Assembly (NCBI GenBank): GCA_951406725.2
Contig: OX597823.1
Span: 28,148,001-28,212,000, forward strand
DNA: 64,000 bases
Origin: Octopus vulgaris
Taxonomy: Eukaryota
Direction: 5' to 3'
The notes beneath the pieces are model-generated. The model worked only from the letters and a program-made list of their open reading frames with translations, ran no database searches and was not told the DNA's origin. A program made the translations under genes and the position numbers. Each line of letters begins with the position of its first letter. Position 1 is the stretch's first letter. Positions 1 through 64,000 of this stretch are shown here, piece after piece.

Positions 1-177
1 TGTGTGTGTGTGTATGATAACTCCTCGTTGTACATATTAATGTATCATACTTGCTTGAAAGACGACGATATGACAAGTTCGTTGGTGCGTTGCTATACTT
101 CACCTTCAGTGTTCAGTTCTGGCAAAGGTCAATGTTTAGCTGACTTTCTTTTTCGGTGTCGATAAAATAATATCCAA

Positions 178-192
178 ACACACACACACACA

Positions 193-280
<88 letters not shown>
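178..280. repeat. (CA)n microsatellite; representative of dozens of CA/TA/TAGA/TATG/AG arrays in the window
   Basis: Direct dinucleotide run; it produces the CVCV/HTHT ORFs in the track. Confidence 0.98.
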
Positions 281-281
<1 letters not shown>

Positions 282-1089
282 CACACACACACGAACACAC
301 ATGCAGGTACACGCACGTACATTCACACACATATAAAGCTTTGGATTAATCCAAGTAAATCAGAGCTTGCTTTCTACGATGGAGTACCTAAGACGGAAAG
401 TATGCAGAAGAAATCTAACTGGATCCGCGCATGCCTACCTGCTTCCACCTAAATACCTGCAACAAGCTCATACTCATTTGCAAGCAAGTTAGCTCAGATC
501 TTTAAACTCATTTTAAAACTGTTGGTATAGAAATTGTCGTTGGCATCCCTCGTTTATGCGCCACTTTATAGGTAGAGCTTTTTCCACAACGCAACACTGC
601 AGCAGAAGAGGTACAACATCGTGTTGTCTACTGTCTACGCTCCACTCCAATAGAATACTTATACTGTCGGACAAAGTGCAGACGGATATCAGCAAATATC
701 TGCCTTGAATTAAGTAATACATGCGCTTAGTATTCCATCAAAGTCCTAGCTGTTGTTTCGTTACCAGGTCAGATGTCAACGTATTTCACTCATCGTGCGT
801 ATCGAATGATTTTGTCTCGCTCGAATCGAAGTCTACTCGCTTTTGCTCCGACAACACAACCTTCATATTTCACCTCAAATAACAGCCCCATACACTTTTA
901 ATGGATTTATAAAGTGTTTCACCATTTCTCGTGTGATCTTCACAGAAGTCTTACTGCTGTAATCTTTGAGAGGATTATCATCTATTCAATGACTATTTTC
1001 TCTGTAAATTTGAGGAACATGTCTACACAATGTCGCCTTTCTCAACACATCCAACGACTAGGTAGCAGAACTCTGCTAGCTCTTTCTTC

Positions 1090-1135
<46 letters not shown>

Positions 1136-1146
1136 GTATGTATATA

Positions 1147-1482
1147 AACTTAGATAAACTTAGATATGTTTCGACTAAAGATTGGTCCAGGCTGTGTCTA
1201 ACTTAATAGCATCATATGCACCTGATAGGATTATCTAAATCCTGTTTAAATCAAGTTTAGTTTTGTTCATGGTCCATTCAAGTAGTGAGTTCTTGTTGAG
1301 TGAGTTGTATCCAGGTATGGGTGGCTTATCCGGTATTCCTTGAAGAAATCTGTCCAGACTCCGTTTAAAGATTATGGGATCCTTTTCCTCTTTGATCCCT
1401 TTCAGGGACAATGTTAAACAGGGCAGGGCCTGTTGAGGAAAATATATTGTGTTGCAGTGTACATATATGTTGTGATCCTCGA
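1147..1482 (-). mobile_element. 3' end of a CR1/L2-type LINE (frameshifted ORF2 C-terminus, 3' UTR and short tandem tail)
   Basis: Minus strand reads ...HNIFSSTGPALFNIVP/.EIKEEKDPIIFKRSLDRFLQGIPDKPPIPGYNSLNKNSLLEW, typical of CR1/L2 ORF2 ends; tail is (AAACTTAGAT)2; the same terminus recurs at 34846-34920. Confidence 0.75.
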
Positions 1483-1488
1483 TGTGTG

Positions 1489-1540
<52 letters not shown>

Positions 1541-1744
1541 TGTAAGTGTGTGAATACGTGTCTGTACTTGTCTGTATTAACACACACAGAAACACACACA
1601 CGATGGACTTTGCCAAACGACCTGCACAAATGATTGGTTTATGGTGATCAAATGTATGTGCCGCCATATTAGATCGCTCTCTTCATCAAATCGGTGTCGC
1701 CTGAACAGGCGCAAAGTGAGTCACACGTCGACGAGATCGCACAT

Positions 1745-1850
1745 CAACGCGAGATTAAGTGTCTTGCTTAAGAACACAACTCACCACCCAGTTTAGGAAT
1801 TGAAACCACGATCACGCTGTCGTGAGTGAAACACCCTAACCACTAGGCCA

Positions 1851-1853
<3 letters not shown>
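1745..1853 (-). mobile_element. Degenerate tRNA/CORE-type SINE 5' fragment
   Basis: Similar to the head of the 49575-49912 SINE (aagtgtcttgct.aagaacacaac...ctaaccactaggccatgc). Confidence 0.6.
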
Positions 1854-1889
<36 letters not shown>

Positions 1890-1901
1890 TTACACACATA
1901 C

Positions 1902-1935
<34 letters not shown>

Positions 1936-1936
1936 G

Positions 1937-3873
<1,937 letters not shown>

Positions 3874-4029
3874 AATTAGAAATATTAAATTTCTAAATAT
3901 ATAAGTCATTTTAAAAATATTTTTATAAAAAAACTCGCTAAATAATCCGTTTAAGTGTTTGTAGTGTCCTGTGTTGTCCCTTCTATGTTTGATTGTAATA
4001 ATCGTAATAAAGAGAGAAGGCCATTCTAC

Positions 4030-4075
4030 TCTAGCCTGATGACGAATAAGACTCAGAAACATGCATGTCTCTAGA
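4030..4075 (+). ncRNA. Degenerate minimal type-I hammerhead ribozyme motif
   Basis: tctag-c-CTGATGA-(weak stem II)-GAAA-catgcatg-TC-t-ctaga; palindromic stem III ACATGCATGT and GUC triplet. Confidence 0.55.
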
Positions 4076-4235
4076 TGCTGGCCTAGCTGTTGGGGGTGCT
4101 TGTCTCCCCTTCGCAAAGATAAGGACGCAGGAAATGTGTCAAAGCCGACAGGAAGCGTGGATGCATCCTAGGGCTAACTAGCGGTGGTGTGATTCCCTTT
4201 ACGGGACTCTCACGTTAAGTTGACAGTATACAACT

Positions 4236-4342
<107 letters not shown>

Positions 4343-4483
4343 TTAAGCAACTTGTTGCAAAAAAACCTTATTATTATAATTATGTAAGTTTTTACCGAAT
4401 ATGGTCCTTTTCCATACCGAAATACTACTAGGTGAAATTTGTTGATTTTACTAAATTAATAATATTTCACCCTATATCTGTAA

Positions 4484-4545
<62 letters not shown>

Positions 4546-4883
4546 TGTATACACACATACACACACACACGCCCGTCCGCACACAGACATTCACACACAA
4601 ACACGCACCCACACACACATAACAAATATGAATATATTTTTGTATATTTAGGCAAATTGCCAGATTCATTTGAGCGTGAGATAAATATTGATGCGGAATA
4701 TGTTTCTCCTCTCTGGACTTGATCCGGATAATTTACCTGGTAACTTATTAGTGAACCCAAAAAATACGAAAAGTAAATTTGACCTCGGGGTGATTTGAAC
4801 TCAGAGAGCAGAGAACCAGAATGTATTTTACGTGGTATTCAATTTCACATTCTAATGAATCTAAGAATTCGCTTGCATGCATC

Positions 4884-5340
<457 letters not shown>

Positions 5341-5342
5341 CT

Positions 5343-7232
5343 GACATCTACTAACGCGGAAGTGCAGGACGCGATGGCAGAATGCTCGAGGGACACATCG
5401 CCGGGTTTCGATGGTCTACATTACGAGCTTTATCGTTGTATGCCAGACTTATTTGGAGACGTCTTGGCAGCGGTGTACTGTAACTGGCAGCAAAACGGGC
5501 GCATCCTCGGTTTAGTGAGCCGAGGAGCCGTAACACTGCTGAAAAAAGATCCAAACAAGGGGGACGTAATAGATAAGCTTAGGCTTATCACTCTGCTTAA
5601 TGCAGACTTAAAAATTTTGGCCAAGGTGTTAGCCAAGAGGTTAGCGCTTGTCATCGACAAACTGGTCAACGAGTCGCAAACGGGCCTGAGCATCCATGAC
5701 AACCTCCATCTGATGCGCTACATCATAGACAGGGTAGTTAAGGAACCTGGCATGGGTGGGGGCCTGATCAATTTGGATCAATCGAAAGCTTTCGATAGGG
5801 TAGACCATCGATTCTTGGAGGCTGTCCTCATAGCGGCTGGTTTCGGTCCCGTCTTCCGCGACTGAATAGCTGCTTTGTACAGAGGCATCCGTTCGGTAAT
5901 TCACGTAAATGGACATCTATCGAGACCTTTCGACATTGCACGTTCGGTCCGTCAGGGATACCCCCTCTCGTCGCTTCTATACCTATTGACTTTTGAGCCA
6001 TTTCTGCGGAAGCTGGTGACTCTGAGGGGTATATTGGAAGAATTGGGATGCGGGACGAGCGTGTCTGCATACGCAAACGACGTCACCGTCATAGTGTCTA
6101 GCCAAAAGCACATCGAGCTGGTCGGTGAGACACTGAAGGTCTATGAAGCGGCAACAGGAGCAAAAATCAACCGGGAAAATTCAGTGGGCTTGCGGCTCGG
6201 CACCTGGAGAAGCAACGGTCTGGTCGAGTTGCTCGGAGTCTGGTTTGGTCCGGACCTCCAAATGGAGAAAAACTAGAACGAGATAACGAGTAGGGGGTGG
6301 TCACTCTCACCCGGCAATGACCCGAGAGGAAGTTGTCCCTGAAAGATCGGGCGGAGGTGGTGAACACGAACATCGCGTCCGTCATCTACTACCGCCTGAC
6401 CGTCGTGCCTTGTCCCGACCCTACCATCACCAAACTAGAATACCTTCTCTTCCGCTTCTTGTGGAAAGGAGGCGTTCCGATGGTCAGGCGATCCAATTGC
6501 TGTCAACACCCGTAAAAAGGAAGGCTGGGCATGCCATGGTTGATGATGCACAGACACGCACCGAGACTGCCTCTCCGGCTCTACGTAGACTCTGTTGAGG
6601 AGGTTTGATAACCGTTTGTGAGGCATGCTTTCCAGCAGCTCGTTTCCATGTGGATCAAAAAGAGGCCGAGGAAGGGCGAATGGTACTGCGAGTGTCGCGT
6701 TGCTCTCAAGCAACTATGCCGTCCCTGGTCGACCTTGAGCAACTTCAACACAATCAAAGCGTTCTATAGGGAATTAGTGGTGGGGAGGTACGACGACGAT
6801 CTCGGAGCGAACCTGGGCGTCGACGAGGAATACCTGCCCAGCCTGTTCAAGACGACTTTCGGACTGGGACCTATGGACAACTTCCAGAGATCCATGGCCT
6901 GTCAGTGCTATCGAGAAGCGCTACCCGTTCGGGATAAGCTGTACAGACATGGCTCGACTATTGCCCAAAGTTCCCGTGGCCTTTTCCGTAGGGTTTTCTA
7001 TCCACGGACAAACCTAATCTGTTTTCCCTTTTTCATTCACATACACGATTCCTATTGATCAGCCCCACTTTGTTTTCACGATCCCTTTTGATCGGAATCC
7101 TCCTTTTTTTTTCACGATTCCTTTTGATCGGAATTGGCCCCTTCCTTCCCCCCTCCTCTTGTTCCCAAAAAGAAAAGCTCTCCTTTATATTTTGTCCTTT
7201 CTGTATCTAGCCCTGCGTGGCCAATAAAGAAA
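5343..7232 (+). mobile_element. 5'-truncated, decayed Tx1/L1-clade non-LTR retrotransposon (RT domain plus 3' UTR)
   Basis: Broken ORFs 5362-5865, 5875-6276, 6333-6515 and 6618-7058 carry SPGFDGL, ITLLNADLKILAKVLAKRL, NLDQSKAFDRVDH, SVRQGYPLSSLLY and AYANDV (YADD-like); premature stops and frameshifts; ends ...gtggccaataaagaaa then (TCTA)n. Confidence 0.92.
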
Positions 7233-7248
7233 TCTACCTATCTACCTG

Positions 7249-7325
<77 letters not shown>

Positions 7326-7458
7326 TTGTCTGTCTATCTATCCATCCATATATACATACATACATATCTGTCTGTCCATCTGTTCGTCTGTCTCTATATA
7401 TACACACATACATACATGGATACATTCAACAACACACATATATATGCATAGATTTTAC

Positions 7459-7496
<38 letters not shown>

Positions 7497-7721
7497 GTGT
7501 GTGTGTCTGTATATATATATATAAAACATTCATTCACACACACACACACACACGCTTACCCAACATAGGCCAAATATACATGCGATATTTGTACTCAGGG
7601 TACCCTGCGACAATTCTTGAAAAAGTAAAAACTAAATAGATAAAATGAACAAAACAAAATAAAAGTTTCCTCCACCCCACTTTATTTTCTTTCATAATCT
7701 TATGCTAACTTTCTTTTTCAG

Positions 7722-7798
7722 ACCTCACAGATTGCTTGCTTCAACGCAGACTACAAAAATCTCCCAATCAACGATTGGCGGAGGGATGTTTTAGTTTA
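7722..7798 (+). CDS. Possible terminal coding exon of an unidentified gene
   Basis: Branch-like gctaac plus ttctttttttcag acceptor; non-repetitive GC-richer island; frames give TSQIACFNADYKNLPINDWRRDVLV* or PHRLLASTQTTKISQSTIGGGMF*; followed by U-rich UTR-like sequence; no homology recognised. Confidence 0.3.
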
Positions 7799-8499
7799 AT
7801 TTATGTTTATTTGTTATTTTTATTGAAGTTTTATTTTACTTATTTTTTTCTTAATTTAAAAAAAAAATGTCGTCTGCTTTTTTGATATTTTTCTTTTGTT
7901 ACTCTTGTGTTATTGCTTTTTCGAATGTATCTTTTTAAAGCCATTTTGTAGTTTAAATAATTTTTTTCTGTTCTGTTTGTTTGCTGATTCTTGTTTGTTC
8001 TTTAATTATTTTTCAAAAATTCTGCTATTTTGTTTTTCTTTTACATTGCCCTTTTCTCTCTTCCTTTCTTCTTTCCTTCCTTCCTTTCGTCTTTTGTTTA
8101 TTTATTTCTTCTTTCGTCCTTTATTTCTTTGTTTCTTTCTCTCTTTGTTATTTTTTGCTTTGTTTCTTCAGGTCTTAGATGCAAAATCTCTCTCACTTTC
8201 TCTCTCTATGTATCTATCTATGTCTCTGTGTGTGTGTCTGTCAATATGTGCGTTACAATCTATTTGTCCAGGTTTTTGTGTGTATACATCTCTCTTCCTC
8301 TCTCTCACTTTTTTGCCAATATATCTATGTTTATACAATACACACGCACACACACACACACATACATACATACATACGTACATATCTGTATATGTATGCC
8401 TATAATGACCATGAGCACCACTTTGGGTATCTATTTGTACTCCTATCCGAATATCTCGTCTTTTCTCTTTTCCCCACTCACTCACTCACTCACTCATTC

Positions 8500-8576
<77 letters not shown>

Positions 8577-8864
8577 TTATCTAGTTGTCTGTCTGTCTAG
8601 CTGTCTGTTTATCTGTCTGCCTATGTATGTATGTATGTATGTATGTATGTATGTATGTATGTATGTATGTATGTATGTATCTGTCTGTCTGTCTGTCTGT
8701 CAGTCTGTCTGTCTGCCAGTCTGTCCAAAATGTGATAAATCGATTGAGTTCTCGGTCCGTCTGTCTGTTGTTAAAACATCCATCTCGTTGTTTCTTCCTC
8801 GTCTGCCAGACGCACTCTTTCGCTCAGTCTCCCTTACAGTATTTACAATGTTTACGGCCTTCCA

Positions 8865-9105
8865 AGGCGGAGCGCTGGCACAATTGTCAGCACGCTGCGC
8901 AACATGCTTATCGGCATTTCCTCTCTAATTAGTTCTAAGTTCAAATTCCGTCGTGGTCGACTTTGCCTTTCATCCTTTTAGAGTCGATAAATTAAGTACC
9001 AATTAAGCACTGGTATTAATGTAATCGTCTTACCCTCTCTTCGAAATTACTGGCCGAAATTGCTGGCGGATATTGCTGTCCCTGTACCATAATTTGAAGA
9101 AACCA
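8865..9105 (+). mobile_element. SINE-like repeat family C (core gtcgactttgcctttcatcctttcggggtcgataaaataagtaccag; resembles the Meta-SINE domain as I recall it)
   Basis: Related copies at about 13440-13570, 25928-26138, 29065-29288(-), 51085-51235, 51590-51800, 58412-58562 and 58973-59160. Confidence 0.75.
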
Positions 9106-9426
9106 ATATTTACTCATTCGCTTAAATTATTCTTTTCATTTTCAGCTTTCTTATTTACGTCATTCCAGTCACCAATTACCCTCTTCTTCACTTCCACAAA
9201 TTATTCGCACTACAACATTTTGTATTCAAAAGTATGGCCATTCCACTCTCTGGGTCGCAGTGATTCTGTCTGAGAGTTATGCTTAAGGGCACACATGTAT
9301 CTCAAACACCCAACCACTTATACGATAATCCATTGAACAGCAAATTCAGTTGATCGCACAACTAAATTCTCATCGTTATAATACAGGGACAACCATTTAT
9401 GTTTGTGTATGTATGTATATATATAA

Positions 9427-9658
9427 CGGGAAGCTTTATGAAAATAGACAAAAGACGAAGGTAGGTTTACGGAAATAAACAAAAGACGAAGGCAGGTGGA
9501 ATACAAACAAACAATTGTATTAGTATGGCGCTCAGGAATATAAATAAAACAAGTCTTTAACGTTTCGAGCCTACGCTCTTCAACAGAAAGATACACAGAG
9601 AAGAAACACAGAAAGAAGGAGAGAAAAAAATGCGTGCAGAGGCTAGCGAATCAACATG

Positions 9659-9660
<2 letters not shown>
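9427..9660 (-). mobile_element. Microsatellite-flanked Penelope-like/retrozyme-like repeat with hammerhead-like motif
   Basis: Related copies at 13099-13209, 21052-21210 and 58170-58366; minus strand 9591-9554 reads tcttt-CTGTTGAA-GAGCgtagGCTC-GAAACGTT-aaaga. Confidence 0.6.
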
Positions 9661-9689
<29 letters not shown>

Positions 9690-9984
9690 AGAAAAGGTGT
9701 AAATAATGGCCATTACACATTTTTTTTATTGTAATAAATTTGACTTACAACTGGTTCTAGTAGTCGTTATTAGTTCGTTATTGATAGGTTTGCTCAATCG
9801 GCCCATTGATCGGTTGAGAAAAATTGAACGACCTATGAAATTGTTACTACGTTCGTCAGTCATTTCCGGTTATAACACTGAAGGAATGGTACAGGCATGG
9901 GTGGGGGTGGGTGGTAGAAGAGAGGCAATAAGAATCAGTATATAAATATAAATTGTTAGATAGATAGATAGAGGGATAGATATG

Positions 9985-10331
9985 TTTCTTTATTAGCCAC
10001 ACAGGGCTGCACACAGAGAGAACAAATTACAAGGTAGAGCTTTTCTTTGGGGGGTAAAGAAAAGGGGGTTGGTTTTCGATCAAAAGGGATCGTAAAAGGA
10101 AAGAAAGAGGACAAAAAAAAGGGAGGATTTAAAAAAGGGGGGGAGAGGGAAAAAAAAAGAAAAGGGGAGAGGAAAAAAAAAGTTGATCAATAGGGATCGT
10201 AATCACAGAAATGTCAATATGAAGTGTAAAGGGGAGGACAGGTGAGGTTTACCCGTGGAAGGAAAAGCCTACGGAAAAAAACCACGGTAACCTCGGTCAA
10301 TGAAGTCACATGTTATATTTCTTTTTTTTTT
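9985..10331 (-). mobile_element. 3' UTR fragment of the Tx1-like element, inside (TAGA)n
   Basis: Reverse complement aligns to 6960-7232 (gaaaagctct...agccctgtgtggctaataaagaaa). Confidence 0.85.
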
Positions 10332-10403
10332 ATAGATAGATAGACAGACAGATAGATGAATAGATAGATAGGTATGTAGATAGGTAGTTAGACAGACAGA
10401 CAG

Positions 10404-10450
<47 letters not shown>

Positions 10451-10631
10451 CAGATAGGAAGATAGATAGATAGATAGACAGATACATAGATAGACAGATA
10501 AATGGATAGATAGATATAGGTAGAAGTGTGCAATTGTGTGCGTGTGTGTGAAAGTGCGTGAGTGTTTTTGTGTCTGTGAACAATCAATCCATCAGTCAGT
10601 CAGTCACTCACTCACTCACTCAATCAATCAT

Positions 10632-10685
<54 letters not shown>

Positions 10686-10859
10686 ATTTTGTTTATCTTT
10701 TGCTCTTTCCGATGTGAGGGAATACATTTCTATTAAATTAATTTCATCGAGTAGGCTTTCTTTAAAGTGTAAACTAACTTTTATTAAAGAAATTTATGTC
10801 ACTCGCTTTTTCGCGTATCCACGTTTACGTTTCTTCTCGCTCTCTTCCTCTCCGTCTCT

Positions 10860-10931
<72 letters not shown>

Positions 10932-11001
10932 CTTATATAAAACAATAAATAGCAAAAACATAATACAATAAGATAAAATAAAAATGGTTTGAAAAATAAC
11001 G

Positions 11002-11072
11002 CATTATTTGAACGTTTCATGGGTGAGGGAATTCCTTAATTTTTGAACATTAGCCCTTCATCAGAAATTATG
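11002..11072 (-). ncRNA. Type-I hammerhead-like motif
   Basis: Minus strand: cataattt-CTGATGA-AGGG...CCCAT-GAAA-cgt-TC-aaataatg; stem I has 7 of 8 pairs; palindromic AACGTT. Confidence 0.55.
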
Positions 11073-11357
11073 AAAGAAAGAGAGAAAATGAACCAATATA
11101 TAAAAAGGACAAAGGTCACACGAAGAAGTTGAATTGGTGGAAATGAAGCGAGAACGAGGCTCTAAGGAGGGAAGGGGTAGGTGTGTCGAAGAGTGTACCA
11201 ATGTGTTTCTGTGTCCCCGAATGGGTAAAAAGGGGAATGATGTCTGTGTGTGAGGTTATGTACTGAGATGCGTTTTACTAAGGTAGTATTGTAGCATTGG
11301 TTGGTGGAAGTGGGGATGTGTGTTTGTGTGCAAACGTGTATTTGTAATTGCTGAGTG

Positions 11358-11747
11358 AACGGAGGCGCAATGGCCCAGTGGTTAAGGCAGCGGACTCGCG
11401 GTCATAGGATCGCGGTTTCGATTCCCAGACCGGGCGTTGTGAGTGTTTATTGAGCGAAAACACCTAAAGCTCCACGAGGCTCCGGCAGGGGATGGTGGTG
11501 ATCCCTGCTGTACTCTTTCACCACAACTTTCTCTCACTCTTACTTCCTGTTTCTGTTGTACCTGTATTTCAAAGGGCCGGCCTTGTCACTCTCTGTGTCA
11601 CGCTGAATATCCCCGAGAACTACATTAAATGTACACGTGTCTGTGGAGTGCTCAGCCACTTACACGTTAATTTCACGAGCAGGCTGTTCCGTTGATTCGG
11701 ATCAACCGGAACCCTCATCGTCGTAACCCACGGAGTGCTTCCATTCC
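11358..11747 (+). mobile_element. Full-length tRNA-derived SINE, family A, with 12-bp target-site duplication
   Basis: Pol III A box TGGCCCAGTGG and B box GTTTCGATTCC; TSD aattgctgagtg at 11346-11357 and 11748-11759; second full copy at about 60955-61323(-). Confidence 0.92.
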
Positions 11748-11823
11748 AATTGCTGAGTGGTAATGAGACAGAGTATATGTGACGAAACGAGGACGAATTA
11801 CTGACGAAGTGCGCACTGCACGT

Positions 11824-11854
<31 letters not shown>

Positions 11855-12144
11855 CATACACGCAAGCTATGACATACAGATACACCACCCTCACATACAC
11901 TCATCTAGATATATTTATGCATGCGTATTCTTCACAGAGGATAATAAAAACGGAAACACGACCGGAGTTTTTCCAAAATAGCAAACCCCGCCAGGAATCC
12001 AACGTTGAATTAAATGGAGTGAGAGATTAAAACTACCATTTTCACTCTCTTTCTTCTCCCACTCACTCACTCACTCACTGTCACTCACTCACTCACTCTC
12101 TCTCTCTTTCTCTCTCTATTTCTCTATCTCCGTCTATTTATTTC

Positions 12145-12283
12145 TTAATATTTAGCAGAGGCAACAGGGTGACCCAGGGGCCGGGTGTTTCGTGCGTTTT
12201 GCTGATTGATAACTAGTTTGGTAAGCGCTAACGCACGGAACTTTTTGTCCTTGAGACTCTTGGTTGCTTCTGTTAAATATTAA
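12145..12283 (+). other. Long imperfect RNA-type hairpin with G-U pairs
   Basis: Five nested helices; all non-Watson-Crick pairs within them are G-U on the + strand. Confidence 0.6.
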
Positions 12284-12373
12284 TAAACAAAGATGCATAT
12301 ATATATATATAAAGATGGATAGAATATATATATATATATATATATAGATAGATAGATATAAGTAGATAGATAG

Positions 12374-12441
<68 letters not shown>

Positions 12442-12469
12442 TAGATAGAGAGATATAAATAGATAGATA

Positions 12470-12502
<33 letters not shown>

Positions 12503-12560
12503 AGATGGATAGTATATACATATATATATATATATTTAGATAGATATAGATAGATAGATA

Positions 12561-12625
<65 letters not shown>

Positions 12626-12705
12626 TAGATAGATAGATAATGTGCTACTTCGTCAGCAAAGTCACTGTACGATGATAAATAAGAACTCACATAATTTTAC
12701 TTCAA

Positions 12706-12812
12706 ATTTAAACTTACTGAAATAGATTGACATGTGTAAAGCCGTGGGTACCAAAAATGTATTTCGGCACCCACGGCTTCTCACATGTCATTCTGTTTCA
12801 GCAGGTTTAAAT
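12706..12812. repeat. Fold-back palindrome (about 50-bp arms), MITE-like
   Basis: atttaaac...tgacatgtg..aagccgtgggt pairs with acccacggctt..cacatgtca...gtttaaat. Confidence 0.85.
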
Positions 12813-13026
12813 AAGCTGTTGATTAAACTGCCAATACATATCTATATAAAATGGAAGTGAAAGAATATGGTCAAATAAAGTTTTTTTTAATAGGAAAACT
12901 ATTTATAGCGGATTGAATTCTGTTAGAAATTTATTCTTTTCTGATGTTCATTTTGGTCTATACAGAAATATTTCTAGTAATACTGTTTTGTGCACGCATA
13001 CATACAAATGTACGAACGTATACACA

Positions 13027-13100
<74 letters not shown>

Positions 13101-13601
13101 GAGAATTTACAGAAAACCAAAAGACGAAGACGGGTGTGTAAACAACAAACAGATGTATTAGTTTAACGCTCGGGAAGTGAGAAAGTATTTTAAGTTTCGA
13201 GCCTACGCTGTATATATACATGCATACACCCATATATACATATATACATAAATGCATACGCGCGCGCGCACACACACACACACACATATATGTATACCTG
13301 TATACGCACGAATACATGCATACATATACATACACATAAATTTACTGAATATCTCGTTTCTAAGTGTACTAACCTATGACGGTGAGGCACCAGTTTTGGT
13401 TACATTATTTCAATTTACTAGGATATTTAATCCATTTTTACGTTCTGAGTTCAAATTCCACCAAGGTTGACTCTTTTCGAATTTCCCTTTCATTTCACTC
13501 ATTCTTTTCGATGAAAAACTGGAGTAGATGTATTCGTCTAGACACACCACACAAAATTTCAAGCCTTGTGCGAATAGTAGAAATAAGTACTGCTGCTGCT
13601 G

Positions 13602-13649
<48 letters not shown>

Positions 13650-13657
13650 GAAGTACT

Positions 13658-14057
13658 GAGTGAGAGAGCAGCACATGCTATTAAAGTGTCACTTGGGTGC
13701 AAATATACAAAGTCCAATATATTGTTCACGACTATCCGTCTGATAAGGGTACACAGGCACATGCATTATAACGATAATTGCGCACCATGAAAACCTCAAA
13801 TCAAAATAAACAGTACAGGACCTTGCAAGTGGGGCCCAGTTAGAATTTTCTGCATGCCGAGTAGACCATCCCACTTAAAATGTCCCTGAATAATGGTTAT
13901 TTAAGGATGATGAACAATACACCCATGTTTTCAGAGGTGATGTGTTGAAACCCCAAAGAATTCCTCTCAATAGATAGCTATAATGCTCCTCCAATACATC
14001 TCGTGATAAGAGATGCACATATCATCAGCCACTGATTAAGTTCAAGCAATTGACAAA
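13658..14057 (-). mobile_element. Truncated copy of the 560-bp (TAA)n-associated non-coding repeat
   Basis: Collinear with 14080-14637 from the gagtgagagagcag end; lacks the other end. Confidence 0.85.
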
Positions 14058-14079
14058 CATTATTATTATTATTATTATT

Positions 14080-14774
<695 letters not shown>

Positions 14775-14791
14775 TATTATTATTATTATTA

Positions 14792-14844
<53 letters not shown>

Positions 14845-14847
14845 GTT

Positions 14848-15066
14848 ATTTTATGCTTGACTTTTGCTTTTCTATTTATACAAGTTGACTCTAAGTCTCA
14901 CCCAGAGAACCCAAGAGACAACAGGTTAAAAATTTCTGTTGGTGTTATGCCTGGGGTGCCATATCTTTGGTTTTGCACATAGGATTGTTTTAGAAACATA
15001 AAATTAAGAAAACATAAGAAAATTATAAGTTTGTTTTAAAATTTGAGATTACATAGACAGTATTAT
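14848..15066 (-). mobile_element. R4/Dong-like 3' end (ORF end ILSM* plus UTR)
   Basis: Minus strand ATACTGTCTATGTAA resembles the ...RALSM* end of the 15297 copy; followed by (TAA)n. Confidence 0.55.
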
Positions 15067-15104
15067 CATAATAATAATGATAATAATAATAATAATAATA
15101 ATTC

Positions 15105-15278
<174 letters not shown>

Positions 15279-15296
15279 TAATAATAATAATAATAA

Positions 15297-16097
15297 AAAG
15301 CCTATTAACCCGGAACTACCAGGCCAATGTGATGAAAAATGGAGCAGACCCAAAATGCCGATTCTGCAACGACATGATTGAAACAGTGGACCACCTAATC
15401 TCTGGATGTAAAGTCTTAGCTCCAGTGGAGTATAAATTAAGACATGACAGAGTTGGCCAATATCTACACTGGCTAATAAGTCGGCATTACAATATCAAAA
15501 CTGCCGACAAGTGGTATAATCACCATCCTGAGGCTGTAACTGAAGGAGAAAATGTAACCATTCTGTGGGACTTTCCAGTACATACAGACCGAACCATCAA
15601 GGCCAATAAAACAGATATTGTTGTGAAAGACCAAAATAATAAAGTTTGCTTATTGATCGACATGAGCATCCCCTGTGATCATAATATCCCAGCGAAAGAG
15701 TTTGACAAGCTCAGAAAATATAAAGACCTACTCATTGAAATTGAGAAAATGTGGCATCTCAAGGCGGTTACAATACCAGTGATCGTAGGAGCACTAGGAA
15801 TGATCAAGAAGGGGACCGAAAATTATATGAGAATGATCCCTGGCTTACCATCCCTGCAAGAAGTGCAAAAGATTGTCTTAACTGGTACATCACACGTATT
15901 GAGAAGAGCATTGTCGATGTGAGAACTGTTGCTGCTCATGTATTTTAATTTAACTTAAAAAATAAAAAAAATAAAAAATGAACGAACTATTAAGTTTGGT
16001 TTAATGGCCTACCAATGTATACTATGAGTTTCTTTGCCCTAGGAGTCGGGAAGACACTCGGCAAGAAATGGAAGCAAATTTGAAAGAAGAAAAAAAG
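15297..16097 (+). mobile_element. 5'-truncated R4/Dong-clade non-LTR retrotransposon, intact C-terminal frame
   Basis: CRFC...ETVDHLISGC zinc knuckle, RHD motif, ILWDF..TDR...NKTDIV..LIDMS restriction-like endonuclease, PVIVGALG; stop at 15920-15922; (TAA)n on both sides; the poly-Ile N-terminus of the ORF is microsatellite. Confidence 0.92.
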
Positions 16098-16127
16098 TAA
16101 TAATAATAATAATAATAATGATAATAA

Positions 16128-16193
<66 letters not shown>

Positions 16194-16195
16194 TG

Positions 16196-16228
<33 letters not shown>

Positions 16229-16235
16229 GTAATAA

Positions 16236-16294
<59 letters not shown>

Positions 16295-16322
16295 TATTAT
16301 TATTATTATTATTATTATTATT

Positions 16323-16560
16323 GTCTTTGCACAGCGTCTAATGCTGGAGATATAGTACGGTGTCAGCTGTTCATTGCCAGTGAACTAAAGTAACACCCTC
16401 TATTTTTCGAGCACCATCTGGAGTATTCGAGCGCTTCTAAGTAGTGTTGTTTTCTGCAAGTGCTCTACCCTTATTGCAGTCCCTATTTTTTTCATGCACT
16501 TCTCAAGATTTTTACTCACTGTTCCCAGGTCTCCGACAATTATTGGTACTACTGCTCCTT
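16323..16560 (-). mobile_element. R4/Dong-like C-terminal fragment
   Basis: Minus strand VVPIIVGDLGTVSKNLEKCMKKIGTAIRVEHLQKTTLLRSARILQMVLEK*, then UTR and (TAA)n. Confidence 0.8.
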
Positions 16561-16569
16561 TTTTTCATC

Positions 16570-17170
16570 GACGTGTGATCTTATTCCTGGTGGGATTTAT
16601 GCGGGTTACGTGTTATTACCCGTAATCTTAGGTATCCACAATATATCAATAGCCTTTGAAGTGCTTAGAACTCACCTGATAATCATTCCTGTCCCTATGA
16701 GACAAACTTTCTGTAGAAGGTCAACCGAACATTCTTTCCCATTCTCCTTCAACCATTTGTCTATACCTTTGCTTACAGTTCCCTATGCACCATTTATTAT
16801 AAGTACAGCCTTTACATTTTTCATATTCCAAATTCTTGTAATTCAAAATTTTAAGGGATTGAATATTTTCGTCTTCTTTCTTTTTTCGATCCTAGAATCA
16901 AACGGACAGGATGGATCAATTAGCAGGCAACTTAGCTTTTCCTTGTCTATTATTGTTATATTCCGTTTGAATAGGAAATTCCCACAGAATCTTACAATTC
17001 TCCGACTCCAGCACTCTTTCGACCCGATGTTCATACCATGTGTTTCTAGCTTAAAATCCCTATTTCTGGCAAAGCTTCCGGTGTAAAACCTCTGCGACAT
17101 GGGAATGCCTCCATTTCTTATATTTTTCCTGTGCCAACTTGGGACACACTGCAACAATTTGTGGCACTAT
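16570..17170 (-). mobile_element. Degenerate R4/Dong-like endonuclease fragment
   Basis: Frameshifted WYEH, IIDKEKLSCLLIDPSCPFDSRI and LLQKVCLIGTG motifs. Confidence 0.7.
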
Positions 17171-17514
17171 CTCGTTCCAAGTTTCAGAGACTCTACATTT
17201 TTCTGACATATTCGTCCCACATACATCTTTCCTCAAGTTCTTTGTTTTTATCGTTTGATCTTGGGCTGCTACAATTAGGCTCTCTGCTTTTTTTAATTGC
17301 CCTGTTCTTTTTTAACCAAGTCCAAGATATTATTCTTCATACATCTTCAGATTCTCTCTGAAAATTGACTATGCAGAGATTTCCCTTCAATTTGCTCTCT
17401 TTGAATTTCATTCTTGTCCTTTTCCCCTATTCCACACTTGATCACCAGCTCCTTATTCCTACATGCAAGATATATTAGACTGTCGGAAAAGAAAAATTCC
17501 TAACATCTAAATAA

Positions 17515-18010
17515 CCTTAGATGCTAAAAACTCTCCTAAGTATTCTAGCTGTCCCTGCTTTCTGGAGCTGCTCTAAAATAGGTTTTATGTCTATCACCTT
17601 TATCTATCTGTTCAAATTTTTAGAGATAGTTCTTAATGCACATGTAACTACAGGGAAACATTTTGCCTGCACTTTCCATAGCCTCTCTAGCTCAATGGCC
17701 AGGTCTCGATTCCTCTCATATTGACTTTCTGTTCAGTTAGAATCGTAAAGTCAATTATCTGGCACTTTCTATTCTCTTTATCTATTAAATCAGACCTTCT
17801 AACCTCTATAACTCAGTCAGTCTGAATGTTAGAATCCCACAATATTTCATATTTCCTGCTGTCCGGCATTTTACTAGGTTCATGTTCATACCATTTATCA
17901 GTATGTTCAAATCCTAGCTTTCTACATAACTCCCAGTGGACTACTCTCCCTAGGTTATCAAGCCTTTTATTGTATTCTTTCTCTGCCAGAATGTAACAAC
18001 ATTCACTATG
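17515..18010 (-). mobile_element. Degenerate R4/Dong-like fragment
   Basis: Minus strand LAEKEYNKRLDNLGRVVHWELCRKLGFEHTDKWYEHEP...EILWDSNIQTD. Confidence 0.8.
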
Positions 18011-18895
18011 TATTTTATATTTATGTTTATTTACACATATTTATACAGAAGGCAGAGTGTGGCGCCTAGAATTGCCATTTGTTGAGATGTACGCAAAGGC
18101 CATCCATTTCCCCTAACCCGCCTTTCTTCCATGACTAACTCATATATAATCCGAATCCCCAAATGTATATAATCACTGTAATTGCGGACCATGTTTATTT
18201 GATTATAAACCAATGGAATATATATATTTATTATCAAAATTATATTAAGGTAATCAGCGATAGCAATAACAGATTTTCACGTTCTATCGTATCATTATTA
18301 TCTCTCAGTAAATGGCTCCAATATACCCTAATAGCAAAAATTACTGTTTATCAATAAACACTCGGTCCATACTTTAATAACCTCTCAATTTATCCATGAA
18401 TCTGTACATTCCGCTCTTAATTAGCTTCTCCCCTTTCATTTCTTATCTCATTTTTTCTTTCAACCTTTTTCTTCTTTTCAATTAATTCCATTTTTATTCG
18501 TTCATTCTATCACTATCGTTCTTCATATCCATCCATCCATCCATCCATCCATCCATCCATCCATCCATCCAACAGTTCCTCTATTGGTCCCTCTATTCAT
18601 CTTCCCATGTATCATGTGCTGCTGCTTTCGCTCGGTATATGTAAGTGTATATTCACTTCTACGGTATATATGTTACTTCCTTGCAGAACAAAAATATAAC
18701 ATTAATAATGTAGATTCACGGGTGAATGTGTTTAGATGGGTGAATGTGTTTGCACCCATATAAAGTGGTTATGCATCTCTATAGCGCAGTAGTGGGTGAG
18801 ATTATGTTTTATGCATACCGACCCTACATACATACACACGTACATACATACATACAGACACACAAACAGACAAATAGACAAACAAATAGACAGAC

Positions 18896-18974
<79 letters not shown>

Positions 18975-20719
18975 TACTTATGCATGTTAGAGAACACAAA
19001 AAGAGAAAACACTGCAAATACTTCGAAAACCTCTGTATCACTAATCGATTGTATCTGTAGGAGTCGGTTGGTTTCATCATTCTTGGAAAACCTCAGCAAC
19101 CCATGCTTTTATATAAATCTGTTGTCACATCGCTCAGTGGTTGTTCATCTGCGATAATAAGTATACATGAAAATCTATAGCCGGGTTACAAGAGCAGCAA
19201 ATTCTACAGTAGTTCTCCACAGATGTTACAATCCTTTACACCGTTATCTCTTCCGCACATTCACATATGTACGATGACTGACCTCTGTAAAAGTGCATGA
19301 TTCGATTTCTCCATCCTTTGAACAATCTATTGTATATGCTCACATTCATTTGATTTTATCACTGGAATGTTCCACCAGCATATTTCTATTCCTAATATGT
19401 GTGCATATATTGTGGTTTTAGTGTGCCATGAGGATAATTACCAGGGTAAACCTTCTTACACTTTAGCTTGTCAATATTTTTAGCAACAATCCCACGTCTC
19501 ACCGATCATGGTGTTCACACAGATGATGGTGTGAATAATGTTTTGACACAAGGTAATTCTTTTGAGTTACATCCTTCCTATTATTGTATCCTTCTAAGTG
19601 GGATGTGATATGCCTATCACAGGCCCAGGAAAGGATATTTATCCGGCTACGATTGCTGGTATATTTAGGGTACTCACCCACGAAACCTTTTCTGCTAATA
19701 TTTTGAATTTTTCTTCTCAAAATTACTGCTCAAGTACGTCTGTGAACATAGGCTCACTCACATGAACTTGATTTCAAAATATAACTTTCTACGTTATGTG
19801 CATATCTTATGTTTCCGTACTGCCATTATTGTATCGAATCGCCGACATGTGCTCAGAGCCCGCAGATTGCTTGGAGATACAAAGCGTGTTATAAAAAGCC
19901 TGCGTAGATATCAGTTTTCATAGCAAGAAACTATTACCAGTTAGTATCTTTGTAGTGTGTACATTTAGTTATATTCATCACCCCCTTTTAGAGAAAAGAT
20001 ATTTTATACTTACAAAAATGGCTGGATGCAGAGGCGACAACGTGGCGGTCATAAGAGTCATTAGATGCTATGAGGATAGGGGAAAACATACAAAAATGAT
20101 GATTTTCGTCATTTTTGGGCAAATTCTCTTGCAACCCGAAAGAAAATTTTAAGAGAACATGCATTTAATTTGACGACTGTATTTCATGTGTATAGTTCCA
20201 CTGATCGTGGGAATCAAATATCAATTGCAACGGTCAGAACCGACACTCTTAAGTGCAAGTGTTAAGAAAATACATATTACATATTTTAGCATACAAAGTT
20301 GCAACGTTTAGAATCGATAATTTTAAGTGCAGGTGTTAAAAATATACATGTTACAGCAATTTGACAACAATTTAGGCACAATTTAGGCCAAATTTCGTTA
20401 ATCAGTTAACCAAAAATCATATTACGCTTTACTTGATCCATCTCTATAACATTTCAACAAAACCTGTTAAAAGCCTTAAAAGTAATGGCAGAAAATAACA
20501 TTCATATGAGAATTTGCATTGAAATGTCCTATTGATTCTTGAAAGTCCGATGCTGATTATAAATTATCAATTTTCTTGAAATTTCAAGTGTGTAAGCACC
20601 CCTCCCCCCATGTGTCAAGGTTTCATCAAAATTGGTTAGATAGTCTTGGAGGAGTTAAAGTAACAAATGCACAAACACACAAACACAATCATAAACATAC
20701 AGAAATTGGCATTTATGTA

Positions 20720-20784
<65 letters not shown>

Positions 20785-20785
<1 letters not shown>

Positions 20786-20908
20786 CACGTGATCAAGTGA
20801 TCACGTGACCGACCAGGCTATCAGATGTTGTTACACATCGCTGGTCACAATGCACTTCGCATTGTTTTAGCCTTCGAATGACGCAACCCCGCTGGCTAAG
20901 TGAGCAGG

Positions 20909-20912
<4 letters not shown>
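20785..20912 (-). mobile_element. RTE-type 3' tail fragment inside (TA)n
   Basis: Shares tgtgaccagcg...ctggtcggtca.gtgatca with the RTE-like end at 41248-41384. Confidence 0.55.
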
Positions 20913-20960
<48 letters not shown>

Positions 20961-21206
20961 ATTATTACCTATGAGGTTTTTTTCCCATGCTAACCACTTG
21001 ATATGATCGGTATTTTAAATAACGATCTTATCCTTATATATATATATATATTTTTTTTTCTCTCCTTGTTTTTTCTGTGTCCCTTTCTGTAGAAGAAAGT
21101 AGGCTCGAAACGTAAAATACTTTTTCCTATTCCTGAGCGTTATACTAATACATCTGTTTGTTTTGTACACCACCTGTCATCGTCTTTTGTTTTTTTCGTA
21201 AGCTCT

Positions 21207-21360
<154 letters not shown>

Positions 21361-22087
21361 TAATAGAAATATTAAAATTACTAAGTCTCTCTAAAAGAGA
21401 TCACGGCAGCGTTCCTGGAAAATAATAGTTATCGCCATACTAATATGGCATTCTTATAAAAGTAAGAATAAAGATGTCCGCTTATTAGCTCCATGAGGCC
21501 ATCGCCTTAAGTTAGCTATTTGATACACAAACTGTATCCATATAACCTTCGAACAAGGGAGGTCAGTCGCTCCACACTACTTGACCGACAGCTACAGACG
21601 CGTTTCGGGGTATTGCCCCTTTTCAATGTAGCGTAGTCAGACCAGTAGGTGTCGCTTCCGACAATCTCTGTTCGAAGGTTTTATTTACCTAGCTTCGGTG
21701 GAATACATCCACTTGTTTACAATAATAGAAATATTAAAATTACTAAGTCTCTCTAAAAGAGATCACGGCAGCGTTCCTGGAAAATAATAGTTATCGCCAT
21801 ACTAATATGGCATTCTTATAAAAATAAGAATAAAGCTGTCCGCTTATTAGCTCCATGAGGCCATCGCTAACTTAAGGCGATGGCCTCATTGAAAAGGGGC
21901 AATACCCCGAAACGCGTCTGTAGCTGTCGGTCAAGTAGTGTGGAGCGACTGACCTCCCTTGTTCGAAGGTTATATGGATACAGTTTGTGTATCAAATAGC
22001 TAACTTAAGGCGATGGCCTCATGGAGCTAATAAGCGGACAGCTTTATTCTTATATTTATAAGAATGCCATATTAGTATAGCGATAAC

Positions 22088-22092
<5 letters not shown>
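21361..22092. mobile_element. Penelope/retrozyme-like element: 362-bp unit, partial tandem copy and inverted copy, between (TA)n arrays
   Basis: 21361-21506 is repeated at 21723-21867; 21887-22092 is the inverted copy of about 21423-21628; copies are nearly identical. Confidence 0.85.
21591..21632 (-). ncRNA. Minimal type-I hammerhead ribozyme, U3-A8 core variant
   Basis: GCTACA-TTGAAAA-GGGGcaataCCCC-GAAA-cgcg-TC-TGTAGC; perfect stems I and II, palindromic stem III. Confidence 0.75.
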
Positions 22093-22148
<56 letters not shown>

Positions 22149-22168
22149 GTTCGTTATGACATGTGATT

Positions 22169-22224
22169 TGTGCTGATGAATATGATTGAGGTATCTTTCA
22201 ACATATGAAACTATTAGCAGCACA
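22169..22224 (+). ncRNA. Imperfect hammerhead-like motif
   Basis: tgtg-CTGATGA-atatg...catat-GAAA-ctattag-cag-caca; the cleavage triplet is non-canonical. Confidence 0.4.
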
Positions 22225-22820
22225 TATAAATATGTATTGTGTCTATTAGATAATGGTTAGATAATGGATTCGCTGAGAAGCAATGAATTAGAGAAAACAA
22301 AGCGTAAATGTAGAGTATGTTTTAATACATCATAACTGAAAGGCTTACAGCTTTCCGAGCACTGTGTGTGTGTGTGTGTGCGTATGTATGTCTGTGTACG
22401 CTCGAGCACGTGTTAGGATGTATGTGTAATGCCGTGCAGCACAAATGATTTGTAAAATGAAAAGCGGTGTAGTATTATACAATATTACCGGGCTTCTTAT
22501 AGAAAGTAAAACCGATACAGAAAAAATCTGATACTATTCCCTTTAAATCATGGGAAAACGGTGTAGGATGAGTTCCGTTTAAAAATCTTTCATGAAATGG
22601 TATTTTATTGTATTTCCACTGCTTGTTTCTTTTTTATTCCTTGCTTGTAAAATATGTTATTGGAATATAATTCTATTCTCACATTGTTGTTTAATTGTGC
22701 CGATAGCTTGTTTGTTAAAGGAATATAAAACATACGTAGGTGGTGTGTGTGAATACGTTTTTGTTTCATTCTGCTGAAGTTGATAGAGAAATATTAGTCT
22801 AATACAAGGTTAGTATGTTT

Positions 22821-22875
<55 letters not shown>

Positions 22876-23060
22876 CTTAGATGTTATTCAAAATCATTTT
22901 ATAATTGTTACTCTAAATCAGATAATCTTTACTGTTTATGTGGAAGGAGAGCGTAAAACAACAGTGAGTATATAAATATTTATACAGCTACCCCTTTGCC
23001 AGTGCTGACGAAATTTCGCCAACCAATATAACGTGTGCGTTTTAGCATTGAACGTATTTA

Positions 23061-23106
<46 letters not shown>

Positions 23107-23376
23107 ATACAAAAGGAGGAATTTCGATTATCCCCACCTGGTGAGTTGTAATGCAATGATATATATAATAATAGAGATCGCCAATTACCTCCACTTAGAT
23201 TTTTCTATTTGTTGAATCATCCATTCATAAACTTCTCCACACACAACATAAACTAAAATCTTCTTAAGAAAATACGAAATTACAATAATTTCAATGTCCT
23301 GATTAGCGAAAGCGAAACTGGTCGACAAACACATTATGAAATATATTAAAACTATGTAAAGTGTGTACATTTTCCT

Positions 23377-23440
<64 letters not shown>

Positions 23441-23971
23441 AAATAGGGAAAGAGAAAGAGAGAACGATAAACTTACACTCATACCGAGACATACAGACAG
23501 ACTCGCACATATATTCATTTACACATACACACATACTGTGTTTTTAAACATCACGTCCATAACAGATATCATCTGTGTACGAATTCCGCAGAAAATTTGC
23601 TTTCCGTGATGTACTTGCATTAAATATAATACATAGTTATTTTACTTTTATATTGCTTCTGCTACCTATAACGAAAAATTATTCATAAAACAGGAACAAT
23701 CTTACAAAATTTGTGTAGAAAAAGGATCGAGTTCGATCGATATCAATATATAACTGATACTTATTTTAGTAATACGTGAAGGGCGGTGGAAGAAGCAAAA
23801 TCACTTCCGGAGCTATTTGAACTGAGGACTGAAAGAGATGTAAACAAAATACTACAAAGAATTTCGTCCAAAATCTGACGAGTTTATCATATGCAGCCCA
23901 TATGACAGAAAATACAATTTAGCAGACTAAGTTTCGTACACTATACTATACGTTTGGGACGGGGTATTATG

Positions 23972-24297
23972 TACATTATTTACATTGGACGGATAGGTGC
24001 CCTCATCTTGTTTGTTGTTATCACAACGTTTCAGCCTTCATCAAGTGGGTTCTAAGATCAATCACTCGGATTCTAAGTTCAATCCCAGGCAGGGACTTGA
24101 AAATATAACATCAACAGAAAAATAACATCAGCAACATAGCTTAGGAATGAGAACAGTGTAGCCCATTAGTCAAATAAAGAGTTGGGGATAGAAATTCTAC
24201 CAGAAGACCTGATGAAGTCTGGAGGTTACATCAACCGAAATGTTGTGATAGCAACAAAGAAGATTAGGACTTTTGTCCGTCCATTGTAAATAATGTA
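23972..24297. mobile_element. Fold-back element with long imperfect inverted arms carrying a CTGATGA...GAAA motif
   Basis: tacattatttacattggacgga pairs with tccgtccattgtaaataatgta; motif at 24209-24245. Confidence 0.7.
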
Positions 24298-26949
24298 AGT
24301 TTTGTATGCTGTATTGTATTCTAGTTTTCTCTGATGTTGTTTCTGTATAACGAAATATCTTGAAACTTTCTGAAGTGTGGTTCATTATTGTTCTTGTCGG
24401 TGGTGTCGATTCGAAGTGAACAAACCTTTGGTCAAAGATATTCTAAGTTGATCAAAGGTGATTTTATAAGGAGATATAGAACAAACTTATCCGGTATGTC
24501 GGTTCCCTTTTCAAGACAGCGGTATGTAGTTTGAAGATATAGCTACTATGTTTAGCAAAGAAAATGACTACGTATAGGCATCCTCGTCGTCTCGCTTCAT
24601 CTGTTTTTGGTGGTGTTGTTTAAACACCGGATCGCTTTGATAAAACGGGATTATTATCACTGGCGCTTCAGCTGCGACAACCCAGTATTTTTCAAATATA
24701 GTCTATCTACGATTACATTGTATCCTTTCTGAGTTTTAAGGAGGAGAAAGAAACAGACACATAAGAAATGCTGGAACGATACCATAGCAAAAGAACTTCT
24801 TGGTATCGTTATGTTATTACTCGCAAGTGAGTATGGCCACGTAAGATGTACCCACATTTTCGCTAATTATTTTAGATGATGAGATAGTTACGACCAGACA
24901 AAAACGCTCTTAACTCAACGGACATCTAGGTTGTGACAGCTGGAGAATCAGACAGCGGTTGAGTGGTCATTTTCAGCTGAGTAGACTTTGTGCAATATGG
25001 ACTGAAGTACTTTGCTCTACAAATCCTGAAACCATAATGGTTATCTGTATGATAATCTACACATTAGTACCACACGCCGAATATCGCTAATAATCCCAAT
25101 TTGGGCTGCATAGACTGGAGCATCAGATAATGAAATGTCTTGTTCAAGGACACAATCCAGTTATCGACCCCACAACCTTATGATCGCGAGTTCAATACCC
25201 TAGCTACTAGGCTACATGTTTTCATTGAATAGCCATGATACAGTCCTGCTATAAATCATTAAACCCCCTATACCTTACACATTAATGCCACAACTCACAC
25301 TGCCTGCTCTCCCTGATTCCGATATCTTGCACAAGCATATTTACGGCAGATTAACGATGACGTCACTAAGAATGGATTTTTCGGCAAGAAGGGAAAATAT
25401 ATCCGGTCTATAATTCAGGATGAGATTTCCCACATTTTATGTTGATGCACTGTGATTTGAGGGTGATTTGTTTGTTATTTCCAACAGGCCCAGCTACCAC
25501 GCTGTGGCTCTCTCGTTAGTTCATGTAACTAAAGTAGTTTGAATGGTGACATTGTTAGATTTCTTTAGCATTGTCGACCCATCTTTCTTTCAGACTGCGT
25601 TTCTCAGACAGCATTATTCAGTGTTTGGGTTGCCAGATAAATTTGTTCGTTTTTTTTTTCTTCTGTTAGGCATTCCATCATCATAAGCTAGAAAAGAGGT
25701 AAAATTTATTCAAATATCAAAAGTGTAGAGGAATTGAACAGAAACACATAAAAAGCAATAGTAGAATTTAAATAAAACATAAAACACTACGCTAAAAATA
25801 TATTTCTTCTTAAATCAAATATCACAGGAAAATGTTAAAATGAATGGAAAATACAAACGAGCGAATTTATCTGACAATCCAATTCCTTCATTTTAATCTG
25901 TCCGTAGGTAATTCGAGGGAAATTTAAGGTGGCGAGCTGGCAGAGTCGTTAACGATCCAGAAAAAATGCTTTGTGTCATGTCTTTCGACTTTACGTTTTG
26001 AGTTCAAATGCTATCGTGATCGACTTTGCCGTTCAGCTTTTCGGGGTCAATTAAATAAATATCAGGTGATCACTGGAGTCGATGTAATCGATTTACCCCC
26101 TCTCAGGAACTTGCTGGCTTTGTGACAAAATTTGAAACTAATTCGAGGGCAGTTTCGCTGTTATTTCTACCACGTATATTGTCACAGAAGTTTTCAGGTT
26201 GTCTCAGTGGAGAACATAGAATTATTGCTTGTAGTTTAGTATTTATTTGATGCTAAAGTGTAATACATTCTCAGTTCAGATAGATAATCTCTTGTGAGAG
26301 ATGGATTTCTTATTTAATATTTCATATAAATTTCCTGACTTGTCCGGGTGATATATATTTCTGATATATCTCGTGTTTTATCTATTTACTAGGTTCCTTT
26401 GATGTTCTATTCATGCATTTTCTGAAAGTCTATTTCCTCTGTCATTACCAATTCCATAACTTCTAGTCTGCCTTAAGATAAGTCTTTGTATTTTCCATTT
26501 CAATCGAAGAAACAATCTGTTATTTAAAATACCATTTTCGTCACGAAAGTGCTGCCGTCGTAGCTGTTCTAGTTTGATCAAACGCGCGACAATATAGAAG
26601 AATTTATATTTATATGGACATTCGATTTGCTAGAAAAGGCTGCCAGATCATCCCTTAAGATCGCAACCTGCGGCTATAAATAGGAAGGACATATTAGATA
26701 GTGGGGGTCCTAGATATACCAATTGAGAAAATATAGATGGAATGGTTACGGATGGAAGACGTTTAACCATAATTCGCAGAACAACAACAGCAGAAACGGT
26801 GTCAATGACAGCAGTAAGGCCAAGACCGACAGCAGCACCAACGTGAACGCTAGTAACAGGTAACGACGGCAATAAAAGCAAAAGCATAACGCTGAAAATT
26901 AACATTAGTAACTGCAACATCAACAGCAGCAACAATAGTAGCACCAGCA

Positions 26950-27198
26950 GAATCAACAACAACAACAACAACAACAACAACAAATAACAGCCTACAGTGA
27001 CAACAACAACAACAATAACGACAGCAGCAGCAACAGAAACAGCAGCAACAGCTGCAACTGCAACAATGGCAGCAGCAGCAACAACAACAGCAGCAACAGA
27101 AACAGCAGCAACAGCTGCAACAACAACAGCAGCAACAGAAACAGCAGCAACAGCTGCAACAACAACGGCAGCAACAGAAACAGCAGCAACAATGGCAG

Positions 27199-27230
<32 letters not shown>

Positions 27231-27505
27231 GAAACAGCAGCAACAATGGCAGCAGCAGCAGCAGCAACAACAACAACAGCAGCAGCAGCAACAGAAACAG
27301 CAGCAACAGCAGCAGCAGCAGCAACTACATCAGCAACAGCAACATCTGCAGCAACAACAACAGCAACAGTAGCATTAAGAGCAACAACAGGAACAACAAC
27401 AGCAGCAACAACAACAACAACAGTAGATCAGCAGGAACAACAGGAACAACAGGAACAACAACAACAACAACAACAACAACAGCAACATCAGCAGCAGCAA
27501 CAATT
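26950..27505. repeat. Degenerate CAG/CAA trinucleotide array with an approximately 39-bp higher-order unit
   Basis: Repeated gcagcaacagaaacagcagcaaca; translates as a Thr/Ala-rich frame. Confidence 0.9.
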
Positions 27506-27529
27506 AATGTGAAAAACAGAACAGAATTC

Positions 27530-27880
27530 CTCATCTCACATCGTATTATCGTGTGAGACGTTAAGGACTCTCAAGACACTGTTTACTGTTCATGATACAG
27601 CCACGTCTCAGAAAATCAAGATGGACGACGCCCTTGTCACCCTCACCAAACAGTCACCTTGACTTCCTGTGCTGTTCGTTAGCTCATGAACTTCTTAATA
27701 CTTACAGAAGATATACGACGCCATTTTATGGTTTAAGTTTTCGTTTCCGTATGAGACATGTACACGCACATTTCATCCCCTTTCACCATGACGAAAAAGA
27801 AAATCCAAGAATTAAGGGGTCTTCGTTGTTTTCAAGCATTTCCAGCACATAACATCAAACTTCCACCTTGTTCTTAAAGT
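27530..27880 (-). mobile_element. Decayed mariner transposase fragment
   Basis: Minus strand GDEMCVYMSHTETKT*TIKW and KGVVHLDFLRRGCIMNS resemble the mariner GDETW..PETK and KGVIHLDFL..G.TINS motifs. Confidence 0.6.
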
Positions 27881-27928
27881 ATTTAGTAACTTAGAAAATG
27901 GTATTTTTTACTGTTACTAATACTGTTA

Positions 27929-28397
27929 CTCGAAAGAGTCCAGAGGCTGGCTACCCGCATGGTTCATGGTCTCAAAAATTTGTCCTACGAAGAAAGGCTG
28001 AGGACGCTCGACCTTTATTCTCTTGAAAAACGCCGCCGCCGTGGTGATCTCATTCTCGCCCACAACATCATAAGCGGGAAGTGTAACCTCTCGAAAGAGC
28101 TGTTCTTCACTCCTGCTCCGGAGCGTCGGCTGCGGGGTCATTCCGAAAAGCTCTACCTGCGACGATTTCATCTCAATCGAAGGAGAGGAGCTTTCTCCGT
28201 CCGGGTTGCGGATCCGTGGAACAAGCTGCCAGACGAGATGGTGAAGATGCCGACGACCGCTTTGTTCAAAACCTCCCTGGACCTCAAGTGGCCTGAACTC
28301 TTTACATGAACACCACCCTGTACTTAACTCCATGTCCCCCTACATGGCCTTGCTATTTGCTTTTGAGCCAAATTAACTAACTAACTAACTAACTAAT
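27929..28397 (+). mobile_element. 5'-truncated CR1-clade LINE 3' end with (TAAC)n tail
   Basis: LERVQRLATRMVHGLKNLSYEERLRTLDLYSLEKRRRRGDLI...RGH...FSVRVADPWNKLP; stop at 28307-28309; GC-rich and uninterrupted. Confidence 0.92.
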
Positions 28398-28481
28398 TAC
28401 TTAGAAAAGGAATATTTGGTCCTAATTTAAATGGCGAAGGCTTAAAGGAAAAAGGAATTGTGCTGCACTTTTGATAAAGTA

Positions 28482-29047
28482 TTGGGTTATCTGGAAAGTC
28501 CGTGCCGATTTTTAAAGGCAAGAAAAAGGTCAATAAATACCTGCCACTCTATATCTAATCAACCAAATATGAACCATTTTGTTGCACAATGCCTCTCCAT
28601 CTTTTCTTTAACTTGAAAATACCCTCTTCCCAGAATTGAGTTGGTTTCATGGCAAAGAATTCATCAAGGTATCTTTTTACGTCATCCAAGGAATTGAAAT
28701 TTTTACCATTAAGACTATTCTGCAGAGACCTGAATAAGTGGAAATCCGAAGGAGCAATATCTGGTGAATATGGAGGGTGGGGTAACACATCCCAGCCGAG
28801 CTTCAGCAATTTTTGTCTAGTCCCTAAAACATCAAGTGCCGAAAATGAACTTTCTTATCTTCCATTTTAAAGGGTTACAGAATTAACACAGGTTATAGGA
28901 ACATAAATCTTCTTCCACGAAAAGATAGCTTAAACTGTGTTCTAAATGGAGGTGTAGTCAAATCCTATTTTATGGACTCAACCATGTTCTAAAATAAGTC
29001 GAAAGGTAAGCTACTATAAATCGGCACGAACTTTCCGGACAACCCAA
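28482..29047 (-). mobile_element. Internally deleted mariner element with TIRs and TA target duplication
   Basis: TIRs ttgggttatctggaaagtccgtgccgattt and aaatcggcacgaactttccggacaacccaa, flanked by TA; N-terminal MEDKKVHFRHLM joined to LGWDVLPHPPYSPDIAPSDFHLF... Confidence 0.95.
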
Positions 29048-29291
29048 TAGTAATTATAATTTATACATGTTGGTCTCAAATTTTGGCACAAGACCAGCAA
29101 TTTCAGGGAAGAGGAAAAGTCAGGTATATCGATCCCAGTGCACAGCTGGCACTTACTTTGTCGATTCCAATAAAGGCTGAAAGGCAAAGTCGACCTCAGT
29201 TCAAACTGAACTGAGAATGTAAAGACGGATGAAATATCGCAAAGCACTTTTTCCGGCATGCTAACTATTCTGCCAGCTCGTTGCCTTATAA

Positions 29292-29681
29292 TCTCTATAT
29301 ATAAAGCTGAAGTTGTCTGCGTGTGGCAGGTTTGGTAGCCTTCAACTAACACTATCTCCTCCGAGACCCTGCGGCACAAGTTGACCAAAATTGAAAGTAT
29401 AATAGAAGAAGGCTCGCTCTTTATTGCGTAGCAGATAAAATTCAAATCGGACCATGTTAAGACCAAAAATGTTTTACATCAAAAAGCTGCTTTTTTTCTA
29501 TAAAAATCCCTGTTTTTTACGATTGTTTGACTGCTGTTTCGCCATTTTTCGGTGTATTTCAACCAGAAAAATGTTCACTTAAAGAGAATAGCAAGCTACA
29601 TCATGCAAAATTTTTACTTTTCAAAAATTCCAATTTTAAAGGGTCGAAACAAACCCGAGCAACGCCGAACGATACTGCTAG
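29292..29681 (+). mobile_element. Non-autonomous Helitron
   Basis: a|TC 5' start, subterminal GC-rich ccgagcaacgccg hairpin remnant, CTAG|t 3' end, no TSD. Confidence 0.8.
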
Positions 29682-31899
29682 TTTATACATATTGAGATTG
29701 AATAGGTTTAAATTGTAATAAAAGCGGGGTCCAATGAAAATGTGCCTGTATATAAAACGGAGGTCAAACGAAAGTCTTGATAAAGGAAGTATATCTAGAT
29801 TTCGAAGAATAAATCTGAAGACAATGAACAATGGATCGCAAGCAACCTATTTATCTTTACACACTAATGAAGAAAACCAATTGAGACACTAGTTTTAACT
29901 GTAAATTTAAGATGAGGTTCCGTGCATACATTTTATGTGGTGACTACTGTGGCTAGCCCTTAATTCCTGATTGAGTCGAAGGGCCCAATTATGAGATACG
30001 GCTAACCATGAGAAATTTAAGCCAGGCCGATTTCATCTCTCATTCAAGACATAGAAAAAGTGTAAGAAGAGTAAGAAAGAAAGAAAGAAAGGGAGAGAGA
30101 GAGGGGGGGGGAGAGAAAAAACTAACCTAGTATTGGACTAATATTTCTCTATCGACTCCAGCAAAACGAAAAAAAATTCAAATGAACTGGAAGTATTTCA
30201 ACTCAGAGCGCAGAATTCTTGATAGAATAGCGAAAAAGAATTCTCTGAGGCGATCAAACGACTCTGCTAATACACCGAAAACTTTAACTAGATATTTAAA
30301 AATTCACAACGAGAAATTATACAAAACTATAAGCTTCCTTAAGTTCAAGTGCATTATTCTGTTTGTTTCATTTTAGAAGAATTCATATGTAGAACTGTTC
30401 ATAAATACATATAAGGTAAATTTTTCTATTTTTCATTCCCTTCAAAATTGCTCTTAAATGTGGTTTTGGACGTTTTGACTGATCCTTCTATCATATAAGG
30501 CTGCCCGTTAAGGGTCGCCTCTTCTGTTTTTAAATGTACACTAGTTTTATATAGAAAATATGTTGTCTATAGACTGTTTATACATGCTAGGCCACTGGTA
30601 GTGACATTTCTTAAGTTTTGCTATCCTATATTAATTTATGCATATATACATATATATATAAATACATACATACATTCATACATACACACGCGCGAGCACA
30701 TATATACAGATACATATACATATGGTGTGTATGTATGCGGGTATGTATATGTGCGTATACACACGCATTTATATCTAATATTAAGAACACAAAAGGAAGT
30801 GTTTAAATGATGGTTACATTTAGCTGCTATTGTTTCTATGTATGACATTAAACGCATAAATTTTATACACAATTAAATATTATTGTATGATTTAAGTTAT
30901 GATAAGAAATAATGCGGTAAGACAAATCGATATTGTATAAAATGTTTAACTAGACGATGTAAGAGTAACCATAAGGAACAAAAAGTCATTAAGAAAAAAC
31001 GAATACAACATAATTTCTTTGTCAGAAAAACAAGATGAAAAAAAATAAAATTAATTACTTGACCATAATGTGAATGATGAACAGCTAGAATTCATTTGCT
31101 GTTAGATGAATTTTGCCGAAAAATACTCAATGATATTGATCTGCATTGGTGAGTAGCACTAGAGTTATAGTTTAGAAAGAAATGATTTTGAAGATAAAAT
31201 GCGAGATTAATGTAAGATTATGAAAATATGATTTCACGGAAAGCTTTAGAAGTAAGAGCGTTAATAATGTTAAACAGAAAACGTAACTGAATTTTTAATG
31301 GTAAAATATTATTAACATTTCCGAATTATAACCAAGCACTGAGCTGATGCTGATGAGATATTTGAAGTATAATTGTTACTTGTGGATAAATGATATTTTC
31401 TACTAATAATATCGTATTAATATGTATGTGGTGATAAAAGGAAAGATACAAGTCTGTAATACGAATAAAAGTAGCTTAGACAATCAGACAATTCTTTAAT
31501 TATTGCTGGCTTGCATCTGTGATATAAGATATTAATTCTAAAAGATAAGAAAGTTTCTTAGGTGGAGATTATAAATGAGGTTTAAAGGAAAGGATGAATG
31601 TATATAAATAATGATTATGGATTTAATCTGCTTATGTACTTGCACATTTGAAAGAGAAGTAATTTTGTTGGGAGGTATTTGTAAGATCAAAGTTAATTTA
31701 CGAAAGCAAAGACGGTGACAGAGGTGAGTATATATATACACACACACACATATATATATATATACACACACACGCACACACATACACACACACATATATA
31801 TATATATATATACACATATATAATATATATATATATAATGTAATATATATCAGTAATATATATCATATATATATATATATGTATGTATGTATGTGTATA

Positions 31900-32074
31900 G
31901 GTGCAGGTGTGGGTGTGTGGTGAAAAGCTTGCTTCCCAACCACATGGTTCAATGTTCAGTCCCACTACATGCACCTTGGGCAAGTGTTTCTACTATAGCC
32001 TTGAGCTGACCAAATCCTTGTGAGTGAACTCGGTAGACGGAAACTGAGAGAAACCCGTCGAATATATATATATA

Positions 32075-32135
<61 letters not shown>

Positions 32136-32362
32136 ATGTGTGTGTATGTGTGTGTGTGTGTTTCTATGTCTGTGCCCAATACCGCTGGACAACCGGTGTT
32201 GGTCTGTTTATGTCTCCATAACTTAGTGGTTCGGCAAAAGCATCCGATGGAATAAGTACCGGGCTTAACAACGTTAAGTGCTGAATTCGATTCATTCGAC
32301 TAAAAATTCTTCAAAAAGGTGCCCCAGCATGGCCGTAGTCTAATGACTGAAACAAGTAGTAA
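31900..32362 (+). mobile_element. SINE family B with internal (TA)n(TG)n microsatellite
   Basis: Related copies at 34355-34750(+), 50530-50930(-), 52510-52790(-), 56467-56752(-), 57598-58030(+) and 62875-63030(+). Confidence 0.85.
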
Positions 32363-32839
32363 AGAAAGGCTTGATGACAACATTATTTCGCCCAGTCACA
32401 CTCTCATCTAAAAATTCCAACGCACTACTGAAATGTTGATGAGAAATTTCCATCAAATACAAAGATACGGGCCAATTTCTGTTGATGAAATGAAAGACAC
32501 CACCCTATCCAGCTTGAGCAACTGTCTTGCAGTCCTTGGACTCCTCTCTGTTGAATTATTGTACAATTAGCTTTATTATGGCTATACGATCAAAGGGGAC
32601 ATAATTCTACTTTTCTTTTCGTTTGCAGTTCTTTTCACATTTCTATTTTCCCATCTACCTTCTTCCGTGTTTTTCTCGTAATTTCTCTTATACCAGCACC
32701 CTGATTTACAAATTGAAATAGCTATGAGCTCAGAACATGGGAATTGCATGGAAACGCAGAGCATATTATAAAAATCTCCCTTGACTCGCGTGTCTAATGC
32801 ATGAAGCTTTAAAATTATATATATATATATATATGACGA

Positions 32840-33135
32840 AAAACGTTGCCCTTTTCAAGCGTAGCTAGGCTCATGGGTCCAGTTTCCCGGTTTCTGTGGG
32901 GTATGTGTTCCTCCCAGCTGGACAGGAAGCCAGTCCATCTTTTCAAGAAACAGGAAGAGAGAGAAAGTTGTGGCGAAAGAGTACAATAGGAGTCGTCACC
33001 ACCCCCTGCTGGAGCCTCGCGGAGCTTTTAGGTGTTTTCGCTTAATAAACACACACAACGCCCGGTCTGGGAATCGAAACCGCGATAATCCGACCGCGAA
33101 TCCGTTTCCCCAACCACTGGGCCATTGCGCCTCCA
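32840..33135 (-). mobile_element. tRNA-derived SINE with family-A head and a different 3' tail
   Basis: 5' half aligns to 11361-11550; tail matches 59397-59490 rather than 11560-11745. Confidence 0.85.
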
Positions 33136-33170
33136 TATATATATATATATATACAGATACACAAACACAC

Positions 33171-33242
<72 letters not shown>

Positions 33243-33307
33243 CGTGTGTGTGTGTATCTGTATGTATGTATGTATGCATGTATCTATCTCTCTCTCTCTC
33301 TCTCTCT

Positions 33308-33404
<97 letters not shown>

Positions 33405-33406
<2 letters not shown>

Positions 33407-33704
33407 AAGACCCCTTTGGTCATGACTGACCATGGGATTGAACCTACAAGTTCGGGCAAGGTTGTTTATGGAAGACCAGTAGTCGCCCATGTATACCAGC
33501 CTCCCCTCTCCACGCCACCAGTGTTATCCAAGGGAAAGGTAAAGGGGCCGATAAAGATTGGCACCATTGACGTCGCAACTCATTTCTACAGCTGAGTGAA
33601 CAGGAGCAGCGTGAAATAAAGTGTCTTGCTCAAGATCATAACACTCAGCCCGGTCCGGGATTCGAGTTCACAACCTCACGATCTAACCACTGAGCCATGC
33701 GCCT
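33405..33704 (-). mobile_element. tRNA/CORE-type SINE family D
   Basis: Aligns to 49575-49912 with small deletions. Confidence 0.85.
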
Positions 33705-34019
33705 TAGGACACACGCACACAATCACACACACACACACACACATAAACACACACACACACACACACACACACGCACGCACACTCACACACATATAAAATA
33801 GAAAATGGGACAAGGACGCAAAACATCCGGACAACTAGATGATACAAAAAGAGACAACAAAACATCTAGATAGACGATACAAAGAAAGCAAGGACGGGTC
33901 ACTCGAAGTCTTCTTCTTCAGTCAAGAACCAGGTTATCCTCGCAATTTCGGCTGCGTATTCTTGAGATTGTTCCAATCTGGCCAGCCCCAAGGAAAAACA
34001 TTTGATTCCTTGGAAGAAA

Positions 34020-34210
34020 GCATTGCATGGGATGGGACCTTTGGAACAATGCAGTCATGTCTAGTTCGGAGGGCTGGTATAACACCTGATACCAAAGTTG
34101 GTGCTAGCCACTCGAAGGTATTTCATATATCACTGTTGCTTCAGGGAGTATGGTCGAAGCTCTTTGAGCTTCTCCCAATATGACAGCTGTTCCATTGATG
34201 CAATCTTCCA
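34020..34210 (-). mobile_element. Degenerate CR1/L2-type ORF2 fragment
   Basis: Minus strand YWEKLKELRPYSL...CIVPKVP. Confidence 0.55.
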
Positions 34211-34494
34211 GGCCTAAAACCTCTGAACGGCCACAAGTCCTGCTATTAAGTTGTCACTCTAGCATGACCGGAGTTGAGAGTAGTAGTTCAGATGGCTGGA
34301 TATAAATTTCCTCCATAACACCAGTATAGTTTCCTGGTCCGTTGTTATATATATGGGAGTGGCTGTGTGATGAGTAGCTTGCTTACGAACCACATGCTTC
34401 CGGATTCATCTTGGTCAAGTCTTCTACTATAGCCTCGGGTCGACCAAAGCTTTGTGAGTGGAATTGGTGGAGAGAGACTGAAAGAAATTCGATG

Positions 34495-34527
<33 letters not shown>

Positions 34528-34808
34528 GTGTGTGTGTGTTTGTGTGTCTGTGTTTGTCCCCCAACATCACATGACAACCGATGCTACTGGTGTGTTTACG
34601 TCCCCATAACTTAGCGGTTCTTCCCAAGAGGCCGATAGAATAAGGGCAAGGCTTCTAAAGAATAAGTTTTGGGGTCGATTTGCTCGACTAAATATGGTGC
34701 TCCAGCATGGGCGCAGTCAAATAAATGAAACAAAAGAATAAAACAATAAAAGATTACATACATACATGCATACATACATATATATATATTTATAAACATA
34801 TACATATG

Positions 34809-34850
<42 letters not shown>

Positions 34851-35215
34851 TAGATAAACTTAGATATGTTTCGACCAAAGATTGGTCCAGGCCATGTCTA
34901 ACTTAATAGCACCACCTGATATATGTACGTATGTATGTATGTATGTATGTATGTATGTATGTATGTATGTATGTATGTATGTATGTATGTATGTATACTT
35001 ATATTTTGTAGTGGTGGCAGTGTCTCATGAAACATTCAATGATATCTTCCCACTTCTCCCTATAGTATTTTCCTTATGTCACTTGATTCTTCCATGTGAG
35101 CAAGATCTAAAACATTTCCAATAAATATGCATATATTAGAATACCGAACAGAGTAAATTAACAAAATTTGGCAAAGCTGCAAACAATTTTACTATTCATC
35201 ATTATCATTATTATT

Positions 35216-35777
35216 GATTCAGAGAGCAGTGCATGCCATCAAAGTGACACTGGGGTAAAATATACGAAGCCCAGTATACCAATCATGACCACCCGTCTGA
35301 TAAGGGTACACTAGGAACATGCATCACAACCATATGTGCAAGACATGGTGATCTCATATCAAGATAAACAGCATATGACCGTGCAGGTGGGACCCAGTTA
35401 GAATCTTCTTCAGGCCAAGTAGCCCATCCTGCTCAAAAGGTCCCTCAACAAGGGTTTTTTTTATGGATGTTGAACGAAACACCCATGTTTGCAAAGATGA
35501 ATTATCAAAAAACTCTAGAGAATTTCTCCCCACACATGGCTATGATGCTCCCCCACTACTCCTGCTTGTGATCAGAGATGCACATATCGTCAGCCACTAA
35601 AGTACATGGTCAACTTGTTAAGGTCAAACAACTGACAAGCAAATCTGTGGTATTGAACAGAATATTTGCTGTAGCCCATCTTTTATACCAAGACAAAACA
35701 ATGTGTATGATAACACTTTCAATCTATGAAGATCAGAAGCCACGAGAGGCCCTGCCTGGTACTGCATCAGGGCATTT
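35216..35777 (-). mobile_element. 560-bp (TAA)n-associated non-coding repeat, full copy
   Basis: Collinear with 14080-14637; ATT repeats on both sides. Confidence 0.88.
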
Positions 35778-37895
35778 ATTATTATTGATATTATTATTAT
35801 CATTATTATTATTGTTGTTGTTGTTGTTGTTGTTGTTGTTATTATTATTTGCTTCTGTTCGAATCGAATGTGATTACTTCAGCTGATAAATTTTTCGATT
35901 AGTAAGCATATTCTGAATGTGAAAATGTTTGTATTTTTGCACGCGCGCGTGTATGTGTGTGTGTGTGTAAGTGTATTCGTGTGTGCGCGCGCATGCGCAT
36001 GCGCGTGTATGAACAAATATTGAACGAAATTATTGATTGTTTTCTTGATGTTCCTTTGGGGCCAATGACTCTTTATTAGAAGATTTTTATTGGATTATTT
36101 TTGTTTTTTGCTGATAATCTCTGACGTATTTCAACATTGTGGCGACAAGACAGAAACCAAAAGAAATGAACTTCTCTTCAAACGAAAATCAAAGTTTCTA
36201 GGAGCGATAGAAAAGGTAAAAAAAAATAGCGTTAACAAATAATTCACACAGACCTGAAGAAAAGGAAAAAGTGACAATATTTTAAGCATTGAAAGAAGAT
36301 TGCAATGTCATTCCTGATAATCACAGCAGCAAAGAAAAGAAAAATGTGGGAAAAATTGTGTTGCTTACATTGCTTCAAAAAAAGGTTTATTTAAAATTCG
36401 ATAGAACTTAGTCATCGAAGAAAATATGGTAACTCTCTGTCTACATGCTCGAGGAATTACTGAAGAACCCATTAAAAATAGGCCAGAGTTTAGTTCACCT
36501 ATAAAAGGTGCGACCAAGGGAAATTCTGGGAGATGTGTGAAGCATTAATGACCAAGTCAAACCCTACGGAAGTCATCGGTTGGCATTTTTAGGGTGAGGC
36601 CAAAACGGATCGATAGACAAAATTTATATTATTTTATCGAGTTATACTACAACATATGCATCTATGCTATACAAAGATGACAGTAAGGGGAATTAATAGT
36701 AATTTTGAACCCTAGCTTGCTTTATCTTTTGTGATAATTCCAAAAATGAACTTTGCTTGGTCGGGTGATTTCTGTGTTGAGTCTAAAGACCTTAACATCC
36801 ATAAGCCCACGTAGCAATATCGAGCAATATCGAGACTAAAGCAGTGAGGCTGATGGAGCAGGGCACATTGTACAACTGTTATTCTTGTGGCAGCAACATC
36901 TAAAGTTTTCTGCTCCGAAGTATAAAAGAACAGCAGGATCCATAAACTCTATGACTAACAGACATGGCTATAAATAGTCAGTACGGATCAACAAGAAGAA
37001 ATGCATACATTAGTGACATTAACAAAAATGACAATATGACAGGTGTAACTAATCTTTTGTAAGCGTCCTATGATACAATTGGCGTCGTAGTATGATTCAA
37101 CTTGAGGCAAAGAAGATGGCAAGGAAGAGGTATGTTATAGAGAAGAGTATTACCTTACCCGGCGAATCGATTCAGGAATAGGAGGAGATATGCACAGCTT
37201 TATTTTTAAAATGTAGACCGATTATATGTCTCCGAAAGTGAACTAAGGGCAACTCAGAACGTTCTATGGTTGTATATTAACTTCGAGACGAGACATGCGA
37301 AATTTGTTCTTCGGTTTTAAAATCGAGAAACAGTCAAAGAGACAAGTAGAGTTAGTAAATTCCCGATTAGTGACAGATTTGTATTACAGTAGATGAGTTT
37401 GAAAAAAAAAGAATTAGCCCAGATAGTAAGTTTTGGATCTGAGTGACCTTCGTGCAACAGCACGGGCAATAGATGAGCTTAGAGATGCAAAATGTCGTGA
37501 GAACTCTGAACAGGTTTGAGGATATCCTAAGTATCTCCGAGCTGTATCCTGATGAAGGAGTCGACGTGAGGTCTACCAAACTGGTTCTGTCGTTGGCATA
37601 GATATGTTAGTAAAGATCACATGAGGGTTTAACCTCCAGAATAAATTTGAAAAAGAGGATAGAAAGCAACATGAACAGGACCTGAGTTAATGACCAGGAC
37701 TGGTGCTACAGCAATTTCTACACCATCATTGCAGACCGAAGGATAGCCAGAGAGAAGGAAAACGAAATCATCTCATTCCCTACGCTACCGGTGACAAGGT
37801 ACGGCGAACAGAGATACCGTCTCCTCTACTGCAGGATCATCCGGCATCTACAAGCAGCCATACCACTCTACCATTTTGAAAACTAGTGAATTGTA

Positions 37896-38621
37896 CGAGG
37901 CGCATTCAAGAGTTTTTTTTTAGGAGAAGCAGTTATAACTGTTCTAGATTATTGTAATTTTAGCATTTCATAATACATTTATTAACAAGCCAACTTTTGT
38001 TTCTAGACTGGAGGAGACGACTGTAACGGTATTTTGAACGCACCCTACTAGGCATTGTCACAGCTGACTGGTTTCGAGAATGCTGTTCGGGACTTGAAGA
38101 CAATTTGGAAGCCTGCTAGCGTATAAAGTTTTGTGTTAAACTGGGCCAAAACGCTACCCAAACGTATGAAATACTCCATACTACTTATAGATTAAGTTGT
38201 AGGAGCCGAACATCTGTTTCTCATTTGTACAATAGGCCAGACAATGCAAGTGCGCCGGGAAGCTCATGATGATCCCGTTTTCCGATAGTAAGGGGACATA
38301 CATCTACATCCACTAGGTTCCCTTTGGCTAGACCGTCAGCAAAAAGTGTTTTGTTGAGGTTTTGAGGGCATTCAGAAAAGTACTAGTCCATAATTTCAAG
38401 ATGCTAATCAACAACTTGGGTATCAAAACAACTGCCCCTCATGTTCCATACAGTCCAGACCTTGCTCCCTTTGGCATTTAGTTGTTTCCCAAGCAGAAAG
38501 AGAAGATAAAGAAGGCTGTGGCATGAGCCCCTGGATACCTTCACTTTGAATGACATCTATGGAGCTTTCACGAAGTAGCTGGGACGCTACGACAAGTGCA
38601 TGGAGGTTGGAATGCGCCTTG
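37896..38621 (+). mobile_element. Decayed, deleted mariner element
   Basis: Ends ta|cgaggcgcattc and gaatgcgccttg|ta; remnants IKFCVKLGQNATQTYEIL, SAGKLMMI and PYSPDLAP. Confidence 0.85.
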
Positions 38622-39739
38622 TATATAGTATTTTTATGCTCATTAGGGAAAAGATTATCATTGCTTGTTTTGGCTTCACATATTTACACAAACTGGTTTA
38701 GAAAATTATTTCTTTCAAGATTATTCTTAGACGAAAAAAAAAAAGATGTTTCCTTTTATTTTAACAACAAAAGACTCTGTACTTTCACTGCAATACTTTT
38801 GGGTTGAACAAAAGGTTTGTCGACACATTGTTTTCAAATCTTTCACATATGTAGCACAATAGTCAACTGCATCATTATACGTGGTTTAAAATGCCCTAAA
38901 TATAGTACAATTATATACAAGATATAGCGATGCTAGTAGTAGATACGGTAATGTAAAGAGATATAGCACACAGTTTCTTTCAAACACAATAACAGACGTT
39001 GAAAATCCTTGTCAATAGAAAAAACATTCAGCAGAGCCTGAAGCGTAAACACATTTATACAATGTAAAAAGAGCATCCAAAATATAACTTTCAATGGAAA
39101 ACAAAAACAGCAGGAACAGTAGAAACAACAACGACACGCCAAACCTCAACATTTCAACTCAGGCGTACACTTCTGGTCGTAAAAATCTCGTTGATACTAT
39201 CCAGTTTTACAAAAAAAAAAAGATATGTCGAGGAAAACCATGCCTCGTTCCCTAAGGAATGAGCAAAGAGGAAAAACATGGATACATATGTTTAGTTCTC
39301 AAACATATGCATACACTGCCTGGATTTTAATTTTTACCAGTGTTTTTGTAATTTCTTTGAATTTTTTCTCTCACTAAACTAGTAAATTTTTTAGTATTTT
39401 TTCTTTTTCTTCATTTTTACAATCGTTTTGTCATTTTTAAATATTTCTTTGACTTTTCTTCTTTCACGGATTTCGTACATTTTGTCTGTCACTTATTTAC
39501 ATTACATAAAACCTTCCTTTTTGCGTAAAACCGTTTCACACACATATTTTCACACTCTCATATCTATTACGCAATCCACGTTCCCCTTGTCTTACACGCT
39601 CGCTCCTTATCACCTCTTTATACCCATGTTTTCTACACACATCGCTTACACACGCCCTAAAACGCCTCATCACCATTTATCTACGCCACTATATTATAGT
39701 ATACTACACTATACTATACTATATATATATATATATATG

Positions 39740-39777
<38 letters not shown>

Positions 39778-40461
39778 TACAGACAGATAGACAGTGAGAG
39801 AAAGAGACAGACAGACAGACAGAGAGTGAGAGAGAATGAGAGAGAGATTTACGAGCTAAAGTGTAACATTTATATTATTAGAAAATTAAAAAAAATATTC
39901 AATTAAACTGATTAGAACTACCAGTGATGTCATTCGTTCTCTTTATTCAAATATACTTAACAGTACCAAGGATCTACATATTTTCCAATATGTATATATC
40001 TATATATATATATACATATATAAGATAGAAAGAAAAATATTTGGCTAATTCTTATTTATATGTTGTTCTAACTTTATTATCCTTATTTTTGCTTTTATTA
40101 CTCTTGTCTTTTCCTTTTATTGTCATTTACTTCCAGTACTCTCACTCTTTATTTCTTATTTTTTTCATTTTTTAATTTTTTAAATTTTTAACTTCTATTT
40201 TTTCTTCCTCTCTTATTTTCCTTCCTATCTTATACAAGAGAGTTAAATATAAACTCATTCCAATCTATTTAACATTCACTCTATTTTGATTGGTGATACA
40301 GTATGAGCGGATTTTCGAAATCCAATGAATCTTTATACATTTATAAAGTTAGGAAATTTTACAAATACCCTATTTCAAGGAGGTATGATAAACTTTTTAT
40401 AATGGGTAATGCTTTTCATATTTTTTATATTGTGATGTAATTCTTCGGACTAACAATGTTT

Positions 40462-40552
40462 GCGGCTGAAGAGAGCTTTAAACCATCTTTTATACCAATA
40501 ATACACTGATGTAATAACGGATTGCTTATAAAGCTTGAAACACGTGTACCGC
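40462..40552 (+). ncRNA. Type-I hammerhead ribozyme with canonical core and long loop II
   Basis: gcgg-CTGAAGA-GAGCTTTA-(48 nt)-TAAAGCTT-GAAA-cacgtg-TA-ccgc. Confidence 0.75.
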
Positions 40553-40695
40553 GATATCCTTTGTGTTCTGTTTTTAATTTATATTTGATATATTCTCTCT
40601 CAGCTCTGCCACTATCTGGCATAGCCAGGTGCTTATACTTATCAAGTATCCACTCTAAATTTACAGTATCTACTATATATATATATACATACATG

Positions 40696-40825
<130 letters not shown>

Positions 40826-41247
40826 ATGTATATATATATATATATATATGCGTTAGACCAAAGAAATGTAGGTATTATGTAGCCGAAAGACAACTACAGT
40901 TATAGATTCTAAGAGCTCTAATGACTTATTAAATTCCAGATCTGAAATTTCCATGAATTATAAGCATTTGGTGAAAATTCTTCCAATGAACTGAAAGTAC
41001 CAGACTCTTTGTTATACGAATGCAATCACACTAATTTTAACTTTTCCCCCCGTTGAATTAATTTACACCGTTTTAAGTTTGATTCGAATTGGCCAGAGGA
41101 TGTAACTCTTAATTTTCCTTTTTCACATTCTACTTTTTTTTTAGCCTTCCTCTCGTTATTTCAAGCATTTTGTGAAAGACAGCCACATTACATAACGTGA
41201 GTCCGACAAATTTCTTGGAAAAACAAGGCACACTATAAAAGCTTATA

Positions 41248-41384
41248 TATCACCTTGATCACCTTGACCGACCAGTCCGTCGGGCGTCCGTTTGACACCG
41301 CTGGTCACAGCACACTGTCCACTCTTTTCTGGATCGCGCCTTTCTCATCCACGTGATCCCAATCGTCCTCTTGAAATCGTAACT
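41248..41384 (-). mobile_element. RTE-clade LINE 3' end
   Basis: Minus strand TIGITWMRKARSRKEW... then (caaggtgat) tandem tail. Confidence 0.65.
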
Positions 41385-41421
41385 TATATATAAATATATA
41401 TATATATATGTATGTGTGTGT

Positions 41422-41559
<138 letters not shown>

Positions 41560-42979
41560 GATAAAAGACGAAAGTCGAATCCAGGACTGAAATAACCGGA
41601 CCAGATACAGAATTGCCTTTCATATGAAACCTTAAAACTGTCACCAACCTCCTGCCCTGGATTGCGTTTTATTTTCGACTTCGAAACTATAAAATTGAAA
41701 GTTGATTTCGCTGTGATTTGAATTCAAGGTCCAGGAAAACACACTTCTATGCATTTTATCCAAATCTTAAACGATTTTGATCACTTGTAATTTGGAAGCG
41801 ACCGCCTGTCTGTAATCAGTTATTTGGCTATAATCACTCATTCATTTCATATTGGATAAAGAAATATTCGCTTCTTTGCAATAATTTGTTGACCAATGCA
41901 GCTGTAACATTCACACAGTCTTACAGCGATTCCAAAGAAGAGACAAAAGGGTAAGTATTTAGGGAAAATAATGAGGGTAGACTTCATTAAGCAACAAATA
42001 AAATAGCACGAATACAGTTCTTGTATCGATTATACCGACGTCGGACAGATGCGAAATTAAAACGCTAGGTGTCAAAACTAGTTGTTAAGCTATAATTTAA
42101 TCAACAAATCTTCTCTTCATGGATACACCACTGTTTTAAAAAAATCCAATTAAATAACAGTTCAAGTTTGACTATTACCGACTTCTCCCAACAATAATTA
42201 TTTTTATTACAAATATAACAAAATAATTTGATAGAATTTATCAATTTCTTTTCTTATTGCCCTTATCTCCCGCTGTACACGTATTCTTTGCATTTCCGTG
42301 TATTTCCGTGCACTTCCGTTCTTTGTTCAAACATTTCTTCCATCCAACCATTATATTTTTTTTATCACTGCTATCTATTTTTCGCTTCTTTCCTTTTACT
42401 TTTTCTTAAAATGTCTTCCATTCTTTTTTGAATTCCTTCATTCATATTTATTGCTTTTAGTCTTTATAATTTCTATTTTATATTTTAACCCATCCTAGAT
42501 TTTGTCATTAACTTCCTTCCCATCATTATTATCATCGCAATTTCGTTCTTTTCTCTTTCCTTCTTTCTTTCTTTCCATTGATTCAAACAATAATTGGTTC
42601 CACAGTCAAGCAATGTAACAATTATAGGCCACTCTGTATAAGCACAAATTTACGACCTATTTAATAAGATCCAGTGAATTGGATGAGTTCCATTCCATCC
42701 ACCCAAGACCCACAGTGTGCCTTTACGAAATTACTACACCATCTATAAACAGCAACCTGAATTCCTTCATATGAGCAACCACAGGTCATCATTGGAAGAT
42801 GAAGTTTCATATAGGGACCTCTCCTATATGAAATAATTAGCTAATAATAGCAGCTAATAATTCCTTCAAATCAAACGTTACTGCCGCGTCAGTGAACAGT
42901 GTGATTCTAAATATGCACAAGAGAGTCACGGAGGGAGGTTCTTTGATCTTAGATCAAAGTTCTGACCAGGTGAAACTAC

Positions 42980-43815
42980 CCCACCACCTCCACCACCACT
43001 GCAATAATCACCGCCATCACCAACACCATCGTCACCACAGCAGTTACCAGTACAAGCAGTAGCTTCGCCAACAGCAGTTCCACCACAACCATCACCATCA
43101 CTACCACAACCACCACCACACCACCACAACCACCATCACCAGCACCGTCACTACTACAACCACCACTATCACCATCACCACAACCACCACTACCACCATC
43201 ACCACAACCGCAACCACAACCACCACCACACCACCACAACACCACAACCACCACCAACAACAACAACCAGCCACCAGCACCACCTGCACCACCAGCGCCA
43301 CCAGCACCACTAGCACCACCAGCACCACCACCACAACCACAACCCCCCACCGCAAAAACCACCACCACCACCACCACAACCACCATCACCAGCACCATCA
43401 CCAGCACCATCACCACTACAACCACCACTATCACCATCACCACAACCACCACTACCACCATCACCACAACCTCAACCACAACCACCACCACACCACTACA
43501 ACACCACAACCACCACCACCACCACCACCAACAACAACAACAACCAGCCATCAGCACTACCACCACAACCACAACCCCCCACCGCAAAAACCACCACCAC
43601 AACACCACCACCACTATCACCACAACCGCAACCACAACCACCATCACACCACCACAACACCACAACCACCACCACCACCACCATCACCACCAACACCAAC
43701 CAGCCACCAGCACCACCAGCACCACCACCACAACCACAACCCCCCACCGCAAAAACCACCAGCACCAGCACCAGCACCAGCACCACCACCAGCACCAGCA
43801 CCACCACTAACACCA
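42980..43815. repeat. Degenerate (ACC)n array with higher-order duplications
   Basis: caaccacaaccccccaccgcaaaaaccacc recurs near 43335, 43566 and 43731. Confidence 0.9.
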
Positions 43816-44168
43816 AGTAATAGTTGTTTTAATAAACCCAGATGAAAGAGAAAGTTAACCTCAAATTCAATCTTCCTCTTTAGAACAAACTAGTATAACG
43901 CATCTAAACGGAGCTCTACATTTTGTGCCAATCTAAGGCTGTTTGCCGATACATAATATAATGAACTATTACATTATCGCATTCAATCAATTACATTATA
44001 CCATTCAACCATTCATCTATCAGCTTGATAGGGAAATTCGATTATCTGATCTATCGTATATCAGAAAGATCCCACAGACCAGTGGCGTGGCAGCTCTATT
44101 AAATTATAGATAAATACTTGTAGCGGTGGTGATAGTAGTAGTGGTAGTAGTAATAGTAGTAGCAGTAA

Positions 44169-44212
<44 letters not shown>

Positions 44213-44604
44213 ATAGTGGTGATGGTGGTGGTGATAGTAGTAGTACTGCTAGTAGTAGTGGTGAAGTGGTGATTATGTTCGTATCAGTGATGGTAGTGGT
44301 AGTTTTGCTGGTGGTCGTGAAAGTAATTGAAGTAGCTGTAATAGATGTTGTTGTACCAGCAGTAGCATCATCATCATCATCCTCATCATCAGTAATAGTA
44401 GTAGTAGTAGTAGTAGTAGGAGTTACGCCTAAAATCAATCTTGAGCTGGCAGAAAGACTTCAACTAAAGTTATTTCCATGCTAATTGACTTGAAGCTAAA
44501 ACACCACCATCAACGCAACCACCACCACCACCTACACAACCACCAGTACCACCACCAGTACCACCACCACCACCACCACCACCACCGCCGTCGCCGCGGC
44601 CACC

Positions 44605-44722
44605 GCGGATAAGACTGATCTTTGTGGATCTTAAAACGTCTTTTCAGGCCTCCGTTAGATTTGCAAACCTTCTGGCATACACTGCATTCAAAGGTGTGCA
44701 CAAACATATAGGCAGAATAGTT
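44605..44722 (-). mobile_element. C2H2-finger-encoding repeat fragment, probably an RTE-type LINE C-terminus
   Basis: FECSVCQKVCKSNGGLKRRFKIHK; related copy at 46345-46606. Confidence 0.55.
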
Positions 44723-44763
<41 letters not shown>

Positions 44764-44924
44764 ATAATGCATACATACTAACGTATACGTTACACTGTAA
44801 TATATATATTTCTTTAATCTTCTTGCTCTGTATTTGAGAAAAATCATATGTATGTACGTATGTATGTATATATATATCTATATGTGTCTGTGTCTCATTT
44901 TTATTTAACACATACACGCACACA

Positions 44925-45150
44925 CATTCAACTCACCGCAGTTAATTTTTTTTTCATCCTGCGGAAATCGGCCTAGGAAGTGCTCACACAGCAGTAAAAA
45001 ATGTTGAAAATGAAGGACGACACTTTCAACACTTATAAAGTATTTAGTGTTGTCAATTCTAATATACTCTTTTGTAGTCTTGTACCATCTTATGAAAGTT
45101 TATTTTGCAATAAAATACTTACTGTGGAGACACTTTTTGAACACTCTATA
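44925..45150 (+). mobile_element. Tc1/mariner-type 3' remnant
   Basis: VENEGRHFQHL* followed by a TIR-like gacactttttgaacactcta. Confidence 0.5.
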
Positions 45151-45244
45151 TATTGAGTGATACAGTTCTAAATACTTGACATGGCTGATTTCTATTTAAT
45201 TACGTTTGTCTTTTTGTTGTTATTCTATCAGTCCTACTATTTTT

Positions 45245-45287
45245 CTTACTACTGCTACGGCTGCTATTGTTGCTGCTGCTGCTGCTG

Positions 45288-45359
<72 letters not shown>

Positions 45360-45452
45360 ATCTACTGTTGAACGGCCACTATGCTGCTGTTGCTGCTGTT
45401 ACTACTACTGCTGCTGCTAGTGTTCTACTACTACTACTACTACTACTACTAA

Positions 45453-45496
<44 letters not shown>

Positions 45497-45551
45497 AAGC
45501 TGCTGGTGCTATTACTGAACTAATTAGTAATAATAACAATCAGAATACTAA

Positions 45552-45633
<82 letters not shown>

Positions 45634-45660
45634 GTAATCATTATTATTATTACTATCATT
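45245..45660. repeat. Compound (CTA)n/(CTG)n/(ATT)n trinucleotide array
   Basis: Direct repeats visible. Confidence 0.95.
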
Positions 45661-46344
45661 GTTTCAAGGCCATTAATATAATTAATAATAGTCATGTGTA
45701 TTGAAATTTAATTAAAGTTATCGATTAATTCCAACTTTTATGAAATGATTTAACGGATATTGCATGTATATATTCATACATGCATACGTACATGTACACA
45801 CATGCATAGATACGCACGTACCTACACACATACAAGCATACATGCATGCATACGTACATACACACATACATACGTACATACACACATACGTATATATCTA
45901 CATGTATACGTACATGCATACATGCACATATAAATACACACACACATATATATATATATACATACATACACACATACATACACATATATATCTACATGTA
46001 TACATACATACATATATACATACTTACATATATACACACATACATTCACACATACATACGTGCATACACACATACCTATATATATCTACATGTATACGTA
46101 CATACATACACACATACATACATACACACATATATACATACATAGATGTTTGCATATATGTATATATGTATGCATATATGTATGTGTGTATGTATGCGTC
46201 CAACCATGTATGTATGCGTGTATGCATGCATGCATACATTGCTCACATACTGCATACATTGATACATGCATGCATGAAATGCATGCATGCGTACATACAT
46301 ATATACATACACATAGACAGTCATACATGCATTCATCAATAAAT

Positions 46345-46606
46345 GGTGGTTGTGGACTCCTTATGCAGAGTATGACCACCTCCTGCACCTACACCTTAGA
46401 ACCATCATGGCATTTTATGTGGCTTTTTAAACCAATGTTCTGAAAAGACACCCACATAAATTGAACCACCGATTTGGACCACAAAGAGCTGCAGATAATT
46501 TCTGCTCTTTGTGAATCTTAAAATGTCTCTTGAGGCCCCTGTCGGATTTACAAACCTTCTGGCATACACTGCATTCAAAGGTGTTAACAGACATATAGGA
46601 ATTAAT
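46345..46606 (-). mobile_element. C2H2-finger-encoding repeat fragment with 3' end, probably RTE-type LINE
   Basis: FECSVCQKVCKSDRGLKRHFKIH (CX2CX12HX3H) plus a decayed second finger; flanked by microsatellites. Confidence 0.6.
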
Positions 46607-47771
46607 CCATCCATCCATCCATCCATCCATACATCCATCCATCCATACATACATACATACATACATACACACACAATAAATGAGTAATCCCTCTTTGCGC
46701 ATGTCCGTGCATCAGGTACCATTTCTATTGTGTTCTTGATCATTGATCGGTTCTTCTTATTCTATTTTCTCGCACAGCCTTCTGACATGCTCCAGATCTT
46801 CGTCTTGAAACTTTTGATGCCATACACTCCTTACTTTCCCATCTTTTCTCTTCTCCTATCAGTGTTCAGCTCAATAATGTTTTGCATAGCAACGATACAG
46901 CTACCGGTCGATGTAACCAGCCTGCTATTTTCTTCGCTCCATAGTTATATCCCGACGTTGGTCCTCTTTAGTTCATTGGTTAGTATGCGGTTATTTTGTA
47001 TGTGTTTATACACATTCGTATAAATGTATTCGAACGCATTCCTACATTCGATGAAATGCTAATGTGGTATTTCCCCGTGCACAATACTATGATTGTATTC
47101 CCAAAATTCTTTATTTAAGGGAATCTTGGTATTAAACGATAAAAATCATCAAAATATGCGCAATGTTTCACTCACGAAATTTAAGGAAAATTTGAAGAAT
47201 GTTCATATGAGAAACAATAAAGTCTAAAAGCGAGCATCGTCACAAAGACTTTTAGACATCCTGACAGTCGGAGAAAGCAGCAGAATGGTCACTTTGTGAA
47301 GCAGCTACATAATCGATATGCAAAATAAGATTGAGATGAACACTAAGCTGAAGAGAGAGAATAGGGATAACCAAGTATTCTCATTATATCAGACATTTCA
47401 GCGATTCCATGTATCTGATGCACTGCCAAGGAACTCGAATTGGCTCGTATTGTCGATATTTTGTCCTTCAATTGTCAACATAGCATTCCATGTTCCTTGT
47501 TTGGTTTCCATAGTAGTTGTCCTTTCTGTTGTCATTCATAATCTGGGATTCCTCATAACTTTCACTCAGTCTTTGACTTAGTTTGCTAACAATTACTGGA
47601 ACCGTGCCAACAACGAAGTATAATTAGCGGCGTCCATGTTAAGCAGCAGTTTATGATTTCTCCACTAGATGATTATATTCGTTCTTGATCACCATCTGTT
47701 AAGAGCAGTTGTAAAACTACAACTAAAGAATATCTACTGGGTAAAACTAGGGAAACGTTTATAGATACAGT

Positions 47772-47875
<104 letters not shown>

Positions 47876-49574
47876 TAGACATACAGACAGACAGAGTGCG
47901 GAAGAATATTCGGAAGGAGAGACGGAAATTTTGATTGTTGAGAGAACTATTTGTAGCAACAACAACATCGATCAACAAATGAAAACCAGACATATACTGT
48001 TGAACTGTTAAGAGCGAAAATTTCAGCTAAGCTGCAAAACGGATTTGATAGTCTGGTTTAAAGAAAATGGAGAAATGTTGCGAAGACACTTCCAATAACA
48101 GTAAACATGACACTTGTATATAAAATGTGACATATTTATCGCAGATTCAGAAGAGGTTATTATTTCGGTAAATAGTGTTTGTATTCTCTGGTTTACGGAA
48201 TATATACCGATGCATAATTTAATTGTATTTTCTATATTTTTATTCCAAGTCCCTGTTTAAGTAGATAAGTCCTGCTACCTGTGGTTCTTATTAAACAGTG
48301 GACATGCATAGGAGATGTCCAAGAGTATCTATGTATGTATATGTATGCTAACCACTCTCCCCTCACACGTGTATATATATATATATAATGTATGTCTGTT
48401 TATGCGTGGTGTGTGTGTGTACGTGAGTATGTGCGTTTAGGTAAAGATACGCGTTTTCCCACAGAACACATCTGAATTCACTTAAAAAGATAAATATTAT
48501 GATAATAGCTCAATAAAATATATCTTAAGTCGTTTCACAATTAGAAATAACGTCAAAATTGAAAAGAGATGGAACGGATTTGAACACGAAACAATTGTTT
48601 TTTATTAAAACTATGAAAAACGACACATGTGGAAAATACTACGATAATATCGAACTAGTATATTGTTTCTGAAAGGGATGTAAAAATAATTGGGGTTACA
48701 ACCAGATTCATTTAGTTCCTAGTAGTTACTTTGTGAAGGCACATAGCTGAGTGGTTCGCTGTGAGTTTGAGCGAGAACCTTCATTCCAACTTATTCTAGT
48801 CAACTAAAATGAGTTCCAACTGTGTGTTGGTGGAATCTTCTCTCCCTCCAACTGTTCGCATCCAAGATGTTCCGTTGGAACAAGGTGAGAGGATCAAGAG
48901 AATAGTTTATCTGTTTGCGATTACAGAGGTGAAAGCATGGTATATACAATCAAGCTACACCTGCTTACTAGTTGAAGACTAAGATGTGGACTAGCTATAT
49001 TATCAAAGTACAGATTACCTGATTCGAAGCTCGGGTGTGTGTCGGTCCAGGTTTTTGTCTTCGACAAAATTCTTTCGTTCAGAGATTATGTTTACTGAAG
49101 ATTTCAAATATACCAACCAGTTTAGTTTTATAGTTATATGATTATATTTTATACTGCTACATGTAACCAAATCCATTATATAAAGATAGATAAACACATA
49201 GGTAGATAGATAGACAGAGATAGAGAGAGAGGAAGAGGGAGAGAGGAAGAGGGAGAGAGGAAGAGGGAGAGAGAAGGAGAGAGAGAGAAAGACAAAGATC
49301 TACATAAATATGTTGGTAGATATATATTTATATAGTGTATAGAAGGGATTATAATCCGAGCTGTCTTCGTAACAAATTTATAAAATAATTTTAAGAAAGA
49401 AATCTGTATTTTGTTTTCTTTTACATTCATAGAATTGGTATTCTGAATTCCTTATTTTAGTTCCCTGATAGGGAAGGATTGATTTATAGCTGTTTTTGTT
49501 TACAGTTTATTTTCATCTATCTATCCATCTATCTATATATTTATATATATATATATATCTTTATGTAAGTAAAG

Positions 49575-49912
49575 GGTAAAGACCCCCTTCGGTCATGAAT
49601 GACCATGGGATTGCACCTAGAAAGTTACCCTCCTAGACACAAGTCCGGGCAAGGTTGTTTATGGAAGACCAGCAGTCGCCCATGCATACCAGCCTCCCTC
49701 TCCACGCCACCAGTGTTATCCAAGGGAAAGACAAAGGTCGATACAGCTTGGCACCAGTGACGTCGCAACTCATTTCTACAGTTGAGTGAGCTGGAGCAAC
49801 GTGAAATAAAGTGACTTGCTCAAGAACACAACACGCAGCCCGGTCCGGGATTCGAGCTCACAACCTCACGATCGTAAGCTCGACGCTCTAACCACTGAGC
49901 CATGCGCCTTCA
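49575..49912 (-). mobile_element. Full-length tRNA/CORE-type SINE family D
   Basis: Minus strand A box TGGCTCAGTGG; CORE-like tgtgttcttgagcaagtcacttta...tgtagaaatg. Confidence 0.88.
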
Positions 49913-49920
49913 TGTAAGTA

Positions 49921-49980
<60 letters not shown>

Positions 49981-50053
49981 CATATACATATATATATATA
50001 CATACATATGTATACACACACACACACATATATATACATATGTATGTATATAC

Positions 50054-50118
<65 letters not shown>

Positions 50119-50529
50119 GAATTGGCTTTTTCTTATCTTTTGAATTTATTTCTTATACGTTAATGAAATTTCTTATTTTGTTGCTCTTGTTTTTGTTGCT
50201 GATATTGTTGCAATTGTTATGATCATTTATCATTCAGACACCTGATGATTTGCCCTCAGATACACTACTTTACTCTCAACACTCAATACGATGTTCGTGT
50301 CGAATGTCAGCCAGACTAATTGAGATTCTAAAAATTATCAAAATGGACAATGAAAAGCAGAGATACAGCTTAAAAAGATGGCGCTCATAAACCAAAAAAA
50401 AAGAAAAAGACATAGACTAAAAACAAAAAAGAAATTTATAGTACTTCTCCGCTTATATGCTTATTGATTTATGGATTTTAATTTATAATACAATTGTTAA
50501 CAATAACTCTTTCTCTTTCTCTTTTCTCT

Positions 50530-50930
50530 TTTACTTGTTTCAGTCATTTGACTGCGGCCATGCTGGAGCACCGCTTTAATCGAGTAACTCGACCCCGGGA
50601 CTTATTCTTTTGTAAGTCCAGTACTTATTCTATCGGTCTCTTTTGCCGAACCGCTAAGTGACGGGGACGTAAACACACCAGCATCGGTTGTCAAGCAATG
50701 CTTGGGGGACAAACACAGACACACAAACATACACACACACATATATATATATATATATACATATATACGACAGGCTTCTTTCAGTTTCCGTCTACCAAAT
50801 CCACTCACAAGGCATTGGTCGGCCCGGGGCTATAGCAGAAGACACTTGCCCAAGATGCCACGCAGTAGGACTGAACCCGGAACCATGTGGTTGGTTAGCA
50901 AGCTACTTACCACACAGCCACTCCTGCGCC
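50530..50930 (-). mobile_element. SINE family B, full-length copy
   Basis: Reverse complement aligns to 31900-32362 on both sides of the internal microsatellite. Confidence 0.88.
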
Positions 50931-53599
50931 TATAACGTCGTCATTATTTACAGATGTCGAATAAAACAATCACAGGTTCACTGCTTTCCTGACTCCGAAA
51001 ACGACAATGCGTATATGATATTAACTCGGTGCTTATAATACAAACATTGCACCGGGTAAACTATTGGGTAAGTTGTTCCAGTTCTTTACGTTCTGAGTTC
51101 AAATACTGCCGAGGTCAACATTGGTTTTTATCCATCCTTTGGAGATCAATAAAATAAAGTACAAATCCTGTAAATGAGTCGATATAATCGACTTGTCCGT
51201 TTCTCTCAAATTTGTTGTCATTGTGCCACAATTAGAGATAAATAGCAATTAGAGATTAAATAATTTCTTTCAGCTTATTACCATATTCGTTTTAGTTGCT
51301 TGGTCTCAAGAAAGGACACTGCCCATTGTCTTCGCATGGTTGAGAAACAAGTGAGTCTCGAGTGCCTAGGTAAAAGCGGTATAAGACTACCCAGGGCCGA
51401 GAAATAAATGACGTTAATTTTAGAAGCGATAATAAAGCAGAGACAGCATGCCTGTGGATCAGAGGCTGGGATATTTGAGTTATTTAATGCAAGTCAGTCC
51501 AGCAGCCTTACTCTGGACGCGGTGTAGGATACTCCTGTGCACACCGTGAGTTCTTTAGCTGAGTGCTATTAATATATAAAGTGTGTAAAGTGGCGAGCTG
51601 ACAGAAATGTTTGCACGCCAGGCAAAAAATTGTTTAACGGCATTTCCTCCGTCCTCATGTTCTGACTTCAAATTCTGCCGAGGTCGACTTTACCATTCAC
51701 CCTTTCGGGGTTGATGAAATAACTACCAGTTAAATACTGGGGTTGCTGTAATCGACTTACCCCTTCCTCCAAAATGCTGGCCTTGTGCCAAAATTTGAAA
51801 TCAATATATAAAGTGTGTGATAGCTTTGCTGTAAAAACAAGATTAGCTTGGGCCTACTGGCGTATGCTTCTGAGGAATTTGCCCATGGAGTCGGCGCAGA
51901 TTTGGCATATTATATGTATGTGTTGCATGTAGATGATGTGTAGTTTGGAAGGGTTTTGTAGGAATGAAGGATCGTACTTAGACAACGGTGGGCGTTGCTA
52001 GACGTGCTGGTAAATAAATCACTGATGGGAGAGGACGGAGCTATTCCCCAGTTACACAAGAGTTGATCGAGTGGGCTCAGTCTGAACACTCCGCTTTAGT
52101 ACGATTTCACCCAACTCCCTGTCTTTTTTTTAGGGGTTCAATTCTAAAAACTTTTCAAAAAGGGATTCGTCTTACTTCAGCCATGAAACTTCTTGTTTGA
52201 TTCCATCATAATGCTAATAACTTATTGTGTGAATTTTAGGAGCATTGCTATTTGATTTGCTTGAAATAGCAGCTAAATATTCCTCCAATGACATTAATCT
52301 TTCAGACATATTAGATAACCTAATCCTAGATTTATGAGGAAACGGTCTCGGATGGAATACCTTTAAAGCTATATCAGTAGAATAAAATCTAACCTGGATT
52401 ATATCAGTCGAATAAAATCTAATACATCATCAACGAATTCACGATTCATAGATCACTCTTAAGAAAATATAATAATGAACATTAACGCAAACTTTATTCT
52501 TTTACTCTTTTATTTGTTTCAGTCATTTGATTGCTGCCATGATGGAGCACCGCCTTTAGTCGAGCAAATCGACCCAAGGACTTATTCTTTGTAAGCTTAG
52601 TACTTATTCTATCGGTTCCCTTTTGCCGAACCGCTAAGTTACAGGGACGTAAACACAACTGCATCGGTTGTTAAACGATGTTGGGGACAAACACAGACAC
52701 ACAAACATACATACACACAGACATACACACACACACACGCACACACACATACATATACATATACGACTGGCTTCTTTCAGTTTCCGTCTGAGATGAATAA
52801 ATGGATGAAAAAGTTCAAAATTTACAATTGAAGGAGAGGATGAAATTTGAGCCCCTTATTAAACTTTGTAACATTAATTATTAAACATTAATGTTTGTTT
52901 CTCATAAAATGGCGTATATTTAATTTACATTAAATTTTTATTTACACAAGTAAAACGCAAATTCTCTTTACTTTAATATTTTTGTTTGGATTTAATTTCT
53001 ATTTGCACATGTTCGTCAATTCGCAACGGTCTTTTTAAAGTAAACAAAATCAAAAATTCAAATTCGGGGGAGGGGGCGAAATAAAAAAAAAATTTGCATA
53101 TTCGTAATCTCCGCCATCTCAAACGAACGTAGGAATCTGAGATTTTTTATTCAAAAAGCAACATTTTTCAAGGAGAGGTGCGAAACTGCGTTAGCCCCGA
53201 ATATACGCCGGTCAAAATACCTTGCAGTATATATATACAGTTTTTTATATTCCGAGATCAAATCCCGTCGAAGCCTGCTTTGACTTCCATACGTCTGGAA
53301 TCAATAAAAACGCACCAATCAAGTACTTGAGTTGATGGTATCGACTAACCCACTAGGTTAATGGTGAGTGGACTTCATATTATATAGAGAAAGATGTAAG
53401 ATAACGGTGAGCGGAATTCTTAATCCATTTTCAGAGAGGTAAGTTAATGATGAGTGGACATTCTGAATCGATTTCGTATCTGATTAGAAGCCAGTCTCTC
53501 CAAGCTGACATTCATGGCTTTGACATCAATAAACTCATTCTCTCACCCTTATACATCTGTAGACTTGGAACTGGAATGAGAAATCAATAGCTAGTTGGA

Positions 53600-53648
53600 G
53601 AGATAGATAGGGAAAGACAGAAAGATGAAGAATGAGAGAGAGTGAGAA

Positions 53649-53687
<39 letters not shown>

Positions 53688-54700
53688 AGAAAGATAGATA
53701 GAGAGAGAGAGAGAGAGAGTGAAATGAAAAATGAAAAGCAAGGGAGTAAGAAACAGTGAGACGTTAGGAATGAGATATGAAATAACAGTGGGCGGTGTGT
53801 ATGTGAGTGTGTGAGTGTGTGTGTGTGAGAGAGAGAGAGAGAGAAGGGAGAGAGAGAGAGAGAGAGCGAGAGAAAGAGAAAGAGAAAAAGACAAGAAATA
53901 AAGGGAAGTTTGGAGGGATGAAGGGAGAGAGTGTCAGAGACTAATGTCGAACAGAGACAGTAAGAGACAGTGAGAAGTTGATGTAAAATATTAATAGCGA
54001 AGAAATCAGAGAATGAATGGGGTGATAGATGGATAGAGAAGGAGAGAGAGAAAGAGAGTTAGAGAGAGAGTTAAAGACACAGACAGACAAATAAACACGT
54101 GAAGGATGAAAGAGGAAAAGGGAAAATGTAATAGGATGAGTAAAGATGTTAAGAATGTGATAAAAAATAATACCATTAGAGGAGAGAGAAAGAGAGAGAA
54201 AGCGAGAGAAAAAGAGAGAGGGAGAGAGTGAAAGAGGGAGAGAAAAAGAGAGAGAGAGAGAAAAAGAAAGAGAGAGAGAGTGAAAGAGGGAGAGAGAAAG
54301 AGAGTGAGAGAAAGAAAGAAAGAGAGAGGGAGTGAAAGAGGGAGAGAGATAGAAAGAGAGGAAGGGAGAAAGAGATAGAGAGAGCGAGAAAGAGGGAGAG
54401 AGATAGAAAGAGAGAGGAAGAGAGAGAAGAAAAGATAGAAGAAAAGAGAAAAGAGGGAGAAAGAAAGGGAGAGAAAGCGAGAGAAAGAGGGAGAGAGAAA
54501 GAGAGAAAAGAAGAGAGAAAAGAGGGAGAAAGAAAGGGAGAGAGAAAGAGAGAGAGAGAGAAAGAGAGTGAGAGATGGGGAGAAATAAAAACGAAAGAGA
54601 GAGAGATAGATAGAAAGTGAGACAAAAAAAGTTGAAAGAGGAAGGAAAACTTGAGAGAGAGAGAGAGAGAGAGAAAGAAAGAGAAAGAGAGAAATAGAGA
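53600..54700. repeat. Long purine-rich (GA/GAAA) low-complexity tract
   Basis: Almost exclusively A/G on the + strand, especially 54178-54706. Confidence 0.9.
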
Positions 54701-55245
54701 GAGGGAGGCCGAAGTACTACAAAGAGTGTTAAAGAATGATTAAATGATTGGGGATGGGTGAAGGAGGTTAGGCGAGAAAGAGAATAAAAAGAAAGTGAAA
54801 GAGTATCAGTAAAGAAAGAAATGAAAAATAACAGCGGCAACGAAAGAAAACTGAATAATTAAGAAAAAGAGAAATAAACAAGAAAAAGGAAATAATATTT
54901 GAATTATGAGAAAATCGATTGAGAAGATTGAGAAATCACGGTGGGTGGTGGTGGTGGGGGGAACATAATGAGAGTAAGAGGGAGAGCAAGAGATAGATAG
55001 ATAAAAAGATAGATAGACACACAGGCAGACATCAGATAGATAGAGAGATAGATCGATAGACAGATAAATAGATAGATGGATAGATAAATAGACACACAGG
55101 TAGACAGACAGATAGACAGACAGATAGAGAGATAGAAAGATAGATTGACAGGCAGATGGACACACAGGCAGACAAATAGAAAGATAGATCGATCGATAGA
55201 CAGATAAATTGATAGATAGACACACAGATTGACAGACAGACAGAC

Positions 55246-55319
<74 letters not shown>

Positions 55320-55320
55320 G

Positions 55321-55528
55321 TTTCTTTATTGACCACACAGGGCTGCACACAGATGGGGCAAGTTACAAGGTAGAGCTTTTCTTTTGGGGGATGAAAAAAA
55401 CAAAAAACAAAAAACAAAAAACAAAAAACAAAAAACAAAAAAGGTGGCGTAGGTTTTCGATCAAAAGGGATCGTGAAAGGGAAAAAAGAACAAAAAATAA
55501 AAAAAGAAAAGAAAGAAAAAAGGAAAAG
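55321..55528 (-). mobile_element. 3' UTR fragment of the Tx1-like element inside (TAGA)n
   Basis: tttctttattgaccacacagggctgcacacaga...gtagagcttttc matches the 9985 copy and the 7160-7232 end. Confidence 0.85.
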
Positions 55529-55535
55529 GATAGAT

Positions 55536-55599
<64 letters not shown>

Positions 55600-55607
55600 A
55601 TAGATAT

Positions 55608-55672
<65 letters not shown>

Positions 55673-56424
55673 CAGACACACAGGCAGATAGATAGCTAGA
55701 TCGATCGATAGAGAGATAAATAGATAGATAGATAGATAGACAGGTATATATATATATATAGAGAGAGAGAGAGTGAGAGAGAGGAGAGGCGAGAGAGAAA
55801 ACTAAGCAAACCGACAAACACACAGAATAGATAGCCAGCTATAGTATTAGGTGCTTACGAGAAACTATTGTATGGAATGAATGAGAACATTTTAGGTTAA
55901 CTTCCATCCTGTTGATTAGACAAAGGCGCCATTGTAAGTAACATTTTCCCATTGAATTTCTGCAGTTGTGTTGTCTCGCTCTGAAATTACCCATCAGCCT
56001 CTATCTCTCATATACTTAGCGGAACTCTTACACACCAGAAAGGGTTTAATTTCAAGCCACATTACTTGTGTGTATACATAAACATTTCCTGGTGATTCTA
56101 AAAAATAAAATAAAATAAAATAAAATAAAATAAAAAAAAAGAAATCTTGAAAATCGATGAAGGTTCGGGGTTGCACAAGGGTTAAACAACGGCGACAACA
56201 ATATTAGCATTAACGCTGTTAATGAGAGCGCTTCTGCGTGGTCAATCGACCGCCTAGAAATAGGTGTCGAATGTCCTTCAAATCACACCCTACAATATTT
56301 GAAAAGGAAGGAAGTGCTTATTTGATAATCCAAATCTGGAAAATGATGGCATGGCCAGGACGAAAACACTCTTGATTGTTTATTTGGTTGATAAGAAAAG
56401 ACCAGAGCTTGTACCACAACAATA

Positions 56425-56461
<37 letters not shown>

Positions 56462-57083
56462 TCTCTTTTACTTGTTTCAGTTATTTGACTGCGGCCATGC
56501 TGGAGCACCGCCTTTAGTCGAGCAAATCGACCCCAGAAACCACAGACACACAAACATATACGCACACACACACACAAACACACTCACACACACATATATA
56601 TATACTTATATACGACGGGCTTCTTTCATTTTCTGTCTACCAAATCCCGAGGCTATAGTAGAAGGCACTTGCCCAAGGTACCACGCAGTGGGAATGAACC
56701 CGGAACCACGTGGGTGGGAAGCAAGCTCCTTACCACACAGCCACTCCTGCGCCTATGTGAAACATTGACGAGCGTTTCTATAGTTTGTTGTGCGTCGAGT
56801 ACATAAATGCTACTTAAGTCATAAGCAATGAGACGTAAAATGCCATCTACTTGGTCTTGAACAGCAAAATTATTGAGAAGTTAATTTGATTCTCGAAAGT
56901 TTCTGCCGATTAATAAATCACTCTCAAGAGAATATAATAATGAACATTAACTCAAATTTCAGAAACAGAAACACTCAAGGCTTCTATTTCTTCTATTTAT
57001 ATATTTTTTGTTGTTGTTGATAAATTTGCCGGCGTCTTCAGTAAGGCCCAGTTTTTTAACACAAAAAGCCTTATCTAGAATAG

Positions 57084-57114
<31 letters not shown>

Positions 57115-57226
57115 GATAGAGATAGATACATAGATAGATAGATGGATAGATAGTTAGACAAATTGATAGATAGCTTGATAGATAGACAGATAGATGGACA
57201 GACAGATAGATAGAAAGACAGAGAGT

Positions 57227-57260
<34 letters not shown>

Positions 57261-57672
57261 GAGAGAGAGAGAGTGAGCGAGTGAGAGAGAGAGAGTCTGT
57301 GAAAACCCGCAGAAACCTAGGTTTGTGAGTATCACGTAGGGCTAGAGATGGGAGCGATGACCCTTGCTTACACTATACGGATACAGACTGTGTCGACAGC
57401 CAGCTGGAAAAGATTTTTCCTGGGGCTAAACAACAGTAACATCGTCCCTGTATCGGACTGCCACATTCTGTTGGTAAATCAACTTTACTACTCTTATTTA
57501 GAAGTTTCTCTGAAACAAAATATCAAGGCTAGAGCCCTTCGCTTTGCAAACCCGTGGTTTCGAGGTCAGCACAGAATCTTCTATAATACCGGGATAATCA
57601 GTGCTTTATGAATGAATTTGGTTGACGGAAACTGCGTGGAAACCGGACGTGTATATGTATGTGTATACATAC

Positions 57673-57799
<127 letters not shown>

Positions 57800-58102
57800 C
57801 ATACATTCATGCACACACTCACGCACACAAGTAGCCATGTGCATGTTTGTTTTTGTGTTTTTTTCTTTTTCCTACCACCGCATGACAACCGCGGTTCGGT
57901 AAAGGAGGCCGATAAAAGAATTCACATGTCTAAAAATAAGTACTCACCCCATTTTTTCCCGAATACATAACTTGCAACGCGGTTCCTCGCCATGGCTGCA
58001 GTTCAATGATTGAAACGATTAGAAAACAAAAGACAATCTTAAATATCATTGATTTCCAATAATGATATTTTACACGTTGTTTGCACGTTGGGCACAATGT
58101 AT

Positions 58103-58166
<64 letters not shown>

Positions 58167-58655
58167 GTAAAGGGAAAGTTTACGAAAATAAACAAAAGAC
58201 GAAGGCAGGTGGAGTACAAACAAACAAATGTATTAGTATGGCGCTCAGGAATAGAAATAGAACAAGTCTTTTAAGTTTCGAGCTTACGCTCTTTGACAGA
58301 AAGATACACAGAAAAAAAACAAGGAGAGAAAAAAATGCGTGTAGGAGCTAACGATCTATCATGGCGTCATATATATACAGAGAGATAGATATAGAGATAA
58401 ATAGATGGATATACGTTCTGAGTTCAAATTCCACCGATGTAAATATTGCCTTTCATCCTTTCGGGGGTTGATAAAATAAGTACCAGTTGAACACTGGAGT
58501 TAATGCGATCGATCTTTCGCCACCCACCGAAATTGCTGGCCTTGTGCCAAAATGTGAAACCAATAGCGACATTTTACCAGATAATTCAGTTGACGTTTCT
58601 CATAATACCACATGCAGCCAAGTAAACTGTGATGCCATGTATTGCTAATGTAATG

Positions 58656-58820
58656 CAGTAGTCCCTCGGCTATCGCGAGTGTTACGTTCCAAAATACCCC
58701 GCGGTAGGTAAAAATCCGCGAAGTAGAACCAGTACTGTATATTTTTAAAATTATTTTTATAATTTGCACATATTTTAATATAAATACAAAACAACAAATG
58801 TTAACCGCGATATGGCGAGA
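58656..58820. mobile_element. Tigger/pogo-like MITE remnant
   Basis: Starts cagtagtccctcggctatcgcg; partial inverted end ccgcgatatggcgag. Confidence 0.45.
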
Positions 58821-59396
58821 TATTTTTCCATATTAAAAGACAATGTAAATAGAACTTTAAAATTGCTGTAACAATTCTACTTTGACCAGTCATCACCAAC
58901 AATTCCAAAATATGATATGATGTACACGAAGTGTAGATTCTAAGTGTCGTTATTATTTGAGAGAGAGCATAAAGCGACGAGCTAGCAGAACCGGTAACGA
59001 CTCGGAGAAAGGTTTTGGCGGCATTTCGCCCATACTTACGTTCTCAGTTCAAATGCAGCCGGGTTCGACTTTGTGTTTCATTGTTTCGGAGACGATAAAA
59101 TAAATAGCAAAAAAAAAAAAAAACACAGGCGTCGAAGTAATCGACTCTTCCCTTACCCCAAATTTCACTACCGGTATCAATGGCAGGCTCATTTTAAAGT
59201 GCATCTCACAAAACAGAATTGAAATAGTCTCAGAAGATTGTGGAAGTAGATTGTAAACAACAACAAAAATAATTATTAATGAATCCTTCCCTACCAGCTT
59301 ACAGAAATAAAGGATTCAGAAGACCAGTTCTATCAACGCACGAATATAACCAGATCACTGTCATAAAAGGACTTCGTAAGATTATATACGTCTGGT

Positions 59397-59650
59397 CCTT
59401 TTCGAGCAACGCGTGGCTCATAGGGCCGGTTTCCCGGTTTCCTTGGCGTATAGGTACCCTACCTGAACGGGACGCCGGTCCGTCACAAGTGAGCTGCAAG
59501 ATGCAGGGAAAGACTCAGCAGAAGTTCGCCATTACCTCCTACCGGAGCCGCGTGGAGCTTAGGTGTTTCGCTCATAAACATAAACATCGCCCGATCTGAG
59601 ATTCGAACCCGCGAGTCCGCTGCTGTAACCACTAAGCCATGTGCCTCCAC
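59397..59650 (-). mobile_element. tRNA-derived SINE, variant related to 32840-33135
   Basis: Shared ggctcat.gg.cc.gtttcccggtttc tail and ggagctt..ggtgttt.cgct body. Confidence 0.8.
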
Positions 59651-59654
59651 TAAG

Positions 59655-59693
<39 letters not shown>

Positions 59694-59775
59694 TAATCTT
59701 AATGGAGGCATATGTATATATGTGTGTATGTGTATATATATATATATATATATAATCTTAATGGAGGCATATGTA

Positions 59776-59835
<60 letters not shown>

Positions 59836-59862
59836 TATATACACATATATATATACATCTCA

Positions 59863-59990
59863 GTTAAGCTGATTCGCCTCGCATCCTCCTGGTTCCAGAA
59901 CCGTCTTGAGGCCGCGTTGGATGCTGACGGTGGTTACTTTGAGTAAACTTTTATCTCTCAGCCATAATCTTCTTGCTATTTTTTGATTTT
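59863..59990 (+). mobile_element. Tc1/mariner-superfamily transposase C-terminal remnant
   Basis: [17 protein letters not shown]. Confidence 0.6.
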
Positions 59991-60954
59991 TTGAAATACT
60001 TTATTTTTGGTTTGTGCATGTATGTGTATGTGTGCATACATGTGTGTGCCTGCGTGTGTGCATGTGTGTGTGTGTGTGCGGAAGTGTGTGTATGTCTTTG
60101 TGATTTTATTTGTCCCCACCGCCTGCCATTCAGTTTTGGTTTGTTTACGCCTCGTAACTTAGTGGTTCGGCGATAATGACGACAGAGTAAATACCAGGCT
60201 GAAAAATATAAGTAATGCAGTCAATTAGTTCCATTAAAACCCTTGAAAGCGATTCGCCTCTATAGCAGCAGGCCATTGACCGAAAATGCTAACGTCGAAA
60301 AGACATTAAAACAATGGAGGCGTTGGGTTTTACTAAAAGCTGCTCAGCAGCAGTCGACAAATGACAGATTACCGATTTCTAATACCAACTAATCACAACG
60401 TTATTAACATCAGGAAATCTTTCCTTTCGCTCACTAATGTACTAACCTTTAGCTTTACTTAAACCATCGTCTCTGGTGATAGCTGCATCTAGGCTTGATT
60501 AATGAGGTAATCTTAAATGTTCTTAAAAAGCACTGCTGTAACTAGTTTTTCTCAATTTCGTTTGGAGATACATGAACATCGAATGCCTGATTCTTCGATT
60601 GGCAGACGTATAATTTTCTGATTGTACTTGACAAAGGTATTTGATCGAATTGCTTTCATCTTCTCAGATGTATAGTGACATATACCAGGATGTGATCACT
60701 TGAACAACTGACTTAGTGTGTCGCTCTCTTTTGTCGGTATTTTACATTACTACTGGACATAATATACAACAGGAAAATTTAATGCAGCTAAACTACAGAT
60801 ATTAAAGACTCCGCTGCAGAATTTAAACAGATTTAAGCACATCTTTATTCTCGTTGTTTATAGAAAATACAGGAACATTCTCTGACGCGTTTCAAAGATC
60901 GTTGTTTAATCATAAGAAAACGAGTATCGATCATTCGTCTGCTCACAAAAATTT

Positions 60955-61323
60955 GAGGTACTCCGTCGGTTACGACGACGAGGGTTCCAGTTGATCCGAT
61001 CAACGGAACAGCCTGCTCGTAAGATTAACGTGCAAGTGGTTGAGCACTCCACAGACACGTGTACCCTTAACGCAGTTCTCGGGGGAGATTCAGCGTGACA
61101 AGGCTGGCATTTTGAAATACAGGTACAACACAAACAGGAAGAAAGAGTGAGAGAAAGTTCTGGTGAAAGAATACAGTAGAGTTCGCCATCACCCCCTGTC
61201 GGAGCCTTGTGGAGCTTCAGGTGTTTTCGCTAAATAAACACTCACAACGTCCGGTCTGGGAATCGGAACCGCGATCCTACGACCGCGAGTCCGCTGCCCT
61301 AACCACTGGGTCATTGCGCTTCC
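60955..61323 (-). mobile_element. tRNA-derived SINE family A, second full copy
   Basis: Reverse complement of 11361-11740; imperfect TSD ctcacaaaaat / ctcacgaaaat. Confidence 0.9.
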
Positions 61324-62276
61324 ACTCACGAAAATAATGAACATAGGAATTGTTAGTTTAAGAACATTTCTGTAACGGCCATAGTAATTTGCATATTATA
61401 CGTCTGTCATTGCCGTGATTACATAATTAAAAAATATTTGATACATATCATGTGAAGGGAATAACAAAATATATTAACATCTATTAAGTAGCACAGAATT
61501 GTTTTGAAAACTGGAGTTTAACTATTTTAAATTTAATTTCGGCTGCTGAACAAAAGTTGTGTGTAAAATATTCATTAGGCACGCAGTGATTGGTGCTTCT
61601 CATTGATGAGGTTCAGCAGACCGAAATCACATGATATAGGAATTCCAGTGCCCATTGAGAGATGAATATATCTGCTTTTATGCATCAAGCGCTAATATGA
61701 CAGGATCTCTCAAGTTGTTCTAGCACCAGTGTTCGATATTCTAACAAGGCAACCATATTAAGATGGATATAAATATTGCTTTTAGTTACTAATAATGCTT
61801 CTGCCGCCAGTAATTAATATATTTATATACATGTGTGTATGTTACTGGTTTTTGTCTTGTGTGTGCATGTGTGCGTGCGTGAGTGTGTGTGTATACTCAC
61901 GCGCCTGTGTATGTGTGTGTGTGACTTTGTGATAGTGTTTCTCCCCGACTATCGCCTGGCAACATAACAAGTGCTGCGTTTTTTAAAAGGCTGACTGGCT
62001 AATTGCGACATGAGCACCTATTCTATATATCGCTAGCGGGGAGAAGAATCTAGCGGTCGAGCGTCCATCACTAACGAGAGCAAAGAAAGTTGGAACAACG
62101 TGATCTGTTACTCTCAGGCTCGGAGATGGTGTGAATTTCCCCGTTAGCGATATAAACAAAAGGTCAATACGAGAGTTTCTCTCGTGCTATCTATCGCAGT
62201 GTAGTTTGTTCTAACAGAACATCCACGTTTAAGTTGTGAAAAATATTATCTTTCGGTATTGGTACTGCCGCTGTCG

Positions 62277-62334
<58 letters not shown>

Positions 62335-63088
62335 AAATGTTGACTAGGTCATGTGATCTCGTTTATCAGAACATCCCTGGAGTCAAAGAAGGATAACAAC
62401 AACAACAACTGCTAGAACATCAATGTGAAGAAAGCAAACTGTTTTATATGAAAACGTTAAAAGTCCATTGCTTTAGAAATTTCTTAGTCAGACATTTATC
62501 GTCAACAGAAAACTAACAATGAACGACGTATGTGATTGAAGACTAAATGAAATATAAACTAGACACTTATAAAATTATTTAAGAAATCATATGTGACACA
62601 AGGCAATACTTCCTGTAAATTTACGAGGGACGTATTTCGTGTCACAGTAATGAGGAAGTATATTATATCGACGCTGAAAACAAAAATTATAATAAATCAT
62701 AGAAATGCAAATATTTTTAACAAGGAATATGTTTGCCTTGAATGAATATAAGTAAAATGGTTTAACGATAAAAGGAATTGGTTTTATCACGAATCTAATT
62801 CTAAATGAATCAGTGATACTTTTCTTTTCTTTTATGGCTAAGGAATTTGGATAAATGTTTGAAGCAACATTTGTTGTGTGGTAAAGAAAAATTTAGCTCT
62901 GAAATCACATGGTTCCAGGTTTAATCTCACTGTGCAGCAACTTGGCAAAGTGTTTTAAGAGATTTCGGCTATAGTCCCTCGCCGGCTAAAACCTTGTAAG
63001 GGAATGTGATAGGTGGAAACTGTGTGGAAACTCATCGCATATATGTGTGTGTGTATATGTATGTGTGTGTGTGTGTGTGTGTGCGTGC

Positions 63089-63147
<59 letters not shown>

Positions 63148-63149
<2 letters not shown>

Positions 63150-63348
63150 GTGTGTGCTGAAAAATCTTGGCTTTGGGTAAAAAAATTTAGGGGGATCAGT
63201 TAATTATGATTTTATTCAACATATTCCCTTCTCAGATTCACAAACTATTGCAGTGGTCTTTCAGTTTTTTTAAGCCCTGTAAAAGAACTCGGAAGTTTGT
63301 GCCTTCAGCAAAGCCTTTCACTATAGCCAGGAACTTTTAGCACCCCTT
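63148..63348 (-). mobile_element. Mariner-derived MITE
   Basis: Inverted ends gtgctgaaaaatcttggct and agccaggaacttttagcac; interior resembles a transposase 3' end. Confidence 0.7.
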
Positions 63349-63350
63349 TA

Positions 63351-64000
<650 letters not shown>

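What the first reader, a model, noticed from the sequence alone, without database searches (positions are those of the whole stretch)
21361..22092. Young 362-bp retrozyme/Penelope-like unit with a U3-A8 compensated hammerhead, in tandem and inverted copies
Seen: a non-coding 362-bp monomer, a partial head-to-tail repeat and an inverted copy, nearly identical and bounded by (TA)n. The minus strand at 21632-21591 reads GCUACA-UUGAAAA-GGGG-caaua-CCCC-GAAA-CGCG-UC-UGUAGC. Established: hammerhead positions 3 and 8 form a base pair (normally C3-G8), so U3-A8 is a compensatory variant that a plain CUGANGA search would miss. Minimal type-I hammerheads with a palindromic stem III occur in Penelope-like elements and in short tandem non-LTR retrozymes that give circular RNAs. 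Inference: this is a recently active non-autonomous retrozyme family producing a 362-nt monomer or circle. The inverted copy starts within stem I at a 'cat' microhomology, which suggests template switching during reverse transcription.
Basis: partly seen in the sequence, partly recalled or inferred. Interest (0 to 1): 0.85.

Follow-up and report, generated by a model that had tools for sequence, protein, structure and literature searches.

The report
Penelope-hijacking retrozyme with variant hammerhead core
This is one copy of a 362-base non-coding repeat family whose hammerhead ribozyme motif, predicted to self-cleave, occurs over 1,700 times in the genome, and whose insertions carry the inverted, two-ended footprint of Penelope-like transposons, which likely copy it, so a long-suspected partnership becomes testable.

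Summary
The window carries one insertion of a dispersed 362-bp non-coding family: 1,726 exact hammerhead-motif matches genome-wide, U3-A8 in all 200 listed, no C3-G8 copy. Across subfamilies down to about 80% identity, stems I, II and the stem III palindrome co-vary while the core is fixed except position 7. The ribozyme has canonical (6+4 bp), not minimal, geometry, and U3-A8 is a published natural variant. 3' ends fall at two fixed sites about 60 nt apart, mostly in (TA)n. Two-arm inverted insertions pair one long with one short end (33 of 34), both arms share one haplotype, and target duplications are 10-14 bp. This is the Penelope-like element (PLE) signature. A young, intact 781-aa PLE here shares the footprint, a U3-A8 core and the terminal motif, and is the best candidate mobiliser. 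This locus has only one intact hammerhead and is likely a dead end. Cleavage, expression and circles are untested. Verdict: a non-LTR retrozyme variant with unusually direct evidence of PLE mobilisation.

The parts
21361..21722 (-). Full 362-nt retrozyme unit (q1-362); its 3' end is the 'long' end, running into (TA)n
   Evidence: family
21591..21632 (-). Type I hammerhead: stem I 6 bp, core U3-U4-G5-A6-A7-A8-A9, stem II 4 bp, GAAA, palindromic stem III; predicted cut between 21597 and 21596
   Evidence: stems I and II pair with probability 0.94 or more in the folded monomer; covariation
21543..21680 (-). Long rod that extends stem I and presents the ribozyme
   Evidence: z = -6.9; 5 pairs with two-sided changes, all in this rod
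21361..21421 (-). About 60-nt 'tail' (q302-362) between the two fixed 3'-end sites
   Evidence: end positions
21723..21867 (-). 5'-truncated head-to-tail partial unit (q218-362), no hammerhead
21866..21889 (+). Template-switch piece q207-230; GC overlap with the minus arm at its left end, CAT overlap with the plus arm at its right end
21887..22093 (+). Inverted arm q95-301 ending at the 'short' site; holds a hammerhead core (21889-21924) with stem I cut to 2 bp, likely impaired
21210..21360 (.). (TA)n target, left side
22092..22148 (.). (TA)n target, right side
21053..21210 (+). Neighbour, not part of the insertion: 3'-end relic of an autonomous PLE (73% to family PLE2) ending in the same TA tract
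   Evidence: L001:1192-1403

Best explanation
This locus is one insertion of a dispersed, non-coding 362-nt tandem repeat family with a conserved U3-A8 hammerhead motif (a non-LTR retrozyme) whose RNA is likely copied into AT-rich DNA by the reverse transcriptase/GIY-YIG protein of a Penelope-like element. SHOWN: family size and subfamilies; covariation of the ribozyme; no ORF; two fixed 3' ends; long-plus-short pairing of inverted arms; shared haplotype of arms; 10-14 bp duplications; (TA)n preference. INFERRED: (1) arrays with two or more ribozymes are transcribed and cut to unit length, helped by pairing of two palindromic stems III (about 0.75); (2) monomers are ligated to circles (about 0.6); (3) a PLE protein, probably a dimer, makes a staggered cut of about 12 nt and both DNA 3' ends prime cDNA on the same RNA, one at q~301 and one at q~362 (PLE machinery about 0.9); (4) each enzyme runs through the ribozyme site and the unit junction, giving head-to-tail units, and the two cDNAs join through short overlaps, giving the inversion; (5) the donor is PLE3 or a close relative (about 0.55). 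The window copy has one intact ribozyme and is likely a dead end.
For: Family: 1105 + 621 exact motif matches, controls 0; all 200 listed are U3-A8; 0 C3-G8. Selection on structure, 35 distinct copies: stem I pair GC 19 / AU 12 / GU 4; stem II closing pair AU 20 / GC 11 / GU 3 / other 1; stem III palindrome AU 20 / GC 15; 45 cells with two-sided change against 18.5 shuffled and at most 7 in slid controls. Position 7 is A, C, U or G. Footprint: 41 of 56 loci two-armed, 34 long+short, 0 long+long, 0 short+short; in 77 pattern-picked loci (partly the same loci) 33 of 34 long+short, and 92 of 106 standard ends in TA. One template: 55 of 2284 comparisons at shared polymorphic columns differ within loci, 31% between loci. 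Overlap of 2 nt or more at 27 of 43 inversion junctions; only 2 of 86 breakpoints at the cleavage site. Duplications of 10-14 bp at 8 of 105 loci against 0.4 in shuffled pairs. Up to 5.5 units per insertion; 16 of 55 loci on C1 have two same-strand ribozymes one unit apart. Tail, inverted 5' copy and microsatellite bias are PLE hallmarks (PMC8557442, passages). A PLE protein cut both strands and primed at two internal RNA sites in vitro and was predicted to be a dimer (PMC11167929). PLE3: 781-aa RT + GIY-YIG, many copies at 98-100%, two ends 34 nt apart, 4 of 20 loci two-armed and all 4 long+short, U3-A8 core with the CATG palindrome of subfamily C and a long end in CTATTAT like the retrozyme's ends.
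Against: No cleavage, RNA or circle was observed. Rfam gave no hammerhead hit at E up to 10. Covariation reflects a few subfamily-level events rather than independent ones; the stem III change could be two CpG decays; the motif positions fixed by my search patterns are invariant by construction. The distal pair of stem I is broken in 13 of 35 copies and one flanking pair in 23 of 35. No extended DNA homology links the unit to PLE1, PLE2 or PLE3 (best exact matches 11-14 nt). PLE3's tail is 34 nt, not 60, and its hammerhead-like motif has a poor stem I. The one clean chimera (L093) joins the retrozyme to PLE2, not PLE3. Only three PLE families were examined. In PMC11167929 the hammerhead was dispensable for insertion in vitro, and in the 2026 preprint 8 of 9 predicted retrozyme dimers did not cleave.
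Confidence: 0.82

Rival explanations
1. PLE-mobilised, but the template is an uncleaved linear multimer from a source array; the ribozyme is slow or protein-dependent and circles play no part in mobility.
For: Read-through of the cleavage site and tandem units fit a multimer as well as a circle. Units within a locus differ by 1.0% (386 of 40247). Hammerhead mutants did not affect insertion in PMC11167929.
Against: The ribozyme and rod stay paired across subfamilies at about 80% identity. No shared 5' leader upstream of the units was seen in the loci laid out. Comparable animal units accumulate as circles (PMC7229834).
Confidence: 0.3
2. The mobiliser is PLE1, PLE2 or a PLE family not examined here rather than PLE3.
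For: L093 joins the retrozyme at q45 directly to the GIY-YIG region of PLE2, a likely template switch. PLE1 and PLE2 are young and also insert in TA. Tail lengths of PLE3 and the retrozyme differ.
Against: PLE1 (0 of 18 loci) and PLE2 (0 of 23) show a single 3' end and no two-arm inversions. The tail pattern (30 of 53 matches examined) and U3-A8 patterns found no other ORF-bearing family sharing these motifs.
Confidence: 0.35
3. The unit is only the orphan pseudo-LTR (3' end) of 5'-truncated autonomous PLE copies, not an element of its own.
For: Truncated PLE ends are common in this genome, one lies beside this locus, and solo hammerhead-bearing ends dominate many genomes (PMC4209133).
Against: Upstream of q1 lies q362 of another unit or a breakpoint, never PLE coding sequence in register, in the loci laid out. 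Arrays reach 5.5 units with no ORF.
Confidence: 0.04
4. A SINE mobilised by a LINE, with inversions from twin priming.
For: LINE fragments are abundant in the window; 10-14 bp duplications and junction overlaps also fit LINE insertions (own knowledge).
Against: No poly(A) or repeat tail belongs to the unit. Both arms end at fixed sites, whereas twin priming gives a variable second site (own knowledge). The same long+short pattern occurs in PLE3.
Confidence: 0.05
5. A satellite or local fold-back duplication, or an assembly artefact, with a chance hammerhead-like string.
For: TA tracts are fragile and hard to assemble; Rfam gave no hit.
Against: Dispersed on many chromosomes, short arrays, fixed ends, target duplications and covariation; contigs of runs under other organism labels hold it too.
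Confidence: 0.01

Closest known systems
Metazoan non-LTR retrozymes (Cervera and de la Pena 2020, PMC7229834): coral, mussel, axolotl
   Same: Non-coding tandem unit in the 150-450 bp range (mussel 350-390), type I hammerhead of canonical geometry, self-paired fold with the ribozyme free, GC under 50%, target duplications longer than 4 bp, PLEs in the same genome.
   Different: Core is U3-A8 in all 200 listed copies, C3-G8 in none. Arrays are short and mostly two-armed inversions with two fixed ends in (TA)n, a footprint not described in the parts read (supplement not readable). Circles and cleavage are shown there, not here.
Pseudo-LTR hammerheads of Penelope-like elements, including the U3-A8 Cercyon variant (PMC4209133)
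   Same: U3-A8 covariation, palindromic stem III, predicted dimer fold.
   Different: Those are minimal motifs (stem I 4-5 bp, stem II 7-8 bp, unpaired base before stem II) flanking an ORF or left as solo relics; this one is canonical in geometry and sits in an ORF-free repeating unit.
PLE insertion structure and two-site priming (PMC8557442; PAc, PMC11167929)
   Same: Partial tandems, inverted 5'-truncated copy, tail at one end only, AT or (TA)n targets, two start sites.
   Different: Tail about 60 nt rather than 30-40; seen on a non-autonomous RNA; strict one-long-one-short pairing and shared haplotype counted here.
Vertebrate retrozymes as non-autonomous PLE derivatives (bioRxiv 10.64898/2026.07.22.740005)
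   Same: Same proposed partnership.
   Different: That work argues from co-occurrence and pLTR homology and suggests local amplification of tandems; here no pLTR homology was found and the evidence is the insertion footprint, which points to tandems made during reverse transcription.

Membership tests
Type I hammerhead ribozyme | Core with a 3-8 pair, U4 G5 A6 N7, A9, GAAA, UH site, three helices, open stem I | tested here: met
   U3-A8 in 35 of 35; natural U3-A8 cores reported in PMC3088659
Type I hammerhead ribozyme | Covariation of helices | tested here: met
   two-sided changes in stems I and II and the stem III palindrome, above shuffled and slid controls; few independent events
Type I hammerhead ribozyme | Match to Rfam hammerhead models | tested here: not met
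   no hammerhead hit at E up to 10; the variant core is my inferred reason
Type I hammerhead ribozyme | Self-cleavage | not testable with these tools
   needs in vitro transcription
Canonical hammerhead | Loop 1-loop 2 tertiary contact | not tested
   6-bp/4-bp geometry with a 3-nt bulge fits; likeness to the Schistosoma contact is recalled only
Minimal PLE hammerhead | Stem I 4-5 bp, stem II 7-8 bp, unpaired base 5' of stem II | tested here: not met
   stem I 6 bp, stem II 4 bp, no extra base against PMC4209133
Non-LTR retrozyme | 150-450 bp non-coding tandem units each with a type I hammerhead | tested here: met
   family level: 16 of 55 C1 loci with two ribozymes one unit apart, 5.5-mer, no ORF; this locus alone has one
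Non-LTR retrozyme | Many dispersed copies; target duplications longer than 4 bp where visible | tested here: met
   8 of 105 loci with 10-14 bp duplications, control 0.4
Non-LTR retrozyme | No LTR, primer-binding site or polypurine tract | tested here: inconclusive
   no LTR-type layout in the loci laid out; primer-binding site and polypurine tract were not searched
Non-LTR retrozyme | Expressed as unit-length linear and circular RNA | not testable with these tools
   needs northern, RNase R and divergent RT-PCR
Autonomous PLE | RT + GIY-YIG ORF between pseudo-LTRs | tested here: not met
PLE-mobilised element | Partial tandems, inverted 5' copy, one-sided tail, microsatellite bias | tested here: met
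PLE-mobilised element | Sequence homology to a pseudo-LTR of an autonomous PLE | tested here: not met
   three families only; best exact matches 11-14 nt

The most novel reading that the evidence does not exclude
An identifiable retrozyme-PLE pair: a U3-A8 circular ribozyme RNA that parasitises a young, intact Neptune-like element (PLE3) by offering two CTATTA-type start sites. A PLE dimer would prime twice on one circle from the two ends of a staggered cut of about 12 nt, so each insertion records both subunits as one long and one short arm. The pair would allow retrozyme mobilisation and PLE second-strand synthesis to be reconstituted in vitro.
Probability: 0.35. Interest if true: 0.75.

Novelty: new variant of a known kind. 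Interest (0 to 1): 0.55.

Why it matters
Animal retrozymes were proposed to ride on Penelope-like elements, on the basis of co-occurrence, shared ribozyme class and some pseudo-LTR homology. Here the insertions themselves carry the PLE footprint, in numbers, and a live candidate partner sits in the same genome. The strict long-plus-short pairing also bears on how PLEs make inverted repeats and tails, which PMC8557442 lists as open. A natural series of canonical U3-A8 ribozymes, which fixed CUGANGA searches miss and Rfam did not report here, suggests retrozymes are undercounted.

Tried and rejected
RNA: no RNA holder listed. Five runs guessed to be RNA, all contigs, were laid (four, one); they cannot show strand, ends, level or circularity, so I draw nothing from them. 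Rfam: no hammerhead hit; the hits were TA-repeat noise. PLE1 and PLE2 as partners: no shared sequence and a different footprint; a 13-nt antisense match to PLE2 had E 0.48 and was treated as chance. Search for a parent PLE sharing the tail (30 of 53 matches examined) or the core: only family members, chance hits and one unrelated small hammerhead-like family. L137, where retrozyme and PLE3 lie 155 bp apart with unidentified sequence between, is ambiguous and not counted as a chimera. L075/L076, two motifs 6.6 kb apart, flank no ORF. Pol III box-like words were noticed by eye on both strands, are not conserved across subfamilies and were not pursued. Circle versus linear multimer could not be separated from DNA. 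Earlier findings of the scan: none returned. The supplement of PMC7229834 and the Lunse et al. paper on dimeric PLE hammerheads could not be read, and may already list such variants or footprints.

Full report
OBSERVATION. The window is G000:C10:28148001-28212000 in a 2.8-Gb, 227-contig genome. I number the unit along the minus strand (q1 = 21722, q362 = 21361). Left to right: (TA)n; a full unit; a head-to-tail partial unit q218-362 (21723-21867); a plus-strand piece q207-230 (21866-21889); a plus-strand arm q95-301 (21887-22093); (TA)n. The hammerhead at minus 21632-21591 is as described, with the predicted cut at 21597/21596. Three corrections. The tandem copy ends before the ribozyme and the inverted arm keeps 2 bp of stem I beside the core, so there is one intact ribozyme and this locus cannot release a unit by double cleavage. 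The CAT overlap is a same-strand jump; the inversion itself is at a GC overlap about 21 nt away. The geometry (stem I 6 bp plus a 3-nt bulge, stem II 4 bp, 2-bp palindromic stem III) is the canonical class of PMC4209133, not the minimal class.

THE FAMILY. A DNA search gave 136 matches from 40 scored of 1874 candidates, full-length ones at 94-98%. Exact patterns leaving positions 3, 7 and 8 free gave 1105 matches with a 5-nt loop II and 621 with a 6-nt loop, reversed controls 0. All 200 listed are U3-A8; a C3-G8 pattern gave 0. Subfamilies lie at about 94-98%, 84-88% and 76-84% to the window copy. Contigs of two runs under other organism labels hold the unit at very high summed depth; the labels are coded, so how distant these hosts are is unknown. 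The host looks like an invertebrate, perhaps a cephalopod; that is a recalled impression and no call tested it.

THE RIBOZYME IS UNDER SELECTION. In 35 distinct copies of 39 aligned, a stem I pair is GC 19, AU 12, GU 4; the stem II closing pair is AU 20, GC 11, GU 3, other 1; the centre of the stem III palindrome is AU 20, GC 15. Cells with two-sided change number 45, against 18.5 in shuffles and at most 7 in slid controls. In the 100 listed matches, counted by eye, 74 are CATG, 24 CGCG and 2 non-palindromic. Position 7 takes A, C, U or G. In 21 full units 99% of cells pair and 5 rod pairs change on both sides. Stems I and II are predicted open and formed in the monomer; the rod has z = -6.9. 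Against: these are a handful of inherited events, pattern-fixed columns are invariant by design, the palindrome change could be two CpG decays, one distal stem I pair fails in 13 of 35 and a flanking pair in 23 of 35, and Rfam finds nothing. U3-A8 is not new: PMC3088659 (passages) reports it in nature and cites in vitro activity, and PMC4209133 (parts 1-2 of 4) reports about 1,300 hits with Schistosoma PLEs.

THE INSERTION FOOTPRINT. In 56 distinct loci, 87 of 97 outer 3' ends fall at q296-304 (short) or q358-362 (long), 80 of these 87 run into TA, 41 loci have 3' ends pointing out on both sides, and 34 of those pair one long with one short end, none long-long or short-short, 7 having a non-standard end. 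Because about half of these loci were picked for a full-length match, I recounted 77 loci picked by motif (partly overlapping the first set; duplicates removed): 46 two-armed, 34 with two standard ends, 33 long+short, 1 long+long, 0 short+short; 92 of 106 standard ends in TA. Independent choice would give about half. Units and arms of one locus share a haplotype: 55 of 2284 comparisons differ at shared polymorphic columns, against 47302 of 151527 between loci (65 subfamily-A loci). Of 43 inversion junctions 27 overlap by 2 nt or more, and 5' breakpoints spread over the unit with 2 of 86 at the cleavage site, so the template was uncleaved or ligated. Where the target is not pure TA, duplications of 10-14 bp appear (8 of 105 loci, shuffled mean 0.4, maximum 3). 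Arrays reach 5.5 units and 16 of 55 motif loci on C1 have two same-strand ribozymes one unit apart. Partial tandems, an inverted 5' copy, a one-sided tail and microsatellite bias are PLE hallmarks (PMC8557442, passages). A purified PLE protein cut both strands of AT-rich DNA, started at two internal RNA sites bounding the tail and was predicted to be a dimer (PMC11167929, parts 1-2 of 4).

THE PARTNER. I found three young PLE families with intact RT + GIY-YIG frames and a Cys linker like that described for Neptune and Nematis (clade not tested by a tree). PLE1 (6164-bp period) and PLE2 (4479 bp) insert in TA but have one 3' end and no two-arm inversions (0 of 18 and 0 of 23 loci). PLE3 (781 aa, 4713-bp period, 28% to PLE1) has two ends 34 nt apart, and 4 of 20 loci are two-armed, all long+short. 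Its 3' region has a U3-A8 core with the same position 7 and CATG palindrome as subfamily C, and its long end finishes in CTATTAT; the window unit has CTATTA at both of its end sites. Against PLE3: no extended homology, a different tail length, a weak stem I in its own motif, and the one clean chimera joins the retrozyme to PLE2 (L093). That chimera still shows retrozyme and PLE sequence joined directly, most simply by a template switch. Other PLE families were not surveyed.

MECHANISM. Arrays with two or more ribozymes are likely transcribed (promoter unknown) and cut to 362-nt units, aided by pairing of two stems III, and would be ligated by a host ligase as proposed for other animal retrozymes, whose circles were shown by northern and whose monomers RtcB closed in vitro (PMC7229834, parts 2-4 of 6). 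A PLE protein dimer would bind the RNA, cut AT-rich DNA with a stagger of about 12 nt and prime from both DNA ends, one at each start site; the enzymes run past the ribozyme site and junction, and the two cDNAs meet through short overlaps. At this locus one arm began at q362 and copied a unit and 145 nt more; the other began at q301, stalled at q95, jumped to q230 and joined at q207. The footprint is shown; cleavage, circles, dimer and partner are inferred.

WHAT IS KNOWN AND WHAT IS NEW. Non-LTR retrozymes, the U3-A8 pair, the PLE footprint and the proposal that PLEs mobilise retrozymes are all in print; the last also in a 2026 preprint (parts 1-3 of 5) that argues from co-occurrence and pseudo-LTR homology and found cleavage in 1 of 9 dimers. 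In eight searches and the parts read I did not find an all-U3-A8 canonical retrozyme family, nor the two-end inverted footprint reported for a retrozyme. The library lacks most subscription papers, and the supplement of PMC7229834 and the Lunse et al. paper (title seen in a reference list of PMC6765202, passages) were not readable, so this is a limited negative.

VERDICT. Real, and a member of a known class on every sequence test I could run, except the Rfam match and pseudo-LTR homology. New variant of a known kind; interest 0.55, mainly because the footprint and a live candidate partner make retrozyme mobilisation directly testable.

Noticed in passing
window 21053-21210 (+): 3'-end relic of a PLE2-like element (73%) ending in the TA tract that the retrozyme later entered.
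   Followed up: partly
L127-L129, L190-L209 (PLE2); L061-L064, L210-L225 (PLE1): Very young autonomous PLE families with one 3' end and direct tandems only. Their hammerhead-like motifs have non-standard cores (PLE2 appears to have U at position 6; PLE1 C at position 4; read by eye).
   Followed up: partly
L258:3074-5416 (-), L264 (PLE3): Intact 781-aa PLE with a U3-A8 hammerhead-like motif, a 34-nt tail and long+short inverted insertions.
   Followed up: yes
L093:1-2052 and L106: Composite insertion: about 1.2 kb of PLE2 3' end joined without TA to the retrozyme at q45, the other arm ending at q301.
   Followed up: yes
L283, L295, L299 (about 1501-1540): Another small repeated family with a U3-A8 core, a 5-bp stem II and a 10-nt loop; no PLE ORF or retrozyme homology within 1.5 kb.
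   Followed up: partly
window 20786-20910: A short unit between two TA tracts, opening with a palindromic stretch; possibly another TA-targeting insertion.
   Followed up: no
run X18, record 17: A single 392-base contig that wraps around the unit junction, as expected from either a tandem array or a circle; the run's kind is not on record.
   Followed up: no
window 5218-6273, 6612-7055, 15047-15919, 16445-17083, 27890-28306: Reading frames that look like fragments of LINE-type retrotransposons (judged by eye).
   Followed up: no
window 20225-20355: Two-copy 57-nt direct repeat, 82% identical, 74-nt spacing.
   Followed up: no
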